In this document: in pieces, positions 1 to 64,000 of the stretch
How positions within the stretch are numbered: position 1 is the first letter of the stretch
How the letters are laid out: each line of letters starts with the position of its first letter
Sequence record: OZ346222.1
Reading direction: 5' to 3' (one strand)
DNA length: 64,000 bases
DNA from: a phage
The notes under the pieces: generated by a model
What the model was told of the DNA's origin: nothing
The model's input: the letters and a program-made list of their open reading frames with translations, nothing else
The model's database searches: none
Made by a program: the position numbers and the translations under genes

Positions 1-218
1 TGCCAGACCCGGAGTGCCGTGATTCTGATGTTGACTATTACGGATTTAGACAGATCACTGATGTGCATGTTTACCACAACGGTGAAGAGGTGGACTTCCA
101 CCAACTGCCAAACGATATTCGCCACTCAATTTACAAACGTGCAGCCCGTGAACTAGAGTCCTATCTGGATGCAGCGACGACAGCAGCTGCATTTGCCGAA
201 GAAGTGGGAGGTTTCTGA
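1..218 (+). CDS. hypothetical protein, C-terminal fragment (5' end outside window)
   Basis: Open frame from window edge to TGA at 216-218; stop overlaps next start (ATGA). Confidence 0.35.
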   Translation, partial: PDPECRDSDVDYYGFRQITDVHVYHNGEEVDFHQLPNDIRHSIYKRAARELESYLDAATTAAAFAEEVGGF

Positions 219-616
219 TGATTACAGGTGTGAAGATTCTCCAATACCACTTAACCAAATTGGAAGATGCTGAAAAAGAGCTTGCAGAAGTTCTGAATAG
301 TGGATATACTTTGCTATCATGCGCCTGCTCAGACACCTACGTTGTGTGGACACTTATCCGGAAGGAAGAGCCTGCAGGGATCTTGGTGCCAAACCCTAAG
401 ATTATTAGTGAGGTGGATGACTATTCCCAGGACGGCCTGCCAGAAGGCTGGGAAGTATGGGAAGGTGGTGAAAACCCTGCACCAGGTAAGTGGGTAAAAT
501 ATAAACTACGTAGTGGTGCACAGTACGCTGACTACTCTGATGACCTAGACTGGAGTCATTCTTCACCAGGATCGTCTGCAAGTTCATATGATATCGTTGC
601 TTTTCAGGAAGAATAA
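218..616 (+). CDS. hypothetical protein (132 aa)
   Basis: ORF in rightward gene array; start overlaps upstream stop; no recognised motif. Confidence 0.45.
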   Translation: MITGVKILQYHLTKLEDAEKELAEVLNSGYTLLSCACSDTYVVWTLIRKEEPAGILVPNPKIISEVDDYSQDGLPEGWEVWEGGENPAPGKWVKYKLRSGAQYADYSDDLDWSHSSPGSSASSYDIVAFQEE

Positions 617-628
617 GGAGATAGTGTT

Positions 629-1111
629 ATGTCAGCTTTTATGTGGAAAGTAGGTTACGCAGCTCCTGAAATGTGTGAGGCTTGCTTTGTGAAAATAGGC
701 CGCGAGGATATCGACAAAGTGATCCTTAAGTTTCGTGATGTGGCTGTGATCGGCAACCGAGTGCTTAAGCACTTAAAGAATTTGAAGCTCACCAAAAAGA
801 AATTCTTCGGGCTTTTCGAAGAGAAAGTTGATGCTTGGACCCATTGCATTCAGGAAGCTAAATCTCACTACAGCGCTATCGTTACCCCAGAACGGGTAGC
901 CAAGATGGAAGGATTCATCAACAGCACAGAGTTTGAGTGCCTGAAAGCTGCACTTGATAGTTATCCGAAATGCCTCAAGCACTTGGACAAGTATGTAGAA
1001 AAGGATGGGGAAATGTACCTAACCCTGGACGCATATTATGAGATGCAAGAAATTTTAAATTTAGATTTGACATTGGTATCCACCGAGTATACAATAGGTA
1101 TCCGGGTTTAA
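629..1111 (+). CDS. hypothetical protein (160 aa)
   Basis: ORF with AAGGAG RBS upstream; followed by hairpin/T-run terminator. Confidence 0.5.
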   Translation: MSAFMWKVGYAAPEMCEACFVKIGREDIDKVILKFRDVAVIGNRVLKHLKNLKLTKKKFFGLFEEKVDAWTHCIQEAKSHYSAIVTPERVAKMEGFINSTEFECLKAALDSYPKCLKHLDKYVEKDGEMYLTLDAYYEMQEILNLDLTLVSTEYTIGIRV

Positions 1112-1117
1112 CACTAG

Positions 1118-1145
1118 GCCCTGCCCGAAAGGGTGGGGCTTTTTG
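1118..1145 (+). terminator. rho-independent terminator (GAAA tetraloop hairpin + T-run)
   Basis: GCCCTGCCC-GAAA-GGGTGGGGC stem-loop followed by TTTTT; identical element at 11516. Confidence 0.6.
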
Positions 1146-1927
1146 CATTAGGAGACAGCAAATTGAAATTTATCTACAAAGAACACTACCACAAAGGTGT
1201 TGTGTGGAGCCTGTTTGACGGATCTGGTGGTGCAGTCATTGACTGGGCAAAAGCTGGGTATCTGTGCCTGTGCTTTAATGCAGAAGGTGCTGATCACGGC
1301 AGTTATGCAGAGGTGATAACCGATCATCCCAACATTCACTATGTGGATTATTGGATTGACCCATGGTTCCCTCAGGAAACTTTTTGCATGTACCCAGCTC
1401 CAGACTTTATTCTTGCATTTCCTCCGTGCACGCATTTAGCGGTATCAGGTGCTGCACATTTTAAGAAAAAGCTGGCTAAGGATCCTTTGATCCAAATTAA
1501 TGCTGTAAAGGATGCTCGGGTTGCGGAAGAGTTGGGAGAGATTTACGATTGCCCGTGGCATGTAGAGAATCCTGTAGGGGTTATGTCCACACTGTGGCGA
1601 AAACCTGATTACCGTTTTCATCCTTCGGATTATGGTGGGTATTTACCGGAGGATGATGTAAACCCCTGGTTTCCTGAATTTATAGCTCCACGTGATGCCT
1701 ATCCAAAAATAACTTGCGGCTGGATAGGCAATGGATTTATAATCCCGGCCACAAAACCTGTCCCGCAAATAGTTGACGCGGTTAGCGGGTATTCCATGCA
1801 ACACGCCAAGCTGGGTGGAAAGAGTGCAAGAACGAAGATGATCCGAAGCCTCACGCCACGTGGCTGGGCAAAAGCCGTATTCTTAGCAAACGAGCCTGTA
1901 GTAAGGAGCAGAATTAATGGGAAGTAA
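1133..1927 (+). CDS. DNA (cytosine-5) methyltransferase-like protein
   Basis: C5-MTase-like motifs: LFDGSGG (motif I), FPPCTHLAVSG (PC motif IV), VENPVG (ENV motif VI); only 264 aa; true start may lie downstream since 5' end overlaps terminator. Confidence 0.55.
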   Translation: MGLFALGDSKLKFIYKEHYHKGVVWSLFDGSGGAVIDWAKAGYLCLCFNAEGADHGSYAEVITDHPNIHYVDYWIDPWFPQETFCMYPAPDFILAFPPCTHLAVSGAAHFKKKLAKDPLIQINAVKDARVAEELGEIYDCPWHVENPVGVMSTLWRKPDYRFHPSDYGGYLPEDDVNPWFPEFIAPRDAYPKITCGWIGNGFIIPATKPVPQIVDAVSGYSMQHAKLGGKSARTKMIRSLTPRGWAKAVFLANEPVVRSRINGK

Positions 1928-3995
1928 ATTTATGGCATCTGCATACAACCGTTTCGGTGAGCCAAACCCGAAAGCAACTAAGTATAAAAGTGGGGGAAGT
2001 GTGAAACGAGACTATCGTGATGAAAAAGAGGTTGAAACTGTAGAGACTGTTTTAGAAAATACTAAAATCGTCCCTGTCCCACAACAAAATATCGGTCTGA
2101 TGGCTGCACAATATTTTGGTGTGCGATCAGCATTATCCCAAGAAGATGGTGTGACAGTCACTGCAACATATTTCCCATATTACGACCGCTACGGAAATCT
2201 GTCCGGTTTCAAAAAGCGTGACTGGACGATTCCTAAAGAGCAAAGAGGCCATTTCTCCGTTGTTGGCATAGTAAAGGCTAACTCTCAGATGTTTGGTCAA
2301 AAGCTGTGTGCATCTTCCAACAACCGTAAGCAGATTAACGTTTGTGAGGGAGAAGGTGATGTTATTGCAGCATGGCAGGCTGCATATCAGATACAAGTAA
2401 AAGGGATTCTCACCAACGCTAAAGCCCCGGCAAAGGTGAAACAGTGGGCTAAAGAGGTCCAGGACGGGATCGATGCAGTTATCAACGGTGGCGATCTGGC
2501 AGGAAAACCATGCCTGCCTTTTGTTGGAATTAACTGTGGATGTGCAAACGCAGTAGATACTTTTGCAAACAATGAGAAGTTTATCCGTAGCTATGGAACA
2601 GTTGTGCTGGCAATGGATAACGATGCAGCTAACGAGGTAGAGAAGCAAAAACACGTCATTAAAGGTGTTGAGGCCACGCACAATATCGCAGCATTTTTGA
2701 TGGCTGATAACGTTTACCACGTAGAATACCCTGGTGAAGTAAATGACCCTGACGGGGTAAAAGATATCCGTGACATGCTGAAGGCTAAAAAGCTGGAAGA
2801 TATTGTCAACATGTTCCGGCACCCTGTTAAATATGTGCCTGATGCTGTGTCGGATTTAGAAGACTTCTCTATCGAGTCTTTGCGGAAAAAGACTTCCAAC
2901 GGGGTAGATATCAGCGCAGAGTTCCCAAAACTGCAAAAAATGCTAAAAGGCTTGCACAAAGGGACACTCGTAATGCTTACAGGGCCATCAGGGGGCGGTA
3001 AAACAACTGTAGCTAAAAAACTGGAACATTGTATTGCAAGATACCTAATGGACCCGACATGCCCGAAGGCTGATGACTATGAAGAGGATGATCGTCTATG
3101 TATGATCCATCTTGAGGAGGACCCGGAGGAAGCAATTAACTCCTTGTATGCAAACCAGTTAGGGTTTGATGTTAAAGAGTTTGTTGAAGATCCTAGCCAG
3201 TTTTTAACTGATCAAGAACACGCAGAGATTCACCAATCATGGGCAAAAGCTGGAAAAATCAAAGTGTTCAAACATTTCGGATCTATTCCGGTGGACGAGT
3301 TGATTACCAAGCTTAAGCAAATGGTTTGCCTGTACCATTGCCGTTATATTGTGCTGGATCACCTGTCCATGGTAATTTCAGGGCTTAATGTTAAGGATGA
3401 GCGAAAAGAACTGGACATGGCTATGACTCAGCTGGCTGCGTTTTGTAAGCAGTTTAACGTGTTTATCTTAGTGATCGCTCACCTCAAACGTACAGAGATT
3501 GTGCCTCCTAAGGACAAGGATGGTAACCCGTTACCTTTCTGGTATCCTGTGCGAAAAGAGAATTTGCGAGGATCGGCGGGGCTTGAACAGTTGAGTTGGG
3601 TAGTCATAGGTGTCGAGGCCGAAGAAATGGTGGATCGTTCTCGTGGACGTGTCCGTCTGGTAGGTCTTAAAAACCGTCCAGCAAAAACTTTAGGTATTGC
3701 TGACACTTTGGTTATGGACCCGCACACAGGTAAGTTCCATGATGCCAGTAATTGGTACTGGGACAAAGAAATGCAAATGTTTACAGACGGAGAAGGTGGG
3801 GAGGTTGTTTGGAGACCTCAGGCTATGTTTGAGGATCAGGAGCATGCAGTTGTAGAAACACCTATGGGCAAGGTTGTGGCTGATAAGGTTGTAACTCCTA
3901 CTGTTAAGCCTGTTGACACGCAGGAAGACCTCCAGTACGATGATCCATCCTCTGACCCGGTCCCTGGTTTTGAGGATGATGAAACGCCTTTTTAA
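1917..3995 (+). CDS. DNA primase/helicase (TOPRIM primase + DnaB-like helicase, T7 gp4-like)
   Basis: TOPRIM-like CEGEGD and MDNDAA motifs; Walker A GPSGGGKTT; Walker B IVLDHLS; acidic C-terminus ending DDETPF. Confidence 0.8.
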   Translation: MGSKFMASAYNRFGEPNPKATKYKSGGSVKRDYRDEKEVETVETVLENTKIVPVPQQNIGLMAAQYFGVRSALSQEDGVTVTATYFPYYDRYGNLSGFKKRDWTIPKEQRGHFSVVGIVKANSQMFGQKLCASSNNRKQINVCEGEGDVIAAWQAAYQIQVKGILTNAKAPAKVKQWAKEVQDGIDAVINGGDLAGKPCLPFVGINCGCANAVDTFANNEKFIRSYGTVVLAMDNDAANEVEKQKHVIKGVEATHNIAAFLMADNVYHVEYPGEVNDPDGVKDIRDMLKAKKLEDIVNMFRHPVKYVPDAVSDLEDFSIESLRKKTSNGVDISAEFPKLQKMLKGLHKGTLVMLTGPSGGGKTTVAKKLEHCIARYLMDPTCPKADDYEEDDRLCMIHLEEDPEEAINSLYANQLGFDVKEFVEDPSQFLTDQEHAEIHQSWAKAGKIKVFKHFGSIPVDELITKLKQMVCLYHCRYIVLDHLSMVISGLNVKDERKELDMAMTQLAAFCKQFNVFILVIAHLKRTEIVPPKDKDGNPLPFWYPVRKENLRGSAGLEQLSWVVIGVEAEEMVDRSRGRVRLVGLKNRPAKTLGIADTLVMDPHTGKFHDASNWYWDKEMQMFTDGEGGEVVWRPQAMFEDQEHAVVETPMGKVVADKVVTPTVKPVDTQEDLQYDDPSSDPVPGFEDDETPF

Positions 3996-4053
3996 TGTTT
4001 AACAAAGAGTGGGAGGGGTAGTACAACCGCCTCCCCTTTAAGGAGAACTGTAT

Positions 4054-6447
4054 ATGAGTATGTGGTCTTTCGATTTTGAGTCATCCGGTTTGCTGGAAGA
4101 CCCAGATCTTTATTATCACTGCGGTCTGTTTAAAGAGCTGAATAAGAACCGTTTTATGCTGTTCCTTCCTCTAAATGACCGCACACACTACTCCGAGGAG
4201 GATATAGAAAAGGCTAAGAACTTCATTCTGTCAAAGAAAACTCTTTATAAAGATTTTGAAGTTCGCATAGCAGATTTTTCGGAGTTGGAAGGTTGGCTTA
4301 CAGGCAATTCTGACTGGTCACCAACAGCTTTGAACTGCCATAACTGCTACAGTTATGACTTTATGCTAATGGAAAGATTATCCGGTATTCATTTTGATAT
4401 GTTCCGTGATCCTAAATGCATGGGGACTATCAACGACCACCAGGTTAACCTGTTTGATACGTTGGCTATGAGCCGAATCTTGTGGCCTGATCGCCCTTTA
4501 CCAAAAGGTTGTCCGGACGCTGTATTCAACCCGGTTACTAAGAAAATGCAACCTGTTGGTCCTCACGGCCTTATGGCATGGGGCTACGCCCTTGGTAACC
4601 AGAAAGTTCAAATTGATGACTGGCGCGATCTTCCGTTGTGGAAGTATGTGGATCGTGTATTCGAGGACGTTATCATCCAGGAGCTGCTCTGGAAAGAGCT
4701 GGTAGCGGAATCAAAAGGTGTATTCTACGGCAAATCTGACATGCAGAACTTTATGTACGATCCAGCCAAAGAGAAGCCGAAAGGGTTCAAGAAGATCACC
4801 TGGAAGAACGCATTACGTCGAGGCATGCTGCAGCACTTCCTGATGGAGCTGCAGGCCCGTCAGGGTGTATACTTCGACATAGATGGAGCTATTGCTTTAC
4901 GTGACCGTTGCGATGCGTGGATGAAAGAAATCGCTGATCGTGTTGAACCACAACTACCTTTAAAAGAGCTGTCAATGTCTCAGCGGCCCAAGTTCCCTGA
5001 AAAGCCGTTTAACCAAGACGGGACAATCTCTAATAATGGTTGGAAATGGTTAAAAGATAAGCTTGGCTATCCTGTAGACATGAGTGCTTTAGAGTTCAAA
5101 GCCCCGCCTAAGCGAGCATTTACCTCTACAGGAGATGTCAGCAAGATGGGGATAAAATGGTGTGAAGAGATGGGCTGCAAAGACCCCGATAAGATGGCTG
5201 ATTTCTTGAGAGGCTATATTAAGGGCACCTCCACACCACAACCCTTACCTAAAGAGCTGATGGATCAGGCAATAAGTGATCTGCAGCAGAAGCGAATGCC
5301 TGACTGCAAGATACCTATGAAAATCAGCAATCAGGACGACATCAAGCGATACCTAATCAGTGCTGGTTGGCTCCCAACAATGTGGAGAACTAAAGATGTA
5401 ACTAAAGACAGCAAGAAGAAAGCTTTACCTGATGCAGATGTTGATGCACGAGTATATGCATATATGGACGAGCTTTTGGAGTCAGAGTATTGTGACCTAA
5501 TTATCAACTTCTGGAACAAAACTGATGCTAAGTTCCAGACAACCGTGCACAAGTTCCGAAGCTTTCCTAACTCCGAAAGGATTAAAAAGGAAGTATTCGG
5601 GAAAATACGTAGAAAAGCCAGGGCACTTATTACTTCTCCGCAACTGAAAGATACGTTTGGACACCTATGCCCAAATCTTGAAAAATTGAACGGAGAGATG
5701 GCTAAAGATATCGTCTTGTGGTTATCATTGCGAAACCGCAGATCGGTCCTTGATCCAATCAAGGAGGATAAGGTTGATACTGGTCTTCTTAATCACCCAC
5801 GTTTGAAGATTGACCATAAGCTTCCTGCTAAAAGCTCTGGATTAACAAACACTTCCAGACAGAAACACAGTATTTGTGCAAACATGCCTAAACCATCTCC
5901 TAAAGTGGTTATGGGTAAAGAGATGCGTAGTCTGTGGGGTGTTCCTCCGGGATACTTTGAGATCGGTATTGACGGGTCCAACTTAGAGCAGCTTATCGGG
6001 GCTTGGGGTGCCTTTGAGTTCGACAACGGCCTGTATTATGATGTTGTAAGTAACGGAGACGCACACCAAAACAATGCTGAGGCATATACAAAAGTGGCAG
6101 GCAGAGAGGTGTCCCGTAACGACGGTAAACCTATCACGTATGGGGTTATGTACGGGGCACAAAAAGATAAAGTTGCAGATATGTTGGACATCTCCCCAGA
6201 GTTGGGACAAAGGGTAATCGATGCACTCTGGGATGCCAACCCAGGTCTTAAGGGGCGCAAAGAGGATCTGGAGAAATTCTGGGAAGCAACAGGTAAGAAG
6301 TTTATCTACTCTTTTGATGGTCATGCTATCTGGACCCGATCTAAACACTCTTTACTTAATGCATACCAACAAAATGGCGGTGCATCGTTGTGTGACTTAG
6401 TTGGAATACTCATGCACCACCAGATGGTGAAGCGTGGGTGGTACGAT
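4054..6447 (+). CDS. DNA polymerase, family A (exon 1: 3'-5' exonuclease and polymerase motifs A and B)
   Basis: Exo I FDFESSG; motif A-like IDGSNLEQL; motif B-like KPITYGVMYGA; uninterrupted ORF runs to TAA at 6481-6483 but lacks the conserved C-terminal region; 3' boundary set at proposed 5' splice site. Confidence 0.75.
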
Positions 6448-6753
6448 GAAGGTGTTCGTCGTATTATTTATTACCATAAATAACATTGTGGCTTCATAGA
6501 GTAATCTATGTCGAATAACCTCTTTAACTGCGGGAAGCCTAAACCTTATGGCAAGGTAATCCGCAACGAAGCGCTCAAAAGAGCGAACGCTCAGAGGCCA
6601 TTCCGAAAGGAAGTAGACCAGCAAGTGCGGTCGAAATGGGAGGATTCCTGTGGTTGCTTATCATAGGAATATGAGATGGTCCGATCCTACGTGAAAACGT
6701 ATGGCTATGCACGTAATGGTGCGGGGTAGCTTAACGACCTACCTGAACTATTG
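6448..6753 (+). other. putative group I self-splicing intron (about 306 nt, no ORF) in DNA polymerase gene
   Basis: Four in-frame stops between two same-frame polymerase ORFs; P-like CTGCGGGAAG (6527-6537), Q-like AATCCGCAACG (6558-6568), R-like GTAGACCAGCAAG (6613-6625), S-like ATGAGATGGTCCGA (6671-6684) with R/S covariation; exon UACGAU (6442-6447) can pair with intron GUCGUA (6458-6463) giving U.G at splice site; G at 6753. Confidence 0.5.
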
Positions 6754-7107
6754 GATGAGTACCAACTTCAAGTGCCTGACACACCGAAGTATAAGACTGT
6801 GTACACCTTCGACACAATTGAAGAACTGGAAGCATTTAAGGCAGAGCAGGAAGCCAAACTTCATGTGTTCGACGGTCATAAGTACAAAAAGGCACGCAAG
6901 GATGAGGACGGAAACGAAGTGGTTGACAGAGACGGAAACACGGTGTACGATCCTATCCTGAACGATGACGGAAAGCTTGAACTTATCTGGAGCCCTGTGG
7001 GTGAAATGGTGGTACATTGCTTCTGGCAAGCTTCTAAAATGATGGGAGTCCCGTTCCAGATCACAGGTGAATACTTGTGTGGTCGTAATTGGGGTGATTG
7101 TCACTAA
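6754..7107 (+). CDS. DNA polymerase, family A (exon 2: C-terminal region)
   Basis: Same frame as exon 1; ends NWGDCH, closely resembling the T7 gp5 C-terminus NWAICH; begins DEYQLQV, which after splicing would give WYD-DEYQ (motif C-like). Confidence 0.55.
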   Translation, partial: DEYQLQVPDTPKYKTVYTFDTIEELEAFKAEQEAKLHVFDGHKYKKARKDEDGNEVVDRDGNTVYDPILNDDGKLELIWSPVGEMVVHCFWQASKMMGVPFQITGEYLCGRNWGDCH

Positions 7108-7156
7108 TGTAAACTATCAACACATGGAAGTGTTGTTGAGCAAAGAGGAGACTTTT

Positions 7157-7441
7157 ATGGTAGTAGAACCAACAAAAACATTTACATCCATGACTATCCC
7201 TGTTATTATGCAGGTGGAGTGTGTTCAGGTATCTCAAGTGTGGCCTGGCACCAAAATCCCAACAGGGCCTGATTTCTTTCAGGTTGGGAAAGTGTACAAT
7301 GTCTGGAAGGCACCAGATTGTTACCCTTTCATTAAAGATGACCGTGGGATGCTGTGGTATCTTGGAAATGACTTGACACTGCACCTTGGGAATGCTATTA
7401 TTGCAGTATTCAGACTTAACAAGAAGGAGACCGATCAATGA
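7157..7441 (+). CDS. hypothetical protein (94 aa)
   Basis: ATG with GAGGAG RBS; ORF-track start at 7067 probably too far upstream. Confidence 0.45.
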   Translation: MVVEPTKTFTSMTIPVIMQVECVQVSQVWPGTKIPTGPDFFQVGKVYNVWKAPDCYPFIKDDRGMLWYLGNDLTLHLGNAIIAVFRLNKKETDQ

Positions 7442-7665
7442 CGACTTTGGTTAAAGCCACCTTTGTAGAAGAAAAGATGACAGACATGTCATTCTTTAAA
7501 GAAGGAAAGACCTACGAGGTTTATTACGATAAAGCTCGTGCAAACAAAATGATTAAAGACGAGGAAGGGGTTGACTGGTATATCTCTCACCTGGCAAACG
7601 GTGAGTATCATATCTACGGAACCACTTTGCTTGCCAAGTTTGTAGTTGTTGAAGAGGACCTATGA
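7438..7665 (+). CDS. hypothetical protein (75 aa)
   Basis: ATGA start/stop overlap with upstream gene. Confidence 0.45.
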   Translation: MTTLVKATFVEEKMTDMSFFKEGKTYEVYYDKARANKMIKDEEGVDWYISHLANGEYHIYGTTLLAKFVVVEEDL

Positions 7666-7856
7666 AAGTAAAGTATCTTGCTGAAGGTATGAATAGGTAT
7701 TTTACCCTTGGTGAAGAATATTGGCCCTTTACAAACAACGGCGATGTCTACGTGAAAGATAATTTCGGCACGCCGTGGTTTCTGCACTCTAATGGGCTGG
7801 GATACTCCATTTACTGCGGTGCAGTGAACAACACAACTCTTGCAGAGTTCGTTTAG
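7662..7856 (+). CDS. hypothetical protein (64 aa)
   Basis: ATGA overlap; in gene array. Confidence 0.4.
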   Translation: MKVKYLAEGMNRYFTLGEEYWPFTNNGDVYVKDNFGTPWFLHSNGLGYSIYCGAVNNTTLAEFV

Positions 7857-7866
7857 AGGAGGTAGG

Positions 7867-8238
7867 ATGTTAGTAAAAGGTACCCACACAGTCAAACAAC
7901 GTATTGAAGTTGAGATTGATGATTGTGAGCTGAAGCATATTTTACGGTCATGCTCCAACGTTTTGCTCCTTAGTATTCTTCAGGAGCGAGCGGAGAACGA
8001 GTTCTTAAATGCATTGGCAGGCCGTCCCGGTGACTTCTGTGTGCGTAAGCGTGGTGACAACAAGTCGTGGTTGTGGGAGATCGATGCCGACTGGGATTAC
8101 CACAAAAATGAGGGTATAGATGAGCCTATTCGTGAACTGACGGACAAAGAGATTCAGATGTACAATGAAGTTTGTCATTGGGCAACACGCCAACAAATTT
8201 ACCTAGACCCTGTGTGGCTGATTGAAAATAGTCGTTGA
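7867..8238 (+). CDS. hypothetical protein (123 aa)
   Basis: ATG 5 nt after GAGGAGGTAGG RBS. Confidence 0.5.
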   Translation: MLVKGTHTVKQRIEVEIDDCELKHILRSCSNVLLLSILQERAENEFLNALAGRPGDFCVRKRGDNKSWLWEIDADWDYHKNEGIDEPIRELTDKEIQMYNEVCHWATRQQIYLDPVWLIENSR

Positions 8239-8263
8239 CAAGAAGTAAGGTTAGATGTAAGAT
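8235..8263 (+). promoter_or_regulatory. sigma70-type promoter
   Basis: TTGACA, 17-bp spacer, TAAGAT. Confidence 0.5.
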
Positions 8264-8314
8264 ACTCCTCACAAACAGAGTATTGATTGTTAAATAATTA
8301 AGGAGACCTCTAAG

Positions 8315-8569
8315 ATGAAAATCATGTTGAAACCAGAATGCGTTGCAAACGACCGAGCTTTTAAAGATTGCACACTTGGCGCTACTTATGAAGCAGAGTT
8401 TTGTGAGAACCCTTTGGTAAAAGCCCTTTTGGAAGAAGGGGCCCCTCTATCACAAGAAGAGCTTGATGAGCTGGAAAACTCAGCACAGTGCCTTACCTTT
8501 AAAGATGATGAAGGAGACTCTGTCTGGTGCACTGTTAACGAAGTAGTTTTTGTAAAAACTGAACATTAA
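8315..8569 (+). CDS. hypothetical protein (84 aa), paralog of 8633..8893
   Basis: AAGGAG RBS; shares AF(K/R)DCT and DD(E/N)GD.V(W/F)CT motifs with next gene. Confidence 0.5.
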   Translation: MKIMLKPECVANDRAFKDCTLGATYEAEFCENPLVKALLEEGAPLSQEELDELENSAQCLTFKDDEGDSVWCTVNEVVFVKTEH

Positions 8570-8572
8570 TAC

Positions 8573-8601
8573 TTGACAACAGCGATAGGACCTAATACAA
8601 T
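8573..8601 (+). promoter_or_regulatory. sigma70-type promoter
   Basis: TTGACA, 17-bp spacer, TACAAT. Confidence 0.5.
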
Positions 8602-8632
8602 GGTCCTATCAAAACGAAAGGGGACCACAGCA

Positions 8633-8893
8633 ATGACCAAACAATATCAACGAATTAAAGCCAAGGTTAAGCCAGACTATCTAGAGAAGGACTCTGCTTT
8701 TCGGGACTGCACAGCTGACAAAGTTTACACAGGGGCCGTCCTGTTGAACGATAAACTTGAAGTAGATGTGCTGGGTAAAGAGGCCGTTATCGAGGATGAC
8801 AACGGTGACTGTGTTTTCTGCACCACACGAGAGCTAGAAGTCTTAGAATATTTCGGTGAAATCTTCAACTCCTTAGACGACGAGGAAGCGTGA
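8633..8893 (+). CDS. hypothetical protein (86 aa), paralog of 8315..8569
   Basis: ATG downstream of promoter; ORF-track start at 8573 coincides with the -35 hexamer. Confidence 0.5.
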   Translation: MTKQYQRIKAKVKPDYLEKDSAFRDCTADKVYTGAVLLNDKLEVDVLGKEAVIEDDNGDCVFCTTRELEVLEYFGEIFNSLDDEEA

Positions 8894-9282
8894 TGAAAAA
8901 TATTTGGGATATCGATATCTTTGAAGCCTCTAAGCTTGACGGTGCTGATGGAGTGATTATGGTGTCTGATGGCAAGGCAACACTAACTTCCGGAGATATC
9001 ATCTATGCCTTGGACGAGCTGGCGCTTCTGAAATCTACCGGTAACACTTTGGAGGAGCGTCTTCAAGGATTCGCTTTCAAAGAAGGTACAAATACAGCCA
9101 TGATGTGCACCACACGGACAGTCCAGGTTGGTAACGGTGTCTATATGATTATTGCTGTGTGTCCTAAATTCAGCAACGTCAACAAAGATGATGCTGACGC
9201 GGTCAACGATGTGGTTGTTCTCTTCGTGGGTGACGCTATGGCAGATCTGATGAATGCAGGAGAAGCAGCAAATGAAGACTGA
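8890..9282 (+). CDS. hypothetical protein (130 aa)
   Basis: ATGA overlap; in gene array. Confidence 0.45.
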   Translation: MMKNIWDIDIFEASKLDGADGVIMVSDGKATLTSGDIIYALDELALLKSTGNTLEERLQGFAFKEGTNTAMMCTTRTVQVGNGVYMIIAVCPKFSNVNKDDADAVNDVVVLFVGDAMADLMNAGEAANED

Positions 9283-9574
9283 AAACATCACCCCAGCAGG
9301 GTTCTTAAAAGTATACCGTGAACTGCTATATACTACAGAGGACAGTGTTCTAGAGTATCCAGAATATCTTTTGCTGTATAAGTATCTGCAGGAGGCTGGT
9401 GAAAATCTGCCAGTTAGTGCAGAAGGTGGTCCAAACTGGATATACAGCGCATGGAGAAAGGTTGACATTCTCCCAAACCCAGGTAAAGATATGGTAGTTT
9501 GGCAGCTTATCAACAACATCGGGATTCCAATCTTTGATGAAGCTGTTAAAATCTATTTTGAACTTGACGATTAA
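9272..9574 (+). CDS. hypothetical protein (100 aa)
   Basis: ATG with AGGAGA RBS; overlaps upstream stop. Confidence 0.45.
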   Translation: MKTENITPAGFLKVYRELLYTTEDSVLEYPEYLLLYKYLQEAGENLPVSAEGGPNWIYSAWRKVDILPNPGKDMVVWQLINNIGIPIFDEAVKIYFELDD

Positions 9575-9591
9575 TATCAGGAGACCTTAAG

Positions 9592-9837
9592 ATGACTGAA
9601 GCAGTTGCTCGCGCAGGACAGAAAGTACGTTGTGTTGAAGTAGGTTTTGGTGGCAAAGGGTGTCAAAACTTGACTCAAGGCAAGGAATATGCTGTTATCT
9701 CTGGTGGTGGCGACGAAAGTATTGTGTTCGAGGGTCACATCCTGGATGCTGAAAACTTTGAAATCTTTGACGACGATGGGGATCCGATCACCTGCCTGCT
9801 GGACGGGAATTGGGGAACTTTCGAAGTGATTGGCTAA
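9592..9837 (+). CDS. hypothetical protein (81 aa)
   Basis: RBS CAGGAGA upstream. Confidence 0.45.
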   Translation: MTEAVARAGQKVRCVEVGFGGKGCQNLTQGKEYAVISGGGDESIVFEGHILDAENFEIFDDDGDPITCLLDGNWGTFEVIG

Positions 9838-9920
9838 CAAATACCTATTGTAATTTACAGAAGGGGATGCTAAAATAGTGTCTCCTTCTATGTTGTTCAA
9901 ATAAAATCGGAGATTCCATA

Positions 9921-10289
9921 ATGGAACAAATGAACGATCAAGAGTCGGTTGCGATGAACGAGCAAGAACAACCTCAAGAATTTTTCTTAGGGTTAAGTAA
10001 AGATCAAGTGTCTCTTTTGCTAGTGCTTTCTTCTTTCATGGGAAGACTTCAGGAGCTCACACAACAACCGGAGGCTGAACAATTATTTCAGGCTCTGCGT
10101 GAAGAAGAAAAATATCGTCGTTTGGACTATGCCTTAGGTTGGGTAGCTCAACAACGAGATATGCTGATGGCCCTCTCTGGGACCACAAGTTTTGCAATGG
10201 GCCTGTTGGCTCAAGTTCAGGACAAATTAATTCAAGCAGGGTTTGCACACACGGCAAACACTAACGAAGAACAAGGAGACAAAGAATGA
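9921..10289 (+). CDS. hypothetical protein (122 aa)
   Basis: RBS GGAGA upstream; stop overlaps SSB-like gene start. Confidence 0.45.
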   Translation: MEQMNDQESVAMNEQEQPQEFFLGLSKDQVSLLLVLSSFMGRLQELTQQPEAEQLFQALREEEKYRRLDYALGWVAQQRDMLMALSGTTSFAMGLLAQVQDKLIQAGFAHTANTNEEQGDKE

Positions 10290-11500
10290 GCGTTATTCAA
10301 CAATTCGCTAACCCGATGAATCCGCGTGAAACTGTTTTACTGGCTCACGGCATGATTAAACGCGTCAGCATCAAGCCTATCAAAGGTGCTGATCCTACAA
10401 CAGGTATTAAAACCACTGTGTGGCAAGGTAAGAAAATTGAATCCAGCCACACCATCTCTTTACTGATTTCTGAACTGGATTCCTCTGATAACCTACTTCA
10501 AGGTGGTGAAGAAGTTTGGATCAGTATGGGCGATAAGCTGCTTAAACCGGGTCATCAAGACTCTGTCTCTGTTAAAATTGATGACAAGTGGGAAACCGTA
10601 ACGCCAGGATGGATCGTAAATATTCCTTTGAAGGCAAACGAGCATAACGGTAAGACCTATTACAAAGGCTCACTGGCTAAGATGGTTAAGCTGGGTGTAG
10701 GAGAGGCTCCAGCAGCGACTCAGCAGCAAAAACAGCAACAAGGTGTACAATCACAAGGCCAGAAGCAGAATGCCAATCAGGACGTTTTACGCATCTATGG
10801 CGATGTGACTCAGATTGTTGGCAACGTGGTTACTGTCAATGACCACAAGATTGGCGAAGGTGCTATGGTTGTCACCGATGAGCAGCTTAAAGATCTGGTG
10901 GTAGGTGGTCGTGTTGCAGCCATTGTTGACAAAGACACCGGAAACATTATCAGTGGTTTCAAAGCCTACCCCCCTAAGGCAGAGAACGGCACTCAAGGCT
11001 CCGGTGGCAAGCGTAAATCCTCTTACGACCCTATCGGTGTGGAAACGGGGCATAGCATCAATGCGTTGCAGATCATCCTGGATCGCGGGTTTAAGGTAGA
11101 CGACCCACTGGGCGTGGCTAAAACACTGCACGTAGTCACCATTGAGCTTAAGAAAGAGTATGCTCAGGCCACCAACCGAACTGAAGATGAAGTAGGTGCC
11201 AGTGTCGGTAATGCGGTGTTGAACGCTTGTCGCCGTATTGACAAGAAAACGAAAGTTGATGATTTTGCAGCGGCAATTACTGCAGAAGCAAAAGATGTCT
11301 TGACTAATCTGGCTGAGCCGTTGTACGATTGGATCAAGAACGGTGCTGGGTCAACTGACCATCAAGAACCTCAGGCTACCAAACAGGAAGCAGCTCCACA
11401 GCAAAACACTGTAGACGCTCCTCCTGTAAATGATGAGGAAGATGACCCAATGGATCAGAATCCAGCACAGTACTCCTTTGATGATGACATCCCTTTTTAA
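10286..11500 (+). CDS. single-stranded DNA-binding protein-like, with host-SSB-type C-terminal tail
   Basis: C-terminus FDDDIPF matches the E. coli SSB tip; Gln-rich internal linker; adjacent to replication genes; OB fold not verifiable by eye. Confidence 0.55.
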   Translation: MSVIQQFANPMNPRETVLLAHGMIKRVSIKPIKGADPTTGIKTTVWQGKKIESSHTISLLISELDSSDNLLQGGEEVWISMGDKLLKPGHQDSVSVKIDDKWETVTPGWIVNIPLKANEHNGKTYYKGSLAKMVKLGVGEAPAATQQQKQQQGVQSQGQKQNANQDVLRIYGDVTQIVGNVVTVNDHKIGEGAMVVTDEQLKDLVVGGRVAAIVDKDTGNIISGFKAYPPKAENGTQGSGGKRKSSYDPIGVETGHSINALQIILDRGFKVDDPLGVAKTLHVVTIELKKEYAQATNRTEDEVGASVGNAVLNACRRIDKKTKVDDFAAAITAEAKDVLTNLAEPLYDWIKNGAGSTDHQEPQATKQEAAPQQNTVDAPPVNDEEDDPMDQNPAQYSFDDDIPF

Positions 11501-11515
11501 CAATTAGTTAACATA

Positions 11516-11545
11516 GCCCTGCCCGAAAGGGTGGGGCATTTTTAT
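11516..11545 (+). terminator. rho-independent terminator
   Basis: Same GAAA-tetraloop hairpin as at 1118, followed by T-run. Confidence 0.6.
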
Positions 11546-11562
11546 ATAAGGAGATCTGAAAA

Positions 11563-11979
11563 ATGACATTAGAAGATATCATTGTTAAACCTGAGAACTA
11601 TGACCAATACAACCTGTCAACTCAATCTGTAGACCTTGGATGCGCCACGGTCAGTGCGTGGCCGGTTAACGGAAAAGAGCTAGATAAATGCTTAGAAGCT
11701 CACATGTCTATTAACAAGTTTCTGGATGAAAATACTCACTGGCTTGAGGGTGCAGGAGTATATGCTTCATGGTTGGAGAGTATGGGATTCGACTACCAAT
11801 CTGAAGAAGGGTGGTGGAGCTATTTAGCTATCTGTCCAGAGACGCTACAATGCTTCATGAAATACTCTGAAGATTTAGAGTACCGGGCGGTGGTTGATAG
11901 TGCTATTGCCCGTTATAGCCGTAAACCTTTTTCCCACGACATTAAAACTGTGGAAGAGTTTGTTGAAGTTTTCTGTTGA
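11563..11979 (+). CDS. hypothetical protein (138 aa)
   Basis: AAGGAGA RBS. Confidence 0.5.
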   Translation: MTLEDIIVKPENYDQYNLSTQSVDLGCATVSAWPVNGKELDKCLEAHMSINKFLDENTHWLEGAGVYASWLESMGFDYQSEEGWWSYLAICPETLQCFMKYSEDLEYRAVVDSAIARYSRKPFSHDIKTVEEFVEVFC

Positions 11980-12004
11980 CACAGGTTGAAAGGTGTGCAA
12001 TTAT
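11976..12004 (+). promoter_or_regulatory. possible sigma70-type promoter
   Basis: TTGACA overlapping stop codon; weak -10 (AATTAT). Confidence 0.3.
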
Positions 12005-12075
12005 AACTTCATATGACTGGAGGACGTGATGAACGAAGAAAACTGGGATGTATAACTAACAGGAGGCCACTGCCC

Positions 12076-12273
12076 ATGATTTATCGAATCCGTGTAAGAG
12101 AAGATGCACCAGGCTGTTACTTTGACTGGCGTGGGTGGTGGTTTCTCCACCCAATGGATGGACTCACAGATAGAATGCTGGATGCTGCCCTTTATACAGA
12201 TACCGACATAGAGTATAATCTCTATCTGAAGGACGGTATAGATAACGGCCTGTTTGAAGCAATTCCTGTGTAA
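12076..12273 (+). CDS. hypothetical protein (65 aa)
   Basis: ATG 9 nt after AGGAGG; ORF-track start at 12013 likely too far upstream. Confidence 0.45.
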   Translation: MIYRIRVREDAPGCYFDWRGWWFLHPMDGLTDRMLDAALYTDTDIEYNLYLKDGIDNGLFEAIPV

Positions 12274-12341
12274 GAGACTGTGATAGCTATGTTTTATGAT
12301 CTTCCTGTAGCGCCACCACCTGTTGAACCCGGAGAACTAAG

Positions 12342-12767
12342 ATGATCTATGAAATGCCAAAACTGATTCGTGACGATGCCCAAAACGCTCACACCATTAT
12401 TATGGGCAAACGCATGGATATTATTTGTCATAAAGATTTCTGGGAAGGAAGTTACTTCACAGAGTATTTTGGTAAACTGGATAATGGTCTGCTGATCCAG
12501 TTCTACACCGATGCGGAAAACAACATTCCCTGGGAGTTCGAAACTGAAGATATTCATAAACTTTTCACCTTCCTCGATATTAAGGTTAAGGCCAAGTTTG
12601 AAGAGGGTGAGTGCGACGATTGTGGATTTTATGAGGTAACAGATTTCTATCTTCCAAGTGGTAAGAACCTTTACTATGAAAGCCACTTCGGTAACTCAAA
12701 TATGCCACAGTGCTGGACTGAGTTTTTTGAAATTGTGGAAGAGGAGCTGGCATATCGTGATTATTGA
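12342..12767 (+). CDS. hypothetical protein (141 aa)
   Basis: RBS GGAGAA; immediately upstream of macrodomain gene. Confidence 0.5.
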   Translation: MIYEMPKLIRDDAQNAHTIIMGKRMDIICHKDFWEGSYFTEYFGKLDNGLLIQFYTDAENNIPWEFETEDIHKLFTFLDIKVKAKFEEGECDDCGFYEVTDFYLPSGKNLYYESHFGNSNMPQCWTEFFEIVEEELAYRDY

Positions 12768-13215
12768 TACTGTAGAGGGAGATTTAATCTCCCTTTTTAA
12801 GAGCGGTGCTGGTCACCTGATCCACGGTTGTAACTGCTTCCACACAATGGGTAAGGGTGTAGCAAAACAGATTGCCCGTGAGTTCCCTCAAGCATTGGAA
12901 GCTGATAAAATGACTATGCACGGTTGCCTAAGTAAACTGGGCGCGTTCTCCCGCTGGGAGCACTTATCTCCGAGAGGTATTGTCTACGGAATAAATCTGT
13001 ATACTCAGTTCTACCCAGGGCCTAATGCTGAATATTTCTCAATACTGAAAGGCTTTGAGCGAGTCAATGAAGTATTTGAGGGGTCGATTTTACCATTCTA
13101 CATCCCTAAGATCGGGTGCGGCATAGGTGGTTTGAAGTGGGAACATGTAGAGGACATTATTAACCTTGCCACTTTTGATATAGATATTATCGTGGTGGAG
13201 TACAAAGAGTGTTGA
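12757..13215 (+). CDS. macrodomain protein, TARG1-like (putative ADP-ribose hydrolase)
   Basis: GDL, HGCNCFHTMGKGVAKQI and IGCGIGGLKWE segments resemble TARG1/C6orf130-type macrodomains; proposed GTG start after GAGGAG. Confidence 0.55.
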   Translation: MIIDTVEGDLISLFKSGAGHLIHGCNCFHTMGKGVAKQIAREFPQALEADKMTMHGCLSKLGAFSRWEHLSPRGIVYGINLYTQFYPGPNAEYFSILKGFERVNEVFEGSILPFYIPKIGCGIGGLKWEHVEDIINLATFDIDIIVVEYKEC

Positions 13216-13240
13216 CAGCTATATTTTAAGATGGTATAGT
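13212..13240 (+). promoter_or_regulatory. sigma70-type promoter
   Basis: TTGACA, 17-bp spacer, TATAGT. Confidence 0.5.
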
Positions 13241-13269
13241 CGCCACAACGATTAAGACAGAGGAGCACT

Positions 13270-13464
13270 ATGGAGACTAAAATCTTAATTCTAGCTGTGA
13301 TAGATACAACAGAAGGAGCCATGTTTGAATCTGCAGGAGGGTATTTCTACCTGCCCTATGGAAAAAGAACTTCCGAGCCGAGTAAAGATTCAATCCTTAA
13401 AGTGTTCCCGTGTGCTTTCTGGCTGGAGATCTTGGTAGAAGATTGCAGAGGACTAGGGAGATAA
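13270..13464 (+). CDS. hypothetical protein (64 aa)
   Basis: RBS AGAGGAG. Confidence 0.45.
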   Translation: METKILILAVIDTTEGAMFESAGGYFYLPYGKRTSEPSKDSILKVFPCAFWLEILVEDCRGLGR

Positions 13465-13466
13465 TT

Positions 13467-13661
13467 ATGAGAAACAAGAAAGAGCTTTACTCTGGTGAGT
13501 GGATAAACGATCAACAGGTAGGAGAGGTAACCTGCTTCCGGTGCTTTACTAGGTACAATCTTAAAACTGCACCAAAAAGTGTTCCAAAGACTGACGGTTA
13601 TTACATAAAAGAACCTCATTGCCCAAAATGCAAATGCCGATTATACTGGAGTAACCTGTAA
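13467..13661 (+). CDS. zinc-ribbon protein (64 aa)
   Basis: CFRC ... CPKCKC cysteine pairs; ATG after GGGAGATAA. Confidence 0.45.
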   Translation: MRNKKELYSGEWINDQQVGEVTCFRCFTRYNLKTAPKSVPKTDGYYIKEPHCPKCKCRLYWSNL

Positions 13662-13665
13662 AAGA

Positions 13666-13693
13666 TTGACATCTGAAAACTGCGGTGTATAAT
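13666..13693 (+). promoter_or_regulatory. sigma70-type promoter
   Basis: TTGACA, 16-bp spacer, TATAAT. Confidence 0.55.
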
Positions 13694-13724
13694 ATAAACA
13701 TAAACTAGCAGAGAGTGATATATT

Positions 13725-13916
13725 ATGGTAATTTTTAATCGAGACGGTATCATAGTTAGACAGCACCCATTCCTTGAATACTATCAAATTGAGCAATGGT
13801 GCTACGGGGATTGCAGTCACTCCTATGGGCAAAGTTGGGGATATCGCACAGTTTTTGAATCAACAGATCTTGATAAGGTAAGACAGAAAGTTTTAGAACT
13901 TATTAACAACAAGTGA
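13725..13916 (+). CDS. hypothetical protein (63 aa)
   Basis: Downstream of promoter. Confidence 0.4.
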   Translation: MVIFNRDGIIVRQHPFLEYYQIEQWCYGDCSHSYGQSWGYRTVFESTDLDKVRQKVLELINNK

Positions 13917-13923
13917 GTATGAT

Positions 13924-14259
13924 ATGGTAACATTAGAAAGACGTAAAGCTATCGCCGCCACACTGGCAGACATCTTTTGGGAGTGCAATTTAAAAGATAC
14001 CCGATATTGTGGCGCATCTGTAGATGCATTATTCCCACGGCCCACTATTGTTGCAATGGGAAACCTGTCAAACGTGGTGTATGGAGCATGGGACAAAGAA
14101 GGTGGATTTTATATCTGGCAACCTGACTACGGGACCTGGAAAGAGGTAAGGGGTGCGGATGACTTTGGGCCTGCAGTTGCCAAAACGATGGATGGCTGGA
14201 AAATCTATGTCGGTAACGACATGAAGCTGAAAGGCGAGATTGTTTACTGGTTACCTTAA
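13924..14259 (+). CDS. hypothetical protein (111 aa)
   Basis: In gene array. Confidence 0.45.
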   Translation: MVTLERRKAIAATLADIFWECNLKDTRYCGASVDALFPRPTIVAMGNLSNVVYGAWDKEGGFYIWQPDYGTWKEVRGADDFGPAVAKTMDGWKIYVGNDMKLKGEIVYWLP

Positions 14260-14280
14260 TAAAACGCAGGAGATAAAGTT

Positions 14281-14526
14281 ATGAACAAAGGGTGGACATT
14301 TGTAGACGGCGTTAAAAACATGCCTCTAGGAAAGTATATTGTAGCCATGGCAGATGAGAATGGCAAGGTGGATTTCGGAGTTTGCGAGGTTGTTCTTGCA
14401 GGATCTGGTGACTATGCTCACAAAACTGGGATAATTAACGGTCATTTCTACTTTGATTACAACCCTGTTGTGGCGTATATGGCTATGCCAGAGTTCGAGC
14501 TCCCAAAGGAGGGTGCGGATGTTTAA
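14281..14526 (+). CDS. hypothetical protein (81 aa)
   Basis: RBS GCAGGAGA. Confidence 0.45.
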   Translation: MNKGWTFVDGVKNMPLGKYIVAMADENGKVDFGVCEVVLAGSGDYAHKTGIINGHFYFDYNPVVAYMAMPEFELPKEGADV

Positions 14527-14716
14527 GCTTAAATCTGCATGGAACATCGCTGTGGGGGACGAGATCCGCATCCCAGGTGGAAAGACCATTATGAAGATAT
14601 CTCGTATCGAGTACGAAGGTGATCGTGTATTTCATATCTTTGCAGAAGATGGTCGAGAAATTTATATACAGGCAGGCTCTCACATCTATATTCGTAAGAA
14701 AGGGGACGACAAATGA
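14519..14716 (+). CDS. hypothetical protein (65 aa)
   Basis: ATG after GGAGGGTG; overlaps upstream stop. Confidence 0.4.
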   Translation: MFKLKSAWNIAVGDEIRIPGGKTIMKISRIEYEGDRVFHIFAEDGREIYIQAGSHIYIRKKGDDK

Positions 14717-15042
14717 CAGAGATCATCATTTCAACTGCAGGGTATGTGTTCCTGACAATCATTGCACTGACCATTCTGGTGGTGGTATATGGAATTGTTA
14801 TTCTCCCTATTCTTGAGACAATTAGTTTGTGTCGGTGTTGGAGAAAGGCTTACGGTCCACAGCCGTGGAAGGACTGGCCCCACCTGGTGCACATAGCGTT
14901 CTCTTATGCTTATGATCACGCCAGCAGTGCATGCATAACCGGGTATCACGCCCACAACTGGAGCTGGGAAGGGTTGAGGAAATGGAATGTTACAAAGACC
15001 ATACCTCTGCGCATGTACAAACCTAAAAACAAAGACAGCTGA
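14713..15042 (+). CDS. membrane protein (109 aa)
   Basis: N-terminal hydrophobic segments; ATGA overlap. Confidence 0.45.
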   Translation: MTEIIISTAGYVFLTIIALTILVVVYGIVILPILETISLCRCWRKAYGPQPWKDWPHLVHIAFSYAYDHASSACITGYHAHNWSWEGLRKWNVTKTIPLRMYKPKNKDS

Positions 15043-15071
15043 TACTTGAAAATCCCTGGCATATCAAGTGT

Positions 15072-15110
15072 AAGGAGGATTTCTAAAATGGATTTCCTCC
15101 TTTTGATATT
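15072..15110 (+). terminator. rho-independent terminator
   Basis: AAGGAGGA ... TCCTCCTT hairpin followed by T-rich run. Confidence 0.5.
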
Positions 15111-15355
15111 TCACCGGGCCAGATATTTTAAAATTCTTAGAAAATCAGAAAATGGATCGAAAACTAAAATGGATTTTTCAAGACAGGCACGATAAGATGT
15201 GCTGCTCATTCTATCGTTCGCACCGTACTTTAAGTCACTATTCCAGATTTTTCCGCACATACTCTCACCCTTCTACCAGAACTTTCCCAGCTTACCTCTG
15301 ACCTTTTATAACAATAAGTCCATTATTATCAGAAAGTTTCGGCACATCTCTTTCG

Positions 15356-15550
15356 GTACTCGATCTGTTTTTCATTTCAAAGACCTGATTTTCTGAAAAT
15401 TTTTCTCGATAAATTTCTTAGTACTCGATCTGTTTTTCATTTCAAAGACCTGATTTTCTGAAAATTTTTCTCGATAAATTTCTTAGTACTCGATCTGTTT
15501 TTCGTTTTCTGAATCGGATTTTCTGGAAATCGTTCCAGCTCTCGACCTGA
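15356..15550 (+). repeat. tandem direct repeat, about 65-bp unit, 2 perfect copies plus 1 degenerate
   Basis: GTACTCGATCTGTTTTTCATTTCAAAGACCTGATTTTCTGAAAATTTTTCTCGATAAATTTCTTA repeated head-to-tail; within a 1.1-kb ORF-poor island. Confidence 0.8.
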
Positions 15551-15744
15551 AATTTTTGGGGACGAAATCGATTTTTCGTTTTCAGAAATGGATTTTTAAA
15601 ATTTCTATATGGGAATATTTTATGGGATACTGTTTTATAGGAAATTGTTACGGAGGGTAATTAGCATGCTAATTAAATTTATTAAATGCGAGGAGTTCTC
15701 ATTTAGAATTTTGAATGATAATCATTCTCGTTTGCAGAATAACG

Positions 15745-15915
15745 GGCAGGCCCGGTGATTGTCTCCCGGCCCCTACTGCCCCGGCTTGTTATTATAGTAT
15801 CACACAGGACAAAGAAAGCAAGGATTTTTTGCATAAATTTTTAAATGATAATGATAACCGTTCTCATTTTATGCAGCGCCCATCCCCGGTGGTTGTCTCC
15901 CCCGTCACCGGTGCC
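15745..15915 (+). repeat. GC-rich dispersed repeat pair (GGCAGGCCnGGTGATTGTCTCCC-like)
   Basis: Two related copies about 150 bp apart, each preceded by GATAAT ... TGCAG; inverted copy at 25520-25545. Confidence 0.5.
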
Positions 15916-16123
15916 TGCCGTCCTTTCGATAGGTATATCGTGCCACCTGGCGGGGCCGCTGTCAACACTTTTCAAAAAATTTTTCTAACCTGATGCGCTA
16001 ACCGCTGCAACCTGGCGGGGTCAGCCTGGCAGGACCTAACTGACCGGGTAGGAGAGAATGAAGGCTTGTAAACCTGGTGGGCCTATGCTACAGGATAGGT
16101 AACAATTGAAGAGGAGGTACAAA

Positions 16124-16297
16124 AATGAAAGGTAATATGATCCCCCTAGAAAATGTAGCTATTAATGACGCTGAGGCTATCGCCCTGGTTGAAAAGGCTA
16201 TGGCGGGAGCGTTGGAACATAAAGAAGAGTACGAAAAATGGTGGTTAACCTGGCGGGGGCGGCAGGTGGATTCTATCATAAAAATAATTTAAAATAG
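16124..16297 (+). CDS. hypothetical small protein (about 57 aa)
   Basis: ATG 5 nt after GAGGAGGT; below ORF-track threshold; hand translated. Confidence 0.35.
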
Positions 16298-16300
16298 TCG

Positions 16301-16328
16301 TTGACAACAAGGTTAATCATGGTATTAT
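16301..16328 (+). promoter_or_regulatory. sigma70-type promoter
   Basis: TTGACA, 16-bp spacer, TATTAT. Confidence 0.5.
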
Positions 16329-16378
16329 TACCCTACAAGGTGAACAACACCGCACTAACCAGTAAAGAGGATAAATTT

Positions 16379-16576
16379 ATGAACGCATACGGGATCAAAG
16401 TACGTCGCAACACTCGCCAGGTGGTCACCAATCAAGTGATTTGCCGGGTGGATGTAACCATCAACAACGGGCAAGGCCTTTATAAATTTCGTCGCGGTCA
16501 TAGCTATACCCTGCAACAGCTTAATCGTTGCGCCCTGACAAAAGGTCAGATCAACCATTGGTTTAATAAAAAATAA
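16379..16576 (+). CDS. hypothetical protein (65 aa)
   Basis: ATG after GAGGATAAA; ORF-track start at 16301 coincides with the -35. Confidence 0.45.
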   Translation: MNAYGIKVRRNTRQVVTNQVICRVDVTINNGQGLYKFRRGHSYTLQQLNRCALTKGQINHWFNKK

Positions 16577-16579
16577 GTA

Positions 16580-16608
16580 TTGACATACAGTCCGACACCA
16601 AATACACT
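16580..16608 (+). promoter_or_regulatory. sigma70-type promoter
   Basis: TTGACA, 17-bp spacer, TACACT. Confidence 0.5.
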
Positions 16609-16640
16609 AAAAGCACAAAAGACACTAAGAGGATAAAATC

Positions 16641-17039
16641 ATGAAAACCACTACCTTTAATTTTGATAATGCAGACTTTTCTTTTTCTGATGTCAAGAAC
16701 TGCCGCCGTGATCGTGGATTTTACAAGGCTTATAATCTGGTGGGCCTGGACGATGACAATAATTTGCACGAAGTAGCTGAGATCCGGTATTATGCCGCCG
16801 CCAGCGGTAACACTAACTACTGCGTTTTTTGGATACACGACAACAAGAACAATAAGTACGGTTATACTGGTGGCAAGGCGAGCGGTCACGGTTACGATAA
16901 AGCTAATGCAGCACTTGAGAGCGCATTAAATGCTATGGGGATCACTGCCAACGGCTGGATCTATGAAGAAGAGTTTTTGTCGGCACTTGCTGACCACCTG
17001 GGCTATAAAAAGCACATTGTAACATGCGCCCACGAATAA
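16641..17039 (+). CDS. hypothetical protein (132 aa)
   Basis: RBS AAGAGGATAAAATC-ATG. Confidence 0.5.
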   Translation: MKTTTFNFDNADFSFSDVKNCRRDRGFYKAYNLVGLDDDNNLHEVAEIRYYAAASGNTNYCVFWIHDNKNNKYGYTGGKASGHGYDKANAALESALNAMGITANGWIYEEEFLSALADHLGYKKHIVTCAHE

Positions 17040-17045
17040 AAATTG

Positions 17046-17073
17046 TTGACACGCTGCAAAATTCAAGTAAACT
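17046..17073 (+). promoter_or_regulatory. sigma70-type promoter
   Basis: TTGACA, 16-bp spacer, TAAACT; followed by 5' leader hairpin. Confidence 0.5.
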
Positions 17074-17121
17074 AGTCACAAAAGGCGGGAATGTTTCCCG
17101 CCAACACAAAGGAAAAAGATC

Positions 17122-17526
17122 ATGAATAAGAACGTACGCCGCATCATGAACGAACTGGCAAACGATGAAAAAATTATTGACATGCATTTGATCAACATTT
17201 GCCGCCGTTGTGTAACATACAACAACCGCGCCGCAAAAGCGCGTGAGATGAACGCAAAAGGCACCTTAAAGCCATTCCAGGTGGTGGTAAAGGCCATTAA
17301 AGATGTAACTAATACGGCAAACCAGGTACAGGGGAACACCAACGAGAGTACCAATATTGATCCGGCTTACATCATGAAACGGATCCGGACCTGCAAGAAC
17401 AAAGAGCAAGTGTATAATGTCATAGACTGGTTGGATTCTATGGGCGATGTGGTGTACAATAGATTCTCGGCAGCTATTGAGATCCAGCTTGACAGGTTAG
17501 ACGGTAAAGTACTTAAAACTTACTAA
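17122..17526 (+). CDS. hypothetical protein (134 aa)
   Basis: Conserved leader/RBS ACAAAGGAAAAAGATC-ATG. Confidence 0.5.
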   Translation: MNKNVRRIMNELANDEKIIDMHLINICRRCVTYNNRAAKAREMNAKGTLKPFQVVVKAIKDVTNTANQVQGNTNESTNIDPAYIMKRIRTCKNKEQVYNVIDWLDSMGDVVYNRFSAAIEIQLDRLDGKVLKTY

Positions 17527-17533
17527 ATTTATT

Positions 17534-17572
17534 TTTAGATGGCCTTGACTCCAGGGCCATCAATAAAGTAAA
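17534..17572 (+). repeat. promoter-like stem-loop repeat element, copy 1
   Basis: GATGGCC-TTGACTCCAG-GGCCATC hairpin with TTGACT in loop and TAAA(G/T)T about 17 bp downstream; T-run precedes hairpin. Confidence 0.6.
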
Positions 17573-17606
17573 TTAATCTCAGCTAAGCGAAAAAGGGGGC
17601 TTTAAG

Positions 17607-17726
17607 ATGAGCACTACACGCCAATACACAAAGGTAACTATTATCGCCTGCGTTGTCGGTTACATCCTGGCGCAAATGTTAATGAGTAGCGCTAACAGTT
17701 TTGCAAAATTTTTCTTAAATTTTTAA
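17607..17726 (+). CDS. small membrane peptide (39 aa)
   Basis: ATG after AAAAGGGGG; hydrophobic core; below ORF-track threshold. Confidence 0.35.
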   Translation: MSTTRQYTKVTIIACVVGYILAQMLMSSANSFAKFFLNF

Positions 17727-17754
17727 TTGACAAGCTAACTTAGATTGATATACT
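17727..17754 (+). promoter_or_regulatory. sigma70-type promoter
   Basis: TTGACA, 16-bp spacer, TATACT. Confidence 0.5.
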
Positions 17755-17805
17755 TAAACACGTAAACGGGAAAACTTCCCAGAACACACAAAAGGAGAAA
17801 ACACC

Positions 17806-18147
17806 ATGACTACTATGGCCGCCGCAGAAAAAGCTATTCAGATCGCCGCACTGAAAAAACAGATCGCAGACCTTGAGAACAAGATCGATAACTTTGAAAT
17901 CGACGAGGACAAGTACGACGAAAACTATGATGAATGGTTAGACGAGATCTACGGCGAAATTATGATCGGAAACATTTCTTTTCTTCCGTCGCGTATCCTC
18001 AAGGAGCTAGATCCTATCGCTTACCGCTGCGGATTTAGCGACTACATCGACAGCCTGGATATTGAGGACGATGAAGAATACCAGGAATTACAGACAGAGT
18101 TAGAAGAAGCAAAAGAAGAGCTTGCAGAACTGGAAGAAAACGAGTAA
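17806..18147 (+). CDS. hypothetical acidic coiled-coil protein (113 aa)
   Basis: Conserved leader/RBS; Glu/Leu-rich C-terminus. Confidence 0.5.
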   Translation: MTTMAAAEKAIQIAALKKQIADLENKIDNFEIDEDKYDENYDEWLDEIYGEIMIGNISFLPSRILKELDPIAYRCGFSDYIDSLDIEDDEEYQELQTELEEAKEELAELEENE

Positions 18148-18154
18148 GATTATT

Positions 18155-18193
18155 TTTAGATGGCCTTGACTCCAGGGCCATCAATAAAGTAAA
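18155..18193 (+). repeat. promoter-like stem-loop repeat element, copy 2
   Basis: Near-identical to 17534-17572. Confidence 0.6.
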
Positions 18194-18236
18194 CTTTATA
18201 CTGTTAACACTGAACTAATGCATAGGAGTTAAAACC

Positions 18237-18482
18237 ATGGCAGCACTAATCACCAAATATTATGCCCCTACCAACACCAAAAGCGCCCGTATCATGGTAA
18301 AAGGCTTCGGACGTAAAAAGGTGTACACCTGGGATTATGCCTTAGACACGGAAGACAACTACACCAACGCGATGACCGATTTTATTAATGATCTGAACAC
18401 GCGGATCTTGACAAATTATAAAATTACCGATATTGCCTATATAGGGGAAGGCGGGATCTGTTTTGTCGGTATCGTCAAATAA
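18237..18482 (+). CDS. hypothetical protein (81 aa)
   Basis: RBS TAGGAG. Confidence 0.45.
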   Translation: MAALITKYYAPTNTKSARIMVKGFGRKKVYTWDYALDTEDNYTNAMTDFINDLNTRILTNYKITDIAYIGEGGICFVGIVK

Positions 18483-18485
18483 GCT

Positions 18486-18530
18486 GTTTTTTCGGTGGTC
18501 CTGGTAGCAGGGCCATCTATAAAGATAGTT
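18486..18530 (+). repeat. promoter-like stem-loop repeat element, divergent copy 3
   Basis: GGTCCTG ... CAGGGCC hairpin with G.U, followed by ATCTATAAAG. Confidence 0.4.
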
Positions 18531-18557
18531 TATCAATACAATGAAAGGAGAAAGTAC

Positions 18558-18911
18558 ATGATCAGCGGGGCAAGTTTTATTATTGGCGCTATTGCTACGG
18601 CTTTAATTGTAAACAAGATCCAATCTAAAAACGAAAAAGATAGCAACGCCCTTACAGAATACCCGTTTTGGGTATTCAACGACAATGAAGACTATATTAT
18701 CAAGTACAAGAATGAGAAGGGCGACCAGGTAACACCGCGACCGATCCCGGCTTACAAGATGCAAGAAACACTATACCGCCTAAAGGCTGGAGGCGCAAAA
18801 ATCGTAGACTTTTGGGGATACGATCACACAGATCAGGAAGTTATAAAGCGCCGTATCCGGGCTATTCAGGCCAATATTGAAGTTAGCAAGGGGGGAATAT
18901 ATGAAGATTAA
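18558..18911 (+). CDS. membrane-anchored protein (117 aa)
   Basis: ATG after AAAGGAGAAAG; N-terminal TM helix. Confidence 0.45.
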   Translation: MISGASFIIGAIATALIVNKIQSKNEKDSNALTEYPFWVFNDNEDYIIKYKNEKGDQVTPRPIPAYKMQETLYRLKAGGAKIVDFWGYDHTDQEVIKRRIRAIQANIEVSKGGIYED

Positions 18912-19098
18912 TTTTGAGAAGATTGTAAAGCGATCTCATGCTTCCGAAGAGCTGCCGGAACGCCGCCAGCGCAACAATAAACTGAATAAGCCAAAAAGAT
19001 TTGGGAAGATCTGGCGGAATCATTATGATCGCAAATTACCGGGCCTGCTTTTGGAACGTGAACGACAGGCGGAACGATACCGCCACAAAGGCAAATAA
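18901..19098 (+). CDS. hypothetical basic protein (65 aa)
   Basis: ATG after AAGGGGGGAA; overlaps upstream stop. Confidence 0.4.
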   Translation: MKINFEKIVKRSHASEELPERRQRNNKLNKPKRFGKIWRNHYDRKLPGLLLERERQAERYRHKGK

Positions 19099-19106
19099 CA
19101 ACCAAC

Positions 19107-19135
19107 GCCCCGCCATTGTGCGGGGCTTTTTATTT
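19107..19135 (+). terminator. rho-independent terminator
   Basis: GCCCCGC ... GCGGGGC hairpin followed by TTTTTATTT. Confidence 0.65.
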
Positions 19136-19256
19136 CTATCCTACGAATAGCGCCCCTGGTTGGCCCTGTAAGCGCCAAAAAGGCCCCACCTATGCAATCG
19201 CCCACCTTTAACCTGAAAACATCGCTTAGGGCCGTTTTATGGCGTTAAAAATATCA

Positions 19257-19307
19257 TTGACAGTGATTTTATTTAAAGCTTGACATCTTAAACAGGTTAG
19301 CTATACT
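19257..19307 (+). promoter_or_regulatory. sigma70-type promoter with tandem -35 hexamers
   Basis: TTGACA at 19257 and 19280; 16-bp spacer; TATACT. Confidence 0.5.
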
Positions 19308-19341
19308 AACCACATCAAAGAGAGAGAAAGGAGTAAACGCC

Positions 19342-19602
19342 ATGCGTAAATTAAAAAATTTTGATAAAGTTGATGTTGTCCTGAATAATTTTTACTACTG
19401 CAACAACAAGGCCATTTGGTGGCGTGATAGTTCCACCGATAAAGTCAAGGCGCGCTTTCTCCAGGGGCACTGGCAAGGCCGCCCAGTGATTAAAATCATG
19501 GGGCAATTGGTAGCGTTTAAAAATTGCCGCCGTGTTGATGACGTTGAAGAGATCTTGAATATTTTACGCCACAATAATTTAAAAAATAGTGTTGACAAGT
19601 AA
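19342..19602 (+). CDS. hypothetical protein (86 aa)
   Basis: RBS AAAGGAG. Confidence 0.5.
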   Translation: MRKLKNFDKVDVVLNNFYYCNNKAIWWRDSSTDKVKARFLQGHWQGRPVIKIMGQLVAFKNCRRVDDVEEILNILRHNNLKNSVDK

Positions 19603-19619
19603 ATCTCAATAAGTATACT
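19592..19619 (+). promoter_or_regulatory. sigma70-type promoter
   Basis: TTGACA, 16-bp spacer, TATACT; followed by GCGGGAAGTTTTCCCGC leader hairpin. Confidence 0.5.
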
Positions 19620-19676
19620 TAAGCACACAGGCGGGAAGTTTTCCCGCCACTAACAAAGAAAATAGGAGAAAATATC

Positions 19677-20300
19677 ATGACCACCGTTAACATTACCACA
19701 GGTTGCAATTTATCTTTCGACGTGCTGACCGACGAACAAAAAGAAAAAGCTGTTGAAATGGTCCGCGAAAGAGAAGAACACAGCGGGGATAACTTTTTTG
19801 CAGAAAGTGTAATTGAATACTATAAAGAATATGTTTTTCCAGAGTACGGGCTTGAAGATACCAAGGTACAGTGGTCCGGCTTTTGGTGTCAAGGCGACGG
19901 CGCATCAATTAGCGCTGAAAATGTAAACTTAGAAAAATTCTTGCGTAAGGTTAAAGCGCTTACAAAATTTCGCTCAATTAGACACTTGTTCGGCACAATG
20001 CACGATGGCGAACTATCAGCCAGCGTTGAACGTATCCCGTTTAGCCATTATCATCACGAAAACACAATAGGCGGGTGCATCGATACCAACTGGCTAGACC
20101 TGACCACCAAGCAAGAGGATAAAATTGAAGAGCTGGAAGAGCTGATCACCGAGACGGTACGGGAGCTATCCCGCAAGGTTTACGTAGACCTGGAGCAGGC
20201 CTATCTTGAACAATTCACTACCGAAAACCTGATCGGCCTTATCGAGGCCAATGATTGGCGGTTTGATGTGGATGAGTATGGCGAGATGACTTTTTCATAA
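19677..20300 (+). CDS. hypothetical protein (207 aa)
   Basis: Conserved leader/RBS. Confidence 0.5.
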   Translation: MTTVNITTGCNLSFDVLTDEQKEKAVEMVREREEHSGDNFFAESVIEYYKEYVFPEYGLEDTKVQWSGFWCQGDGASISAENVNLEKFLRKVKALTKFRSIRHLFGTMHDGELSASVERIPFSHYHHENTIGGCIDTNWLDLTTKQEDKIEELEELITETVRELSRKVYVDLEQAYLEQFTTENLIGLIEANDWRFDVDEYGEMTFS

Positions 20301-20308
20301 ATAAAGTG

Positions 20309-20336
20309 TTGCAATAACCTAAAAACCTGCTATATT
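20309..20336 (+). promoter_or_regulatory. sigma70-type promoter
   Basis: TTGCAA, 16-bp spacer, TATATT. Confidence 0.45.
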
Positions 20337-20389
20337 AAAACTCAAGGGGCAAGACGTTTGCCCCCACACAAAACAAAGAGGAAAACATC

Positions 20390-20770
20390 ATGAAAAACAC
20401 TACTAAAGCTATTGACACCGTTATGTTTAACCTGGTTACCTTTCGCGAGGATATGAAAGATCTTCCACGTGAAACAGTGTGCGATCACATTGAAAACTAT
20501 CGCAAACTAATCAAAGAGTTGCCTTTAAAACGTGACCAGTATGCGGCTAACGCCATGCTTAATGCCATGATCAAAAAGATGATTCAGTGTGATTTAACTC
20601 TGGCCTATGACTATGCGGGTGGTCGTTTTGCAGTATACAATCAGCCCGTGCCCGGTATGGGCACCACCGAAGAATTGCACGCGCTCAATCTAAAACAAGA
20701 CGTATGGGATAACATGCCCCGCGTGGTGGTGTGGGCAGAAAGCGGAAAGATTTACGGCGATAATTTTTAA
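20390..20770 (+). CDS. hypothetical protein (126 aa)
   Basis: Conserved leader hairpin plus RBS. Confidence 0.5.
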   Translation: MKNTTKAIDTVMFNLVTFREDMKDLPRETVCDHIENYRKLIKELPLKRDQYAANAMLNAMIKKMIQCDLTLAYDYAGGRFAVYNQPVPGMGTTEELHALNLKQDVWDNMPRVVVWAESGKIYGDNF

Positions 20771-20780
20771 TCAGGTAACA

Positions 20781-20806
20781 GGCGGCATATTTGCCGCCTT
20801 ATTGTT
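20781..20806 (+). terminator. rho-independent terminator
   Basis: GGCGGCA ... TGCCGCC hairpin followed by T-rich run. Confidence 0.55.
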
Positions 20807-20834
20807 AAACAGAGTTGCAAAAGAGGTACATAGA

Positions 20835-21206
20835 ATGGAATTTATTATTTTGGCTGTAGTAGTTGCCTTGTTCAACGCCTGGATCGCTGGCAAGATGGGT
20901 AGATCCGCCTTTTTATGGTTTATTATATCTATTTTCCTGGGGGTGGTTGCAACTATTGTACTTGTTATCCTTGCAATTGTTGACAAGGGGAATAATAGAA
21001 AGGGTAAAGTATTTTCAGACCTGTACGACGCTCAAACGTTTGTCAACGCCTATTATAGTGATCTTCCAGTCTCCCTACGCTGCAGCCTGGCACAACAAGT
21101 TTTCGATGAGGCTAAAACCAGAGATCAAGCCCATGAGATATGTTTAACTGAGGCGGATCGCCTATTTGAGAGGAATAGAAAATATGTGGGCCAACCGTTT
21201 AAATAA
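20835..21206 (+). CDS. membrane protein (123 aa, two predicted TM helices)
   Basis: ATG after AAAGAGG; hydrophobic N-terminal half. Confidence 0.45.
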   Translation: MEFIILAVVVALFNAWIAGKMGRSAFLWFIISIFLGVVATIVLVILAIVDKGNNRKGKVFSDLYDAQTFVNAYYSDLPVSLRCSLAQQVFDEAKTRDQAHEICLTEADRLFERNRKYVGQPFK

Positions 21207-21429
21207 TGCCACGTTAATTAATCCCTTTAGTGAAGATTTGAAGCCAGCCGCCTGGCGTGATGGATTCAATAACGAACGCTTTATTTTCAAGCCTGATCTT
21301 GAGGAATTTTATAACAATGGATCGAACAACAGCGGAGATAATTTTTCTTGGGATGTGCGTGGTGATGGTACTCCTGGGGGCCATTGTAAACCACGTCACT
21401 ACTACCAGGAGGAAAGAGGGAGACGATGA
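21184..21429 (+). CDS. hypothetical protein (81 aa)
   Basis: ATG after GAGGAA; alternative overlapping frame (21257..21442) also open. Confidence 0.3.
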   Translation: MWANRLNNATLINPFSEDLKPAAWRDGFNNERFIFKPDLEEFYNNGSNNSGDNFSWDVRGDGTPGGHCKPRHYYQEERGRR

Positions 21430-21549
21430 CAACCAAGGATAAGCCCCGTACCGATAAGGCGCGCCGGGTTATGGTATGGCTTGAGATCATCGCCCTTGAA
21501 ATATTGCTAGGCGTAGGGATGTACTTTATCGCTGTAAGTAACTAAGAGC

Positions 21550-21578
21550 GGCCCCCGATCATGGGGGCCTATCTTTTA
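21550..21578 (+). terminator. rho-independent terminator
   Basis: GGCCCCCGATCATGGGGGCC hairpin followed by TATCTTTT. Confidence 0.6.
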
Positions 21579-21599
21579 AAAAATTTTTCTTCCGGGGTG

Positions 21600-21627
21600 T
21601 TGCAATCCGGTCCGGAATGTGGATAAT
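21600..21627 (+). promoter_or_regulatory. sigma70-type promoter
   Basis: TTGCAA, 16-bp spacer, GATAAT; similar to element at 22763. Confidence 0.45.
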
Positions 21628-21683
21628 AACAATCAACGGGGAGCTAATCCCCACCACCACAAAAACCAGAAAGGAGAAACAAA

Positions 21684-21884
21684 ATGAGCAACAATATCCG
21701 CGTTATTAACTTCAAAAAAGAAGAAAAAATTGCCGTGCTGATTGACGGTCAAGAAATCTTCAAGGGCGACTATGAAGATCATCAAACGGCGATTAGTATC
21801 ACTCGCGTGATTGGTTATCATAATTTCTACCCCCAAGGCGCTGAGGCAGCAGTTAAACGAATCAAAGAGATTGTAGGCCTGTAA
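21684..21884 (+). CDS. hypothetical protein (66 aa)
   Basis: Conserved leader/RBS. Confidence 0.45.
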   Translation: MSNNIRVINFKKEEKIAVLIDGQEIFKGDYEDHQTAISITRVIGYHNFYPQGAEAAVKRIKEIVGL

Positions 21885-21891
21885 AATTTAT

Positions 21892-21931
21892 TTTTAGATG
21901 GCCTTGACTTCAGGGCCATCGATAAAGTAAA
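21892..21931 (+). repeat. promoter-like stem-loop repeat element, copy 4
   Basis: GATGGCC-TTGACTTCAG-GGCCATC; near-identical to copies 1 and 2. Confidence 0.6.
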
Positions 21932-21977
21932 TTTAAACCCTGTTAAAATACCACGCAGTTAACAAGGAGTGATAGAC

Positions 21978-22277
21978 ATGTTTATCCAGGCTAATAATCT
22001 TTATTTCTTTGATGGTCAGATCGTAGATGGTGTGGAAGTGGAGATCACCGGGTGCCCTGGCGGTCAGGCTATGACTTTTCGGAATAATGCCTTTGATGAT
22101 TCTCATATCGTTATGAGAATGGAAGTTACGAAGCTGGACGACAAGAAAACACTTATTGACTATTCTGTGAAAGATCATCCAGACTACCGCATGATCCATG
22201 GTGATTTGTGCATTGTTGACCGTGACAAGGTGGGCGGCATTGTGATCGCTATTGTGAACGATGTTTTCTCAAACTAA
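21978..22277 (+). CDS. hypothetical protein (99 aa)
   Basis: ATG 8 nt after AAGGAG. Confidence 0.45.
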   Translation: MFIQANNLYFFDGQIVDGVEVEITGCPGGQAMTFRNNAFDDSHIVMRMEVTKLDDKKTLIDYSVKDHPDYRMIHGDLCIVDRDKVGGIVIAIVNDVFSN

Positions 22278-22294
22278 TTTCAGCAGGCGATTTT

Positions 22295-22645
22295 ATGAAA
22301 GTCAAACTATATTACCTTAATGAGCTTAACCCCCTTGCCCAGGTCCGCGCCCTAGCTAATACCTTGATTTGTGAGAAATCTGTATATTGTGTTGAGCTTA
22401 ACGCCATGCGTGAACGTCTCAAAGGTGGTTACTTTGACATCCATGCTGCAATCAACGGCCTGAATATGGAATTTATACGCTTACGTAACAGCCGCCGGAA
22501 TCTGGCAAGAATGGAACAAGATCCGGCCCACCTTCGTAAGCTGGTTATTGAAAATCATCTGATGTTTAATGCCGAGGGTGATTATTACCATTTTCACCGC
22601 AAACGCTGGTACCGTGGCGGCAATACAGGCAAGAATGCAAAATAA
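22295..22645 (+). CDS. hypothetical protein (116 aa)
   Basis: In gene array; followed by hairpins. Confidence 0.45.
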   Translation: MKVKLYYLNELNPLAQVRALANTLICEKSVYCVELNAMRERLKGGYFDIHAAINGLNMEFIRLRNSRRNLARMEQDPAHLRKLVIENHLMFNAEGDYYHFHRKRWYRGGNTGKNAK

Positions 22646-22680
22646 GGCCCCTAGCAGGGCCTGCAGCAATATAATCACAT

Positions 22681-22714
22681 AAAGGCCATGCGGTTGCATG
22701 GCCTTTATTATTTT
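22681..22714 (+). terminator. rho-independent terminator
   Basis: AAGGCCATGC-GGTT-GCATGGCCTT hairpin followed by T-rich run. Confidence 0.6.
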
Positions 22715-22762
22715 GGCGTTACAACGGCATACGGGGCGCTTAAAAAATTTTTAAAGAAGTAC

Positions 22763-22790
22763 TTGCATCATTCCCGACAATATGGATAAT
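22763..22790 (+). promoter_or_regulatory. sigma70-type promoter
   Basis: TTGCAT, 16-bp spacer, GATAAT. Confidence 0.45.
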
Positions 22791-22847
22791 AAGAGTTGTC
22801 GAGGGGGAGGCCCCCAATCGTTGACCAGATAGATAGGAGTTAAAATC

Positions 22848-23132
22848 ATGGCTATTGTTACCGCTGGCGATGTAGTAGAAATGGAAGCAAAATACTTAAA
22901 AGCGGGTATGCACATCCTACGGAATGATCAAGAGCTATTATTAACGATGGTTGACTATAATCACGGCCAGGATTATCCAAGCATCGACTACTTTTTTGAG
23001 TATGTTGATGAAGAGTTGAAAGAGGATGAGGCCTATTGCGGTGAGTTCTGCAACTTCTTTTGTCCTGATGAGGTTGTAAAGGTTATTTATCAACCTGGCG
23101 TAGCTTTCCCGCTGCACGCTATCAATAAATAA
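22848..23132 (+). CDS. hypothetical protein (94 aa)
   Basis: RBS TAGGAG. Confidence 0.5.
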   Translation: MAIVTAGDVVEMEAKYLKAGMHILRNDQELLLTMVDYNHGQDYPSIDYFFEYVDEELKEDEAYCGEFCNFFCPDEVVKVIYQPGVAFPLHAINK

Positions 23133-23187
23133 ACCTGGCGGGGCCGAAAAGGCCCCCAATTATGAAAATAAAGAGAGGCAAATCATC

Positions 23188-23421
23188 ATGATGGAACAAA
23201 TTAAACGCGCCGAGGCTATTAATGGCAACGTGATCTATTTTGTCAGCAAAAACGAAAAAGGCGTACCATATGCGGCAGTAATAGTACAACCTGACGGCGA
23301 TTATTGGTTTACTGTGTACGGCGCTTATTCTTTTGGGCGTCCAGTGCATGATAAAATTTTGAAAGTAGCGAACCCTACCGGGAAGAATATCACAGCAGAA
23401 AAATTTTTTGAAAATAGTTGA
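23188..23421 (+). CDS. hypothetical protein (77 aa)
   Basis: RBS AGAGAGG. Confidence 0.45.
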   Translation: MMEQIKRAEAINGNVIYFVSKNEKGVPYAAVIVQPDGDYWFTVYGAYSFGRPVHDKILKVANPTGKNITAEKFFENS

Positions 23422-23445
23422 CATGACCATATAAGACTGTAATAT
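23418..23445 (+). promoter_or_regulatory. sigma70-type promoter
   Basis: TTGACA overlapping stop codon; 16-bp spacer; TAATAT. Confidence 0.5.
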
Positions 23446-23496
23446 ATAAATCAAAGGGGGCAACGAACCCCACCAACTACAAAGAGGATAAAAATC

Positions 23497-23676
23497 ATGG
23501 CTATTATTGCAAAGACTGAGATCATAGGCTTAGATTCTATTCTCCTCGCATATGAGGAAGCTATAGAAATGTATGTGGTTTCCTATGGTGAGTATATCCG
23601 TGAATATAAATCTATTGATCTGGCTTTTGAATGTTATATCCGCCAGGTTAATAAAGCGTACGATGATTATCGTTAA
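23497..23676 (+). CDS. hypothetical small protein (59 aa)
   Basis: Conserved leader/RBS; below ORF-track threshold. Confidence 0.4.
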   Translation: MAIIAKTEIIGLDSILLAYEEAIEMYVVSYGEYIREYKSIDLAFECYIRQVNKAYDDYR

Positions 23677-23682
23677 AATAGT

Positions 23683-23711
23683 TTGACAACAGCCATCTTA
23701 CAAAGCATAAT
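23683..23711 (+). promoter_or_regulatory. sigma70-type promoter
   Basis: TTGACA, 17-bp spacer, CATAAT. Confidence 0.5.
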
Positions 23712-23763
23712 ACATAAGGCGGTGGAATGGTCCGCCACCTGGAACAAAGAAGAGGTAAACACC

Positions 23764-24009
23764 ATGAAAAGCAATAAAGGTTATAACGGTTACAAAAACA
23801 AAACTCATTGGAATGTAAGCCTTTGGATTAATAACGATGAGTCATTGTACCGGTTGGCCCAAGGCTTTATTAACGCCAATGCTAATCGTAATGATGCGGC
23901 GCGGGATATGATGCTTTTTCTGGAGCTAACCGGACAAGATAAGACCCTGGACGGCTTCAAGTACAGCACTACGGCGATCCGTGCCGCGATGGTTGGAATG
24001 AAACACTAA
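23764..24009 (+). CDS. hypothetical protein (81 aa)
   Basis: ATG after conserved AGAGGTAAACACC leader. Confidence 0.45.
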   Translation: MKSNKGYNGYKNKTHWNVSLWINNDESLYRLAQGFINANANRNDAARDMMLFLELTGQDKTLDGFKYSTTAIRAAMVGMKH

Positions 24010-24086
24010 AAGCACATAGCTGCCTTACCCTGGGGCTGTGGTAGCGGCCCCATGAATAAGGTTACTAACAGAAGAGAATAAACACC

Positions 24087-24191
24087 ATGAAACAGAAATT
24101 AATCGATGCAGTGATCTTGGTTATTGCCCTGGGTATTGGCCTGATTGCAACCATGTCTAATATGATCTTGTCTTCCAACGGTATCGGGTGA
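24087..24191 (+). CDS. small membrane peptide (34 aa)
   Basis: ATG after AGAGAATAAACACC; single hydrophobic helix; hand translated. Confidence 0.3.
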   Translation: MKQKLIDAVILVIALGIGLIATMSNMILSSNGIG

Positions 24192-24200
24192 GGTTGGCAA

Positions 24201-24416
24201 ATGATCACTAACAAAACAGGCAAAACGGAATTTTTACGCAACTTACAGATCGGCAAGCCTGAGATCTGGTACTGCACTAAAACACCGCGTGACGAAATGA
24301 AAGACTTCACCGCCACGCTGCAACGGGTAAAGATATCTATCACGCAGAAAAAGGCCTTACTAGTGGTGGAAGGGGAGATCCCCCAAACCGTTGTTATAGT
24401 TGATCGTACAGCATAG
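24201..24416 (+). CDS. hypothetical protein (71 aa)
   Basis: RBS GGTGAGG. Confidence 0.4.
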   Translation: MITNKTGKTEFLRNLQIGKPEIWYCTKTPRDEMKDFTATLQRVKISITQKKALLVVEGEIPQTVVIVDRTA

Positions 24417-24507
24417 TTTAATTTATACAGATACCTGAAAATTAACCAACAAAGCATAAACAGGCGGTTACCGCCGCCTTAAACGTAGCAGAAAGAGGAT
24501 AGGCACA

Positions 24508-24792
24508 ATGAAAAAGATGATCGCAGTGGTTACCCTGGTTGTTGGACTTAATGCGCCTGTAATGGCTAAAGAGCTGGCAAAAGAGGTTAATCTAACGGAT
24601 ATTCATGCCGTCAATCAAATCGGGGTTACTTATCGCTTATGCCTTGCCGCTAAAACTTTTAAGGACGGCACAACAGAGTACTACGGATTCGAGGGTATCC
24701 GGTGCGGTGAGCTTGCTCGCGACCTTAAGGAAGATCCAGACCTGGAGGATCTGCCCATAACCGTGAACGGGAAAACTTACGTGAACCGTTAA
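24508..24792 (+). CDS. secreted/periplasmic protein (94 aa, N-terminal signal peptide)
   Basis: MKKMIAVVTLVVGLNAPVMA signal-like N-terminus; AGAGGATAGG RBS. Confidence 0.45.
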   Translation: MKKMIAVVTLVVGLNAPVMAKELAKEVNLTDIHAVNQIGVTYRLCLAAKTFKDGTTEYYGFEGIRCGELARDLKEDPDLEDLPITVNGKTYVNR

Positions 24793-24794
24793 CC

Positions 24795-24929
24795 ATGAGA
24801 AAGATAATTATTACCATGGGGATCGTGGCGGCAATGTTGGCGATCTTTCCCTTTATGGTTAGGTATGTGCTGATTAATGTTGTCCTGGTAGTCAGCGATC
24901 TGGTGTTATATATTAACTCATTGTTTTAG
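24795..24929 (+). CDS. small membrane peptide (44 aa)
   Basis: Hydrophobic throughout; hand translated. Confidence 0.3.
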   Translation: MRKIIITMGIVAAMLAIFPFMVRYVLINVVLVVSDLVLYINSLF

Positions 24930-24937
24930 GCGCGATA

Positions 24938-25129
24938 ATGACAGCGGAAGAAGTTAAAAAAGTACTGGCGGTACTGCGTTATCATAATCATTGCAAGGTG
25001 AAGAATGATCCTGATTATCTTGATTCATCCCTTGAAGAGGATACACTACAAGCCATAAGCAACATGCAAGAATTGCTTAAGCGTATGACAGAGAAAAACC
25101 GACCGGACTACATAGGGGGTAAAATATGA
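24938..25129 (+). CDS. hypothetical protein (63 aa)
   Basis: In gene array. Confidence 0.4.
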   Translation: MTAEEVKKVLAVLRYHNHCKVKNDPDYLDSSLEEDTLQAISNMQELLKRMTEKNRPDYIGGKI

Positions 25130-25437
25130 TCGCTATTACGCCAACCGTTTTAGATTGGTATCGGCAACGCATAGCGCCTCCGCTGGCTATCTTCAAAGAT
25201 GCGGAAGCAAAACAACGCCGGATCTCAATACATGAGATCATCAACCTTAACGCTGGAGGCACACCATACCGCCCAGGACCTGGCCGTGAGATGGACAATA
25301 CATTGGCGATCCTGAAGATACGCCGTAAACGGTCCTCCCTTACGCTGGATTCATTACACACAATGCAGTCTCCGTTCCAGGTGACTGGGAAACGGATCGC
25401 CAGGTCCTGGACAAAGGCCAATGACCGGACCGTATAA
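25126..25437 (+). CDS. hypothetical protein (103 aa)
   Basis: ATGA overlap with upstream gene. Confidence 0.4.
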   Translation: MIAITPTVLDWYRQRIAPPLAIFKDAEAKQRRISIHEIINLNAGGTPYRPGPGREMDNTLAILKIRRKRSSLTLDSLHTMQSPFQVTGKRIARSWTKANDRTV

Positions 25438-25572
25438 ATAAAAAGTGTTTTGGTACTGATTTTGGGGTTGACTTGTTCGGCCCCTTTTGCTATTCTTATT
25501 AAACGGGCGGCACTTGGGAACAGGGGGAGACAATCACCAGGCCTGCCTGTCATATAAGAACTATAAAAACCG

Positions 25573-25601
25573 TTGACATCTGCCAGGGGGTGGGGTAACA
25601 T
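25573..25601 (+). promoter_or_regulatory. sigma70-type promoter
   Basis: TTGACA, 17-bp spacer, TAACAT; followed by leader hairpin. Confidence 0.5.
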
Positions 25602-25655
25602 TTATCTTGAAGGGGCAAAGGTGCCCACACAACAACCAGAAGAGAGGAAAACACT

Positions 25656-25928
25656 ATGTCAAGCTGGATTAATCAAGAAGTCGAATCACGTTTTAATGCT
25701 ATTTGGGATCTCATCGAAAAAGAAGACGGCACATCAAGCCCCTACCTCAACAATTTGGAATTCCATTTTGTGGAAGCGATGAACGCAGAACATGATCACG
25801 AAGGTGGTGCGGACGAGTTCGCTAAAGGGTATGGCTTCAACAATGCCAACGAAATGATCGAGGCGGTTGTACTCCAGGCTGAGGAAGATTATCAATTAAA
25901 AACGCTTGAATTCTGCCGCCGCAAGTAA
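25656..25928 (+). CDS. hypothetical acidic protein (90 aa)
   Basis: Conserved leader/RBS. Confidence 0.5.
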   Translation: MSSWINQEVESRFNAIWDLIEKEDGTSSPYLNNLEFHFVEAMNAEHDHEGGADEFAKGYGFNNANEMIEAVVLQAEEDYQLKTLEFCRRK

Positions 25929-25988
25929 TAAGATAATGACACGGGCCGGGAGGCCCACTAATCAGAACCACACAAAGAGGTAAACATC

Positions 25989-26252
25989 ATGAAACGTCTT
26001 GATCAGCTTAAACTAGTTCAGTACATGGCCTACAAAGTTCTTGAAGTCCAAAAAGGTAGCAAAAAAGAGGTTTGCGAGAAAGCGTACAAGATCTTTACCC
26101 GTAAAAAAGATGATTGGATGTTACGCCAGACCAAAAAAGCCGATATCTTGGGGTACCTGGAAGAAGAGATCCGACTTGAAGAGCAAGAAGAGATCCGCCG
26201 CAGTGAGGCAGATTATCAGGCAGCCTGGGAAAACTGGATGAGCAACAAATAA
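25989..26252 (+). CDS. hypothetical protein (87 aa)
   Basis: Conserved leader/RBS. Confidence 0.5.
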   Translation: MKRLDQLKLVQYMAYKVLEVQKGSKKEVCEKAYKIFTRKKDDWMLRQTKKADILGYLEEEIRLEEQEEIRRSEADYQAAWENWMSNK

Positions 26253-26319
26253 TACAACAAGTTGCACGATCAGGGGGCAATAAAGCCCCTTGATCACATA
26301 AAAATTATGCTATCCTTGG

Positions 26320-26348
26320 TTGACAAGGATCGGCAGTTTTGCTATATT
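26320..26348 (+). promoter_or_regulatory. sigma70-type promoter
   Basis: TTGACA, 17-bp spacer, TATATT. Confidence 0.5.
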
Positions 26349-26396
26349 CTTTTTGAAGGGAAGTTGTAAGAAAATTAACTAAGAGGTAAAAACACC

Positions 26397-26816
26397 ATGA
26401 ACATTAAATCTAATAATCCGGCATATAGCTTTGATAACGCTTTTTGTCACGGTCCGGCGGCGAAAGGATTCGAAATCGATGGTAAACTAATTATTGTCAA
26501 TGTTGACGGGGAAGAGGTTGCAGTATATCCGGTGGCAGACGTAAAAAGCCGTTTACAATGCCGCATGGATGTTACCGCCTATCAGCTTGATCCGGTCCGC
26601 ATAGTTGCCCTGGTCCTGGAAGAAGAAATTAAAGCCATGCACCATAGCAACAGATTTATTGGTGACGCGCAGGATAATATGAAAGTATGCCGCCATAAAG
26701 TTAATGAAGTGCTTAAAGAGTACGGCTATAAAGATCTTATGATCAAACGTGAGGAAAAATTCCGCTACCGTAACGACCTGGCAAATCGGATTTTTGAAAT
26801 ATACGAATCATTATAA
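26397..26816 (+). CDS. hypothetical protein (139 aa)
   Basis: RBS AAGAGG; last gene of rightward block. Confidence 0.5.
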   Translation: MNIKSNNPAYSFDNAFCHGPAAKGFEIDGKLIIVNVDGEEVAVYPVADVKSRLQCRMDVTAYQLDPVRIVALVLEEEIKAMHHSNRFIGDAQDNMKVCRHKVNEVLKEYGYKDLMIKREEKFRYRNDLANRIFEIYESL

Positions 26817-26834
26817 TTTTTTAACTGAATTATC

Positions 26835-26860
26835 AAGGGGCTTAGGCCCCTTTCTTTTTG
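26835..26860 (+). terminator. rho-independent terminator
   Basis: AAGGGGC-TTAG-GCCCCTT hairpin followed by TCTTTTT. Confidence 0.6.
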
Positions 26861-27477
26861 TCTGCTCTTCCCCCTACCATAAACGGCCCTACCTGGCAAG
26901 TGGAATAATTGACGAGCCATCAATCCCACACACTGTACAAATATACATGTAAAATAACTATTGCATAACCTTTCATTGTGTGGTAGCGGTGCTATTTTTT
27001 ACCTGTTTTCCTTCCAAAATTGCACGTAATGCAGCTATTGCACAAAATTTAACCTGATGCACATCTCCAATATCCTGTCAACAACTAAAAATCTTTATAA
27101 GTCATACACTTACACAGCATCGAAAGCGTGTTCTACGCGAAAAATCGAGTATAACTATAGCCGCCAGATCTCAGAATTCACGTACGCACGCCATTCTATA
27201 GCCTGCAAAGTATTTATTCCAACCACAGAATAACGGAATAGTCAATACCTGAATAAAATAATTATTCGTTTAAACTGCATAACATAAATCAGCTCAGGTG
27301 TCAACATTTTTCGTAAACAGTCTGAAATTGTCACTGTGAGTTATCATAAACAGAGAAATCTTTAGTCGTATAATGTTTACTGTACGTTACTATACTGACT
27401 GGAATCATTAGATGACTAATAGAAAGATAAGAAATAATTAACAATACAATTATTTTACCTGTAACAATAAGACAACT

Positions 27478-27726
27478 ATGCAAACGAATGGCATGGCGCG
27501 ACGGAGTCGCGACATAATATAAAAGCAGTAACCATCACCCCCGTGATGGTTTGTCTGCAATCTATTAATCAGATCATAGTTGCCTTGTATTCAGTTAATC
27601 ATGACATAATAAGCAAGGCAACTATAGATCTGCTAATAGTTGCCCTGCTTTTATATTATGTCATATATTATTAACTTGTTAATTGTTAACTTGCTAATTG
27701 TTTTCATGCAAACGAATGTCATGGCT
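27478..27726. repeat. palindrome-rich module flanked by 21-bp direct repeats
   Basis: ATGCAAACGAATG(G/T)CATGGC at 27478 and 27706; perfect 18-bp inverted repeat GACATAATATAAAAGCAG / CTGCTTTTATATTATGTC (27510/27645); 12-bp inverted repeat CATAGTTGCCTTG / CAAGGCAACTATG; several short hairpins. Confidence 0.75.
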
Positions 27727-27734
27727 TATCCTAT

Positions 27735-27805
27735 CTGTGTAAACAGTTAAGGTGTAAACTATCCAGGCGTAAACAGTCTATGCGGGAACAATCTATACGT
27801 GAACA
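27735..27805. repeat. iteron-like array of GT(A/G)AACAG octamers
   Basis: GTAAACAG / GTAAACTA / GTAAACAG / GTGAACAG spaced 10-20 bp; further copies near 27313, 28078, 28790. Confidence 0.6.
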
Positions 27806-28357
27806 GTGAAACATGAAATAATAACAGTCGTTATTGTGTCGAAAGTGTATAAGGTGTCAGACAAGTTTTTCTCCTCTTTGTCAAGTGCTGCATGAAAAAT
27901 TTACAAGCTTGTATGGTAGCATTTTTGCGGCCCTGTTTACATTCAGCGATGTATGTATAATCCTTGTTGTGTGGGCGTTTAGACGTCTAGACGGTCAGAA
28001 GTCTGCAGGTTAATACCTAATCTATCGGCTGCTAACTATATCCCACACAAATAGTAAGAAATATAATTGTTATGTGCGTAAACAGTAACTCATGTTATCA
28101 ATCCCTGTATGTATCGCCAGTGGTGCGCATAATGGGTATTATGTTAAATTGCCCGTAATGATAACTATTCTCACAATGATAGGTATTCTCATTCACTCCC
28201 ACAAGATAGGTTGCAAATGTTGTGCCACTGTGTGAACGGCCTAACCTATTAATTTGCCTCACTGCCTCGATATTTGAGAATTGTTATAAGAATGAGAAGT
28301 ATTCCCATTTCGTCCGCCTGGCAGCACTCCAGTCGCTACCGCTCATGACAGGGCAGA

Positions 28358-29610
28358 ACTAGACCCTCTTCAGATATTTCTGGCTGACTCTTCAGGTCTG
28401 TGTGGGAAAAGCCAACCTCTCCGGCGGCGGGGAGGGGGTCAATTAAAAAAAATTACGTGGTGCATGAAGCGCTCTTCAGGTAAGGCATGTGTTATGGGAT
28501 GAAACCCTCTTCAGGCAATGATATTTGTGGGTGTGATATTTGCTGGAAAGCCAGATATGACGGGACTCCTGGCGGGGCAGGGGTAGTACAGACAGGGAAA
28601 ATATGGGGGATGTAGTTGGGGAAATTGATCAGACAGGTAGAGTATGGAATATGTTACAAGTATGTTAAATAGGGAGGATGAATATCTGCAGGATTTGTGT
28701 GTAAAATCAAAGACTTAAGTGGTGTTGTGGTATTTTCTATAAATAATTCAAGTTTAATAGGTAATATTTGTCTCTATCCACTTTGTGTGGTAAACAGATT
28801 CAGATGAAATTGGTTTACAAGTGTATACATAATATACAAATTAAAGATACAAGAAACCCCCCTCCCCCTTCGGCTACCATTCACCTTTTCCTCTGACTGG
28901 TACTTAAACACTTATTCAGACTCTTCAGGTTATCACCCATATATCATATGGCAGTGACTGGTGTCCTCCGGCCCCTCTTTCGTCACCCGTCCGCTTCGCC
29001 ATGCTAATGCCATAGCCAATGGTTCGGTTGTTCACTCTGTTCACTCAGGTGTATCTCCATACCCCTTCAAACCGAAGAGAACAGAAAACCCGAATTACTC
29101 GGTAAAAGAAAAGAGAAGAACTTAATTTTATCAGGATAGGCAAGAATGTCAAGGCATGACTGCTCACTAAACAAGCAAACAGTCATGTGTGGAAGGTAAG
29201 TGATTGTGGTGGTGGGAAATTTAGTTGAAAGATGTGTTATAGGTGCGCTTCCAGCACTTTGGCCGGGCAGCTAATTGTGTGTCAGTCCAGCGGTTCATCC
29301 TCTACTTCACTGAAATCAATGTTCATGGTCTCCTCCCAACCATCGATCTCAGCACAAGAGTGGAGTTCTTTAGGGTTTACTCCCAAAGCCTCAGCAACAG
29401 AGTCTATATTTAACACCTCTGGCAGGTATGATTCATCGAATTCAAGGTAAATCAGGCCACGAGTGTTGTCAGCTCCACCAAATATCTCTATCTTCATGAA
29501 ATCTCCTCTGGAAATGAGAGTGTGAACAGGGTTTTATACGTTCTAATGCACAGGAATTATACACGTTTGCCTCTTCAGGCCATGCTTTAGCATGAGGAAC
29601 CTGTGTGGGC
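28358..29610. repeat. dispersed CTCTTCAG(G) motifs, often followed by TGTGTGGG
   Basis: Six copies on the same strand (about 28358, 28388, 28465, 28505, 28918, 29567) within a G/T-rich non-coding stretch. Confidence 0.6.
29282..29497 (-). CDS. hypothetical acidic protein (71 aa)
   Basis: Last gene of leftward block; begins MKIEI like several paralogs. Confidence 0.45.
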   Translation of the reverse strand: MKIEIFGGADNTRGLIYLEFDESYLPEVLNIDSVAEALGVNPKELHSCAEIDGWEETMNIDFSEVEDEPLD

Positions 29611-29618
29611 TCGGTGCT

Positions 29619-29831
29619 TCATAGTCTACCACCTCTGAACTCTTCGTGCTCAGGCATAATAGAGAACCAGATATCTACGATGTCCTCCCACGTCAGGTCA
29701 TCAGCCTCAGGATCTGTCTGGGACGAAGATGAAGAGTCCTCAGAATCTAAGTTTTCCTCTTTAACTGGCTCATCCAAGGGACATATGGTCACTCCTTCGG
29801 ATGTCTCTTCAGATGCATGTGTGTTGATCAT
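29619..29831 (-). CDS. hypothetical highly acidic protein (70 aa)
   Basis: Asp/Glu/Ser-rich. Confidence 0.4.
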   Translation of the reverse strand: MINTHASEETSEGVTICPLDEPVKEENLDSEDSSSSSQTDPEADDLTWEDIVDIWFSIMPEHEEFRGGRL

Positions 29832-30191
29832 GTTCCCCCCGTGAGTATTCCGGCAACAGCCGCTATGGAAGTAATGATCATCAGGATCACCACTAAAACT
29901 TCAGACAATGTTCTCATTGTGTATTCCATATTCTCCAAACTGTGTGTGGATACTATCACGGGAGCGGTAATGTGTCAACAGCAACGCCGCGAGGGTTTGG
30001 TTAAAATCCGAGCGTATGGTGATTTGGGTCAAAACGGACGTGCGTTCTCGCTACGCTCGAAAGAGAGACTTGTTTGTAGAAAGCTCTTAAACGCTCTGTA
30101 ACGAGATTATCTGTCCAAGGTATGCAATCGTGCACCAGATAAAGAAAAGGACGCCACAGAGCGTCCTAGGTGTCTTAAATTTGATATTTTG

Positions 30192-30491
30192 CTATACCCA
30201 TGAGGGCTTATCAAGGTTGGAGTAGCTGAAAGGTGTCAAAAGGTGACTGTCAAAATCCCTCAAACTATCCAAATCTTTTTCCTCGTCCTGACACCATCTG
30301 TGCCTACATTTATTGTTGTAGTGCATAGAATGCATAGCGTTCTGCAACTTAACAGGTACAAGTGATTCAGGAGTAGATAGTATTGTTGGGTATGCCAGAA
30401 TCACCTCAAACAGTGGAAACACATCGAAACTAAAGTCTATCTCTGCAGAGGTTGATGGCATATAGGAGTATTTAGCCGCCTTTGTAGACAT
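30192..30491 (-). CDS. hypothetical protein (99 aa)
   Basis: ATG after GAGGTGG; upstream stop overlaps RBS. Confidence 0.45.
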   Translation of the reverse strand: MSTKAAKYSYMPSTSAEIDFSFDVFPLFEVILAYPTILSTPESLVPVKLQNAMHSMHYNNKCRHRWCQDEEKDLDSLRDFDSHLLTPFSYSNLDKPSWV

Positions 30492-30499
30492 AATCCACC

Positions 30500-30673
30500 T
30501 CACACAGGTTTGATAATACCTTTACCGAATAATTCTTCGTATCTAATCTTATCCGGATCCCACTCTTGGATAATTTCGAAGACAATATCCAACCCAGGGA
30601 TAATCACTTCTCCAGTGTCAAGTTTGGCAAGAACAAAACCAGAAGGCTGAATGGTTTCCCAGTTGTGCTTCAT
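30500..30673 (-). CDS. hypothetical protein (57 aa), or 3' part of a frameshifted gene
   Basis: Open frame overlapping 30618..30827 by 56 nt in another frame. Confidence 0.3.
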   Translation of the reverse strand: MKHNWETIQPSGFVLAKLDTGEVIIPGLDIVFEIIQEWDPDKIRYEELFGKGIIKPV

Positions 30674-30827
30674 TGGAATAGAAGACCTCGAAAATATCGC
30701 CGACCTTTATCTGTTGATCAAGATGTTCAAGATTCTCTTTCATATAGACGCAGCGGATTTTTCGTGCAGGCCAGAGACCACCTGCATCACGTTCATTTAG
30801 CTCTTTTACAGTAATCGGTATACCCAT
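30618..30827 (-). CDS. hypothetical protein (69 aa), or 5' part of a frameshifted gene
   Basis: ATG after terminator/promoter region. Confidence 0.4.
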   Translation of the reverse strand: MGIPITVKELNERDAGGLWPARKIRCVYMKENLEHLDQQIKVGDIFEVFYSNEAQLGNHSAFWFCSCQT

Positions 30828-30848
30828 CTCAAATCTCCTTCATAGATA

Positions 30849-30880
30849 GTAAAAAGAGGGGCCCAAGCCCCCCTCTTTGT
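30849..30880 (-). terminator. rho-independent terminator (leftward)
   Basis: GC-rich hairpin (AAAGAGGGG ... CCCCTCTTT) followed by T-run on minus strand. Confidence 0.5.
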
Positions 30881-30882
30881 CA

Positions 30883-31188
30883 TTATTCTACAGAGCGTTT
30901 GAACAGAATGTCTGCCTCAGACATGTGCTCAACCTCTTCTTCGATTTTAGCGCGACGTTTTTCAGCCTCATAGCGAATATCGAACTCGGTAGCCACCAGA
31001 GATTTGATGAATTTAGGAGAATACAGGTGATCCTGCTTCTCAACGAGAATGATATCCTTAATGGCATCTTTCAGATCTTTAATCTGAAGTTGGAGTTCTA
31101 CCAGTTCTTCGATTGTTTTGCGAAGGCGATCACGCTCTGCAGTGTCAGAAGGAAGAGAGGTGAACAGTTCAACTTTAGATTTAGCCAT
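30883..31188 (-). CDS. hypothetical coiled-coil protein (101 aa)
   Basis: Heptad-like charged sequence. Confidence 0.45.
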   Translation of the reverse strand: MAKSKVELFTSLPSDTAERDRLRKTIEELVELQLQIKDLKDAIKDIILVEKQDHLYSPKFIKSLVATEFDIRYEAEKRRAKIEEEVEHMSEADILFKRSVE

Positions 31189-31216
31189 AGTAAGAGTCTC
31201 CTTATGTTGTTTTAAA

Positions 31217-31468
31217 TTAACGTTCTACAAAAATACCGTTCAGTTCAATAACCAGGAATTTCTGGTCTTCACTATCGTCTCGTGCCAGCACCTCACAGAC
31301 GTATCGGTCATCCCCATCATCATCGCAGTCAAATACAAGACTGAGGACTTTATCATGGTAAACCTTCGCCACTACCGCCTCGTAAGTATTGCCGATTGTG
31401 AATCCAAGATAATCTCCGATGCATTTGACAACAACATGGTCTCCAGCATTTAAGTCAATCTTCGTCAT
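31217..31468 (-). CDS. hypothetical protein (83 aa)
   Basis: ATG after AAGGAGCG; ORF-track start likely too far upstream. Confidence 0.45.
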   Translation of the reverse strand: MTKIDLNAGDHVVVKCIGDYLGFTIGNTYEAVVAKVYHDKVLSLVFDCDDDGDDRYVCEVLARDDSEDQKFLVIELNGIFVER

Positions 31469-31623
31469 TACTGCGCTCCTTGGGTAATAATACTGTATGT
31501 AAAACTTTAACCAGAGATGTGAATAACGCCCCAAAACACACCGATAGCGCTAAAACAGACAAGGCCATCATTAAAGCTTCAGTAAAATCAGTCATTCCTC
31601 ACCTCTTGTTAGTCACTGTACTA

Positions 31624-31887
31624 TCATTTATCCTTGTCGTCAAGAACTTTTTTAAATCTTTCAGGGATATCTCCCGTTCTTAGATAGTTCATGACCTCGC
31701 AAGGTTCCCACTTGAATTTCTTACAGAGCAGGGCGGCTGAGATTGTTTCATTGCGAAAAGAAAGGATATTAATATCCCACTCTGAGAACCCCAACTTCCG
31801 AAGGGTAGCTACAGAAATCCTCACCGCAACCCAGCAGCAAAAACATGCAACAAACGCCACTGCTACAACCCACATCAGGATGTTCAT
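31624..31887 (-). CDS. membrane-anchored protein (87 aa)
   Basis: N-terminal TM helix. Confidence 0.45.
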   Translation of the reverse strand: MNILMWVVAVAFVACFCCWVAVRISVATLRKLGFSEWDINILSFRNETISAALLCKKFKWEPCEVMNYLRTGDIPERFKKVLDDKDK

Positions 31888-31976
31888 ATAAGCACCTTAC
31901 TGAAATACAAGACACAGTGTTAAGGTTACTGACCAGCAAATAATTAACAGTGCCGTTGCAACCTTTGCAAGATTTA

Positions 31977-32264
31977 TCATAGTGCCTCTAAGATTTCATA
32001 TCCTTCGGGTCGGAATACAAGCCACTCCGTGGCTCCGTTTGGTCGATACGCTTTATACAGAACAACCTGGTCTCGGCACATGCACATGGCTACATAGTTT
32101 TCATCCACACCTGCAGCCTGCATTGCATCTTCTTCTCCGGCAACTGCTTTGCTTACAACTTCCTTGGTAGGCAGGTGTGCGATCAGCTCGTCACCATCAT
32201 TAATTCCAAAATGGCTGAGTTCGCCGTTGGTATCTTTAATCTTAATCTTAACCAGATCTTTCAT
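31977..32264 (-). CDS. hypothetical protein (95 aa)
   Basis: Stop/start overlap with neighbours. Confidence 0.45.
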   Translation of the reverse strand: MKDLVKIKIKDTNGELSHFGINDGDELIAHLPTKEVVSKAVAGEEDAMQAAGVDENYVAMCMCRDQVVLYKAYRPNGATEWLVFRPEGYEILEAL

Positions 32265-32593
32265 TAGTCTTCCCCCAGGTTCAAAGGTCCTAAGATTTCA
32301 TATGCCAGATTAGAAGTTACAAGAGGGTCTTCTGCGTCTTTAGTATTATACCACCCGTGAATAACCAGAGTCCCACTTTGTTTCATGTCCAACTGGAACT
32401 CTTCTGCCGTTTCCTCATCCAGCTCCAAGATTTCCATAAGGTATTTGATGTTAGGGAGGTATGCAGCTGTTACAGTCCCCTCTACCAGACCTTCAGGCCA
32501 ACCTACATCTGGATGACAAGTAGGAACCAGGTTGGTCAGCTTAATGGTGTACGCTTTTTCTGCACGAGCCTTCAGTAACGGGTCAATCTTCAT
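32264..32593 (-). CDS. hypothetical protein (109 aa)
   Basis: Stop/start overlap with neighbours. Confidence 0.45.
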   Translation of the reverse strand: MKIDPLLKARAEKAYTIKLTNLVPTCHPDVGWPEGLVEGTVTAAYLPNIKYLMEILELDEETAEEFQLDMKQSGTLVIHGWYNTKDAEDPLVTSNLAYEILGPLNLGED

Positions 32594-32943
32594 TATTCGT
32601 CCTCCTCTTCGGTACCTGCTTCCAGTAATAAGTTAAGAATATCTTCTGCACAAGGTTCATAGAACTCTTGGCCTTCATTATCGATGATTTTGTAGTCATC
32701 TCCACGAATAATCAGGGGATCACTATCAAAATTATCGAGACCTTTAACAACGACAACACGATCGATTGCCATCATTGTAAGAACTTTATCGACATCTTCC
32801 TCTGCTACACCATACTGCAGCAGAATGTCTTTGGTAGGAGGAACAGCATCCACCACAACGCCGTTACCAAAACCTTCTGGAAGTTTAGCTAAAATATCTT
32901 CCGGAACCACATTCACATCAAAACCGGTAATTTCTACTTTCAT
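32593..32943 (-). CDS. small acidic protein (116 aa), family B paralog
   Basis: MKVEITG N-terminus; acidic C-terminus. Confidence 0.5.
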   Translation of the reverse strand: MKVEITGFDVNVVPEDILAKLPEGFGNGVVVDAVPPTKDILLQYGVAEEDVDKVLTMMAIDRVVVVKGLDNFDSDPLIIRGDDYKIIDNEGQEFYEPCAEDILNLLLEAGTEEEDE

Positions 32944-33204
32944 TTACAGCACCTCTTCGTCAACTACTTCATAAAAATGGCCTGGGATTGCAATAGCGTT
33001 CTCACCTTCACCTACAAACACAGTTCCGTCAAGAATCAACATCATAAGAATTTCTGTAATATCCTCTTCCGGAACGTTGCCAAAACCTTTAATCAGCTCG
33101 TAGGTTGGAATATTTACCTCTAAGATGTCACCATCTTTAGAACGGAAATCAACACCGTCCTGAATCTCTGCCGTTTCAAGGTTTTTCAATTTAATCTTCA
33201 TCAA
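32944..33204 (-). CDS. small acidic protein (86 aa), family B paralog
   Basis: MKIKL N-terminus; ends FYEVVDEEVL. Confidence 0.5.
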   Translation of the reverse strand: MMKIKLKNLETAEIQDGVDFRSKDGDILEVNIPTYELIKGFGNVPEEDITEILMMLILDGTVFVGEGENAIAIPGHFYEVVDEEVL

Positions 33205-33280
33205 TCGGTCCCCTGTCTTGTTAAGATGAAGGTATTATTTCACACAGGGTTGGCGTTGTCAACACCTGTGTGCAAGAAAA

Positions 33281-33676
33281 TTACTGAAACAGTGCGGATA
33301 AATTACCTTCTGGTGGGAACTTATCTGCCAAAAACGGTGTTAGCACAGTAGCCTTCTGAAGATCTGGGGTCCACTCGTTGTTCAGAACATCCCAGTAGTA
33401 CGCAATGTTGCTGTGTGGGTGCCGCATTACGAACTTTTTCCCTTCGTAGTCATCTGAAACCTCTACAGAAGAAATAACAACAGAATCTTCAAGGGTTTCT
33501 TCATAGAAAGATCCACCTTCAAATTTCCAACGAGATGCAAGAGCCCCTGCCTTGAACGCTGCAGATAACGGACTGTCGGCAAGAACATACATTTCTTGCA
33601 CTCTGTCGCTGCGATCTTTGCTTCTTACGTTGTATACAGTATCTGAGCTATACTCAACACGGTATAGTCTTACCAT
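33281..33676 (-). CDS. hypothetical protein (131 aa), family C paralog
   Basis: Shares V..HP.S...YW...WTP...LTPFL pattern with 35482..35880. Confidence 0.5.
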   Translation of the reverse strand: MVRLYRVEYSSDTVYNVRSKDRSDRVQEMYVLADSPLSAAFKAGALASRWKFEGGSFYEETLEDSVVISSVEVSDDYEGKKFVMRHPHSNIAYYWDVLNNEWTPDLQKATVLTPFLADKFPPEGNLSALFQ

Positions 33677-34008
33677 TACCGCACCTCCTCAATAACTTCC
33701 ACATCTGAACCCACCACAAATGCAAAAGGACAGGTTTCATGAAAGACATCCGGATCTCCGCCAAGCTTGCTAACAATTTCTCCACCACTAATAAACACAA
33801 GCTCACCGATATTCATCAGATTGCTGAAATAGTATCCATAATGATTAAAGAATGCAGCAGGGTCAGGTAGACTAGTAGCCTCAAGTTCTACATCGGTTGA
33901 GATTACTTTCTTATCATAACCTCTCGCCTTCTGAGATGCAAGATCCGCAGAATCTTCAGGCGACCTGAGATGCACAGGAATTGTTTCACCAATAAAGCGT
34001 ACTTTCAT
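33676..34008 (-). CDS. small acidic protein (110 aa), family A-like paralog
   Basis: MKVRF start; ends VEVIEE; ORF-track start is an upstream TTG. Confidence 0.45.
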   Translation of the reverse strand: MKVRFIGETIPVHLRSPEDSADLASQKARGYDKKVISTDVELEATSLPDPAAFFNHYGYYFSNLMNIGELVFISGGEIVSKLGGDPDVFHETCPFAFVVGSDVEVIEEVR

Positions 34009-34012
34009 ATTA

Positions 34013-34276
34013 TCACCCAACAACCATAGCTTCAAAAGGGGTCATGAACGAATAAACGGCATCATCATCTGCTTCAGGGAATGCTCCCAAAGACTTCATG
34101 TCTGAGCCCTTGACAAATACAAGGTTTTGATCAAAAGCTTCTTGGGGATCAATCCGATACATATTTCGTAGAATATCGCTTACCTCCTCATCAAGAGGTG
34201 AGTATGCTGTGCACGTTTTTCCGATCAAGCTTTGAGAATCAGGGTATCCACCTGAAGTTTTAAAATAAACAATCAT
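34013..34276 (-). CDS. small acidic protein (87 aa), family A paralog
   Basis: GYPDSQSLIGK and VFVKGSDMKSLGAF align with 39795..40028. Confidence 0.5.
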   Translation of the reverse strand: MIVYFKTSGGYPDSQSLIGKTCTAYSPLDEEVSDILRNMYRIDPQEAFDQNLVFVKGSDMKSLGAFPEADDDAVYSFMTPFEAMVVG

Positions 34277-34366
34277 ATAGTATCACCTCTGGTAAGAGAT
34301 GGGATTCCTTTCCCACAAATAATTACAAACCTTCCTTATCGAGGAAGTATGCTAATCCAAGCAGGA

Positions 34367-34636
34367 TTATTCCTCTACAATCTCATACACATCAGGAGTT
34401 ACAATCAACTCTTCTCCGTTACCCGGTGCAATAAACACCACCAAACCTTCAGGTGTGTGCTTTTTAGCCATCTCGATAACATCTTCCCGCAGGGCTGGCT
34501 CCATCAGATCAAAACCTTCACCCAGGGCATCACGAACCACCTTCATATAGTCCACTGGTTGTGCTTCAACAATCATGCCTTCAACCAGACCACAATTTTT
34601 GTCTGCCAGCTCAGTTTTGAATAATTTAATTTTCAT
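34367..34636 (-). CDS. small acidic protein (89 aa), family B paralog
   Basis: MKIKLF N-terminus; ends VYEIVEE. Confidence 0.5.
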   Translation of the reverse strand: MKIKLFKTELADKNCGLVEGMIVEAQPVDYMKVVRDALGEGFDLMEPALREDVIEMAKKHTPEGLVVFIAPGNGEELIVTPDVYEIVEE

Positions 34637-34773
34637 TTAGAGGTCTCCTCAATTATTTGATATTAATAGCCGTAACCTAACACATTAACTACAACTGCGA
34701 TTGCAAACATAATTTCAAAGCATGCAATCTCTACATTTGGGACTAATTTCTTGATCACACCCATTGTAGCACC

Positions 34774-35091
34774 TCATTCTCTAAAGTCAATCTTTACTTT
34801 GCCTTTCCCCTTACCTTTCTTTCCACCGCATTTAGCCAGTTGACGTGCTGCAACATCTACCATACGGTCAGTTGCCTCGTAAGCATCACTGCCTTTAGCT
34901 TTGGCAATAACTTCTTTTCCAGAATTGTCAAAAATGAACGCCATAACTTCCTGGTGATCATTTTCAACTTTTACACTCACACGTGCATAGTTGGCAGAGG
35001 GATGCAAACGCTCCAGCTTAGACATTTTGTGGGAAATGAAAGACACCATACCTTCAGTGATTTCTACGTTGCCAGTGATTTCAATTTGCAT
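34774..35091 (-). CDS. hpf: ribosome hibernation promoting factor (HPF/YfiA family) homolog
   Basis: MQIEITGNVEITEGM ... RVSVKVEN ... AKAKGSDAYEATD ... RQLAK closely parallels E. coli HPF (MQLNITGNNVEITEAL ...); lysine-rich tail. Confidence 0.7.
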   Translation of the reverse strand: MQIEITGNVEITEGMVSFISHKMSKLERLHPSANYARVSVKVENDHQEVMAFIFDNSGKEVIAKAKGSDAYEATDRMVDVAARQLAKCGGKKGKGKGKVKIDFRE

Positions 35092-35173
35092 AACGTGTTC
35101 CTTTTAAAGAAGAGGGAACCAAACCCTCTTTGAAAACAATGATACTAAATCTGAAGCGTTGTGTCAACAGTTT

Positions 35174-35464
35174 TTACAGATTGTTGTCGATAGTTTTTAA
35201 AATATCCACAGCAAGATCTGCCATTTTTCGAACATACTCTGCAAACTCAACAGGATCCTTGATCAAAGAATTCACAGGGTCGTACCCTAGAGCGTTCAAA
35301 ATGGCTGCAGCATCTACAACCTTCTCATCATTTGCGAAGATCTCTCCATCAAACTTGTAGGTCCATTTTGAGTCAATCTTGGCAGGGAATGATTGGTCAA
35401 CGCTTGTTACACCATCCTTTTTAAACGCTCCGGTGTTATCAGTGTCTAGAACTAAATCCATCAT
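35174..35464 (-). CDS. hypothetical protein (96 aa)
   Basis: In leftward gene array. Confidence 0.45.
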   Translation of the reverse strand: MMDLVLDTDNTGAFKKDGVTSVDQSFPAKIDSKWTYKFDGEIFANDEKVVDAAAILNALGYDPVNSLIKDPVEFAEYVRKMADLAVDILKTIDNNL

Positions 35465-35481
35465 GTTAGTACCTCACCGTT

Positions 35482-35880
35482 TCAGTTTAGCTTTTCTTCA
35501 ACAACCCCATAGCTCGGGACAGAGTCAAGAGCTTTCTGGTTTAAAAGTGGTGTAGCAGAATCTGCAAACGGTGTCCAAGTTTTTGTTCTGGCGTTCCAGT
35601 AATGCTTCACTCTGGAATCTGGATGCACTATAACAAAAACTTTTTCACTTGTCAACACATTAATTTCTTCCACACCCCTGCTGATAATTTCTCCGTCATA
35701 TCCCCCGGTCTGGTATCCTTCGTACCAGGTTCTTGCATAGGCATAGCCAGCCTGCCAGCATGCAGCCTCCTCCGAGGTGGAGACTACGTAGAAGTCTTTC
35801 TCAAATTCTGGGATACGCCCTTGCTTTACGCTCCAAGCTCCGCGAATTTTCATTGTAACTTTGAATAGTTTATTTTTCAC
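35482..35880 (-). CDS. hypothetical protein (132 aa), family C paralog
   Basis: Paralog of 33281..33676. Confidence 0.5.
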   Translation of the reverse strand: MKNKLFKVTMKIRGAWSVKQGRIPEFEKDFYVVSTSEEAACWQAGYAYARTWYEGYQTGGYDGEIISRGVEEINVLTSEKVFVIVHPDSRVKHYWNARTKTWTPFADSATPLLNQKALDSVPSYGVVEEKLN

Positions 35881-35892
35881 AACGGTTACCCA

Positions 35893-36147
35893 TCACAGTT
35901 CTACAATATCTGCATCTGACCCTGCCCCAAAGGCATAATAGGACTCTTCCCCGAAATAATATTCCGGTGCACCAGCAGCGATCAGGTCTGATCCCAAAAT
36001 GAATACCACGTTGTGGCCTACATAGCTGTGATTTTGCCGCACAGGATCATCCCACGGCAACCCTTCGAAGTATACCGCAGGGACGACCTTTCCTTTCAGG
36101 AAGGATTGCCCCAAGTAGACGTTAGAATCAAGAATTTTAACCTTCAT
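35893..36147 (-). CDS. small acidic protein (84 aa), family A paralog
   Basis: MKVKILDS and DLIAAGA motifs. Confidence 0.5.
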   Translation of the reverse strand: MKVKILDSNVYLGQSFLKGKVVPAVYFEGLPWDDPVRQNHSYVGHNVVFILGSDLIAAGAPEYYFGEESYYAFGAGSDADIVEL

Positions 36148-36364
36148 GATCGTCCTCCACTATCTCTACATCCTCACCTAGGGCAAAGTTGTAGGTCCAC
36201 TGACTGTCAAAGCATTCCTGAGATGCACCAGCGGCAATAAGATCTGCCCCTTTTATTTTTAAAAGGTCAGGGTAATCTTCGTTAGGGACAGCAGTAAACA
36301 CTTTCCCTACTAAAGGCTCCTGACCAATATAGAAGCTTGAATCTAAAACTTTAACTTTCATCAA
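36137..36364 (-). CDS. small acidic protein (75 aa), family A paralog
   Basis: MKVKVLDS and DLIAAGA motifs; ends VEIVEDDHEG. Confidence 0.5.
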   Translation of the reverse strand: MMKVKVLDSSFYIGQEPLVGKVFTAVPNEDYPDLLKIKGADLIAAGASQECFDSQWTYNFALGEDVEIVEDDHEG

Positions 36365-36648
36365 CGGTCTCCATCAGGTGGTTGTGGGACGTAAACACTG
36401 TTACGAATATCGTCCGCAGTATAGTAATAAGTGTCTCCAACCCTATCTCTGGCTGCAATGTACTCTGCTATACCAATAAGTGCCATTGATTTGGTGGCGT
36501 ATCTTCCCCACTCGTTAGCTCCCCAGTAGAATTTAGACCAGTAGGGAATAATACCGAACAAATATACCTTTTGACGAACTTCCCAGTAAGTGCCTTTTCC
36601 GACAAGTTTAAACTCTACTTCACTACTGTTAATCTTTTTCATTATCAA
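36361..36648 (-). CDS. hypothetical protein (95 aa)
   Basis: Overlapping stop/start. Confidence 0.45.
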   Translation of the reverse strand: MIMKKINSSEVEFKLVGKGTYWEVRQKVYLFGIIPYWSKFYWGANEWGRYATKSMALIGIAEYIAARDRVGDTYYYTADDIRNSVYVPQPPDGDR

Positions 36649-36941
36649 TCTCCCTCTACCGTGGTCGGATTGTCAGTAAGAAATTGAGCATTGGCTGGAG
36701 GCACGCCTGACATTTTCCACACAACCATAAGTTTGTAACCAGGAACTCTATTAAGTGCAGATCGAGTAGAGTTTGTGCACGTATACTTTCGCTTTCCAAA
36801 CCCGTTCTCCATCATAATCCAGTACCCAGTATCTTTGTCACCAGGTATCGGTAGACCACCTTCATCAACCCACTGAATGGACCACGGCACGATGGCTACA
36901 GCTTTATATTTAAACTTTTTAAACCACTCAAAAAGTTTCAT
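36645..36941 (-). CDS. hypothetical protein (98 aa)
   Basis: Overlapping stop/start. Confidence 0.45.
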   Translation of the reverse strand: MKLFEWFKKFKYKAVAIVPWSIQWVDEGGLPIPGDKDTGYWIMMENGFGKRKYTCTNSTRSALNRVPGYKLMVVWKMSGVPPANAQFLTDNPTTVEGD

Positions 36942-37036
36942 AATTCAGCCTCGCATAGACATAATCACTATAAACAGGCAAACAATGAATCCGAATGCCA
37001 CGCCACCCATAAACGTTAATATTGATGCAATCATAG

Positions 37037-37234
37037 TCAATCAGCCTCGCTTGGCAACTCTTCTACCTTAACATGCCGAAAAGTGTTACCGTAATGGTTG
37101 ATCCATGACATCAGCTCGCTTTCTTGCTCTTCCTCTGGGATGAACTCTCGAATGCTGACAAGTTTTAAGAAAACCCAATCACAATCTGCACCCATTCTAC
37201 CAGACAGGCAATAGTGCTTCATAAAACCCCCCAC
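37037..37234 (-). CDS. hypothetical protein (65 aa)
   Basis: In gene array. Confidence 0.4.
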   Translation of the reverse strand: MGGFMKHYCLSGRMGADCDWVFLKLVSIREFIPEEEQESELMSWINHYGNTFRHVKVEELPSEAD

Positions 37235-37239
37235 CTGGT

Positions 37240-37434
37240 TTAGAATATTGCTTCTTCCATTGCACCTGAGAGCAACAAAGAGGTGATCTGGCTAACATTC
37301 ATCTCAGACTCTACTTCCTCCCCTTTGAAAGGTTCGCGGCAGAATAGGACTGTTTCAGGACTTTTACTTCGAACAATATAATACAAATCATTCAATGTGT
37401 TGTAGTAATAAGTGTTAAAACGTAAGTTTTTCAT
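37240..37434 (-). CDS. hypothetical protein (64 aa)
   Basis: In gene array. Confidence 0.4.
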   Translation of the reverse strand: MKNLRFNTYYYNTLNDLYYIVRSKSPETVLFCREPFKGEEVESEMNVSQITSLLLSGAMEEAIF

Positions 37435-37718
37435 TTTCTAGTCCCCTTCTTAGATTTTTGTGTAGAAACGCTTTCTGCAATACGAGACAAACGTTCTTCT
37501 GAAGCCTTGCCTATTCCAGGTTTTTTGAGTGGGTTATCTTTATGACCACAATCCAATTGGATATTGGATACCTCTCCAACCTTGTAAGTCAATTCTAGCA
37601 AAAGGTTGTCGTCCTTGTCAAATGTTCTTACGATAAATTTTTTATCGTTCTCCTGAACTTCGTATCGGGTACCCGCAGTATACAGCATGGTGCCATCCGC
37701 ATAGGATATCCAGATCAT
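37431..37718 (-). CDS. hypothetical basic protein (95 aa)
   Basis: Overlapping stop/start. Confidence 0.45.
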   Translation of the reverse strand: MIWISYADGTMLYTAGTRYEVQENDKKFIVRTFDKDDNLLLELTYKVGEVSNIQLDCGHKDNPLKKPGIGKASEERLSRIAESVSTQKSKKGTRK

Positions 37719-38062
37719 TGAACCTCCTTCTGCTGCAACAGCATTAACTCTTTGTTGGAGATTTTTACTGCTGTTTTTATTGTTCCATCTTCACGAAACC
37801 ACGACCAGAACTCTACAGTGTCACCACTATCAAGTAAAGCATGCCCATGGTAAAAATCTTTGTCCTTAGACAGTTTCTCATCTATATCTGCATCAACACA
37901 TTCGTGATCCATAGCATTTTGCCTGAACGCATCGGTTATGCCAATGCACGCCTTGCTCTCAAGACTGGTATATCCGATATCTTTTAATTCAGTTTCCCAA
38001 GTCCAGTACCCTATAAAAGCTAAAACAGCTACCCACAGTAATAACGTTTTAATCTTTGGCAT
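37715..38062 (-). CDS. membrane/secreted protein (115 aa)
   Basis: N-terminal hydrophobic helix LLLWVAVLAFIGYW. Confidence 0.45.
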   Translation of the reverse strand: MPKIKTLLLWVAVLAFIGYWTWETELKDIGYTSLESKACIGITDAFRQNAMDHECVDADIDEKLSKDKDFYHGHALLDSGDTVEFWSWFREDGTIKTAVKISNKELMLLQQKEVQ

Positions 38063-38124
38063 TCTCTCTACCTCTTTCTTAGTTTATTTCACTATGGCAC
38101 ATCCTTTGTGCCATATCTCAACTA

Positions 38125-38283
38125 CTACTTAAATAGTAGTTCAAAATAGTGCAAAATTAACAGAAGTTGAACTACACCTAGTGCAACGGCGAGTATGTTA
38201 ATCTTAGAATCGAAAAACTTCTTAACTTTTACTCTAAAAGGTTCCTTAATGTCCTTTACGATCCTATCTATAGATGACCTCAT
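38125..38283 (-). CDS. small C-terminally anchored membrane protein (about 52 aa)
   Basis: Internal ATG chosen to limit overlap with upstream gene; uncertain. Confidence 0.3.
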   Translation of the reverse strand: MRSSIDRIVKDIKEPFRVKVKKFFDSKINILAVALGVVQLLLILHYFELLFK

Positions 38284-38596
38284 ATCTCTGATTACCATCC
38301 TGAACATTAAAGACGGATGCTCCCCCCATCTCTGTAACGGAATCAAAAACATACTCTCTTCGGTCATAAGGGCCGCCAGCTCTGCGTATTAACCTCTCCA
38401 CAGAGACTTCGAACGTCACACCTGTAACGTAATCATCTATAACAAGTCGTGACGGGTCTTTACCTTTACTATCAAGAGGTATCAAAGTTATCTTTCCAGA
38501 TTTTGTTAAAATTTCCCCTTTTTCAAGCAAGGTGTACCAATGCTCTCTGCCAAGACTGTTGAGGCACGTTTTTACATATTTAACAAACATCGTCAC
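38264..38596 (-). CDS. hypothetical protein (110 aa)
   Basis: In gene array. Confidence 0.45.
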   Translation of the reverse strand: MTMFVKYVKTCLNSLGREHWYTLLEKGEILTKSGKITLIPLDSKGKDPSRLVIDDYVTGVTFEVSVERLIRRAGGPYDRREYVFDSVTEMGGASVFNVQDGNQRYEVIYR

Positions 38597-38796
38597 CCCT
38601 CATCGCACGTCTGATATAACCACTCTATAAAATCTTGATACCATTCGCCCTCTGAGCGCTCCGTAGGCCAATAATCTTCACCCTCTCGTGCATTAAAATC
38701 TGAGTATTCAACTTTCCACTCCTTTACCAGCTCGTGGAGAAGGTTTTCAGCCTGCTCTAAAGATTTATTTTTTACCATTGCTGTCTCCTTTTTCAA
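38593..38796 (-). CDS. hypothetical protein (67 aa)
   Basis: RBS AAGGAGACAGC. Confidence 0.45.
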   Translation of the reverse strand: MKKETAMVKNKSLEQAENLLHELVKEWKVEYSDFNAREGEDYWPTERSEGEWYQDFIEWLYQTCDEG

Positions 38797-38861
38797 GATA
38801 GTTATACATCAGAACTGCACCACCTAAGATGGCTACCAGTAACAATACCCCAGATAGCATC

Positions 38862-39014
38862 TCAATAAACATGGCTTGAAACACTGGAAGGCCTCCCTAA
38901 ATTAACGCACCATTTTAAATACATGCTCTTTTCCCATAAAGGTGCCTGGCTAAGATCTGCGTAGAACGCAATCTCTTTAAGAACAGTATAAACAGTTTTA
39001 GGTGCGGTCTCCAT
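38862..39014 (-). CDS. hypothetical small protein (about 50 aa)
   Basis: ATG after AAGGAGGGTAGGG; uncertain. Confidence 0.3.
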   Translation of the reverse strand: METAPKTVYTVLKEIAFYADLSQAPLWEKSMYLKWCVNLGRPSSVSSHVY

Positions 39015-39234
39015 CCCTACCCTCCTTTTTCTCCTTCCTGATATTCTTGTAGTAATCAACTAGGCACATTATTACGATGAAGATAACAACAGGCCAAAAA
39101 GGTGCAGCAGTGATGATGGTGATAAAATCATCAAACTTCACCCTTCGTCTGGACACGATGCATACACCTGTCAAGAATACCGCTGTTATAACGGACATTA
39201 CCAGGTAACCTATTAGCACAACATTTATACTCAT
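38998..39234 (-). CDS. membrane protein (78 aa, two TM helices)
   Basis: Hydrophobic segments; basic C-terminus. Confidence 0.45.
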   Translation of the reverse strand: MSINVVLIGYLVMSVITAVFLTGVCIVSRRRVKFDDFITIITAAPFWPVVIFIVIMCLVDYYKNIRKEKKEGRDGDRT

Positions 39235-39264
39235 TGGTCCTCCCTTTGTAGGTTAAATTGTATA

Positions 39265-39798
39265 CTACAAATGGTCGCTGAGGGTGTCAAGAAAATTATC
39301 CCGTTCTTTCTCAGAGTTTTCATGTGTGTAGCTGAAAAACATATCGAGAATAACCTTATTGATATATTCCAGCTCCTCTGTGTTCAGATGCTTAGCAGGA
39401 TCTACAATGACATCCCAAATATCATACAGACCACACTCATGATACCCATAACGCCACTCAATTGTCAAGCTGAGCGGCAAATCTTTACCTTCACAAACAA
39501 CCTTCCATCTACATATGTTGGTATCTGGTCGTACCTGTGCACGGTACACCTGCACAAAATCCAATTTGAATTTGAGGTACTCGTCATACAATTTAAGCAC
39601 AAAGCTCTCGATTTGTGGAGACACTTTTGCAGCAAACTGTGCGTATTTGTACTTGCACTGGATGATCTTTCTGCGTTTTGCAGTTAAATTTTTTGCCGCC
39701 AGTTGTTCTTCAGTGTATCTCCACCTACGATCAACAAACGCAACAGGGTCTTTGTCCCCATAGAGGTCTTCCCAGTTAATCAGAAGCATACCTGTCAC
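39265..39798 (-). CDS. hypothetical protein (177 aa)
   Basis: In gene array. Confidence 0.5.
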   Translation of the reverse strand: MTGMLLINWEDLYGDKDPVAFVDRRWRYTEEQLAAKNLTAKRRKIIQCKYKYAQFAAKVSPQIESFVLKLYDEYLKFKLDFVQVYRAQVRPDTNICRWKVVCEGKDLPLSLTIEWRYGYHECGLYDIWDVIVDPAKHLNTEELEYINKVILDMFFSYTHENSEKERDNFLDTLSDHL

Positions 39799-40028
39799 TC
39801 CTCCACAACTTCAAGGCCTTTACCGCCTCGCTCTGGCAGATTACTTAAAGATAGGTAATACATATAATCAGGAGAGATCCTGCCAGACTCTGCACCTGCA
39901 GCTAGTAAATCCTTCCCTTTAACCAGGACAACATTCTCGTTTGCAGATAGCCGTTTTGCTTCCACAATTTTACCAACACAGTCAACCAAGGAAGGGTACC
40001 CTAAATCTGTAAGAAATTTAACTTTCAT
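39795..40028 (-). CDS. small acidic protein (77 aa), family A paralog
   Basis: MKVKFLTD and DLLAAGA motifs; ends LEVVEE. Confidence 0.5.
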   Translation of the reverse strand: MKVKFLTDLGYPSLVDCVGKIVEAKRLSANENVVLVKGKDLLAAGAESGRISPDYMYYLSLSNLPERGGKGLEVVEE

Positions 40029-40065
40029 GCTACCTCCTACCTACCGTCCCTGGTAAGATAAATTA

Positions 40066-40464
40066 TTACTGAACAGAGCGCGGTGCTGGGAAGGATAACT
40101 CTTCTAAAGAGAAGATTTCATTTCCTACCACCCAAGTTGCTGGGTCATCTGGATCAACAGGTTGGATAATCATTACCTCATCCGCCTCGCACACACGTTT
40201 CCCACCCATAGTAGCGTCAGCCACTAACATACGCGGCTCTTCAGAAATGCACAGGTAGCCACCTCGGCCCACTGTTCCTTCCACGGGATCCTGCCCTTTG
40301 ACCACAATGAATACCTTCTCTCCTGTGGAGATATTACTTTTCACACTAACAGTTTGACCAACTTTAGATGTACCGATCTTGGTGGCTTCAAACATTAAAT
40401 CCCGAATTACTGTTGCATAGTTGCCGGACACTTTCTTACCTTCTTTAGTAATCTCAATCTTCAT
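40066..40464 (-). CDS. hypothetical protein (132 aa)
   Basis: Begins MKIEIT. Confidence 0.45.
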   Translation of the reverse strand: MKIEITKEGKKVSGNYATVIRDLMFEATKIGTSKVGQTVSVKSNISTGEKVFIVVKGQDPVEGTVGRGGYLCISEEPRMLVADATMGGKRVCEADEVMIIQPVDPDDPATWVVGNEIFSLEELSFPAPRSVQ

Positions 40465-40736
40465 AATCTAGGCTCCTTAAATGAATCTATGTAATCAATT
40501 AAATCCCAAGCATCGCGATGGGCTGTCAGAGGGTATACTTCTCCGAGAGGGATCATAGCAATAAGTCTATCAAAAACCCAGTCTGGACGCAACATTTTAT
40601 GGTGATATTCCCACTCACCTTCCACAGATTTTTTCTGAGTGATCAGGATCTCTGTGTAGTGTTTCGCCTGTCTTGAGTAGATTGAAAATGACTTGTACAT
40701 AAATGACCCCCTCTTGTTGAAAACAACAATACACAA
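40461..40736 (-). CDS. hypothetical protein (91 aa)
   Basis: Overlapping stop/start. Confidence 0.45.
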   Translation of the reverse strand: MCIVVFNKRGSFMYKSFSIYSRQAKHYTEILITQKKSVEGEWEYHHKMLRPDWVFDRLIAMIPLGEVYPLTAHRDAWDLIDYIDSFKEPRL

Positions 40737-41051
40737 CTACCAGGTTACTGTCAAGTAGGCAACCGTATTATTTTTCTCTGGGGAGATGCCAACAACATCT
40801 ACCTGCAGACCTCCTGCCCTTAAATCTCCAACAATGTGCGGGAAGTAATCTGAGAGATGCGAGGGTAGATTTATCGAAAATCCGCACCCCAGAAAGCCTG
40901 CTAACGCTTTATTTTGTATCTCCCCTACAATCGCATCATAAATGGAGTTAAGCTCGTCAGGGAGTGTTACAGGGCGTTTTAGCGCTAGCTGGTGTAATTT
41001 GTCCTTAGCACTCATTTTCATTTCAGGTCTACCTCTGGGGGTGCCAACCAC
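40737..41051 (-). CDS. hypothetical protein (104 aa)
   Basis: In gene array. Confidence 0.45.
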   Translation of the reverse strand: MVGTPRGRPEMKMSAKDKLHQLALKRPVTLPDELNSIYDAIVGEIQNKALAGFLGCGFSINLPSHLSDYFPHIVGDLRAGGLQVDVVGISPEKNNTVAYLTVTW

Positions 41052-41551
41052 ATAAACGGCGGCAAGTCTAAACGGTTTTTCTTATCCCACACAAAATATG
41101 CATATGCTTGCCCGTCAGTTCTGCCGTTTGATTGAAATGATGGACGCTTAGATATTGTGATCACAGTAGTAGGTGCATTATCAAGCCACCATTCAAATCT
41201 GGCTTTGCTTTCCAGAAAATTAAGACGCAAAAGCATAATAACTACGTCAGCATCTTTCAACGCCTTGTCTACAAACTCACGAGCCAGGCTGTATGGTGGG
41301 TTGGTGATAATACAGTCAACATGGTTGTATTCTGTATTCAGATAGTCAACACCTTCTTGTATTTCTCCCCATGCAGATCCTAACGGCATACGGGAGTAGA
41401 ACACACCTGAGGCACTATTCCTGCAAGGCTCTAAGTAGGTCCAGTCTTCTGGGAACGGAATAAGGTCATACAGCCCTTCTGCACACCACTCCGGTGTCAC
41501 ATACTCATCGTAGGCGTTACGTTGTTCATCAGGTTTTCTAGCACAAGTCAT
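41018..41551 (-). CDS. DNA amino-methyltransferase (N6-adenine/N4-cytosine type), small
   Basis: Motif IV IITNPPYS. Confidence 0.55.
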   Translation of the reverse strand: MTCARKPDEQRNAYDEYVTPEWCAEGLYDLIPFPEDWTYLEPCRNSASGVFYSRMPLGSAWGEIQEGVDYLNTEYNHVDCIITNPPYSLAREFVDKALKDADVVIMLLRLNFLESKARFEWWLDNAPTTVITISKRPSFQSNGRTDGQAYAYFVWDKKNRLDLPPFMWLAPPEVDLK

Positions 41552-41564
41552 GCAAATCTCCAGA

Positions 41565-41592
41565 TCATAAAAGCCCTCCGAAGAGGGCTTTA
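41565..41592 (-). terminator. rho-independent terminator/attenuator (leftward)
   Basis: AAAGCCCTC-TTCGG-AGGGCTTT hairpin followed by T-run on minus strand, between protease and MTase genes. Confidence 0.5.
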
Positions 41593-41602
41593 GAATTAAT
41601 GT

Positions 41603-42652
41603 TTAAGCTTCTTCGACAATTCCTGCACCCAGGATTTTTTCATTGAGCTCTTTTGCTGTTTTAATAATATTGTCCACCAGACGCTTGCGAGTCTTATCTT
41701 TCACCTTAACCTCTTCACCGCCGTTCAGAGTAGTCTTCAATTGAGACAGAATATCCTGAAGTTCAACGACAGAGAATCTCTGCAGATCTTCTGAAGTAAT
41801 CTCACTCAGGGCAATTCTGACGGTCTCGCCACTTTCCATCTGCAGATTCAGGAACACAGTGTGAACATCACCTTTCGAACCACCCGCTTTTGCAGATTCA
41901 ACAGCATGAACTAACTCATCTAAAGATGTGCACTGGTGAATCTCCGGAAGACCTGCTTCACCTAACACGCCTTCTTCATCACCTTTTGCCAGAAGCTTTT
42001 TCGGTTTTTGTCCGTTCTGGATGCGTTGTATGTTGCCTTCATCCAGAATAATAGCTCCAGTGCGTGCTGCCAGCTCTTCTCCGTCCAACCACACTTCGCC
42101 ACCAGCTGTGATGGATGCGATCTCATCTTCTGTCAGCACCCCACCGTAGTATTTTTCGATCAGGCGTTCAAAACGTTTTTTCCAGTAGCTGACCTGAGTA
42201 TTCATGTTCACACCGTTACCATAAGTGCCACCTTGATAGTAGTGGAACATAAACTCTGTGTCCGGAGCCACAGTACGTTCTTTACAACCAAGCCATAAGA
42301 TTGTTCCAGCAGAGCAGCACATCCCTTCAGCATGTGCAACAACGCTTGCCTGAGACTCTCGGAATGCCTGCAGATAAGCCATTGCAATGTGCACGCAACC
42401 CCCAGGGCTATTGATGATCACCCGAATGCTTTCTTCCGGCTGAGCCATACGGATCGTCTGCAGACGAGACATATGATCTTGTAAGTCTTCCAAATCGTCG
42501 ATATAAAGAACGTGGTCAACAACAGGTGTTGGGTAGCTGTATGTTTCCATGATACCGCCCGGCATACCAAACATTTTATTACTCATAGGTTCGAAACCGT
42601 TCTGTTTTTCTTTCATGCCGTGCACCATGGTTCTGCGAGGTGTTAAATTCAT
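41603..42652 (-). CDS. ClpP/S14-family serine protease-like protein with C-terminal extension
   Basis: INSPGGCVHIAMA (ClpP INSPGG-like), GMCCSAG (catalytic Ser context), FMFHYYQ (His motif); about 150-aa C-terminal domain. Confidence 0.6.
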   Translation of the reverse strand: MNLTPRRTMVHGMKEKQNGFEPMSNKMFGMPGGIMETYSYPTPVVDHVLYIDDLEDLQDHMSRLQTIRMAQPEESIRVIINSPGGCVHIAMAYLQAFRESQASVVAHAEGMCCSAGTILWLGCKERTVAPDTEFMFHYYQGGTYGNGVNMNTQVSYWKKRFERLIEKYYGGVLTEDEIASITAGGEVWLDGEELAARTGAIILDEGNIQRIQNGQKPKKLLAKGDEEGVLGEAGLPEIHQCTSLDELVHAVESAKAGGSKGDVHTVFLNLQMESGETVRIALSEITSEDLQRFSVVELQDILSQLKTTLNGGEEVKVKDKTRKRLVDNIIKTAKELNEKILGAGIVEEA

Positions 42653-42712
42653 GAGAAATCCTTAATATTGGAAGTTGAAAGCTATTTATTTAAACCTGAT
42701 TCACATTTACCT

Positions 42713-43024
42713 TTATTTAGCAATCACTATGGAATACTTACGATTGTCAGAAGCATCACAACTCAATGATTGCCAGTCTACCACATACCACGTATCATTG
42801 TCAACAATTACTTTATCGCCTGTTCTGTAGCAAGTGCTGCTTTCAATAATTCGAGACTCGATAAAGAATCTGTGTCGGCGCTCACGTAGCAACGCTAAGT
42901 TAATTATATTACCACCGCTGTCCTTGGTCCACACATTCTTGGATCCCTTATTTGCCAAAATTGTCTCGCCGTTATAGACAAACAGGCAGTATATTTTATT
43001 CAGTTTCTCTTGTATTGTAGCCAT
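42713..43024 (-). CDS. hypothetical protein (103 aa)
   Basis: In gene array. Confidence 0.45.
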   Translation of the reverse strand: MATIQEKLNKIYCLFVYNGETILANKGSKNVWTKDSGGNIINLALLRERRHRFFIESRIIESSTCYRTGDKVIVDNDTWYVVDWQSLSCDASDNRKYSIVIAK

Positions 43025-43125
43025 ACTGTCCTTCTCTCTGTTTTGTCCGATAATAATATCTAAAGCTTACCTATTTGTCAACAACTGTTTTAGATATTTA
43101 AGGGTGGAATAACCACCCTTCTGTA

Positions 43126-43914
43126 TTACTCGGAAACAGGGGTCCAAATATGATTTGCACGATCCTCAATAAGATTGAGTGCGATCTGACGACCCAACCC
43201 AGAACGAACGACATCGTCTGGACTATCAAAGCTGATCATTCCAACCTCAGGATCTGGATGACGAGTAAAGAAATCCGTCACCCATGCAAGGCCAGATTTA
43301 CCAGGGATGTCACGTTGGCTATTATCACCCATAATTACAAGGGTGGCTTGATCAGAGATCCTTGTGATAATTGACAACATTTCTTCAGGGTTAGTTTGCT
43401 GTGCCTCGTCAATCAGGACAAAGCATCGCTCATCGAAACTACGACCACGAATGCTTTCAACTTCACAAATCTCGATACGGCTGTTCTGACCGTCTCCCAG
43501 CATTGCGGCAAAAGCACCTTTGCCAACACGACGACAAATCGTGTCCATCATGCTTCGAAGATAGGGCCACAGTTTCTGCATTGCATTTCCAGGTTTAAAT
43601 CCTGAAGTCTTTCCTGTCTGAACGTAAGGACGTGCAACAATAATCTTATCAATCTCGTTCTTACGCAGAAGATCACCTGCATATGCAGATGCCATGAATG
43701 TCTTACCGGATCCAAACACACCGTTTACAATAATAATCTTACGTGACCCTAGATAATCAAGATACTTTTGCTGCTTCTTATTCATTGGTCGGAGAGCTGG
43801 AGCGGTGTGCTCTCTTTCGTCAGCAAATTTCTCAGCAGCCTTACGCAGGCGATCAGATTTGCGAGCCTCTCTAGCTTCATCACGCATGCGTTTTGTTTCT
43901 TTAGCTCGACCCAT
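43126..43914 (-). CDS. phoH: PhoH-like ATPase
   Basis: Walker A GVFGSGKTFMA; RPYVQTGKTSGFKPG and LIDEAQQT segments typical of PhoH. Confidence 0.75.
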   Translation of the reverse strand: MGRAKETKRMRDEAREARKSDRLRKAAEKFADEREHTAPALRPMNKKQQKYLDYLGSRKIIIVNGVFGSGKTFMASAYAGDLLRKNEIDKIIVARPYVQTGKTSGFKPGNAMQKLWPYLRSMMDTICRRVGKGAFAAMLGDGQNSRIEICEVESIRGRSFDERCFVLIDEAQQTNPEEMLSIITRISDQATLVIMGDNSQRDIPGKSGLAWVTDFFTRHPDPEVGMISFDSPDDVVRSGLGRQIALNLIEDRANHIWTPVSE

Positions 43915-43952
43915 GTTGGGACTCCTTTCAGATTGAGATGTGCCAAGTACTT

Positions 43953-44303
43953 TTACTGCAACAGTTTTTCAATAGCCGCTTCCATGCTGCTTGCAACAGC
44001 CTGAACTCGGATATTCATCTCTTCTTGGTGGATCAGCTCCTTAAGCTCTTTAATGGTAAATTCTTTAGAGAAACCTTCCACCATAATCTTGTGCAAGGCT
44101 TCTTGCGTGTCTACTTGCAAGAACTTTTCCAGTTTGTTGGCAGAGGCTTCTAAATCAGCCCGAATACGAGGGTCATCTGTGCGATTCAGCATTAGGCGTA
44201 AGCCATCAAGATTAGTAGAAATAGCATCTGCATGTTGAGTAACTAACCGTGGCAAAATGAGATCTACAAACTTATTAGCCAAATCGATACGTTCTTGTGT
44301 CAC
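43953..44303 (-). CDS. hypothetical helical protein (116 aa)
   Basis: GTG start in ORF track. Confidence 0.4.
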   Translation of the reverse strand: MTQERIDLANKFVDLILPRLVTQHADAISTNLDGLRLMLNRTDDPRIRADLEASANKLEKFLQVDTQEALHKIMVEGFSKEFTIKELKELIHQEEMNIRVQAVASSMEAAIEKLLQ

Positions 44304-44413
44304 TGTTGCACCCCCTCTTCATCTTCATGATGTTTCTTTTCACGCTTGTGTTTTTTCTTAAGCTCAAGCGCAATCTCTTTCTTGTACGCCTTCTTCAAGG
44401 CTTTTTTAGCCAT
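44300..44413 (-). CDS. small lysine-rich basic protein (37 aa)
   Basis: ATG 5 nt after GGAGGTG; MAKKALKKAYKKEIALELKKKHKREKK. Confidence 0.35.
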   Translation of the reverse strand: MAKKALKKAYKKEIALELKKKHKREKKHHEDEEGVQQ

Positions 44414-44475
44414 TTGGCACCTCCTCTGCTTTCATTACGGCAATTATAACCAACTCAACAAAGCTTTGTCAACAA

Positions 44476-44949
44476 CTAGTCTACCTGAACCCAACCGCCT
44501 GATACTTTTTTAAACATTCTTTGGTTATCACTGCCTCGGAACGGTTTCTTGGTTGGTAAATCTTTTACATACTTACCGTCAATGATGATATCAGCCAGTT
44601 TAAGAACATCACTAGAGATATGGTCAAATGTGAACCCAGTATATACAAGAATAGTTTTCTTGTCACCAAATTTTTCCTTAATTTTCTCCATCAGGCTAAT
44701 AATATCTGGCTCATTATAGTATGCTAAGGGTTCTCCACCCAGTAGAGAGATACCGCACACAGACGGGTTATCTAAATCTGACAAGATTTTTTGCAAGTCT
44801 TCTTCAGTGAACTTCCTCCCCTTATCTTTTGACCAAAATGCCTGATTAAAGCAACCAGGGCAATCGTGTGGGCACCCAGATACCCACAAGGCAGTTCTAA
44901 TACCTGGTCCTTCGGTGTAAGATATTTCTGTGTATCCAGCAATGTTCAT
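44476..44949 (-). CDS. nrdG: anaerobic ribonucleotide reductase activating protein (radical SAM)
   Basis: CPHDCPGC (CxxxCxxC) cluster; adjacent to nrdD. Confidence 0.8.
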   Translation of the reverse strand: MNIAGYTEISYTEGPGIRTALWVSGCPHDCPGCFNQAFWSKDKGRKFTEEDLQKILSDLDNPSVCGISLLGGEPLAYYNEPDIISLMEKIKEKFGDKKTILVYTGFTFDHISSDVLKLADIIIDGKYVKDLPTKKPFRGSDNQRMFKKVSGGWVQVD

Positions 44950-45062
44950 AGATACTCCGCATCACATTTAGGGCAATGCCAAATAAAATCGTCTAGTGCC
45001 TTGCACCAACGAAGATTACAACTACAGCCGCACTTGCAAATTTTATAAATACCTGATGACAT
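44946..45062 (-). CDS. small cysteine-rich protein (38 aa) between nrdD and nrdG
   Basis: ATG 5 nt after AGGAGGTG; CKCGCSC ... CPKC; stop overlaps nrdG start. Confidence 0.4.
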   Translation of the reverse strand: MSSGIYKICKCGCSCNLRWCKALDDFIWHCPKCDAEYL

Positions 45063-45125
45063 ACTGCACCTCCTAGCTCACTGTGTGTCAATAATATGCC
45101 ACATCCTTGTGGCTTTTGTCAAGAA

Positions 45126-47249
45126 TCAGCAACCACAACTTCCGTAGTGCTTAACTCGCTCGATAACTTCCGCTTGCTTACCTTTATTGTAAGGACGGGA
45201 GTTAGGACTGGAAAGGTATCCAGACACACGTCGAATTACACTGATCGTTCCCTCTTCATGGTTTCCACACTCTGGGCATACAAAGCCTTTAGCTGTTGCA
45301 CTGAACTCACCAGAGAAACCACACTTGAGACATTTATCCACAGGTTGGTTAATACCAAAATACATAATGTGTTTATACCCGAAGTCAACAAGAGCCTCTA
45401 AAGCATCCAGGTTGTTTTTCAGGTTAGGTGTTTCTACGTATCCGATGTTGCCACCAGAGGAGATCATAGCAAAACCTTCCTCATACTCCCACTTATCAAA
45501 AGGAGAGCTATTTATCCATACTGGCTGATGGAAACTGTTGGTGAGATATTCATGCTCGTGCTTCAACACTTCCGGATATTCACGATCCAGACAGGTTGCA
45601 GCTTTATAGCATAGACTCTCAGAAGGAGTGCCGTACAAGCTAAATGCTAGTCTACTTTCCTTCTTGTATCGCTCACAAGCATCTCTCATGTGCTGAAGGA
45701 TTCCAAGAGCTAAAGCCTTGTCACCCTCTCTGCCCAAAATCTGACAGGTTTCATACACACCGATATACCCAATACTGATGGAAGCGTACCCGTCATAGAA
45801 GAGTTTATCAATACTCTCTTCAGGATCCAGGCGAGCAAGAGCGCCTTCACACCACATGATGGGGTTCTGCCCTGCCTTTGTTCCTTTTAGACGATTAACC
45901 CTTACAAGGTGAGCCTCGTATGCAAGATCCAAGTATTCGTCAAGAACTGCAAAGAAATCAACACCTTCCGTCTTAGCTTTTGCCGCAATCATTGGCAGGT
46001 TAAGGCTAACAACGCCTAAGTTAAATCTGCCAAGGTATTTCTCCTCGCCTGTTTCCAAGTCATTGTATTTGCTAAGAAAACTCCTGCAACCCATGCTAGT
46101 TACTTTGCCATCTGTCGAGCCTGTCACTTTTCTATTTAGTGGTACAGATACGAAGTCAGGATAGATACGTTCTGCACAGCATTCCAGAGCTAATCGTTTC
46201 AAATCATAGTTAGGATCCCCAGGGTTCATGTTGACACCCTCTTCCAGGAAGAACAGCACTTTAGGGAACACAGGTGTGATACGTTCTTCACCAAGACCCA
46301 TTTTGTGGACTTTCAGGTAGTTTTTGGTAATCATTCTACCAAAGACCGAGGTATCCAGTCCTAAACTCAATGTGATGAATGGAGTTTGCCCGTTGACAGA
46401 AGTTAACGTGTTGATTTGATAGAGCAAAGTCTGCATGCTGTCAAATACGTCTTTATCTGTCATTTGCATTGCAACAGTTTCAGCATCCGGCAACCAATGT
46501 TCCTGGCAAAATTTAAGGTTCTTCTCATAGGTTGCTTCAGCATACTGTGCCAGATAATGATCAATATGGCTCATAGTCTGACCACCATATTGAGCACTAG
46601 CTACCGCACTAGAGATTTGGCTAAGGATTGTTGTTGCAACCCCTATTGACTTCGGCTTACTGACATGGGCGTTACCAATGTTGAATCCGTTTTCCAACAT
46701 ATCTGGATAATTTACCAAACAACAGTTTGTTAACGGACTGATCAAGTAGTCAAGATCATGCACATGGATGAATCCTTTATTGTGCTCTTCGGAGACACGG
46801 TCTGGCAGGATCTGTGTTGATGCAAGGTGTTTGCTAAGAATACCTGCAAGCAGGTCGCGATGAGTGTGTACATGATTAGTAGGCTTATTTGCGTTTTCTT
46901 TTGTAAATTCATCACAAGTTCGATCCAAGAAGCCACTAATATCTGCAAGCAGTTTTCCACCTGCCTCTCTGTTATTATCTCTTGTCTGTCTATACTGGAT
47001 GTATTCTCTGGCTGCACATTTTAAACCCATATCCATAAGAGCATCTTCAACAAGGATATGGATATTTTTTACAGAGATCGTGCACTGGTCGGTTGGTAGA
47101 TTGTTAGCAACAACTTCATTAACCGCGCAGGCGATCCGGTAAGCTTCTTCTTCAGTATGTCCAGACTCAAGTAAGGCGGACTCTGCCGCCTTGATCACCT
47201 TAATTCCGTTATAGAACTCTTCTCTACCGTCCCGTTTTACAACTTTCAC
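45126..47249 (-). CDS. nrdD: anaerobic ribonucleoside-triphosphate reductase (class III)
   Basis: 707 aa; C-terminal glycyl-radical motif RVSGYL and Cys-rich zinc ribbon. Confidence 0.85.
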   Translation of the reverse strand: MKVVKRDGREEFYNGIKVIKAAESALLESGHTEEEAYRIACAVNEVVANNLPTDQCTISVKNIHILVEDALMDMGLKCAAREYIQYRQTRDNNREAGGKLLADISGFLDRTCDEFTKENANKPTNHVHTHRDLLAGILSKHLASTQILPDRVSEEHNKGFIHVHDLDYLISPLTNCCLVNYPDMLENGFNIGNAHVSKPKSIGVATTILSQISSAVASAQYGGQTMSHIDHYLAQYAEATYEKNLKFCQEHWLPDAETVAMQMTDKDVFDSMQTLLYQINTLTSVNGQTPFITLSLGLDTSVFGRMITKNYLKVHKMGLGEERITPVFPKVLFFLEEGVNMNPGDPNYDLKRLALECCAERIYPDFVSVPLNRKVTGSTDGKVTSMGCRSFLSKYNDLETGEEKYLGRFNLGVVSLNLPMIAAKAKTEGVDFFAVLDEYLDLAYEAHLVRVNRLKGTKAGQNPIMWCEGALARLDPEESIDKLFYDGYASISIGYIGVYETCQILGREGDKALALGILQHMRDACERYKKESRLAFSLYGTPSESLCYKAATCLDREYPEVLKHEHEYLTNSFHQPVWINSSPFDKWEYEEGFAMISSGGNIGYVETPNLKNNLDALEALVDFGYKHIMYFGINQPVDKCLKCGFSGEFSATAKGFVCPECGNHEEGTISVIRRVSGYLSSPNSRPYNKGKQAEVIERVKHYGSCGC

Positions 47250-47524
47250 TTTTTCTCTCCAAAACCATTCTTAACAAAAGAGATGAAATCGTCGGCACCG
47301 CCTATATGGACACTGTCAAGATCGCTTTCTAAGAAGATCTGTGGCAACGTTCTGGGGACAATTGGACTGCACTTCTCAATAAGCTCTTCTTTTGTGTAGC
47401 CCTCGCCAAGTGTCTTATATACAAAAGGCAGACCTTTGCTGATTGCAAATTCTTTTGCTCTGACACAATGTGGGCAGTTATCCTTACCGTAAATGATGAT
47501 GAAAAAAGATTTTTCGCAGCTCAT
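47246..47524 (-). CDS. glutaredoxin/NrdH-like redoxin
   Basis: CPHC active-site motif; 92 aa; between nrdB and nrdD. Confidence 0.75.
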   Translation of the reverse strand: MSCEKSFFIIIYGKDNCPHCVRAKEFAISKGLPFVYKTLGEGYTKEELIEKCSPIVPRTLPQIFLESDLDSVHIGGADDFISFVKNGFGEKK

Positions 47525-47527
47525 ATA

Positions 47528-48676
47528 TTAAAACTCCCAAATTTCTTCTTCAGCGTCGTTAACAGTTGTGTTGACGCGGTAGTCAGTGTTCGACATTTCT
47601 TGGTTCGCCGTCTGTTGTAATGAAGGTTTCATCCACACCTGCATAAACGGTAGCGGGTCCTTTGTTGGCGGCACAAAGTCTTTGTCGATGTCGTAGTAAT
47701 CATAAATCGGTGAGCAGTTATAGTCAACCCACTCTTTAAGCAACGGTGAGTTAAGACCTATAATCGCTCTTCCTTCGCTGAAAATATAGTCACTCCAACC
47801 GTACTCTTTGGTTCGTACTTCATCAAGAATCTCTTTTAACTCCCCCTTTATCTCAAGGAAGCTTTTCTCCCATGCGGGATCATTAAGCAAGATATCAATG
47901 ATGGCAAAATCACCTTTCGAATGTAGCATTTCGTCAAGCATGATTTTTTGAACAAGCTGCGCCACCTGAACAAAGATACCCTGTTCAGCTACTGCGAAAG
48001 TGCATGCAAAACTTGCAATAAACTCAATACTTTCCAGAGCTAAAAGCGCAAAAAGCGCTCTAAGAATGCATTTCCGCACAATATCTTCTTCAACACTAGA
48101 AGGATCCAGGCGGTATTTTGCACCAATAACCTCAAGCTCTTGCATGTATTTGACAATAACGCCGGATCTGCTCAGAACGTTTTGGTTTTCCTGAATCTCT
48201 TCTATAATCTCACGGGCATTGGGGAGGCATTGTCTAACAATCTCTGAGTAAGTTAGTGCGTGAAGAACTTCAATCTCTGACTGTTTCATCAATAGAGTGA
48301 AAAGCTCACTATTAGTGATGAATGGTGAAAAGAGGCAGATGATCGATCTTGCCGCAACGCTATCAGCCTCCCATTGCCACATCAAGGTCTGCACCATCAC
48401 GTCATAAGTTGACTTTGAGCATGTTACAAAATCTGAAATAGATTGCGACAAATCCACTTCATCCTCTGCCCAATCTTGCTCTTTTTGTTTTTTGTATAGT
48501 TCAAACAGTTGTGGATATTTTTTGTTGATAGAGTCGTACATACCCATTTGCTGTCCCAGAAACAGCGGATAGTCACCAGTTTTATGAGCGGTGTTCTCAG
48601 CATTAAATACAGCCATTATTCTACCTCTAAAATGGGGCCGAAGCCCCTTTAAAATTATAGTGCACAGCTTTCGCAA
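47528..48676 (-). CDS. nrdB: ribonucleotide reductase class Ia small subunit
   Basis: Di-iron ligand motif EVLHALTYSEI; 382 aa; adjacent to nrdA. Confidence 0.8.
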   Translation of the reverse strand: MRKLCTIILKGLRPHFRGRIMAVFNAENTAHKTGDYPLFLGQQMGMYDSINKKYPQLFELYKKQKEQDWAEDEVDLSQSISDFVTCSKSTYDVMVQTLMWQWEADSVAARSIICLFSPFITNSELFTLLMKQSEIEVLHALTYSEIVRQCLPNAREIIEEIQENQNVLSRSGVIVKYMQELEVIGAKYRLDPSSVEEDIVRKCILRALFALLALESIEFIASFACTFAVAEQGIFVQVAQLVQKIMLDEMLHSKGDFAIIDILLNDPAWEKSFLEIKGELKEILDEVRTKEYGWSDYIFSEGRAIIGLNSPLLKEWVDYNCSPIYDYYDIDKDFVPPTKDPLPFMQVWMKPSLQQTANQEMSNTDYRVNTTVNDAEEEIWEF

Positions 48677-50970
48677 TACGGATCTTCAACTGAACTATCT
48701 GCAATCAAAGGATAGTTCTTTCTGGTTTCATCTTCAGCCTGTTTCTTGGCATGAAGTTCCTCTGCCAAGGAGTCACCAGCACCAACCCTAGAGTTTAAAT
48801 AATACCATGTCTTCATCCCGAATTTAGTGGCACGGATAAGGTACCCTAACTGCTCCTTCATTGAAATTTTACCATCTTTCAACTTGGTGTAGTCTATGTA
48901 TAAATCCGCGCTGATTGCCTGACCTGTGAATTTTTGAATCACGGCATACATATCGATCATGTCGTTAGTATCAACGTCCCAAGCCGAGGTGTAATACTCT
49001 TTCAACTCATCATAGTCAGGAACGATAAACAGCACCTGCCCTTGTGGCGACTTTTTAAAGATAATGTGCTCACGGACAGGATAAACCCCGTTAGTGGTGT
49101 TTGTTGCCAGCGAAGAGCTTTCATTAGGCATATATGCTTCAAGAACGCTATTACGTAGCCCACCATTCTCAATGATTTCTTTACGTAACCCTTCCCAATC
49201 CTGTTTAAGAGAAGGATCTTTCACCACGCTATCGACCTCTTTGTTATAGGTGTCGATTGGTAACCAACCTTCTGGATATTTTGTTTTATGCATCCACTCG
49301 CAGACACCACGCTCTTTTGCCAACCGTAAACTTGCCTTATGCAAGCTGTAGCTGTGAAGTTCTGCAAGATCGTGAACGAGCTGTTTACTTTCAGGAGACC
49401 CGTAAGTAACCTTGTGGCTGGCAATAAAATGTGCAACATTGGTAAGGCCAACCCCGATGGATCTGCGTTTTTTAACTGTGCTTTCCATATTTTCATACGG
49501 ATATGTCATGATTTCCATAACATTGTCAATCATAAGCACCGTATAGTATGCAACATCCTCATACTCCTCTGGAGTAACCCTCCCAGCTACAAGAGATGAC
49601 AGGAAGCACAATGCAACCTCTCCATCATCAGCATCGTACTTGAAGATATTACGCATATCTGAATAGCCTTTTGTCGGGAGGGCTATTTCTGCACACAGGT
49701 TGCTTGAATAGATCACATCTTTAAAAGGTGTATGTCTATTCATCTCATCTGTCCAGTATACGTACAGCCTTCCCACCTCAGTGCGCTGCGTGATCAGTTC
49801 AACAGCAAGATCTCTAGCTCGGATCCATGTTTTAGGAATACTGTCATCTTTAGCAATACGATCAACCTCTGCATCAAACTCCTCCATAGACATGGTGAAG
49901 ATACCCTCATGCAGTTGAGGCGCGTGCTTATAAGAAACAAGCATCCAATCTAAATTCTTAGCCACACGGTTGATAAACGACCTATTAATACCGATGGAGT
50001 AGTCCATGGTGTTGATTCTTTTTGAAGCAACAGTCATAGGGTTTCTCAAACGGATTAGCTCATCAATCTGCGGGTCCAGTGCAAGGAATGATACTGTTGC
50101 AGAACCACCACGTGATTGTTGTCTGTTCTCCTTAACCCCAGCATCAATACCTCGATAATATGGAATCTTACCCATATGTTTAATAGTGTTACCACGAACA
50201 CCATCGCCTGCAGATCTTGAGGATAAGTAGTAGCCGATACCTGCTTGGTTAACCGTCATTGTGTACGCAACTTCACGTGCCACACCAATAGATTTTGCTG
50301 TATCGTCAGCTTTTATTACACAACAAGATGCATACCCTGTCTTACCTGTGCGCAGCCCGTTTAAGTACGGTGTTGGGGCATTGATCTTTAAGTCGGACAG
50401 ATAAGTGTATAATTTTACAACATCGTTGATACGACGTTCTTTCGGCATATTCTTCATGACAGCCATTGCTATCCCCATAAACATCATCTGGGGAGATTCA
50501 AACAAGGTGTCTTTAAGAGTATCCTTGATCCCGTATTTGTCGCGAAACTGTTTAAGGACTGCATAGCCATAACCGAGATCTTTACTGTGGTCAATAACAG
50601 CGTCTAAAGTGTTTAGCTCGGTAAAGCTATAACCCATATCCTCCCAATAACCTTTCTCAACCATGTCATTGTAAAATGATGGTAAGGAAGGGATCTTTGT
50701 AAACCCTCCAAAAGCCTCTTTATAGATCTGACCAATAAGAACACGACCAGCCATACGGGAATGTGCTTCGTCTTTACGGCTAACACAAGAGTCTATAATA
50801 GCTTGGTTAACTTCTTTGGTTGTACATCCATCATACAACCGCTTGTAGGCATCCAGTGCAATATGTGACCAATTGCCGTTACCATCGTCACCGAAAATAG
50901 CTGCCTTATTTAAACGTTCTGGATCGAATGCCACTTCACATCCGTTGCTTTTAATTACCTTGGTGATCAA
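48655..50970 (-). CDS. nrdA: ribonucleotide reductase class Ia large subunit
   Basis: 771 aa; active-site NLCAEI; C-terminal CESCAL redox cysteines. Confidence 0.85.
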   Translation of the reverse strand: MITKVIKSNGCEVAFDPERLNKAAIFGDDGNGNWSHIALDAYKRLYDGCTTKEVNQAIIDSCVSRKDEAHSRMAGRVLIGQIYKEAFGGFTKIPSLPSFYNDMVEKGYWEDMGYSFTELNTLDAVIDHSKDLGYGYAVLKQFRDKYGIKDTLKDTLFESPQMMFMGIAMAVMKNMPKERRINDVVKLYTYLSDLKINAPTPYLNGLRTGKTGYASCCVIKADDTAKSIGVAREVAYTMTVNQAGIGYYLSSRSAGDGVRGNTIKHMGKIPYYRGIDAGVKENRQQSRGGSATVSFLALDPQIDELIRLRNPMTVASKRINTMDYSIGINRSFINRVAKNLDWMLVSYKHAPQLHEGIFTMSMEEFDAEVDRIAKDDSIPKTWIRARDLAVELITQRTEVGRLYVYWTDEMNRHTPFKDVIYSSNLCAEIALPTKGYSDMRNIFKYDADDGEVALCFLSSLVAGRVTPEEYEDVAYYTVLMIDNVMEIMTYPYENMESTVKKRRSIGVGLTNVAHFIASHKVTYGSPESKQLVHDLAELHSYSLHKASLRLAKERGVCEWMHKTKYPEGWLPIDTYNKEVDSVVKDPSLKQDWEGLRKEIIENGGLRNSVLEAYMPNESSSLATNTTNGVYPVREHIIFKKSPQGQVLFIVPDYDELKEYYTSAWDVDTNDMIDMYAVIQKFTGQAISADLYIDYTKLKDGKISMKEQLGYLIRATKFGMKTWYYLNSRVGAGDSLAEELHAKKQAEDETRKNYPLIADSSVEDPYCESCAL

Positions 50971-51275
50971 TTTGCTTCCTCCACTTCACTAACGTATTTA
51001 TCAAGGCAGGTATCAGTATCTTGCTGGATAAAAGTATCCTCTTCTACAGAGATATTTATAATTTTACCTGTATACTCGTCATAATAGACATCATCATACA
51101 TTTTAATATCGTTTGTCAGGCCATTGAACCAAAGCCAACCAACATACTCTGCCCGACTTGCAAAACCAAGATCCTTCCACTTGGAGTTATGACTCATCTT
51201 CACCACCTTAGCTTTCAATACCGAATAATTTTTCCAGGCGATGCAGATCTTCAAAATTGAAAGGTTCATCAACAA
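50967..51275 (-). CDS. hypothetical protein (102 aa)
   Basis: Overlapping stop/start. Confidence 0.4.
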   Translation of the reverse strand: MLMNLSILKICIAWKNYSVLKAKVVKMSHNSKWKDLGFASRAEYVGWLWFNGLTNDIKMYDDVYYDEYTGKIINISVEEDTFIQQDTDTCLDKYVSEVEEAN

Positions 51276-51708
51276 TATGAATATCTTCAGCCTTTTCAGA
51301 TTGTTTTGTATACTTTCTTACATTAACACGATCCTCTACGGGGATATCATACGGGAGATCTTGAACAAGCATTGCCTCACCAGGTGCTTTATCTACATCT
51401 AAAATATCTACACCGTTATACATTTGTGGGTATCTAAAGTCTGCACGCATGACACCAGCAAATACATCTGCCTTTCGATAATGTGTTGGCTTATTTTTGC
51501 ATCGAACGTTTTTTCCACGAAGAACATCAATACTTTTTAAATCAAACCCTACGGCAAAGAGTGCAGCTCGGAGACCGTTTCGTGTGCGAACGTTAAACCC
51601 GGGGACGGTAGATAGAAAATCTAAAGTAACTGAAATAAATGTCTTTTTAGGAATCATAACATTACTCATATCTGTCTCCATTTCTGGCTCACCAACAAAG
51701 TGAGCCAT
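51208..51708 (-). CDS. hypothetical protein (166 aa)
   Basis: In nucleotide-metabolism cluster; no motif recognised. Confidence 0.45.
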   Translation of the reverse strand: MAHFVGEPEMETDMSNVMIPKKTFISVTLDFLSTVPGFNVRTRNGLRAALFAVGFDLKSIDVLRGKNVRCKNKPTHYRKADVFAGVMRADFRYPQMYNGVDILDVDKAPGEAMLVQDLPYDIPVEDRVNVRKYTKQSEKAEDIHIVDEPFNFEDLHRLEKLFGIES

Positions 51709-51767
51709 TATTATAGATTATCTAATACTATTAGTCAACACAAAAGTTACCTATCGCTGTGATAGGA

Positions 51768-52751
51768 TTAACCTTTCACGAAGTGGTTATTAAGCAGTTG
51801 TCTGTGCTGAACCCACCCACAAAAGTTGGCAGACCAGAATTTACCATCACGGTCTTGATGGGTTACACCTTCCTGCCAAGTACTGATGTCTTGTGTGATT
51901 TCACATGAAGACAGGTAGTAGTTTAAACGTTCCATTGCGTTATCGTGATCCATAGGTGTTGCCTGGTGCTCGTAAGGGCTTGCATGAATACGATCCCCAC
52001 CAATCAATTTTTTAGCCACACTATCTGCCTTTTCAAACGTGCTGTCAATATTTCGATAAGATACTTGTGCACAGCAACTAGCACTGATAGACAGAGCTTC
52101 TTTAGTATCGAGAATGCAGAGCTTTCCTTCTGTGTCACGTACAGCGTAGTTAAACTCTCCGTCCAAATAAACGTGCTCTACATATGGGGTGTGCCATTGA
52201 CCCGGTTTAAGGATTTCAGGAGTGCTATTCTCAAGAGCCTCCCACATACAATTAGCTAACATCTGAATCGTAGGATCCGCATCGTGCCAGCAACGGAGGT
52301 GGAAAAAATTATTCCACTCGGTGCTTGTTACAACTGTTTTCATGCGCTGGAACGGCTCCACTAAGCGGTTACATACTTGCTTATGGTAACCAGCAAGGGC
52401 GAACTTCTCTGCATGCCAAGCGGCGTTTTTTGCAGCTTCTTTCCAAAACTCTTCAGGAGTTAGCTCCATGTCAGTGTACTCTACACGGATCTTTTGATCG
52501 TGTTCCCCACCATCTTCCATTCCTCGCTTATTTACACCGAAGCGAACTGGCATTGCCGGATTCTCCACAATCTGTTGCAGCATCTTGCCGACAGGTACTG
52601 CACGGGAAGACATGGCGTTTCGGCTGAACACTCGGTGCGTCATAAGCTCTGAGTGAATAATTCGAGGATACTCTAGTTCAAAAGTGGTGATACGCTTACC
52701 TTTCTCGGAAATGCTGTCAGCAATAATCTTTGCAGTGCACAGTTTTAGCAT
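51768..52751 (-). CDS. thyX: ThyX-like flavin-dependent thymidylate synthase family protein
   Basis: THRVFSRNAMSSR resembles the ThyX RHR-x7-S signature with R to T at first position; 327 aa. Confidence 0.55.
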   Translation of the reverse strand: MLKLCTAKIIADSISEKGKRITTFELEYPRIIHSELMTHRVFSRNAMSSRAVPVGKMLQQIVENPAMPVRFGVNKRGMEDGGEHDQKIRVEYTDMELTPEEFWKEAAKNAAWHAEKFALAGYHKQVCNRLVEPFQRMKTVVTSTEWNNFFHLRCWHDADPTIQMLANCMWEALENSTPEILKPGQWHTPYVEHVYLDGEFNYAVRDTEGKLCILDTKEALSISASCCAQVSYRNIDSTFEKADSVAKKLIGGDRIHASPYEHQATPMDHDNAMERLNYYLSSCEITQDISTWQEGVTHQDRDGKFWSANFCGWVQHRQLLNNHFVKG

Positions 52752-52951
52752 TATTTAGCTCTCCTTGTTTTAATTTTGGAAATTTCGTCTGGGTTTATGT
52801 TGGCCTTAAATGCAAGGTATCTGTTGAACATGTCAGAGCACATATCTTGGGTGATCCTAGAGGCATACACTAGCTTACCTCCTAGATCATACACCTCTAG
52901 CCAGTCACCGTATCTGACTACAGGATCGCCACCTTTAGAACATCTGCCCAT
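52751..52951 (-). CDS. hypothetical protein (66 aa)
   Basis: Overlapping stop/start. Confidence 0.4.
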   Translation of the reverse strand: MGRCSKGGDPVVRYGDWLEVYDLGGKLVYASRITQDMCSDMFNRYLAFKANINPDEISKIKTRRAK

Positions 52952-52952
52952 T

Positions 52953-53546
52953 TCAAATACCTTCTAAAAATTTTCCTATTTTATACCAGCTATTAGCGGT
53001 ATAGTCAACACTGACCTTTAACTCCTCGAATTGCTCATAAGGCGTATCTTTTAGGATTTTAATAACTTCAGGTCGTGAAGCGAATTGGTTCAGGTATTCA
53101 TGCCTGTCGTCAATTATAACATCTACAGCCACATTCCCTTTGAAATGTGTGGCGTAGAAGCCGTGGCCCTGGGTGTGATCGTCCAGATCCATAAAATCAC
53201 TGGTCCAACGCTTTAAGAACCTTGATTTAGATGCAAGGTGACCTTTCTTGCATACCGAGATAAATGCAAGCTTGTGACCACGAGCCACCAAATCTTTCAT
53301 AACCTCAATAGCCCCCTCTTCAGGCTTAAGGAAGTCGTAGAGGAACGGATCACTCCAGAAATCAAAAGGTCCTATGATGTTTTCTTTGGGACGATCAGGC
53401 CAATACTTTGACAGATCGTAATACATTAGCCCATTAGAAGGTTTAGCTACTGTCTTACTGGCTGGACCATACAAACGCTCCAACCACTCCCACCATGCTG
53501 TTCCTGAATCTACCAGTGTCAAATCTACATCAATTCCGATTAACAT
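52953..53546 (-). CDS. HAD-superfamily hydrolase, putative 5'(3')-deoxyribonucleotidase
   Basis: N-terminal IGIDVDLTLVD (HAD DxDxT motif); within nucleotide-metabolism cluster. Confidence 0.5.
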   Translation of the reverse strand: MLIGIDVDLTLVDSGTAWWEWLERLYGPASKTVAKPSNGLMYYDLSKYWPDRPKENIIGPFDFWSDPFLYDFLKPEEGAIEVMKDLVARGHKLAFISVCKKGHLASKSRFLKRWTSDFMDLDDHTQGHGFYATHFKGNVAVDVIIDDRHEYLNQFASRPEVIKILKDTPYEQFEELKVSVDYTANSWYKIGKFLEGI

Positions 53547-54157
53547 TCTTCTTGGGCCTCTTTAGCATCAATATACTTGAACACAATCTCCGATGCACAC
53601 TCCCAAGGTGCACCTTCAGGGTTTACAACATCAAACTCAACCCCTTTTATTCCGTTCTTTTCCAGACTTAGATAGGTTCTGGAATCATTTCCCCAGTCAT
53701 ATCCTACACGGTGAATACGGAACAACAACAGATCTCCACCTGTGCTGTATGCGTACTCGCTAAGGCATGCCAGCTCCTCTTTGAATCCACCATCGGAGTA
53801 AACAACAGCCCCTTTACCTTCAGGGAAATCTTTCTTCAAAGATGCGACTGCGGCTTTACCGAAAGCATCTTCACCAAAGATAGGTTTAATCAGATTTTCA
53901 CTACAATGGATCATCCATTCTCGCGGAGAAACATGCTTGCCGTCTATCATTAAGAAAGGGCAAGGCTCTTCTTTGTAGTGGCGGTCATAAAGTGCATTCC
54001 AGAGTTGAGGAGTTACACCAGCTGCCTTAATTGCCACACTGAAGAGCATCTCCTTAACCTCACGGTGGTGTGAGTTAGGAATAGCTTCCAACAAGAGATC
54101 TGCAATGTGATCCTTACCACTGCTAGGTGGGGCGTTAAGAACAATAATATCCATCAA
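53540..54157 (-). CDS. putative deoxynucleoside monophosphate kinase (P-loop)
   Basis: LNAPPSSGKDHIADLL resembles the T4 gp1 P-loop (RSGKDTTADF). Confidence 0.5.
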   Translation of the reverse strand: MMDIIVLNAPPSSGKDHIADLLLEAIPNSHHREVKEMLFSVAIKAAGVTPQLWNALYDRHYKEEPCPFLMIDGKHVSPREWMIHCSENLIKPIFGEDAFGKAAVASLKKDFPEGKGAVVYSDGGFKEELACLSEYAYSTGGDLLLFRIHRVGYDWGNDSRTYLSLEKNGIKGVEFDVVNPEGAPWECASEIVFKYIDAKEAQEEC

Positions 54158-54357
54158 AAACCTCCGTGGTATTCTTCAACTGCATCAATAATACTTTTAC
54201 ACTTATCTACCAGCTCGTTAGCCACTACAGCATCGTCTTCCCAAACAGCTTCCTCAATCTGATCAAGCAATGATCGCATCTTACCCATCATTTCTGGGAT
54301 AAAGTTTTCTGAAAAGCTGTCTGGAATTGTTAACTTTAGTGTCATTGTGGTCTCCAA
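54154..54357 (-). CDS. hypothetical protein (67 aa)
   Basis: Overlapping stop/start. Confidence 0.4.
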   Translation of the reverse strand: METTMTLKLTIPDSFSENFIPEMMGKMRSLLDQIEEAVWEDDAVVANELVDKCKSIIDAVEEYHGGF

Positions 54358-54372
54358 TCATACTATGCGTTA

Positions 54373-54831
54373 TTAGAAGTTTGTTTTTACACGTCCCTTC
54401 TCATCAACCTCGTTGTTAGCTAAAAGCGTTACAAAGTCTGTGAAACGAACATGAAGAACCCTTTTCTTATCAAGGTATCCTAAAGCCACCCCTGAGAAAT
54501 TTAGCATCAAAGGGGCTAAAGAAGCTCTGGCACTGAAATGCTGTTGTTCTACCCTTCCAACACCCTTAGTGTAGGATGGGTTAAGATTGTAAGTTCTGAA
54601 TCCCAGTTTTGTTGGAGCTTTAGAATTAAAAACGACTTTATAGCGTTTCTTACTCAACTTATGCTCCAGGATAAGCATTCCCTTATCACCTTTGATAAGT
54701 TGAAAATCTGTAAAGTGCTCTTTTAAGACGAAAGGTAGTGCCAGTCCCATCGCCTGTCCTCTTTGTACCGCTGTCTCACCAAAAGCTTTTGCATCAGTAA
54801 GTTCTTTGGTCAAGTCTATGCTTTTGATCAT
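54373..54831 (-). CDS. hypothetical protein (152 aa)
   Basis: In gene array. Confidence 0.45.
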   Translation of the reverse strand: MIKSIDLTKELTDAKAFGETAVQRGQAMGLALPFVLKEHFTDFQLIKGDKGMLILEHKLSKKRYKVVFNSKAPTKLGFRTYNLNPSYTKGVGRVEQQHFSARASLAPLMLNFSGVALGYLDKKRVLHVRFTDFVTLLANNEVDEKGRVKTNF

Positions 54832-55642
54832 ACCTGGTCTCCAAAATGTATTGTAGTTCTTTCTTACCTATACTCTTCATTCCAGCAGTCTTACCTGCTT
54901 CTTCTTGAAAAGAAGAATAGCATTCAGCAAACACTCTGTCAACACCGTTAACTAAAGATTTTATGAAATATGTTGATTCTTCAGATTTTGGGTCATCATC
55001 CCCCAATACTTTTCCAGCATTATACCCAACACGTCTTACACAGAAGTCGTAGTCATCTGGTGTGCTAAAAGAAAATAACTTATTCTCTCCAATCTCTACA
55101 GGATCCCTATTGCACGCCTTTTTCTCCCAAATTTGGAAAACACATGGCACGTCATAAGGTTTGCCATTAAGTAAAAACGAATTCTTAGGGCACCTTTCGC
55201 TGTAGACAAGGTGCATCGACATGTCCAGTTTGTTTGCAAAAAATATTTTTTCAAATGTCCGTGGCAAGATGAAGGCTATAGCCCCTCCAAGCTCTAGCAA
55301 TGATGCACAATGGTTAAAGAATTTGCAAGCTAAGGATGAATTCTTGCCAAATGGTGGGTTACCTATGAAGACATCTGCCTTGGGATGCACCTCCAAGAAG
55401 TTTGCCTGAATGCACGGTGTTGGTCCTTCAAATTCAGGATCTGGTACTAAATCGTACGACAGTATCTCTGAAAATAGTTTTGAAAAAGAACCCCTTCCAG
55501 CAGAAGGCTCAACGTATGCACAATTCCCATACTTATCTTTTACTTTACCAACAAGATATTCTGCATACTCAGGGTTTGTGTAGTATTTGTCGTTGGACTC
55601 TTTCTTGCTCAAAGTGCCTCCAAAAGGAAAAGGGAGGCGCAA
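54794..55642 (-). CDS. DNA N6-adenine methyltransferase-like
   Basis: Motif I VEPSAGRGSF; motif IV FIGNPPFG. Confidence 0.65.
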   Translation of the reverse strand: MRLPFPFGGTLSKKESNDKYYTNPEYAEYLVGKVKDKYGNCAYVEPSAGRGSFSKLFSEILSYDLVPDPEFEGPTPCIQANFLEVHPKADVFIGNPPFGKNSSLACKFFNHCASLLELGGAIAFILPRTFEKIFFANKLDMSMHLVYSERCPKNSFLLNGKPYDVPCVFQIWEKKACNRDPVEIGENKLFSFSTPDDYDFCVRRVGYNAGKVLGDDDPKSEESTYFIKSLVNGVDRVFAECYSSFQEEAGKTAGMKSIGKKELQYILETRYDQKHRLDQRTY

Positions 55643-55657
55643 GCCTCCCTATAATTG

Positions 55658-56641
55658 TTAGATTATCTGAATCAGGGTATTTTTCATTTCTTCTCTGGTG
55701 CGGATGTTGTTACGGTCACGAACAACAGATCCACAACCTTCGCAGCGGTATGTTTTAAATGCACTCAGTTGAGTATACGCCAAAGCTTCTTCCTCGTGAA
55801 GGTGTTCTCCACCACAGCGTGGGCAACGAACTTTTGGCTCCTCATCCTGGTAGTACAATGACATGTTGGGGTGCTGCTTAGCAAACGGGCGAGCCAGCAA
55901 ATACAGGCCTTCCAGAGATAGGATATCGCCAACATTGTACTCCCGCATCTGTTTAAACGCCTCAAGATCACCGTGAACACACTTGATCCACATTTCAAAT
56001 GTGTGGTCAATCAGTTTCTGTCGGGCAAGTTGGAAGTATTTGCATGCATACTCCAAAGTGTTTGCATTCAAACGGAATGCCTTCTTGATCATTTTAAGGG
56101 TGTCAACCTCTTTGTAGGGGCTTGTTGGAGGCAATCCGTGAAATGCAAATCGTTGGTTGGCCCACCCACAGTCAAAACCTGAATTGTGGGCTACTGCGAC
56201 ATCACATTTATCCAGATAATACCACAAATCCTGAATCAATTCGAGATCATTGTGAATATCCTCATCCCACATTTTGTAATCAGGAAGAGCGCAGTCAACC
56301 ACACTAGGACTGTCTAACCACTTACCTGCGAAAGTTAGCATGTAGGGCATAATTTCAATACCGCAGGTTTGAATGTTGGTCTTATAGTGCCCAAAGAACC
56401 AGCCGTTTGTTGGAGATGTCTCTGTATCATACACCCAAACTTTAGCACCTTTGTGCTCTTCAAGGAAGCGCTCCGTTGCTTCTCCTACAATCTCTGACAT
56501 ATTCTCTTGTGCACGTTTAAGCTGTAGTCGGATCCAGCTCTCACGTGACTCACGGCCTAAAAATTCACGAGCAATTTGTCTATTAGTGTATCCCTGTTGC
56601 TTTAGTGTTAAAATTTGCTCAAGAGTTAACTTTGTCATCAT
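55658..56641 (-). CDS. DnaQ-like 3'-5' exonuclease with N-terminal HTH and C-terminal zinc ribbon
   Basis: Exo I VYDTETS; Exo II AHNSGFD; CPRCGG ... CEGCG. Confidence 0.55.
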   Translation of the reverse strand: MMTKLTLEQILTLKQQGYTNRQIAREFLGRESRESWIRLQLKRAQENMSEIVGEATERFLEEHKGAKVWVYDTETSPTNGWFFGHYKTNIQTCGIEIMPYMLTFAGKWLDSPSVVDCALPDYKMWDEDIHNDLELIQDLWYYLDKCDVAVAHNSGFDCGWANQRFAFHGLPPTSPYKEVDTLKMIKKAFRLNANTLEYACKYFQLARQKLIDHTFEMWIKCVHGDLEAFKQMREYNVGDILSLEGLYLLARPFAKQHPNMSLYYQDEEPKVRCPRCGGEHLHEEEALAYTQLSAFKTYRCEGCGSVVRDRNNIRTREEMKNTLIQII

Positions 56642-56653
56642 CGTTAAGATTCC

Positions 56654-56875
56654 TTAGTAAAACTGAAGAATGTCTTTTAAAGCGAAGTCACGATATTCGC
56701 CCTTGTCTACATCGAAGGCACGCATCAACCACTGCTCTTCTTTATGATACTCTGTAGAGCCAAACCATAAATTAGGCTCAGTAACGCAGCGATCTGCAAC
56801 AACACCTTTCCAGTTACGGTATTTCATCCTGATCAGAACTGAATCGCAAGGATTGAATACCTTTTTCATCCCCAT
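56654..56875 (-). CDS. hypothetical protein (73 aa)
   Basis: In gene array. Confidence 0.4.
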   Translation of the reverse strand: MGMKKVFNPCDSVLIRMKYRNWKGVVADRCVTEPNLWFGSTEYHKEEQWLMRAFDVDKGEYRDFALKDILQFY

Positions 56876-57419
56876 AGAAATCTCTCTCCTCAGTTTTCTT
56901 TATAAACTCCTGCATGTAGAACTCAATAGCCTCATGCTTGGTGCACTCCGGATTAATGACAAGATTGAGATCTGATTCTGCTCGTGCAATGATCGTAGCT
57001 TTAGAGCATCTCCTCAAGAACTTTGTCATATCATCTCTGTAGTTTTTGTGGAGCGGGAAGTCGCTGTAGTCTTTCTCCAAATAGTCAGCCATCCGGCGCA
57101 ACGCCTCTGATAAACTGCAATCTGTATACTCGTTACAGTATTTCATCCAGTATTTAAGCACATACCCCTCAAAGGTATTAGTGCATTGGGACAAAACACC
57201 CCTGCAACGACCAGTCAGATGGTCATGATCCAAACAAGGCTTACGAAGTGGCTCGCACAAGATAGGATCAAGACCATCCTGCTCCTCTGACAATTCTTTT
57301 CGAAAGTTGGCTATGTCCTTAGAATCTTTTAACCACCCGTTATGAACGGGGGCTTTGACAGCTTTCTTTCTTATTTTACGCTTTGCGATAATCCCTCCAG
57401 ATGCGCCCTGCCTATCCAA
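56814..57419 (-). CDS. endonuclease VII-like junction-resolving nuclease
   Basis: LDHDHLTGRCRGVLSQCTN matches the endonuclease VII family signature; start uncertain due to overlaps. Confidence 0.5.
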   Translation of the reverse strand: MDRQGASGGIIAKRKIRKKAVKAPVHNGWLKDSKDIANFRKELSEEQDGLDPILCEPLRKPCLDHDHLTGRCRGVLSQCTNTFEGYVLKYWMKYCNEYTDCSLSEALRRMADYLEKDYSDFPLHKNYRDDMTKFLRRCSKATIIARAESDLNLVINPECTKHEAIEFYMQEFIKKTEERDFYGDEKGIQSLRFSSDQDEIP

Positions 57420-58000
57420 TAAGCATCTGCGAGATCGGCCTTACCTTGTACCAAATTGATCCCATCTAGGAACCCAGGTTCAGATACTTCGCAGGCCTTA
57501 ACCATCAACTTTTTATCCATCGTAACAGGTTTCTTCACAGTATGCTCTTTACCTGTCTTTTTGTCAAGCTTTTTCTTCTCCTCGAAAGCAAGTTCCTCAG
57601 GAAGATGACCACGAGCAAACTTTTTGGCAGTTGTTGGTGTCACTGTGTGGACCTTAAACAGGCCGTCATTTTCACAATCCGCTAAGGCATCCCAAAGCAT
57701 AACTTCAAGACCGTAAAACAACCCAGCCAGTTCACGTGTGGCATCCCCGCGTGATCCAAAGGAAAGCCCTTCCATAACTACAGTGTCAACGCCGTGCGTG
57801 TGGATATAATATCTGACCTGTTTGCAGATCCAGTCAATACGCTCAGCAGCTGTTGCAAAAGAAACCGTCCCTGGTTTCTTCTCTTTTGCAGATGAGCTTT
57901 GAGTTCGTAACACAACCTTATGAACAGGCTTTCCATCGTCCCATACAACGCAAGCTGTGTGTGTCAACGACTGGTCTATGGATAATAGACGCTCTCTCAT
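57371..58000 (-). CDS. RuvC-like Holliday junction resolvase
   Basis: N-terminal LLSIDQSLTHTACVV and VVMEGLSFGSRGD resemble RuvC-family catalytic segments. Confidence 0.45.
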   Translation of the reverse strand: MRERLLSIDQSLTHTACVVWDDGKPVHKVVLRTQSSSAKEKKPGTVSFATAAERIDWICKQVRYYIHTHGVDTVVMEGLSFGSRGDATRELAGLFYGLEVMLWDALADCENDGLFKVHTVTPTTAKKFARGHLPEELAFEEKKKLDKKTGKEHTVKKPVTMDKKLMVKACEVSEPGFLDGINLVQGKADLADAYWIGRAHLEGLSQSVK

Positions 58001-58332
58001 GCTTCCTCATCCTCCTCTCCTTCATCAGGAGCATAAGCCTTATCTTTGAACAATACGAGAGAGCAAAGCTTAACATCTGTTTCCACACTGGTGAACATGC
58101 ATAACCGCTCGCCCTCAATCAGCTCACAATCCTCTTTTAAAACAGCAGACCATACACGGTCATCTGCGTAATCATCCGTGTACAGGATGTATGAAATGGT
58201 GTCATCTTCATACAACCGCCACATACCTGTGGCAACAACGAATGTATTTTTTGTTTTAAGTGTCCCTGTTGTGTGATCATCCTCAAAAACAGCTTCCATA
58301 ATTGCGTTATCTACAGAATTTTTAGTCATCAA
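57997..58332 (-). CDS. hypothetical acidic protein (111 aa)
   Basis: Overlapping stop/start. Confidence 0.45.
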   Translation of the reverse strand: MMTKNSVDNAIMEAVFEDDHTTGTLKTKNTFVVATGMWRLYEDDTISYILYTDDYADDRVWSAVLKEDCELIEGERLCMFTSVETDVKLCSLVLFKDKAYAPDEGEEDEEA

Positions 58333-59468
58333 ATTGCTCCAACATTTCTAAGAACGTTAACAAGTTTTGTTTGATCATTGAATGTTCGCTTCATATACAA
58401 ACAGTCAAAAATTATACTCATCCATTGACCTACGGAGATTCTACGATCAATACCATTGAAGTCAGTATACTTAACAACACCTTTCGGGAACCACTTCTTG
58501 TACTGATCAATAATAGCCACCCACATCTCCTTTGGAGTGCTGCACTGAGACAGTAGGTAGAATGCTGAGGCATCTCCGAACTTACCCTTACCGATAAGTC
58601 CTTGATACGGCTTGATGTTGTCAGCAGAGTCACCACACAGCATTTGGTATCCGAAGAACAGCATTCCGTAACCACCAACCTCTCCATTAGGCTTCATGAA
58701 GATGTTCCCCATACCGTTATCGATCAGCATAGGGGTTTCCCTTACAAAATCTCCCTTATCGTTTCGCATGGGATCGAACACAAGCCCCGGTAGTGTTCTT
58801 TGGTCCTTATCAATAGAGATAATAAACTTGTTGAACTTACCTGTTTTTTGGTAGTGGTTCCAACCTTCAAATTGCTGGATAGCTAACCAGTCATCAGCCT
58901 CGATACCGTTGATCACTTGAGCATTATACTGCTTTTGGAGATACTGTCTTGCATCTCCAAGCAGCAGTGGTCGAAGAGTATTGTTACGGTTGGCTTTGTA
59001 TCTTTCCGGCATTGGAAGATCTAGTCTGAAGTTACCTGTGCCTCCCAACACCCCGACACATCGCTCTTCCGGAATACCAAGATAGTTAAGAACTGCATTT
59101 GCCTTACATTTTATTGTGTGCAAGCAGTTCTCTACAGGGTCAGGTGTTTGGATATCCAAGACATCAAAATCTTCACGTGTCCACGGAATAAACTCCTTAC
59201 CAGACTTTTTACATGCGGCTTCACGGTTGGTATTCTCAGCTTTTAGCCAACCACCAACGGTGTTCTTCTGCCGCCCCCAGAACTCTGTTCGTGTTTTAAA
59301 CATCTTCTTACGTCCGGAGGCTTTGTGTGTTACCTCAATTGTCCTTTTTTCACAACTTGCTGCAGCTTGATATGCAACCTGATCGAAGTCATAATAAACT
59401 ATAGCGTCAGGTTCAAGAAGATCAGCCAGACAATCTATGGACTCAATAAGTGGATATTCTCTACTCAA
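58329..59468 (-). CDS. 5'-3' exonuclease / flap endonuclease (FEN family)
   Basis: GIEADDWLA (GxEADD motif), ISIDKDQ, GDSADNIKP. Confidence 0.7.
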   Translation of the reverse strand: MSREYPLIESIDCLADLLEPDAIVYYDFDQVAYQAAASCEKRTIEVTHKASGRKKMFKTRTEFWGRQKNTVGGWLKAENTNREAACKKSGKEFIPWTREDFDVLDIQTPDPVENCLHTIKCKANAVLNYLGIPEERCVGVLGGTGNFRLDLPMPERYKANRNNTLRPLLLGDARQYLQKQYNAQVINGIEADDWLAIQQFEGWNHYQKTGKFNKFIISIDKDQRTLPGLVFDPMRNDKGDFVRETPMLIDNGMGNIFMKPNGEVGGYGMLFFGYQMLCGDSADNIKPYQGLIGKGKFGDASAFYLLSQCSTPKEMWVAIIDQYKKWFPKGVVKYTDFNGIDRRISVGQWMSIIFDCLYMKRTFNDQTKLVNVLRNVGAI

Positions 59469-59769
59469 AGACCCTCCTGTTAGTTATTCTGCAAGATGGT
59501 TGGATGCTGTAATGGAATGCATCATCACTCTCTGCAATAAGTGACTCAACATCCCAATACTTTTCAAAAAGGAACGGATTAGACCCCCAGTGGTGGGTTA
59601 TTTTCATCAAGGAGTCTGGTATCATATAACCACAGATCTTAATTACATCGCCAGGTTGAATTGTGTTTTCATGAAGGTTGCTTGCCTTCTTCAGAATCAT
59701 ACCTTTATGATTCTCGTTTGCATACAACTGGACAATATCTTTATCTTCAACAATAAAAATTTTAAGCAT
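59461..59769 (-). CDS. hypothetical protein (102 aa)
   Basis: Overlapping stop/start. Confidence 0.45.
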   Translation of the reverse strand: MLKIFIVEDKDIVQLYANENHKGMILKKASNLHENTIQPGDVIKICGYMIPDSLMKITHHWGSNPFLFEKYWDVESLIAESDDAFHYSIQPSCRITNRRVFE

Positions 59770-59828
59770 ACCTAGTTCTCCTAGTTTATAGATATCTGAC
59801 CGATAATATCAGATTAATAACACTTTTG

Positions 59829-60122
59829 TCAAGACTTTTTAGTCTTTCTTGGAGAGCTTTTTGTTGATCTTTTCCTTTTGTGGTAGATTCCAAGTGCAGC
59901 GTTTTCTTGGGCGCACGTTTTAACAGTTCTCAGACAAGAGCTTTCAGCTTTAGGCAGGTTTAACTCCCACCAACCAAGCCAGTAAAGTTCTGATTCAGAC
60001 AACTGCTCAGATTCAGCCTTCCGATACAAGGCTTGCATACCCCTGATGATATCGTCCAGAGGTGTATCGAATACAAAAGCTGTCTTATCGAATTTCTCTT
60101 TTACAGATCTCTTAGCCATCAA
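59829..60122 (-). CDS. hypothetical basic protein (97 aa)
   Basis: In gene array. Confidence 0.4.
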   Translation of the reverse strand: MMAKRSVKEKFDKTAFVFDTPLDDIIRGMQALYRKAESEQLSESELYWLGWWELNLPKAESSCLRTVKTCAQENAALGIYHKRKRSTKSSPRKTKKS

Positions 60123-60576
60123 GGTAACCCTCTATCCACGAAAAGTCAGTCTTCCATTCTGGAACTTTACTAAGCTCGCGCCACTCTGCAAAGCAGTCTC
60201 GGTAATACGCCTCTGCCATACCTCTGGTGATCTTATTCACCTTAGCCAACTGATTAACTGCCTGAGCATACTTTCCACGGATATTTGCTAATCCAGGATG
60301 TACCGATGTGTGACAATCTGGGCACAACGCTATCAGTCCGACAAGCCGGATCACTCCCTCTTCGAAAGTGTAAAGTTCATGACACTCCACTGGATGTTTG
60401 CTGCCTTTACCGCCGCACACCTCGCAAGTGTAGTTTGCCTCTCTGTAGCACTTCTTACGGATCTTATCCCACTCACTCTTCTTCACAGCGTTTCGGAGGT
60501 TATTATACCAAGCTGTTTCTGGGATCAGTTGCACAATAAGCCTGCGTTCAGACCTCATTAAACGTCCGTCTTCCAC
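60112..60576 (-). CDS. HNH endonuclease-like protein
   Basis: CEVCGG ... ECHE ... LCPDCHTSVH (CxxC ... LCxxCHxxxH). Confidence 0.45.
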   Translation of the reverse strand: MEDGRLMRSERRLIVQLIPETAWYNNLRNAVKKSEWDKIRKKCYREANYTCEVCGGKGSKHPVECHELYTFEEGVIRLVGLIALCPDCHTSVHPGLANIRGKYAQAVNQLAKVNKITRGMAEAYYRDCFAEWRELSKVPEWKTDFSWIEGYLDG

Positions 60577-60585
60577 GTATCCCCC

Positions 60586-60792
60586 TTATTCAAAGAAATG
60601 GGTGCGAGGGCAGGAACCTGCCTCGCCTTGTTTCACAAGCTCGTAGAGCTCACCTTGGCTTGTCTCATAAAGGCAAATACGTTTACCATTGTCCCGATAC
60701 ACATCGACAAGATACGCTGTTTCACCTGCAAACACGACACCACAGGCCAGACATGCTGCCATGAACAAAATTGCCAACAGAAAATCTTTCAT
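60586..60792 (-). CDS. small secreted protein/lipoprotein (about 68 aa)
   Basis: MKDFLLAILFMAACLACGVVFA signal-like N-terminus with possible lipobox; immediately downstream of endolysin. Confidence 0.4.
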   Translation of the reverse strand: MKDFLLAILFMAACLACGVVFAGETAYLVDVYRDNGKRICLYETSQGELYELVKQGEAGSCPRTHFFE

Positions 60793-60855
60793 GGTTAAAC
60801 ACTCCATAACATTTTATGAGGTAACAATACCACGTCCGTGTGGTTATGTCAATGA

Positions 60856-61326
60856 TCAATCCAGGACAATGCCGCCTGCCTTTTTAAACACCTCGATCAA
60901 CTTCTCGATCTTCTGTTCATGCTGACCATATCCAGCGCCGGGTAACGAAGCCCAGCGGGAACGGCATTTGCGGATAGCTTCGTGGATACGCCCTTCGTCA
61001 ATGTCGGCGAGAGCCTTGCACTCACGGATCAGTTGCAACGCAATCTTGTCCTGACTGGCAGGGCCAAAATCTGGTAATCCTAGCTGTTTCATGTAGTGTT
61101 TAGCAAACTTCTCCAAAACCTGGTAACGACCAGCAGCGGAGGAGGTAAGTTTAGCATTTAGCTTAACGTAAACACCTGGATGCTTGCTGTAATCGCTGAA
61201 CAGCTTGCCGCCGACTATGACATCGTACCCCCGATCCTTGGTAGGTTGTCTACCATTATCTGTTCCTTCCGAATATGCGATCATATCCAAGAAAGCTTTT
61301 CGTTGAACATTTTTATCAAGTTTCAT
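60856..61326 (-). CDS. endolysin, lambda R-type lytic transglycosylase
   Basis: QRKAFLDMIAYSEGTDNGRQ ... GYDVIVGG ... AGRYQ ... WASLPGAGYGQHE closely parallels phage lambda R; start set at internal Met (156 aa). Confidence 0.85.
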   Translation of the reverse strand: MKLDKNVQRKAFLDMIAYSEGTDNGRQPTKDRGYDVIVGGKLFSDYSKHPGVYVKLNAKLTSSAAGRYQVLEKFAKHYMKQLGLPDFGPASQDKIALQLIRECKALADIDEGRIHEAIRKCRSRWASLPGAGYGQHEQKIEKLIEVFKKAGGIVLD

Positions 61327-61449
61327 TTTCATACTCTCCAGTTTGCTCATAACTAACCCGATCAACAACACTGCATAGTGTGGTTATGTAGGTGCCAATT
61401 GAAAAACCATCATTCAATTGGCTACCGTTACCTACTAAACCATCCTACA

Positions 61450-62733
61450 TCATTCCAGAACCTCCCAAGTATCTGGGTTAACATTTCGGACGCAGATACC
61501 GACAGGGAATTGGTAGTTGTTGTCTTCTGTCCTTGCTTGATATTTGAAGGTGACAAACTTGCCGATCATTTCCTGCATCCTGTCATAGCTACGCTCCTCG
61601 TGCGTGCCTTTCATCTTCATTTTAACAACAACACCTTCCTTGTCAACACAGATAAGAACACCTTCATCATTCTTATCTTTCTCAACGTCAATAACTTTCA
61701 CCTCTGCGTCGTTGAACTTTTTCCATTTCAATGCTTCAGATGTTCGCTGACCATACTCATATTTACCACAGAAGTTACGCATAATGGTACCTTCATATCC
61801 TTCAGACATAAATATACCAACAGACTCTTCGCACCGATCAACCGTATATGCAAGCTCTGCATCAACAACCTTAATATGATCAAGCATCAAAGAAGTAATA
61901 GCACCGTTTGCCTCCATAAGATCCTTACAGCGACCAGACTCTGTTTCAGGATCCCACCACACCTTATCGCTAGGAATATCGAAAATATGATACTCTAAGT
62001 CGTAGCTGCAGTACCCTTCGTAACGCAAATCATCACGAACAGGCTCAACATCAACAGGAATGTCCACCTTGTTGAAGTTTTTGTATGTTGCTAAACCTGC
62101 TTTAATCGCAGCCTGACGGCGTTTTTTATCTGCCTTGTAGTCTTTATCGATCTCGGCCTGAATTTCTTCCTGTGTGCGCCACCGTTTAGCAAGAGACACT
62201 ATTTTCTGCAGAGGTAGACCATGAATATAGAGCTCTCCGTCGAGCTGTTTAATCCCGGTGGTTAGGTGGAAAGAGCGAAGTTGCTCCAGAAGCTTTCCTT
62301 GAATAGGGTAGGACTTATTACCACGGGAAATAAATTTAGGCTCACCATTCTGGAAAACAACAAGTAGACGAAGGCCATCTAACTTACGCAAGATCCAGCA
62401 AGGTAATTTAAGTGCCTTGCCACGCTTCAGGTAGTCATGCACCAACATGGGTAAAAGATCAACACCTTGCTCACAATCTTCCATACTCTCCACGTACCCG
62501 AGTCGGACCTGTTTTTCCCACTTACTGATCGCTTCCAGCTCGGCCTGTTGCTCAGCTGTAGTTTCATTGGCGCGACCCACGTTCTTAGGTGTGCAGATCG
62601 TCTCTTTGTATTGCAGTTTACCATCAAGCTTGCCAAACTCTACGATAACCTTATCACCATCCGTGAATACTTTCCACTGTTGGTAGCTGCCATCTTTGTT
62701 CAGTGCGTACAGTGTTGTTTTGATTTGATGCAT
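61450..62733 (-). CDS. ATP-dependent DNA ligase
   Basis: Adenylation motif I KLDGLR; 427 aa. Confidence 0.75.
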   Translation of the reverse strand: MHQIKTTLYALNKDGSYQQWKVFTDGDKVIVEFGKLDGKLQYKETICTPKNVGRANETTAEQQAELEAISKWEKQVRLGYVESMEDCEQGVDLLPMLVHDYLKRGKALKLPCWILRKLDGLRLLVVFQNGEPKFISRGNKSYPIQGKLLEQLRSFHLTTGIKQLDGELYIHGLPLQKIVSLAKRWRTQEEIQAEIDKDYKADKKRRQAAIKAGLATYKNFNKVDIPVDVEPVRDDLRYEGYCSYDLEYHIFDIPSDKVWWDPETESGRCKDLMEANGAITSLMLDHIKVVDAELAYTVDRCEESVGIFMSEGYEGTIMRNFCGKYEYGQRTSEALKWKKFNDAEVKVIDVEKDKNDEGVLICVDKEGVVVKMKMKGTHEERSYDRMQEMIGKFVTFKYQARTEDNNYQFPVGICVRNVNPDTWEVLE

Positions 62734-63002
62734 TACTCGGCCTCTTCCTTAAAAATTTTAAACATCTCTTCTTTACTCATTACCAACCAGTCCCCCATAA
62801 AATCAACAAGCCAATCACCCTGGTACAAGACTAGGTTACCAAACGGCTCTACAAGCTCACACATGCGACGAAGATCTCTGGTCCGAACAGGTGACGATGT
62901 AAACACACCTGTATCAATCCACCGTTGCAGATCAGATACTGATGAAGAGCTTCCGTCAAACTGGTGTGCTTCTACAGGTTTAGCAAGATTAAATAACGGC
63001 AT
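62733..63002 (-). CDS. hypothetical protein (89 aa)
   Basis: Overlapping stop/start. Confidence 0.45.
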   Translation of the reverse strand: MPLFNLAKPVEAHQFDGSSSSVSDLQRWIDTGVFTSSPVRTRDLRRMCELVEPFGNLVLYQGDWLVDFMGDWLVMSKEEMFKIFKEEAE

Positions 63003-63327
63003 TGCAGTCCTCCTTATCTAATAGATCTTTTATTGGGTAAACAAGCAGGTGTGGATCGTAATAATTTATAGTTTTATTCTGCCACACTATGAACTTAATT
63101 ACAACTAAATTTACCACATCTTTATCTCCATGTAGTCCAACACACAGATTTGTCCATATTTTGTGGTTGAATACTTTGCTGTCGATGTAGATCTTAGTGT
63201 CAAACTTATCCTCTATCCTGCCTATAAGTTTAACCAACTCTTTCATCTGATCCCCAAACACAGCATCGTTTTCAAGATCTCTAGAGTGCTTGTACATAAC
63301 TATCTGCCTCACTTGCATACTTTCCAC
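62989..63327 (-). CDS. hypothetical protein (112 aa)
   Basis: In gene array. Confidence 0.45.
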   Translation of the reverse strand: MESMQVRQIVMYKHSRDLENDAVFGDQMKELVKLIGRIEDKFDTKIYIDSKVFNHKIWTNLCVGLHGDKDVVNLVVIKFIVWQNKTINYYDPHLLVYPIKDLLDKEDCNAVI

Positions 63328-63360
63328 AACAAGTAAAGCCGGGTAATCCCGGCCATGTTG

Positions 63361-63999
63361 TTAAATATACTCTGCTACATCCTTGAAGCTCGAAGGCTTC
63401 ATGATCTTACCTTTACTGTCAAGGAATATGATAACTTTATTACCGTTGTAGAATTCTTCCTTAGCAACAAAACCTTCATATCGACCATCAAAGCGTCGCT
63501 CAAGATCTTTAATCTCCAACTCTATGAGTTGTTCAGCAGGCATATCTGCACTGGCACCGTGTGAATACCGTAGATGGTTGACCCGTGCAAACTTGCTGTC
63601 ATTCGATTTGAGAACCTTACGCATCATCCCGCACACATCGCCGCGAAGCTGGAACAGCAAAGCTGTTGACAACTCCGCTAAACGGTAAGCTGACGCTCTT
63701 TGCTTGGATGTGTTTTTCGCAGCGATCAGTGTGTCATAGAACTCACCGATCTTGAACTTAAGACCTCGTGGATTATCAAACAGGTTTGACCACTTTTCGT
63801 GATTGTCATTAACAAGATAAGCTGCATAACTTGTGACAACGTGAAGATCGCAGGCCTCCTTTAGCAGGTGATCTCCACCATCACCTTTCTCCAGCTCTTC
63901 CAAAACTTCATTGAACTCTTCCTCAATGAAGCTAAGCTGTAATTCGAATGGTGTGTATGATTTTTTCACTTTAGCTGCCACACGGTTCCAGTTTTCCAC
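63361..63999 (-). CDS. MazG-like nucleotide pyrophosphohydrolase domain protein
   Basis: N-terminal FIEEEFNEVLEELEKGD ... LLKEACDLHVV resembles MazG EExxE/ExxD metal-binding helices; start at window edge. Confidence 0.4.
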   Translation of the reverse strand: MENWNRVAAKVKKSYTPFELQLSFIEEEFNEVLEELEKGDGGDHLLKEACDLHVVTSYAAYLVNDNHEKWSNLFDNPRGLKFKIGEFYDTLIAAKNTSKQRASAYRLAELSTALLFQLRGDVCGMMRKVLKSNDSKFARVNHLRYSHGASADMPAEQLIELEIKDLERRFDGRYEGFVAKEEFYNGNKVIIFLDSKGKIMKPSSFKDVAEYI

Positions 64000-64000
64000 C

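Follow-up and report, generated by a model that had tools for sequence, protein, structure and literature searches.

The window (the whole 64,000-nucleotide stretch of DNA that was analysed) belongs to a Vequintavirus (rV5-like), a myovirus of E. coli, and holds two gene blocks that face each other across a long gap. The last rightward gene (139 aa, 26397–26816, plus strand) and the first leftward gene (71 aa, 29282–29497, minus strand) were placed from annotated relatives, whose rightward genes run up to the former and whose leftward genes begin with the latter, so the convergence of gene blocks described in the first-pass annotation holds. An intrinsic terminator, recognized in a terminator scan as a G+C hairpin followed by a T-run, ends the rightward block (26835–26860, plus strand). 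Its stem and T-run are kept in 16/16 aligned relatives with a variable loop, and the Alma, Murica, and EdH4 records carry it as an annotated terminator. A six-frame scan found no ORF of at least 60 aa wholly within 26861–29281, as had been claimed, and 26953–29231 (2,279 bp) is the only long stretch of the window free of such ORFs, the next longest being 318 bp. Since 42 of 500 shuffles of the segment likewise lack an ORF of at least 60 aa, the stretch is ordinary compared with random sequence and is exceptional only relative to the dense coding in the rest of the window. The reported absence of tRNA genes was upheld for the whole window by a tRNA and tmRNA scan, and Rfam gave no match at E up to 1 in 26000–30000. 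The peak of the cumulative GC skew falls in the ORF-free region. The several repeat families noted earlier in the region are real and exceed chance expectation.

The region is 92–95% identical to about 100 Vequintavirus genomes, and the best identity of any record to the window phage across it is 95.5%. The ORF-free stretch matches the grey "non-coding" box that separates ORF 163 and ORF 164 of rV5 (Kropinski et al. 2013, PMC3606486). The searchable text of that paper gives no report of terminal repeats or termini.

A direct terminal repeat of 459 bp maps to 27860–28318 and is present as a single copy in the window assembly. It was located by the records of EdH4 and HdK5, which start at 28318, end at 27860, and carry the exact 459-bp repeat at both ends (window 28318 to 27860); terminal redundancies of 458 bp are given for these two phages (Korf et al. 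2019, PMC6563267). The predicted left cleavage site is TGTCA/GACAAGT (27855–27866; the slash marks the cut). Five other records open at 27860; those named as opening or closing there are Pr121LW, Aya, YN3, and ECP2309, though some records opening at this position were possibly re-oriented to match earlier ones and not all are independent. Pr121LW was deposited earlier and has a lower accession number. The predicted right cleavage site, GTCCGCC/TGGCAGCACTCC (28312–28330), puts the right end of the virion DNA at 28318, and the version-2 records of bov10K2 and bov22_2 open at 28318/28319. Both border sequences are invariant in 16/16 relatives and align with the borders of Mydovirus and Seunavirus phages. 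The invariant sequence runs from 27855 onward at the left border, the conserved sequence extends to 28330 at the right border, and hypervariability begins 5 nt outside the former and 12 nt outside the latter. Within the repeat, no indel of at least 20 nt occurs in 15 relatives. Fixed, sequence-defined borders common to related phages, a mark of T7-type ends, were thus found.

Repeat searches detected no second copy of the boundary motifs elsewhere in the window, and the one repeat copy lies between the 3' ends of both gene blocks, as expected of a concatemer. Among the readings proposed in the first-pass annotation, that of a permuted assembly closed at its packaging or terminal-repeat junction is supported by the published virion-end data of close relatives, and the GenBank record ends of relatives map exactly into the region; in the comparison with related genomes that it had suggested, the ends, the borders, and the conservation of the flanks agree with such a junction. 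For close relatives, the analysis shows where the repeat lies and how far it extends; it also shows that the borders are conserved and how conservation is distributed over the flanks. The region is therefore very probably the concatemer junction of an rV5-like phage, where the assembler has joined the two ends of a linear chromosome. The ends of the window phage itself would be those of relatives that are 92–95% identical here.

The same arrangement is found in other genera. In the Mydovirus KPP-1, doubled coverage and PhageTerm reveal a repeat of 514 bp, and in the DP record these 514 bp stand at the start as an annotated repeat_region. The window repeat aligns with that of KPP-1 and DP, though it measures 459 bp. 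In KPP-1, PVP-SE1, and GAP31, the repeat homologue occupies an ORF-poor gap between converging gene blocks. The repeat ends of the Mydovirus (KPP-1, DP) and Seunavirus (PVP-SE1, GAP31) phages align with those described here, reading …CTCCTTGTCAAG at one end and GTCCGyC/TrGCA at the other, with GTCCGTC/TAGCA at the right-border position in those phages. They also share the central core, one-sided oriented CTTCAGG motifs, and enriched Fur-box-like palindromes. In contrast, they have neither the near-invariant 350-bp block nor the 15-mer array described below, and most of their sequence lies beyond BLAST detection. Because BLAST gave only a 37-nt hit, the comparison with other genera was made by profiles and anchored alignment, in which profile hits were confined to the core. 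This core, GGTGCGCATAATGGGTATTATGTTAAATTGCC (28122–28153, plus strand), is invariant in 15/16 Vequintavirus genomes, and nothing else in the region resembles Seunavirus phages significantly (nhmmer E 6e-6 and 9e-6 for the core). Within it, TGtTAAATT (28142–28150, plus strand) may be an extended -10 promoter element that points rightward. The terminal redundancy of EdH4 and HdK5 and the rV5 box represent the same locus as the region described here, with conserved borders of the repeat. In the searchable parts of the EdH4/HdK5 and rV5 papers, the non-coding box is not linked to the ends and the flanking motifs are not described. The terminal repeat is thus already published for close relatives, and the flanking signals are undescribed in the papers searched.

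The right flank of the repeat carries oriented motifs and a hairpin. A hypervariable stretch (28331–28365, with 83% of columns polymorphic) adjoins the right border, and insertions of 33–66 nt occur at 28342 in five relatives. Among the relatives, all indels of at least 20 nt fall in the hypervariable stretches just outside the two borders, apart from four exceptions: a 33-nt insertion at 27606 (rV5), deletions starting at 27563 (FV3), insertions at 28436 (WM and FV3), and a 594-nt insertion at 28579 (I29). Beyond the hypervariable stretch, five plus-strand copies of the (GA)CTCTTCAGG motif lie at 28366, 28388, 28472, 28507, and 28921 (within 28366–28929), four of which are conserved in 14–16 of 16 relatives. 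CTCTTCAGR occurs 11 times in the window versus 1.47 expected, with five occurrences in 28366–28929. A genome-wide strand bias of CTCTTCAGR was considered and set aside; the outside copies lie in coding DNA, as GAAGAG codons on the coding strand, and therefore only the cluster beside the repeat is meaningful. Across four genera, the CTCTTCAGG motifs stand on one side of the repeat only, in the same orientation and on the same side in PVP-SE1 (six copies, part of them at 23–24 bp spacing), KPP-1, DP, and GAP31, and the 17-mer GGCTGACTCTTCAGGTC is identical in GAP31.

A G+C-rich hairpin, CCTCTCC ... GGAGGGG, follows about 100 nt outside the repeat (28416–28437, plus strand). Its folding energy is -18.6 kcal/mol on the plus strand (z -2.5) versus -10.4 on the minus strand, and a similar CCCTCCGGGCGGGGGAGGGG hairpin stands after the repeat in PVP-SE1 and GAP31, there followed by a T-run. 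In the cos site of lambda, the cosN nicking site is accompanied on one side by the cosB array of terminase-binding sites, which positions the small terminase subunit. The oriented short repeats on only one side of the cleavage site resemble this layout, and by this analogy our best guess is that the CTCTTCAGG motifs are candidate sites for terminase or an accessory protein. Lambda differs in having 12-nt cohesive ends and no terminal repeat.

The left flank begins with conserved non-coding DNA (26861–27477), which in the virion would be unique sequence directly inward of the repeat copy at the right end. It is 85–95% identical to 15 relatives with no indel of at least 20 nt, and its small ORFs are disrupted by stops or frameshifts in relatives. 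A promoter-like site at 27347–27374 was rejected, its -10 hexamer being TCTAAT in 15/16 relatives. An AT-rich composite element follows (27478–27725). Repeat searches revealed 20-nt direct repeats (27478–27497 and 27706–27725) and 18-nt perfect inverted arms (27511–27528 and 27645–27662), and a strong hairpin at 27530–27551 folds with -17.9 kcal/mol on the plus strand (z -6.6) and -13.6 on the minus strand (z -4.4). A motif search added three ATAGTTGCC boxes at 27576, 27617 (minus strand), and 27636; the box occurs five times in the window versus 0.64 expected, three of them in 27576–27644. The parts of the composite element are kept in 14–15 of 16 relatives and appear dispensable because they are largely deleted in FV3. 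The hypervariable stretch adjoining the left border (27665–27854, with 96% of alignment columns polymorphic) contains an array in which 15-bp units of the GTAAACAG type stand in tandem at about 27737–27810. Among 16 relatives, the array varies from no unit (V18, FV3, and bov10K2) to about six recognizable copies (rV5 and Murica), and most relatives carry G+C-rich hairpin cassettes inserted in this stretch. A TATAAT box had been reported near 27945 as pointing rightward into the ORF-free stretch. The hexamer exists, at 27956–27961, but a promoter scan found no -35 hexamer at 16–18 nt spacing, and the box is not conserved, its critical last T being lost in 6/16 relatives. A MetJ-box reading of AGACGTCTAGACG at 27981–27993 was likewise dropped, as one perfect 8-mer is about chance level in 64 kb.

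These left-flank features are also those that could suggest a replication origin, especially in the AT-rich DNA of 27200–27860, and an origin might exist alongside the terminal repeat. In this reading, the 15-bp GTAAACAG units would act as iterons, with the palindrome and direct repeats forming the unwinding or initiator-loading site. The lowest G+C of the neighbourhood (0.358 in 27001–28000) and the co-occurrence of the array, direct repeats, inverted arms, and ATAGTTGCC boxes, most of them kept in 14–15 of 16 relatives, fit this reading. However, an iteron origin has a conserved repeat array beside its AT-rich unwinding element, and here the array is not conserved. FV3, a published viable phage, lacks most of 27563–27850 and with it one of the inverted arms, two of the three boxes, and one of the direct repeats. 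No initiator gene lies beside the region. Moreover, with the cumulative GC skew at its maximum and the gene blocks converging here, forks leaving the region would meet all transcription head-on. The skew analysis of the rV5 authors, in the text of the paper that could be searched, ties the shifts to transcription direction only (PMC3606486). An origin at this place is therefore unlikely.

Farther to the right, a near-invariant non-coding block specific to Vequintavirus spans 28850–29200. Only 16 of its 351 columns are polymorphic (4.6%), which equals codon positions 1–2 of the adjoining gene (4–6%) and is far below third positions (26%), and the variable sites show no 3-nt periodicity. The block is 96.5–100% identical in 118 records, and no homologue was found in other genera by profile search or in E. 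coli genomes. Within it, a near-consensus sigma-70 promoter (TTGACA, 16 nt, TG-n-TAAAAT; 29125–29152, minus strand) points leftward toward the terminal repeat. It matches 11 of 12 hexamer positions and has a TG element, and both hexamers are invariant in 16/16 relatives. The terminator scan and folding also revealed a weak hairpin with a U-run at 29102–29090 (minus strand).

One or more non-coding RNAs may accordingly be considered, for example a transcript running leftward from the 29152 promoter, or one of about 280 nt that begins in the repeat core near 28157 and runs rightward to the 28416–28437 hairpin. The invariant promoter makes a transcript possible, and the block downstream of it is as constrained as non-synonymous codon positions while lacking coding periodicity. 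The greater stability of the G+C hairpin on the plus strand and the T-run of its Seunavirus counterparts point the same way for the second transcript. A structured RNA would be expected to belong to a described family or to fold better than shuffled sequence, and neither was observed; Rfam was silent, as noted above, and the folding of the 281-nt core of the block (z -0.56 and -0.13 on the two strands) is no better than that of shuffled sequence. With 16 variable columns and no homologue in other genera, the block holds too little variation for covariation analysis. No Vequintavirus transcript data were found in the literature searched. Taken together, we consider a non-coding RNA gene improbable. 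Reading CUGAAGAG as hammerhead-like on the minus strand was also given up, as Rfam recognized no ribozyme.

Inside the repeat, repeat and motif searches identified four operator-like palindromes, AATGAKAAs-N-ATTCyCA, at 28157–28173, 28175–28191, 28275–28289, and 28291–28307, those at 28157, 28175, and 28291 being found in the repeat search as an 18-bp palindromic motif. Across relatives, their half-sites are conserved and the spacer between them is variable, a pattern typical of sites to which a protein dimer binds. A Fur box is recognized by its resemblance to a 19-bp consensus or to the 7-1-7 core of that consensus, and such matches are present. The tandem palindromes (28154 and 28172) match the E. 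coli Fur consensus GATAATGATAATCATTATC at 14 and 13 of 19 positions. Matches at 14 or more positions number 16 in the window versus 2.8 expected (maximum 9 in 100 nulls), the best sites being those at 15711 and 15847 with scores of 15 and 16. The terminal regions of PVP-SE1, KPP-1, and GAP31 furthermore show an excess of the 7-1-7 core. A phage-encoded protein is an equally possible binder, because the phage consensus leans toward TGAGAAy-N-ATTCTCA. The literature searched yielded no relevant report of Fur boxes in lytic phages.

Collectively, these features can be arranged around the concatemer junction as a mechanism of end formation. The replicating DNA would hold a single repeat copy between successive genomes. 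The terminase would cut at fixed sites, 27859/27860 (TGTCA/GACAAG) and 28318/28319 (GTCCGCC/TGGCAG), and the repeat would be duplicated at packaging. The packaged chromosome would then run rightward from 27860 round the genome and end at 28318, carrying the repeat at both ends, which would be the short exact-repeat strategy of T7. We infer the chemistry of cutting and duplication, as well as the binding partner of each motif. In the general model, too, a concatemer contains an exact repeat once, and its duplication accompanies packaging (Merrill et al. 2016, PMC5000459). In the packaged DNA, both terminal gene blocks would be transcribed outward, toward the ends. On either side of the repeat, about 1 kb of DNA that is conserved but non-coding may hold cis signals for end recognition or processing and for transcription stop, the candidates being the oriented CTCTTCAGG series and the G+C hairpin on the left-end side, the palindromes and the cross-genus core in the repeat, and the terminator hairpins. 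The invariant host-type promoter at 29152 would fire toward the junction. About 2 kb of the 2.4 kb may be explained in this way by analogy alone.

The likeness to T7 and T3 is one of outline: a single repeat copy per concatemer junction, fixed cuts at its borders, and duplication on packaging. T7 also has short-repeat arrays beside its terminal repeat, and its phiOR promoter fires toward the junction, where polymerase pausing aids maturation. The window phage has no sequence relationship to these phages. It is a myovirus with a genome of about 136 kb and promoters of the host type, and a phage RNA polymerase was not identified in it. The left-end genes of T7 are transcribed inward from the end, whereas here both terminal blocks would run outward.

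A further reading takes the chromosome ends as a regulatory hub, in which transcription toward the junction or iron status sensed by Fur may control end processing, packaging, or early events. The Fur-box-like palindromes lie within the repeat just downstream of the promoter-like core, and the near-invariant element and the host-type promoter firing into the junction could take part as well. This would be loosely like the phiOR promoter and junction pause site of T7, but with host factors. We regard such a role as distinctly unlikely.

Headful packaging from a pac site in this region would yield terminally redundant, partly permuted virion DNA, in which the apparent fixed ends represent the first cut of each series only. 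PhageTerm indeed returned "circular permutated" for the Vequintavirus bov10K2 and related phages in one report, and "headful (PAC-type)" for the Vequintavirus BpE1AUH in a second. Nonetheless, the first position of the revised bov10K2 record coincides exactly with the repeat border. A headful phage would yield one sharp end only, whereas phages sequenced independently of each other repeatedly show two precise borders at a distance of exactly 459 bp, and the EdH4 and HdK5 records bear exact repeats at both ends. In KPP-1, the doubled coverage is restricted to the 514 bp, and PhageTerm classified the phage as T7-type. Headful packaging is thus very unlikely, and the concatemer junction with fixed ends is preferred.

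Short protein genes below the 60-aa cut-off, which the first-pass annotation had named as an outcome that would speak against its proposals, were looked for and not found. Several depositors annotate small hypothetical ORFs here (13 in Mangalyan and three in JEP1) and a few small ORFs are intact in 14–15 of 15 relatives, but the annotations disagree between records, and in most relatives the majority of the ORFs of 36–59 aa are interrupted by stops or frameshifts. Those that remain intact are all located in near-invariant DNA, where intactness is trivial and the few substitutions show no third-position bias. No ribosome-binding site precedes the candidates inspected. A region filled with such genes is extremely unlikely.

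The core finding is ordinary and reveals no new kind of system. It tells annotators where the genome truly starts and ends, a practical matter for the approximately 120 public Vequintavirus records, most of which are opened arbitrarily and many of which carry spurious small "hypothetical proteins" across the region. Furthermore, it places about 2 kb of non-coding DNA beside the ends under strong selection, the 350-bp block being held as strongly as amino-acid-changing codon positions. The oriented motifs common to four genera single out places at which the terminase may recognize the DNA or regulation may act; phages of this group are much used in therapy cocktails and against E. coli O157. 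A search for further relatives among IMG/VR viral contigs turned up only two loci.

The gene-free region between 26861 and 29281 and the DNA around it have many close matches among sequenced phages. Approximately 100 GenBank records of Vequintavirus Escherichia phages, which are rV5-like myoviruses of ~136 kb, match the region and its surroundings with 92-95% identity by BLAST, and phage A6-1 is the top match for the region (95.5%). The equivalent stretch in rV5 lies between ORF 164 and ORF 163. In the rV5 genome paper it is a grey "non-coding" box that "contained no ORFs"; the bidirectional terminators that the authors anticipated between genes 163 and 164 were not found, and their origin search by GC skew gave only shifts following the direction of transcription (PMC3606486). 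The gene-free stretch was thus already noticed in rV5, without an explanation. Besides these records, 19 GenBank records of the MG0656xx series (e.g. MG065659.1 and MG065655.1), named "Campylobacter phage" with Campylobacter jejuni as host, share 88-94% identity with window 26820-29290. Some of them are 75-88 kb fragments, and the series looks mislabelled or contaminated.

A six-frame scan bore out the description in the first-pass annotation of a long ORF-free region, as no ORF of at least 60 aa occurs in 26953-29231 (2,279 bp) and the runner-up stretch in the 64 kb measures 318 bp. The segment likewise lacked such ORFs in 42 of 500 shuffles; its length is ordinary for random sequence and stands out only from the densely coding surroundings. 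The gene blocks converge as described, with rightward genes stopping at 26816 and leftward genes starting at 29282 according to annotated relatives and the GC-skew profile, and a terminator at 26835-26860 closes the rightward block. The tRNA scan of the whole window found none, in agreement with the earlier reading, and an Rfam search of the region gave no match at E up to 1. The majority of 17 small ORFs (36-59 aa) checked in relatives are disrupted in most of them, and the intact ones are uninformative because they are located in near-invariant DNA. Small hypothetical proteins annotated here by depositors are mutually inconsistent. The last rightward gene (26397-26816, 139 aa) is conserved only ~82%, below the adjoining non-coding DNA. 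EdH4, Alma, WM, and FV3 lack this gene or have another in its place, and their final gene before the non-coding region encodes 87 aa (264 bp; the WM annotation is "DNA translocase").

The physical chromosome ends very probably fall inside this region, as judged from the ends of deposited records. Sensitive BLAST identified breaks of five records (EdH4, Pr121LW, Aya, YN3, and ECP2309) at window 27860 (query position 1041) and of two records (bov10K2 and bov22_2) at window 28318 (query position 1499). Retrieval and comparison of both ends of the EdH4 and HdK5 records, for which 458-bp terminal redundancies have been published (Korf et al. 2019, PMC6563267), revealed an exact 459-bp repeat at both ends, mapping to window 28318->27860 in each. 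The Pr121LW record starts at 27860 and closes at the preceding base with the repeat not duplicated, and the revised bov10K2 record starts at 28318 and closes at 28319. Since record ends map to 27860 and 28318, the window may be regarded as a permuted assembly with the terminal repeat collapsed to one copy, which is also the form in replicative concatemers in the general model (PMC5000459). Among the origin, the terminal-repeat junction of a permuted assembly, and the non-coding RNA cluster proposed in the first-pass annotation, the terminal-repeat junction is the one borne out. The core of this finding is mundane, a terminal repeat and end-joining point published before for close relatives. 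In the virion, the chromosome would start at 27860, proceed rightward around the genome, and stop at 28318. Transcription of the two terminal gene blocks would point outward, to the chromosome ends.

Alignment of the window with 15 relatives also delimits the repeat. Invariant sequence crosses both borders, TGTCA/GACAAGT on the left and GTCCGCC/TGGCAGCACTCC on the right (slash, border). Within the repeat, 17% of columns are polymorphic and no indel of at least 20 nt is found. Beyond the left border the sequence turns hypervariable after 5 nt (27665-27854, with 96% polymorphic columns), and beyond the right border after 12 nt (28331-28365, 83%). This sharp switch exactly at the literature-derived positions provides independent support for the borders. 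Indels of at least 20 nt lie mostly in these two stretches; those elsewhere are a 33-nt insertion of rV5 at 27606, deletions of FV3 beginning at 27563, insertions of WM and FV3 at 28436, and a 594-nt insertion of I29 at 28579. Short G+C-rich hairpin cassettes occur in most relatives exactly within both hypervariable stretches, for example GAAACACCCGAAGGGGTGACCGAAGGTCACCTGGC at 27665 and a different cassette of 33-66 nt at 28342. The I29 insertion, which lies in the right flank, carries an annotated ORF of 60 aa (I29_150), and therefore the non-coding flank can take extra cargo.

The several distinct repeat families reported earlier were recovered: ATAGTTGCC is present in 5 copies against 0.64 expected, together with a 15-bp tandem array, 18-nt perfect inverted arms, a 20-nt direct repeat, and an 18-bp palindromic motif. 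An AT-rich composite element (27478-27725) combines direct repeats, inverted arms, ATAGTTGCC boxes, and a strong hairpin (folding z of -6.6 on the plus and -4.4 on the minus strand), and is followed by the variable 15-mer array. Most of 27563-27850 is missing in FV3, and the array is missing in V18 and bov10K2, so both look dispensable, which weakens the case for a replication origin in the region; we consider such an origin unlikely. The TATAAT box placed near 27945 is actually at 27956-27961, has no -35 hexamer at the usual spacing, and has lost its final T in 6 of 16 relatives.

The terminal-repeat junction has counterparts in other genera. The terminal repeat of KPP-1 (Mydovirus) measures 514 bp, based on doubled coverage and PhageTerm, and its packaging was called T7-type (PMC9862379); the same 514 bp are annotated as a repeat_region at the start of the record of DP, another Mydovirus. 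Headful packaging of the present phage, with permuted instead of fixed ends, is highly improbable. Two Vequintavirus reports give the PhageTerm results "circular permutated" and "headful (PAC-type)", but these weigh less than the KPP-1 coverage, the recurrence of two borders at a distance of 459 bp, and the exact repeats found at both ends of the EdH4 and HdK5 records. In KPP-1 and in PVP-SE1 and GAP31 (Seunavirus), the repeat or its homologue lies inside an ORF-poor gap of ~2 kb where rightward and leftward blocks converge. BLAST of the window against these phages gave almost no match. Border-anchored alignment pairs window GACAAGTTTTTCTCCTCTTTGTCAAG with KPP-1 AACACAATTCTCTCTCCTTGTCAAG at the left end and GTCCGCC/TGGCA with GTCCGTC/TAGCA at the right end, and judging from these alignments the repeat ends are related. 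Outward from each border, the flanking pentamers read as inverted copies of the pattern T-R-R-C-A: the window has TGACA and TGGCA, and KPP-1 and PVP-SE1 have TAGCA at both borders. This would fit one enzyme cutting opposite strands, though the motifs are very short. Significant profile similarity across genera is limited to 32 nt in the core of the repeat (28122-28153; E 6e-6 and 9e-6).

Four palindromes of the form AATGAKAAs-N-ATTCyCA lie inside the terminal repeat. Their half-sites are conserved and their spacer varies among relatives, the signature of a protein-dimer binding site. These candidate operators resemble the E. coli Fur box, and the binder may be Fur or a phage protein. The window has 16 sites that match the Fur box at 14 or more of its 19 positions (2.8 expected), and 7-1-7 palindromes (TGATAAT-N-ATTATCA, at most 3 mismatches) number 21 (6.2 expected). 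In other Vequintavirinae genera, the non-coding terminal regions contain 7 (PVP-SE1), 8 (KPP-1), and 5 (GAP31) of the latter against 0.47, 0.58, and 0.36 expected. A literature search found no report of Fur-box-like palindrome enrichment in such phages. Elsewhere, a second ORF-poor stretch of low G+C (0.38) with reversed skew, at 15380-15900, contains a tandem direct repeat with units of ~60 bp at 15380-15438 and 15440-15498. The two highest-scoring Fur-box-like sites of the window, at 15711-15729 (15/19) and 15847-15865 (16/19), are also found here and are of the same palindrome family as those in the terminal repeat. The stretch may be a regulated promoter region.

The flanking DNA (~2 kb) is, as judged from the alignments, strongly conserved. 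CTCTTCAGR occurs 11 times in the window against 1.47 expected, and (GA)CTCTTCAGG motifs are confined to the right flank in a single orientation. They are likewise one-sided and in one orientation in PVP-SE1, KPP-1, DP, and GAP31; PVP-SE1 has six copies, with part of the array at 23-24 bp spacing, and one 17-mer of the series is identical in the window and GAP31. A G+C hairpin located ~100 nt beyond the repeat has a counterpart in PVP-SE1 and GAP31. We read the oriented motifs and the hairpin as candidate binding sites of the packaging machinery; lambda cosB is a one-sided array of sites, which the motif series may resemble. The block at 28850-29200 is near-invariant, with 96.5-100% identity across 118 records. 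At 4.6% of columns, its polymorphism is the same as at codon positions 1-2 in the neighbouring gene and far below the 26% of third positions there, and its variable sites have no 3-nt periodicity. Searches of other genera and of E. coli genomes found no homologue, and the block is not predicted to fold more stably than shuffled sequence. A near-consensus sigma-70 promoter within the block (29152->29125, minus strand) is invariant in 16 of 16 relatives and directed toward the repeat, and would recall T7 phiOR, a promoter firing into the junction. The literature searched held no description of the motif series, the Fur-box-like operators, or the promoter-bearing block. The window contains 27 copies of the heptamer TGTGTGG (8.7 expected); 11 of the 27 lie within ~4.3 kb around the region (25600-30000), and several come after CTCTTCAGG motifs.

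Follow-up and report, generated by a model that had tools for sequence, protein, structure and literature searches.

In phage λ and SPP1, repeated short sites, the R sites of cosB beside cosN and the pacL and pacR boxes, respectively, adjoin a sequence-specific cleavage site located in a short palindrome. These systems generate cohesive ends or a headful series, not a duplicated repeat such as the 459-bp one described below, and the number of sites is fixed among close relatives. The iterons of plasmids and lambdoid phages are 17–22 bp long, are spaced about 22 bp apart, and have a cognate Rep or O adjacent to them. In the satellite phage P4, the C-terminal domain of the alpha primase-helicase binds the type 1 repeats of the origin. 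The annotated ‘ori type 1 repeats’ of P4 (NC_001609) are octamers, TGTTCACC (GGTGAACA on the other strand), which occur in the contexts GGTGAACAGT and GGTGAACAGA. The genome of phage T7 (NC_001604) begins with a 160-bp terminal repeat, followed from nt 175 by 12 CCTAAAG units with a 13-bp period. A similar array precedes the right repeat. The terminal repeat itself contains three or four copies (nt 17, 41, and 60). A T7 secondary origin is located just beyond the left array, and the function of the T7 arrays has, to our knowledge, never been established.

The locus described here lies in a 64,000-nucleotide stretch of phage DNA (OZ346222.1; hereafter the window), which belongs to a Vequintavirus, an rV5-like E. 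coli myophage. It contains an array of short direct repeats (27739–27807, + strand), whose closest analogue in layout is the pair of T7 SRL/SRR CCTAAAG arrays and whose closest analogue in sequence is the P4 origin iteron. The surrounding 2 kb matched 122 phage records with 90–97% identity, nearly all of them from Vequintavirus, rV5-like E. coli myophages of 135–140 kb, and no DNA match to the surroundings of the array was found outside this genus. The sub-region 27300–28100 was just 80–90% identical to the same phages in most records and is therefore a local hot spot of variation. The array is located in a 2.46-kb ORF-free region (26817–29281) between convergent gene blocks, which also holds a homologue of the direct terminal repeat (DTR) and its flanking elements. 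A terminator-like hairpin (26835–26852) lies past the + strand genes, which stop at 26816, and the − strand genes start at 29497. In nine of ten further contigs no genes were called across this stretch. The ORFs flanking the region had no Pfam or PHROG function, both blocks being composed of small genes, and all homologues of a neighbouring 139-aa protein were at least 81% identical. No Rfam family or tRNA was matched within the region. In the rV5 genome paper the region was drawn as a grey ‘non-coding’ box, with no function given (PMC3606486).

The position of the terminal repeat was obtained from records whose ends carry it. The EdH4 record (MK327930) has an exact 459-bp repeat at both ends, which maps in reverse to window positions 28318→27860, and the ECP2309 record from another laboratory (PP464953) has the same repeat with the same boundaries. 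Because these exact end repeats map there, the segment 27860–28318 (459 bp) was assigned as the homologue of the repeat at the virion ends. The window represents the chromosome in single-copy, concatemer-like form, and the DTR was placed in it by homology to the EdH4 and ECP2309 record ends. Published lengths of the terminal repeat are 458 bp (PMC6563267) and 459 bp (PMC7471380), and the homologue measured 458–460 bp in 10 further loci. Its interior contained no indels in a 16-sequence alignment, with a column conservation of at least 0.93 and a gap fraction of ~0. Both boundaries, marked here by a slash, sit in short palindromes, TGTCAGACA and GCCTGGC, and the boundary contexts xxTGTCA/GACAAGTT, TGTCA/GACAAGTTTT, and CCGTCCGCC/TGGCAGC were invariant in all loci examined. 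Several records of the genus begin inside the ORF-free region. Headful packaging, inferred for one Vequintavirus isolate by a PhageTerm-based approach (PMC13211470), conflicts with fixed ends and is regarded as weaker evidence than the exact end repeats.

Exact copies of the octamer GTRAACAG were located on the + strand at 27313, 27739, 27769, 27799, 28078, and 28790, and on the − strand at 27933. The preliminary description of this DNA, made from the letters alone, had placed isolated copies near 27313, 28078, and 28790 and an inverted one near 27930, and each of these was recovered as an exact octamer. A further copy placed at 27348 was found to be ATAAACAG (27346), which has one mismatch and was not conserved in relatives. 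The reported cluster within about 70 bp was real, but its count of four copies was not: the array contains three exact units (27739, 27769, and 27799) and two interleaved degenerate units (27754, GTAAACTA, and 27784, GGGAACAA). The unit cores read GTAAACAGT (27739), GTAAACTAT (27754), GTAAACAGT (27769), GGGAACAAT (27784), and GTGAACAGT (27799), and a decayed sixth unit, TGAAATAAT, follows the array at 27814. The spacing had been called regular, and the five units indeed keep a strict 15-bp period. The self-identity of the array, ~0.25 at other lags, rises to 0.63 at lag 15 and to 0.58 at lag 30.

When the copies were counted against dinucleotide-preserving local shuffles, they proved to be extremely clustered at this locus. 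The segment 27300–28100 contained 6 exact copies against 0.07 expected, 27300–28800 contained 7 against 0.10, and 27735–27810 contained 3 against 0.02, and none of 5000 local shuffles reached the observed number in any of the three. The Poisson probability of the clustering was ~2e-12, with the rate taken from the window outside the ORF-free region (26860–29230). The excess over the whole window was only marginal, with 11 copies against 4.4 expected and 1 of 100 shuffles reaching 11. The remaining 61.6 kb of the window held only 3 copies, which suits a cis element of a single locus and not a global operator, and no copy of the motif lies between genes elsewhere in the window.

The array was compared among 26 Vequintavirus sequences, consisting of the window and 25 loci, 10 of which came from contigs with full flanks. 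It was present at the same place in 26/26 sequences, with 1–10 units spaced 15–16 bp apart, a core of YGTRAAYAGT, and free spacers. The order of elements was the same in 25/25 loci: a 20-mer containing CATGCAAACGAATGGCATGG(C), the GTAAACAG array, two to six GTGTCA-type units spaced 9–11 bp apart, and the cut site. In the window, the conserved 20-mer ATGCAAACGAATGTCATGGC (27706–27725, + strand) is the second copy of a direct repeat, the first being located at 27478–27497, and the array starts 13–15 nt past the CATGCAAACGAATGGCATGG match in this box (14 nt in most loci). In an alignment of 16 genomes, the ORF-free region was 93–100% conserved and indel-free except for three stretches. The first of these, 27660–27860, lies outside one DTR boundary and contains the array (conservation 0.56–0.86, gap fraction 0.35–0.75). 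The second, 28310–28360, lies outside the other boundary, and the third is 28410–28460. Thus both outer flanks of the DTR carry unstable short repeats, of different families, around an interior of constant length.

This instability would be expected if the array were a neutral minisatellite, with units made and eroded by slippage and recombination at recombinogenic chromosome ends and with no sequence-specific function. No other part of the region varies as much as the array segment, phages otherwise 90–97% identical have anywhere from 1 to 10 units, and the other DTR boundary also has unstable repeats of a different sequence. However, the distribution of the variation contradicts a neutral minisatellite. 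Among 75 units defined by the period and not by the motif, core positions carried 1.2–1.3 bits against 0.3 bits for the spacers, with a small ascertainment bias from the choice of two offsets per unit, and a T followed the octamer in 75/75 units; recent duplication alone would have left the reverse pattern. In addition, the isolated copies at 27313, 27933(−), 28078, and 28790 were largely conserved. Of the 16 aligned genomes, 15 retain the copy TTTTTCGTAAACAG (27313–27320, + strand), with variable bases directly downstream of it, and 13 retain the copy TGTGTGGTAAACAG (28790–28797, + strand), which lies beyond the DTR. None of the genomes examined had lost the array completely.

The divergent locus L003 gave a further comparison. 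Its ORF-free region aligned to the window in three short patches only, but its architecture was the same. The units ATAAACAAT, GCGAAACTAT, GGAATAGT, and GGAAACAGT precede the predicted boundary at the same relative position, and GTGAACAG or GTAAACAG (GTRAACAG) copies lie inside the putative terminal repeat. The conserved core, the diverged spacers, and the persistence in L003 indicate that the core is under selection rather than a product of recent duplication alone, and a wholly neutral origin of the array is considered improbable.

The array abuts the terminal-repeat boundary through a second series of repeats. Its end is ~53–54 bp from the DTR boundary at 27860, outside the repeat, and the gap is filled by an array of GTGTC, GTGTA, and GTGTCA units with a 9-bp period (27836–27859, + strand), which in relatives has two to six units with a period of 9–11 bp. 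The last GTGTCA unit forms half of the 9-bp palindrome TGTCA/GACA at the cut site. Together, the main array and the GTGTCA repeats span 125 bp up to this boundary. On the left, the conserved 20-mer is preceded by an AT-rich tandem repeat, ATTGTTAACTTGCTA (27667–27702, + strand), with 26% GC and 2.4 copies of a 15-bp unit. Other cassettes occupy its site in some relatives, and in the annotation of phage isim it is marked only as a repeat_region. Further to the left is a structured element (27511–27662), in which a perfect 18-bp inverted repeat (27511–27528 and 27645–27662) encloses nested hairpins (z = −10.1). Since the divergent sequences were misaligned by MAFFT, this element was compared across lineages directly through its inverted repeats. 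The sequence of the arms differed, while their complementarity was perfect in two divergent lineages (17/17 in L003 and 15/15 in L005).

When the locus was compared with T7, the arrangement was similar in several respects. In both, a short conserved core recurs in tandem with a period below 20 bp (13 bp in T7, 15–16 bp here) and with free spacers, the array begins within tens of bp of a short direct terminal repeat, on its outer side (15 bp away in T7, ~53 bp here), and extra copies of the motif occur inside the repeat (here at 27933–27940 on the − strand and 28078–28085 on the + strand). The motifs are unrelated, and the phages are non-homologous, a podovirus in T7 and a 137-kb myovirus here. 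In T7 the same heptamer is found on both flanks, whereas here GCACTCCWGTMG and CTCTTCAG(G) repeats lie to the right of 28318, with one GTAAACAG copy at 28790. Furthermore, a second array (GTGTCA) lies here between the main array and the cut. Since the function of the T7 arrays is not established, the analogy carries no proven mechanism. The short repeated sites at a palindromic cut also resemble those of λ and SPP1, and the GTGTCA units are about one helical turn apart.

From its position, its architecture, and the T7 parallel, a role of the array in packaging was ranked first. We tentatively propose that it is a putative binding array for chromosome-end processing and packaging, a reading that we hold as possible and not as established. 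The array would then be a multi-site platform for a sequence-specific DNA-binding protein acting at the chromosome end, most likely as part of a packaging or concatemer-junction signal in a phage with a short direct terminal repeat. Replicated concatemers would contain one 459-bp repeat between genome units, and the terminase would cut exactly at TGTCA/GACA (27859/27860) and CCGCC/TGGCAG (28318/28319). The 9-bp sites YGTRAAYAGT, spaced 15–16 bp apart, and the GTGTCA repeats, spaced ~10 bp apart, would recruit and orient the terminase small subunit or, alternatively, an accessory end-binding protein. Comparable layouts would be cosB next to cosN in λ and the heptamer arrays flanking the terminal repeat of T7. 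We infer from the sequence comparisons that a protein binds the array, that this protein may be the terminase, and that the array may have a role in cutting.

Several features weigh against the packaging role. A role in precise positioning is unlikely because the unit number falls to one, with a single good unit in the viable phages CM1, navn, and L036, and because the distance from array to cut varies among loci. In addition, the other boundary has a different repeat family, whereas the T7 flanks share one motif. The four readings considered are not mutually exclusive, and after packaging they were ranked in the order of replication origin, neutral minisatellite, and operator.

The preliminary description had called the repeats iteron-like and typical of a binding array for an initiator or regulator. 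The binding-array part stood, as the strict period, the conserved core with free spacers, the position kept in 25/25 loci, and the match to the P4 core fit the behaviour of a selected protein-binding array. For the initiator part no specific pointer was found, given the lack of a Rep gene, a Pox_D5 domain, and DnaA boxes, the atypical period, and the copy number of 1–10. As an origin, the units would be iterons for a phage initiator that melts the AT-rich repeat and loads the T7-gp4-like primase-helicase, and we consider this unlikely. The layout is origin-like in that the 26% GC, 15-bp tandem repeat (27667–27702) adjoins the direct-repeat array, as iterons of plasmids and lambdoid phages lie beside an AT-rich stretch. 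Unlike those iterons, with their 17–22 bp units ~22 bp apart, the array has a 9-bp core, a 15–16 bp period, no adjacent initiator gene, and a highly variable copy number (1–10 among close relatives). At this period, neighbouring sites face opposite sides of the DNA, and only alternate units (30 bp) are in phase. Nearby, no Rep or initiator gene was recognized, and the flanking ORFs lacked a Pfam or PHROG function. A remote homologue of an initiator may be encoded in the genome.

Host initiator sites and strand asymmetry also bear on an origin. In L003, three perfect DnaA boxes (TGTGGATAA) were found ~300 bp away, inside the putative terminal repeat and thus in a different sub-region, but the ORF-free region of the window contained no DnaA box with one mismatch or fewer. 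The cumulative GC skew of the window turns at this locus, but the turn coincides with convergent transcription. The authors of the rV5 genome paper noted that GC-skew turns coincide with changes in the direction of transcription (PMC3606486).

The array also resembles the P4 origin. Its core equals the annotated P4 origin type 1 repeat in context, GGTGAACAG(T/A), which shows that an origin can use octamer iterons of such a sequence. In P4 the origin reads GGTGAACAGTGGTGAACAGACGGTGAACAGT...AGGTGAACAGAGGTGAACAGT, containing GTGAACAG and the extended core GTGAACAGT, which matches P4 at 8–9 positions, and GTGAACAG(T) is common to the units and the P4 context. In both cases, octamer-scale direct repeats are clustered in an E. 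coli phage. In P4, however, the spacing is 10–11 bp and inverted copies are included. The base before GTRAACAG, which corresponds to the leading G of the P4 octamer, was G in 0/69 units, and the third position was A in 43/69 units while P4 has G.

A counterpart of the P4 alpha protein was searched for in the window and in phage records. A tblastn search of P4 alpha against the window gave nothing below E = 0.1. The alpha C-terminal domain (Pox_D5, PF03288) matched no Vequintavirus among 50,697 phage records, its matches there being confined to P4-like and Pasteurella satellite-like elements. The replication module of the window (1133–6483) encodes an MTase-like protein, a gp4-like helicase, and PolA. 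The ORF 1133–1927, upstream of the helicase, was considered as a P4-alpha-like initiator and rejected, since it carries C5-methyltransferase motifs and its weak alpha match is therefore noise. The C-terminus of the gp4-like helicase was likewise rejected as an alpha-like domain, having an acidic tail instead. Because no alpha-like binder was found and the leading G is absent, the P4 match is a resemblance in sequence, possibly by chance, and no evidence of membership. With the array ~54 bp outside the DTR boundary, a role at the chromosome end or in packaging is at least as likely as an initiator role, and a packaging landing pad at the edge of the 459-bp DTR is likelier than a classical array of replication-origin iterons.

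Doubtful, and the least probable of the readings, is an operator, at which a phage or host transcription factor would control promoters of the terminal region, small RNAs, or DNA entry. Several isolated copies lie close to promoter-like sequences: the copy at 27313 is upstream of TAAACA-16-TATAAT (27347–27374), the inverted copy at 27933 overlaps a TTTACA that precedes a perfect TATAAT (27955) by 14 bp, and another TATAAT (28063) lies 10 bp ahead of the copy at 28078. Small transcripts are also suggested by terminator-like hairpins, which occur on both strands, and by the covarying structured element at 27511–27662. However, the promoter matches were weak as a class, with 18 found against 10.5 expected in shuffles, and the array itself contained no convincing promoter. 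Neither the lack of an Rfam match in the region nor the absence of the motif from intergenic regions elsewhere in the window favours a regulatory site.

Both the ‘non-coding box’ and the short terminal repeat have been published before, and in some GenBank records the array is annotated as a bare repeat_region. In the literature, no paper was found that places the repeat in the box, describes the flanking arrays, or gives a function to the region or the array. Under the packaging role ranked first here, a broader claim can be formulated, in which the array, the GTGTCA repeats, and the covarying 150-nt hairpin would together form a previously undescribed concatemer-junction processing signal of large short-repeat myoviruses. 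A phage protein would read P4-iteron-like 9-mers, and the signal may double as an end-proximal origin. This combination is quite unlikely, but if true, it would provide a tractable, T7-independent model for the cutting and duplication of exact terminal repeats. The rV5-like phages are widely isolated and are present in phage-therapy cocktails and in the BASEL reference collection, and their ‘non-coding box’ has stood without explanation since 2013. The mapped DTR and arrays supply concrete cis elements for it. The map explains many database records that were opened or mis-assembled here, and it shows genome engineers which bases to spare when rebooting or re-circularising these phages. The variation in array copy number provides a fine-scale strain marker.

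The outer flank of the other DTR boundary, CCGCC/TGGCAG (28319–28520, + strand), is rich in indels and carries GCACTCCWGTMG units of variable copy number followed by CTCTTCAG(G) repeats. The latter are located at 28366, 28388, 28472, 28507, 28921, and 29571, all on the + strand, and TGTGGG often comes directly after them. The sequence CTCTTCAGG was considered as a genome-wide signal and rejected, since three distant copies sit inside genes (codons P-E-E, − strand); therefore only the five copies in the ORF-free region count. A link to FtsK and KOPS was dropped because Pfam gave no FtsK match for the 87-aa gene (25989–26252) named ‘DNA translocase FtsK’ in some records. Three KOPS-like GGGNAGGG motifs were observed at 28429–28867.

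The ORF-free region is preceded by a gene for 139 aa (window 26397–26816), which was also found, with approximately 89% identity, in Phapecoctavirus, a member of a different subfamily. There, the gene again adjoined a non-coding region containing an exact 328-bp terminal repeat (NC_052662, Mt1B1_P17, positions 1–328 and 150875–151202). This arrangement suggests a gene-plus-chromosome-end module common to the two subfamilies.

In the record of Shigella phage CM1 (L014, MK962749), the terminal repeat was present twice in tandem in the region homologous to window 27800–28330, and the two copies were separated by 63 bp of left-flank sequence. This doubling is probably an assembly artefact arising from the physical ends. 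The start point of several other records fell inside this region.

To the left of the main array of GTRAACAG-type units, a perfect 18-bp inverted repeat enclosed nested hairpins (window 27511–27662), with a DNA folding energy of −56 kcal/mol and z = −10. Counterparts were located at 7131–7246 in the divergent relative L003 and at 7030–7156 in the related locus L005. The arms had changed in sequence yet remained fully complementary in two divergent lineages (17/17 and 15/15), and the pairing therefore covaries. A 20-bp direct repeat lay on either side of the element, with copies at 27478 and 27706. The element could be a hairpin or cruciform for end processing, or a small RNA.

Inside the terminal repeat, the 17–18-bp motif AATGATAAnTATTCTCA occurred in tandem, at window 28157–28191 and 28291–28307, and was also located at approximately 7980 in L003 and at 7448 and 7632 in L005. 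The motif was common to the window and a Phapecoctavirus-like contig, whose version, GATAATGATAATTATTCTC, agrees with 17 of the 19 positions of the E. coli Fur-box consensus. The AATGATAAnTATTCTCA motif may be a site for a host factor or a phage protein in the terminal repeat. The palindrome CGTTTAGACGTCTAGACG (window 27976–27993), also inside the terminal repeat, contained tandem AGACGTCT-like octamers resembling the MetJ box; another palindrome occupied the equivalent position in L003. The putative terminal repeat of L003 contained three perfect DnaA boxes (TGTGGATAA) within 42 bp (7845–7886), and none was found in the ORF-free region of the window.

To the right of the terminal repeat, six plus-strand copies of CTCTTCAG(G) were observed in the ORF-free region (window 28366–29579), often followed by TGTGGG. 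Five were exact 9-mers, compared with 0.45 expected window-wide, and the repeats were kept in relatives, including the divergent L003. Three further copies in the window, all within genes, are probably coincidental. Three of the nine KOPS-like GGGNAGGG octamers in the window fell within 440 bp in convergent orientations, at 28429–28436 (+), 28575–28582 (+), and 28860–28867 (−). The label "FtsK translocase", given in some records to a nearby 87-aa gene, had no Pfam support.

A replication module, at the left of the window (1133–6483), comprised a T7-gp4-like primase-helicase of 692 aa whose C-terminal tail is acidic, a family-A DNA polymerase, and a 264-aa ORF with C5-cytosine-methyltransferase-like motifs (FDGSGG, PPC, and ENP).

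What the first reader, a model, noticed from the sequence alone, without database searches (positions are those of the whole stretch)
27478..27726. Palindrome-dense 250-bp module flanked by 21-bp direct repeats
ATGCAAACGAATG(G/T)CATGGC occurs at 27478 and 27706. Between them lie a perfect 18-bp inverted repeat (GACATAATATAAAAGCAG ... CTGCTTTTATATTATGTC), a 12-bp inverted repeat (CATAGTTGCCTTG ... CAAGGCAACTATG) and short hairpins (GCGAC-GGA-GTCGC, CCATCAC-CCCC-GTGATGG). Direct repeats bracketing nested inverted repeats resemble an origin, a recombination site, a structured RNA, or a small non-autonomous mobile insertion.
Basis: seen in the sequence. Interest (0 to 1): 0.65.

Follow-up and report, generated by a model that had tools for sequence, protein, structure and literature searches.

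The report
Conserved folded DNA element beside phage genome end
The palindrome-rich module is real: it is a single-copy, structure-conserved non-coding element about 200 bp inside the terminal repeat of rV5-like and phAPEC8-like coliphages, most likely acting in cis when replicated genomes are cut and packaged, though its function is untested.

Summary
The 20-nt direct repeats (19/20), the perfect 18-bp inverted repeat, the 12-bp inverted repeat and both small hairpins are at the stated coordinates and far exceed chance. The window is an rV5-like (Vequintavirus) phage read through a collapsed concatemer junction. By homology to phages Gotham and HdK5, the 459-bp direct terminal repeat (DTR) is window 27860-28318. 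The module's outer stem ends 197 bp before it, inside a ~2.7-kb ORF-free gap. The core (27511-27662) folds as a three-way junction: outer stem, hairpin A, hairpin B. The same layout (direct repeat, small hairpin, outer stem enclosing two hairpins, AT-rich spacer, second direct repeat) recurs downstream of an orthologous gene in four lineages of two subfamilies with almost no sequence identity. Outer-stem pairs are 66/66 Watson-Crick, with 12-14 of 15 positions changed on both sides. In Phapecoctavirus Schickermooser it ends 208 bp before an exact 329-bp DTR. It is single-copy and absent from E. coli, so not mobile. FV3 lacks it through a deletion between the repeats, so it is dispensable. Best reading: a cis-acting structured element for junction processing or packaging. 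Origin, non-coding RNA and terminator remain rivals.

The parts
27469..27479 (-). Motif copy 'a' (AAGACAACTAT here; AAGGCAACTAT in 23 of 24 relatives). First of four GGCAACTAT / ATAGTTGCC copies in alternating orientation.
27478..27497 (+). Direct repeat copy 1 (ATGCAAACGAATGGCATGGC), immediately 5' of the structured core.
   Evidence: 19 of 21 alignment columns invariant in 24 genomes. A homologous repeat is present in IMGVR31.
27495..27511 (.). GGCGCGAC box and small GC hairpin (GCGAC-GGA-GTCGC).
   Evidence: Hairpin dG -8.7 kcal/mol. 13 of 13 columns invariant. The GGCGCGAC box is also present 5' of the outer stem in IMGVR31 and the A7_1 group.
27511..27528 (.). Left arm of the outer stem (GACATAATATAAAAGCAG).
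   Evidence: 18/18 complementary to 27645-27662. Invariant in 24 of 24 genomes. Co-varies with its partner across four lineages.
27530..27551 (.). Hairpin A (AACCATCAC-CCCC-GTGATGGTT), containing the CACCCC tract that is invariant in all lineages.
   Evidence: Compensatory replacement in IMGVR31 and between phAPEC8 and IMGVR33. CACCCC invariant.
27557..27645 (.). Hairpin B: a long imperfect palindrome holding motif copies b (27576-27587), c (27614-27625) and d (27636-27647) and two GATC sites. The c:d hairpin followed by TTTTATATTAT looks like a + strand terminator.
   Evidence: dG -37.4 kcal/mol, z -8.1; c:d hairpin -19.5 kcal/mol. Annotated as 'terminator' in the Murica and Alma records. A 33-nt insertion is tolerated in its apical loop in 3 genomes.
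27645..27662 (.). Right arm of the outer stem (CTGCTTTTATATTATGTC). Sequence conservation stops abruptly after it.
27663..27705 (.). AT-rich hypervariable spacer (TTAAC-type short repeats). 19 of 24 relatives carry 4-48-nt insertions here, many of them palindromic.
   Evidence: 2 of 176 alignment columns invariant
27706..27725 (+). Direct repeat copy 2 (ATGCAAACGAATGTCATGGC).
   Evidence: Present in 23 of 24 module-bearing genomes; missing in V18.
27732..27810 (+). Iteron-like array, GT(A/G)AAC(A/T)G units with a 15-16-nt period. Copy number ranges from 0 to 10 among relatives.
27811..27859 (.). Variable stretch up to the DTR boundary (TGTCA-type units in relatives). The boundary sequence GTGTCA|GACAAG is invariant.
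27860..28318 (-). Direct terminal repeat (459 bp), present once because the window is a collapsed junction. The physical left end corresponds to 28318.
   Evidence: Gotham and HdK5 DTRs map here at 96-97 % identity. DTRs reported in PMC7471380 and PMC6563267. Several records start or end exactly at 27860. Inferred by homology for this particular phage.
28330..28520 (.). Indel-rich zone with CTCTTCAG repeats on the other flank of the DTR.

Best explanation
The module is a cis-acting, structure-forming non-coding element of the concatemer junction in phages with short direct terminal repeats (the rV5-like and phAPEC8-like groups). It lies on one fixed side of the terminal repeat, about 200 bp inside the unique sequence. 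Its core is a three-way junction (outer stem, hairpin A, hairpin B) bracketed by lineage-specific direct repeats, followed by an AT-rich spacer and short-repeat arrays that run up to the cut site. Proposed mechanism (inferred, not shown): when replicated concatemers are processed, this region becomes single-stranded or is extruded, and the folded DNA serves as a recognition or priming structure for the terminase and replication machinery that cuts at the DTR boundaries and duplicates the repeat. The flanking direct repeats and repeat arrays would be protein-binding sites. Shown here: its position relative to the DTR in two subfamilies; conservation of the fold by compensatory change; single copy; dispensability in one isolate. 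Inferred: that it acts as DNA, and that it acts in packaging or DTR duplication. Loss of a DTR-duplication aid would be expected to reduce yield rather than kill, because without duplication only alternate genomes of a concatemer can be packaged. That would fit strong conservation alongside a viable deletion in FV3.
For: (1) Position. The DTR maps to 27860-28318, and the outer stem ends 197 bp before it. In Phapecoctavirus Schickermooser the homologous stem ends 208 bp before an exact 329-bp DTR. The order gene, then module, then DTR is the same in both. (2) Fold conservation. In each of four lineages the longest perfect spaced inverted repeat downstream of the orthologous gene lies 292-711 bp after the gene's stop (about 580-711 bp in all but LTH01). 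Arms are 15-18 bp, against a maximum of 11-14 in shuffles. Pairs are 66/66 Watson-Crick, and 12-14 of 15 positions carry at least two pair types. Hairpin A and the 5' hairpin show double compensatory changes. (3) The junction sequence is otherwise not alignable between groups. (4) Within Vequintavirus the core is essentially invariant while the adjoining 200 bp up to the boundary is hypervariable. Both DTR flanks are indel-rich repeat zones, as reported for T7-like phages (PMC5923468) and seen in T7 itself. (5) In T7-type phages the packaging-specificity sequences lie near the termini (PMC3276506), the TR must be duplicated, and a hairpin form of TR-containing DNA has been seen (PMC4281155). 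(6) Strict Watson-Crick outer stems, with no G.T in 66 pairs, and the lack of a promoter/terminator pattern recurring across lineages favour a DNA role over an RNA gene. (7) No Rfam family matches.
Against: There is no experimental link to packaging. FV3 lacks the whole core and V18 lacks DR2 and the iterons, so no single part is essential, unless those assemblies are wrong. A three-way junction cannot easily extrude from duplex DNA, so a source of single strands has to be assumed. T7's own junction has only short imperfect inverted repeats, so the T7 precedent is loose. Within Vequintavirus some stem positions tolerate mismatches (27570/27632 is C.T in 9 of 24). The DTR position in this particular phage is inferred by homology. 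The DTR has been checked in only two of the four lineages.
Confidence: 0.4

Rival explanations
1. An origin of replication, or an auxiliary origin. The iteron-like array, the AT-rich unwinding stretch and the adjacent palindromes would form an initiation region next to the genome end, used by the phage's T7-like primase-helicase and Pol A-type polymerase.
For: A 15-16-nt-period iteron array (27732-27810), an AT-rich spacer (27663-27705) and palindromes lie side by side. An AT-rich stretch follows the right arm in every lineage. The cumulative GC-skew maximum falls here. No origin is known for rV5. Dispensability fits phages that have secondary origins (own knowledge of T7 and T4).
Against: The skew switch coincides with the switch of coding strand, as the rV5 authors noted. 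The iterons and AT-rich stretch are the least conserved parts, with 0-10 copies and full absence in V18, while the conserved part is the fold. There are no DnaA boxes. No initiator gene has been linked to it, and the adjacent conserved gene has no recognisable domain.
Confidence: 0.2
2. A gene for a structured non-coding RNA of about 130-280 nt, transcribed from one strand and acting in trans or as a regulatory leader.
For: Compensatory base-pair changes are the classical signature of structured RNA. Folding z-scores are about -10. In all four lineages the strand opposite the anchor gene folds 1-6 kcal/mol better, because G.T wobbles there read as A.C on the other strand. The four alternating motif copies allow attenuator-like alternative pairings (a:b, b:c, c:d), and the c:d hairpin plus U-run looks like a terminator. 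A dispensable but conserved element fits an accessory RNA.
Against: No Rfam match. The candidate promoters are weak or not conserved: the + strand -10 is CATAAT in 11 of 12 genomes, and the - strand -35 is separated by insertions in 19 of 24. No promoter/terminator arrangement recurs in Phapecoctavirus or IMGVR31. The U-run after the right arm is absent in other lineages. The outer stems contain no G.U pair at all. I found no paper reporting transcriptome data for a Vequintavirus in the searchable library: seven papers hold both words, but I read only one of them, and for other terms.
Confidence: 0.2
3. A bidirectional transcription terminator or insulator that stops the two converging gene blocks from transcribing into the junction. 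The A-rich and T-rich outer arms would supply U-runs on both strands.
For: Terminator-like hairpins sit on both strands, each followed by the T-rich arm. Murica and Alma annotate a terminator here. The rV5 authors expected but did not find bidirectional terminators in this gap. Dispensability would be expected, because a strong terminator already follows the last gene (26835-26852).
Against: It does not explain the perfect 15-18-bp complementarity of the arms including their GC-rich parts, the flanking direct repeats, or near-invariance. In IMGVR31 the U-rich part is 7-8 nt from any hairpin. In phAPEC8 the genes after the gap run in the same direction, so there is no convergence to insulate. 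The fixed distance to the DTR is unexplained.
Confidence: 0.1
4. A small non-autonomous mobile element (MITE-like) that inserted with a 20-bp target-site duplication; FV3 would preserve the empty site.
For: FV3 has exactly one repeat copy and lacks everything between the two.
Against: There is one copy per genome in about 120 genomes and none in 5,426 E. coli genomes. The only plasmid hit is a phage-sized record. There are no terminal inverted repeats at the element's ends. A 20-bp duplication is outside the usual range (own knowledge). FV3's flanks are 97 % identical to module-bearing phages, and SYGMH1 of the same species has the module. The element is at an orthologous position in four lineages, each with diverged repeats of its own. 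DR spacing varies from 198 to 339 bp.
Confidence: 0.02

Closest known systems
T7/T3 concatemer junction (terminal repeat with flanking short-repeat arrays, packaging signals near the ends, and a hairpin intermediate proposed for repeat duplication)
   Same: Short DTR (160 bp in T7; 459 and 329 bp here). Non-coding junction. Arrays of short direct repeats and high variability immediately flanking the repeat (PMC5923468). Cis signals for packaging lie close to the termini (PMC3276506). The repeat must be duplicated, and a hairpin form of TR-containing DNA has been reported (PMC4281155).
   Different: No sequence similarity. T7's inverted repeats upstream of the TR are only 10-12 nt and imperfect, against a 15-18-bp perfect outer stem enclosing two hairpins here. 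T7 couples processing to its own RNA polymerase, and these phages encode none (PMC3606486). These are myoviruses of 135-150 kb.
Phage T5 Repeat Region 3 / injection stop signal (iss)
   Same: A large untranslated, repeat-, inverted-repeat- and palindrome-dense region that is more conserved than neighbouring genes. It straddles the inner boundary of the terminal repeat, includes an array of nine short direct repeats, and its function is still unproven (bioRxiv 10.1101/866236).
   Different: T5's repeat is about 10 kb and the region lies mostly inside it. The proposed T5 mechanism rests on eight DnaA boxes, and there are none here. Two-step DNA transfer is not known for rV5-like phages. No sequence similarity.
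Lambda cosB and other small-terminase binding regions (SPP1 pacL/pacR, P1 pac)
   Same: Several copies of a 9-16-bp motif in direct and inverted orientation within a few hundred bp of the cut site, on the DNA that stays with the packaged genome (own knowledge).
   Different: Those sites are conserved as sequence motifs for protein binding, not as base-paired stems kept by compensatory change. The motifs here lie 210-390 bp from the boundary. No binding protein has been identified.
Lambda-type origin (iterons + AT-rich region + palindrome)
   Same: Iteron-like array, AT-rich stretch and palindrome in a row.
   Different: The iteron array is the least conserved part and is missing in V18. No initiator gene surrounds or adjoins it. 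The conserved feature is a three-way fold.

Membership tests
T7-type concatemer-junction cis elements | Lies in the non-coding junction within a few hundred bp of a short direct terminal repeat | tested here: met
   The outer stem ends 197 bp before the DTR boundary (27860), and 208 bp before it in Schickermooser.
T7-type concatemer-junction cis elements | Arrays of short direct repeats and elevated variability flanking the repeat | tested here: met
   GTAAACAG array at 27732-27810 and CTCTTCAG array at 28366-28520. Both flanks are indel-rich. T7 shows ACCTAAAG-type arrays.
T7-type concatemer-junction cis elements | Required in cis for packaging or processing of concatemers | not testable with these tools
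   Needs plasmid-transduction or deletion experiments. FV3 shows the core is not absolutely required.
T7-type concatemer-junction cis elements | Sequence or structural homology to the T7/T3 junction | tested here: not met
   T7 inverted repeats upstream of the TR are 10-12 nt at 83-91 % complementarity; there is no three-way junction.
T5 injection stop signal region | Ordered set of DnaA boxes within the inverted repeats | tested here: not met
   No TTWTNCACA in 26850-28690. Window-wide there are 7 matches against 8.3 expected.
T5 injection stop signal region | Conserved untranslated repeat/palindrome cluster at the inner edge of the terminal repeat | tested here: met
Structured non-coding RNA gene | Helices maintained by compensatory substitutions | tested here: met
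   66/66 Watson-Crick pairs in the outer stems of four lineages. 12-14 of 15 positions co-vary. Hairpin A and the 5' hairpin also co-vary. Within Vequintavirus alone there are none.
Structured non-coding RNA gene | Own promoter and terminator, conserved across relatives; a detectable transcript | tested here: inconclusive
   Only weak or unconserved sigma-70-like sites. No recurring pattern across lineages. I found no paper reporting transcriptome data for a Vequintavirus: seven papers hold both search words, but only one was opened, and for other terms.
Structured non-coding RNA gene | Match to a described RNA family | tested here: not met
   Rfam 15 at E<=1: nothing in the window region. In three other lineages there is one sub-threshold chance hit, which lies elsewhere.
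Iteron-type replication origin | Conserved iteron array plus an AT-rich unwinding element and a cognate initiator | tested here: inconclusive
   The array and the AT-rich stretch exist but are hypervariable or absent in relatives. No initiator has been identified.
MITE / small non-autonomous transposon | Multiple copies, terminal inverted repeats at the element ends, short target-site duplication, patchy distribution | tested here: not met
   Single copy. Absent from hosts. Orthologous position in four lineages. The only absence is a nested deletion.
Intrinsic (bidirectional) terminator | GC-rich hairpin directly followed by a U-run on each strand, conserved among relatives | tested here: inconclusive
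   Met in Vequintavirus (+ strand -19.5 kcal/mol with UUUUAUAUUAU; - strand weaker). Not met in IMGVR31, the A7_1 group or Phapecoctavirus.

The most novel reading that the evidence does not exclude
The three-way DNA fold is the dedicated device by which a large group of myoviruses with short terminal repeats (rV5-like and phAPEC8-like, at least 250 sequenced genomes) duplicates the terminal repeat or starts packaging. One strand of the junction folds, is recognised or used as a primer, and this lets every genome of a concatemer, rather than every second one, be packaged. That would be a structure-specific rather than sequence-specific packaging signal, evolving by compensatory change, which has not been described for tailed phages.
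Probability: 0.2. Interest if true: 0.75.

Novelty: new variant of a known kind. Interest (0 to 1): 0.55.

Why it matters
rV5-like and phAPEC8-like phages are among the E. coli phages most often isolated for therapy and biocontrol, yet their origin, packaging signal and the role of their large non-coding gap are unknown. The rV5 genome paper marked the gap only as 'non-coding' and treated the genome as circularly permuted. Placing a structure-conserved element at a fixed distance from the terminal repeat in two subfamilies gives a concrete candidate for the cis signal of junction processing. That makes an open question directly testable by deletion, compensatory arm mutants and junction-plasmid transduction. 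It would help with engineering: rebooting genomes, building transducing phagemids, and choosing safe insertion sites. It also gives a practical marker for orienting and opening genome records at the true physical ends. How phages other than T7 duplicate their terminal repeats is poorly understood, and a fold kept by covariation would be a new kind of evidence on that point.

Tried and rejected
- **Small protein:** the 43-codon ORF 27543-27674 stays open through a 33-nt insertion. However, 6 of its 8 substitutions are non-synonymous by my manual reading of alignment A1, it has no ribosome-binding site, and its C-terminus is variable. The two 14-codon ORFs that start in the direct repeats are not conserved downstream of DR2. 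Rejected.
- **Known RNA families and tRNA-like genes:** none found.
- **Host or plasmid origin:** none. The one 'plasmid' hit is a phage-sized record.
- **More copies in public data:** IMG/VR and metagenome scans with the repeat returned only Vequintavirus contigs, plus one chance 20-mer in an unrelated GC-rich gene.
- **Covariation within Vequintavirus:** none. The core is too invariant, and the few stem substitutions break pairs. The signal appeared only when other genera were reached through the neighbouring gene.
- **Direct DNA similarity search to other genera:** nothing.
- **MAFFT alignment across lineages:** could not keep the arms in register, so pairs were counted in register by script.
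- **DnaA boxes, as in T5:** absent.
- **Sigma-70 promoters:** weak or not conserved.
- **Function of the adjacent conserved gene:** no Pfam domain, and a PHROG of unknown function.
- **Transcriptome data for these phages:** none found in the searchable library, though of the seven papers holding both search words only one was opened.
- **One literature search failed** because a term was too short.
Full report
**1. The observation**

- The direct repeat ATGCAAACGAATG(G/T)CATGGC is at 27478-27497 and 27706-27725. It is 20 nt with one mismatch. It has no other match in the 64-kb window at up to three mismatches (0.03 expected).
- The 18-bp inverted repeat GACATAATATAAAAGCAG / CTGCTTTTATATTATGTC (27511-27528 / 27645-27662) is perfect.
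- It is the only spaced inverted repeat with a 12-nt exact seed within 250 bp anywhere in the window.
- The inner inverted repeat is 12/12 (27576-27587 / 27614-27625). Both small hairpins are present.
- Folding the 249 nt gives z-scores of -10.2 and -10.9 (RNA, the two strands) and -8.8 (DNA).
- ATAGTTGCC occurs four times in alternating orientation (27471-79 degenerate, 27576-84, 27617-25, 27636-44). A 15-nt-period GTAAACAG array follows at 27732-27810.

**2. Where it is**

The window is an rV5-like coliphage of the genus Vequintavirus; the closest record is phage isim at 96 %.

- The module lies in a ~2.7-kb stretch without credible genes. On the left, + strand genes end at 26816 with a strong terminator at 26835-52. 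On the right are - strand genes.
- The rV5 genome paper shows this stretch only as a 'non-coding' box. It treated the genome as circularly permuted, found no origin, and looked in vain for bidirectional terminators here (PMC3606486).
- Later work reports short direct terminal repeats (DTRs): 458 bp in HdK5 and EdH4 (PMC6563267), and 459 bp with a fixed packaging start in Gotham (PMC7471380).
- I fetched both ends of Gotham and HdK5. Their first and last 459 bp are identical, and they map to window 28318 down to 27860 at 96-97 % identity.
- Several independent records begin or end exactly at the position equivalent to 27860.

The window therefore reads through a collapsed concatemer junction. 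In order: left-end genes, about 1 kb of non-coding DNA including the module, the iteron-like array, the DTR (27860-28318), about 1 kb of right-end non-coding DNA, then right-end genes. The outer stem of the module ends 197 bp before the DTR boundary. For this particular phage the boundary is inferred by homology.

**3. Variation within Vequintavirus**

About 120 records carry the module, one copy each. I aligned 24 versions.

- The stretch from upstream of DR1 to the end of the right outer arm (27663) is almost invariant. Both 18-bp arms and the GC hairpin are invariant.
- Conservation ends abruptly at 27663. The 200 bp from there to the DTR boundary is hypervariable, with 2-6 invariant columns out of about 500.
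- In that variable zone the iteron count ranges from 0 to 10, and 19 of 24 genomes carry insertions of 4-48 nt, many of them palindromic. DR1-DR2 spacing therefore ranges from 198 to 339 bp.
- The 'module flanked by repeats' is thus not a fixed unit. The constant unit is DR1 plus the fold.
- The other flank of the DTR (28330-28480) is equally indel-rich and carries CTCTTCAG repeats.
- Inside the fold no pair shows a compensatory change, and a few substitutions break pairs (27570/27632 is C.T in 9 of 24). A 33-nt insertion sits in the apical loop of hairpin B.

FV3 alone lacks one repeat copy and everything between the repeats. Its flanks are 97 % identical to module-bearing phages, and SYGMH1, of the same species, has the module. 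This is a deletion between the direct repeats. V18 lacks DR2 and the iterons. No single part is therefore indispensable for a viable phage, if those assemblies are correct.

**4. Not mobile, not from the host, not a known RNA**

- The module has no match in 5,426 complete E. coli genomes.
- Its only plasmid match is a 137.6-kb record of phage size.
- Scans of viral and metagenome contigs returned only Vequintavirus contigs and one chance 20-mer.
- Rfam and tRNA searches found nothing.

**5. The decisive comparison**

The last gene before the gap (139 aa, 26397-26816; unknown function) has 85-92 % identical orthologues in other groups:

- the A7_1 / W70 / LTH01 group of Vequintavirinae;
- an uncultivated 140.6-kb contig (IMGVR31);
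- Phapecoctavirus (phAPEC8-like, subfamily Stephanstirmvirinae).

The DNA downstream of the gene is not alignable with the window. Yet in every lineage the best spaced inverted repeat in that DNA lies 292-711 bp after the gene's stop codon — about 580-711 bp in all but LTH01, where it is 292 bp.

| Lineage | Left arm | Perfect arm length |
|---|---|---|
| Vequintavirus | GACATAATATAAAAGCAG | 18 bp |
| IMGVR31 | GACATAATAACGCTGAG | 17 bp |
| A7_1 group | GACACTATAAAACGAG | 16 bp |
| Phapecoctavirus | GCTAATAATAAGCCA | 15 bp |

- Each arm length exceeds every dinucleotide shuffle, whose maximum is 11-14.
- All 66 outer-stem pairs are Watson-Crick, and 12-14 of 15 positions carry at least two different pair types.
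- In each lineage the stem encloses two hairpins, giving a three-way junction with DNA-parameter energies of -20 to -45 kcal/mol.
- Hairpin A is replaced with full compensation: AACCATCAC-CCCC-GTGATGGTT in the window against AATAACAC-CCCC-GTGTTATT in IMGVR31, and ATAACCATC...GATGGTTAT in phAPEC8 against ATAACTATC...GATAGTTAT in IMGVR33.
- A 5' hairpin also co-varies: CGCTATG/CATAGCG against CGCTACG/CGTAGCG.
- A CACCCC tract just inside the left arm is invariant. A GGCGCGAC box precedes the stem in three lineages.
- Each lineage has its own pair of direct repeats bracketing the fold. The IMGVR31 repeat is recognisably homologous to the window's.

The Phapecoctavirus version occurs in 133 records, including Justusliebigvirus. 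In Schickermooser, reported to have a 328-bp terminal repeat (PMC6563267), I find an exact 329-bp DTR. The outer stem ends 208 bp before it, against 197 bp in the window.

**6. What it most likely is**

Shown:

- a single-copy, vertically inherited non-coding element whose base-paired architecture is under selection;
- located at a fixed distance on one fixed side of the terminal repeat in two subfamilies;
- followed by rapidly evolving short-repeat arrays that reach the cut site.

Inferred: it acts in cis at the concatemer junction, in recognition by the packaging machinery and/or in duplication of the repeat.

The context resembles T7-type phages. In those:

- packaging specificity maps near the termini (PMC3276506);
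- phagemids need a pac site and the terminal repeat (PMC13236587);
- the repeat has to be duplicated, and a hairpin form of TR-containing DNA has been observed (PMC4281155);
- the regions next to both repeats are the most variable and hold 10-22-bp repeat arrays (PMC5923468).

I checked T7 itself. It has short ACCTAAAG-type repeats within 170 bp of the repeat, but only 10-12-nt imperfect inverted repeats. The resemblance is therefore one of place and context, not membership.

A role in repeat duplication would also reconcile strong conservation with the viable FV3 deletion. Without duplication, about half of the genomes in a concatemer could still be packaged (PMC5923468). That link is inference.

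Three points lean towards DNA rather than an RNA gene. The outer stems are strictly Watson-Crick. No promoter/terminator pattern recurs across lineages. The U-run after the right arm is missing outside Vequintavirus. One weak hint on strand: in all four lineages the strand opposite the anchor gene folds 1-6 kcal/mol better.

**7. Rivals**

- **Origin.** The row of iterons, AT-rich stretch and palindrome and the skew maximum fit. But the skew switch coincides with the coding-strand switch, the iterons are the least conserved part, and there are no DnaA boxes.
- **Non-coding RNA.** Covariation fits. The four alternating motif copies allow attenuator-like alternative pairings, with a credible + strand terminator (c:d hairpin, -19.5 kcal/mol). 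But no conserved expression signals or known family were found.
- **Bidirectional terminator.** Plausible as a side effect in Vequintavirus. It is not conserved elsewhere, and phAPEC8 has no convergent transcription here.
- **Mobile insertion.** Rejected (section 4).
- **T5 comparison.** The T5 'injection stop' region is the closest descriptive parallel: an untranslated, conserved repeat/palindrome cluster at the inner edge of the terminal repeat, of unproven function. Its proposed DnaA-box basis is not met here.

**8. Verdict**

I know of no description of this element. I did not run a literature search aimed at it; the sources I did read call the region non-coding (PMC3606486) or annotate a repeat_region or terminator there. 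It is a new variant of a known kind, namely terminus-adjacent cis elements of phages with terminal repeats. It is distinguished by a three-way fold kept by compensatory evolution across at least 250 genomes. Function is untested.

My confidence is about 0.4 for a role in junction processing or packaging, 0.2 each for an origin and for an RNA, and 0.1 for a terminator. Interest is 0.55.

Noticed in passing
window 28880-29160: A 250-bp stretch (28880-29130) is 94-100 % invariant in 11-12 Vequintavirus genomes. Next to it is a near-consensus sigma-70 promoter on the minus strand (TTGACA 29152-29147, 16 nt, TG-TAAAAT 29130-29125), invariant in 11 of 12 genomes and pointing towards the terminal repeat. 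A small hairpin plus T-run follows at 29102-29090. This recalls T7's promoter reading into the junction, but is untested.
   Followed up: partly
window 28330-28520: The other flank of the terminal repeat is an indel-rich zone with CTCTTCAG(G) repeats at 28366, 28388, 28472, 28505 and 28921. The A7_1 group has GTCTCTTCAG repeats in its own gap.
   Followed up: partly
window 27811-27865 and related loci: Just before the repeat boundary, relatives carry 2-5 copies of (G/A)TGTCA units. The boundary itself is GTGTCA|GACAAG and is invariant. GTGTC is a recognition sequence of T7-type primases (own knowledge), and these phages have a T7-like primase-helicase. Not tested.
   Followed up: no
L010 (FV3, NC_019517) 2040-2060; L025 (V18, NC_041937): FV3 lacks the 228 bp between the direct repeats. 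V18 lacks DR2 and the whole iteron array. These are natural deletion variants that could serve as ready-made mutants, if the assemblies are right.
   Followed up: partly
GenBank MG0656xx records (e.g. L021): 18-19 'Campylobacter phage' records, marked UNVERIFIED, are Vequintavirus or Phapecoctavirus genomes by sequence. The host label looks doubtful.
   Followed up: no
PLSDB CP057073.1, positions 6070-6321: A 137,565-bp 'plasmid' of E. coli carries the module at 90 % identity and has the size of a Vequintavirus genome.
   Followed up: no
window 26397-26816: The 139-aa gene just before the gap is 85-100 % conserved across two subfamilies and travels with the module. It has no Pfam domain and belongs to a PHROG of unknown function. 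GenBank annotations such as 'DNA translocase' or 'Rel homology domain' are not supported by these searches.
   Followed up: partly
literature on rV5 (PMC3606486) against window 27860-28318: The reference rV5 description calls the genome circularly permuted. Later isolates and the record ends show a 458-459-bp direct terminal repeat, so many Vequintavirus records are opened at arbitrary positions.
   Followed up: yes
all four lineages, just inside the left outer arm (window 27536-27541): A CACCCC tract is the only sequence inside the fold that is invariant in all lineages. It forms the loop of hairpin A in two of them. It could be a specific contact site.
   Followed up: no
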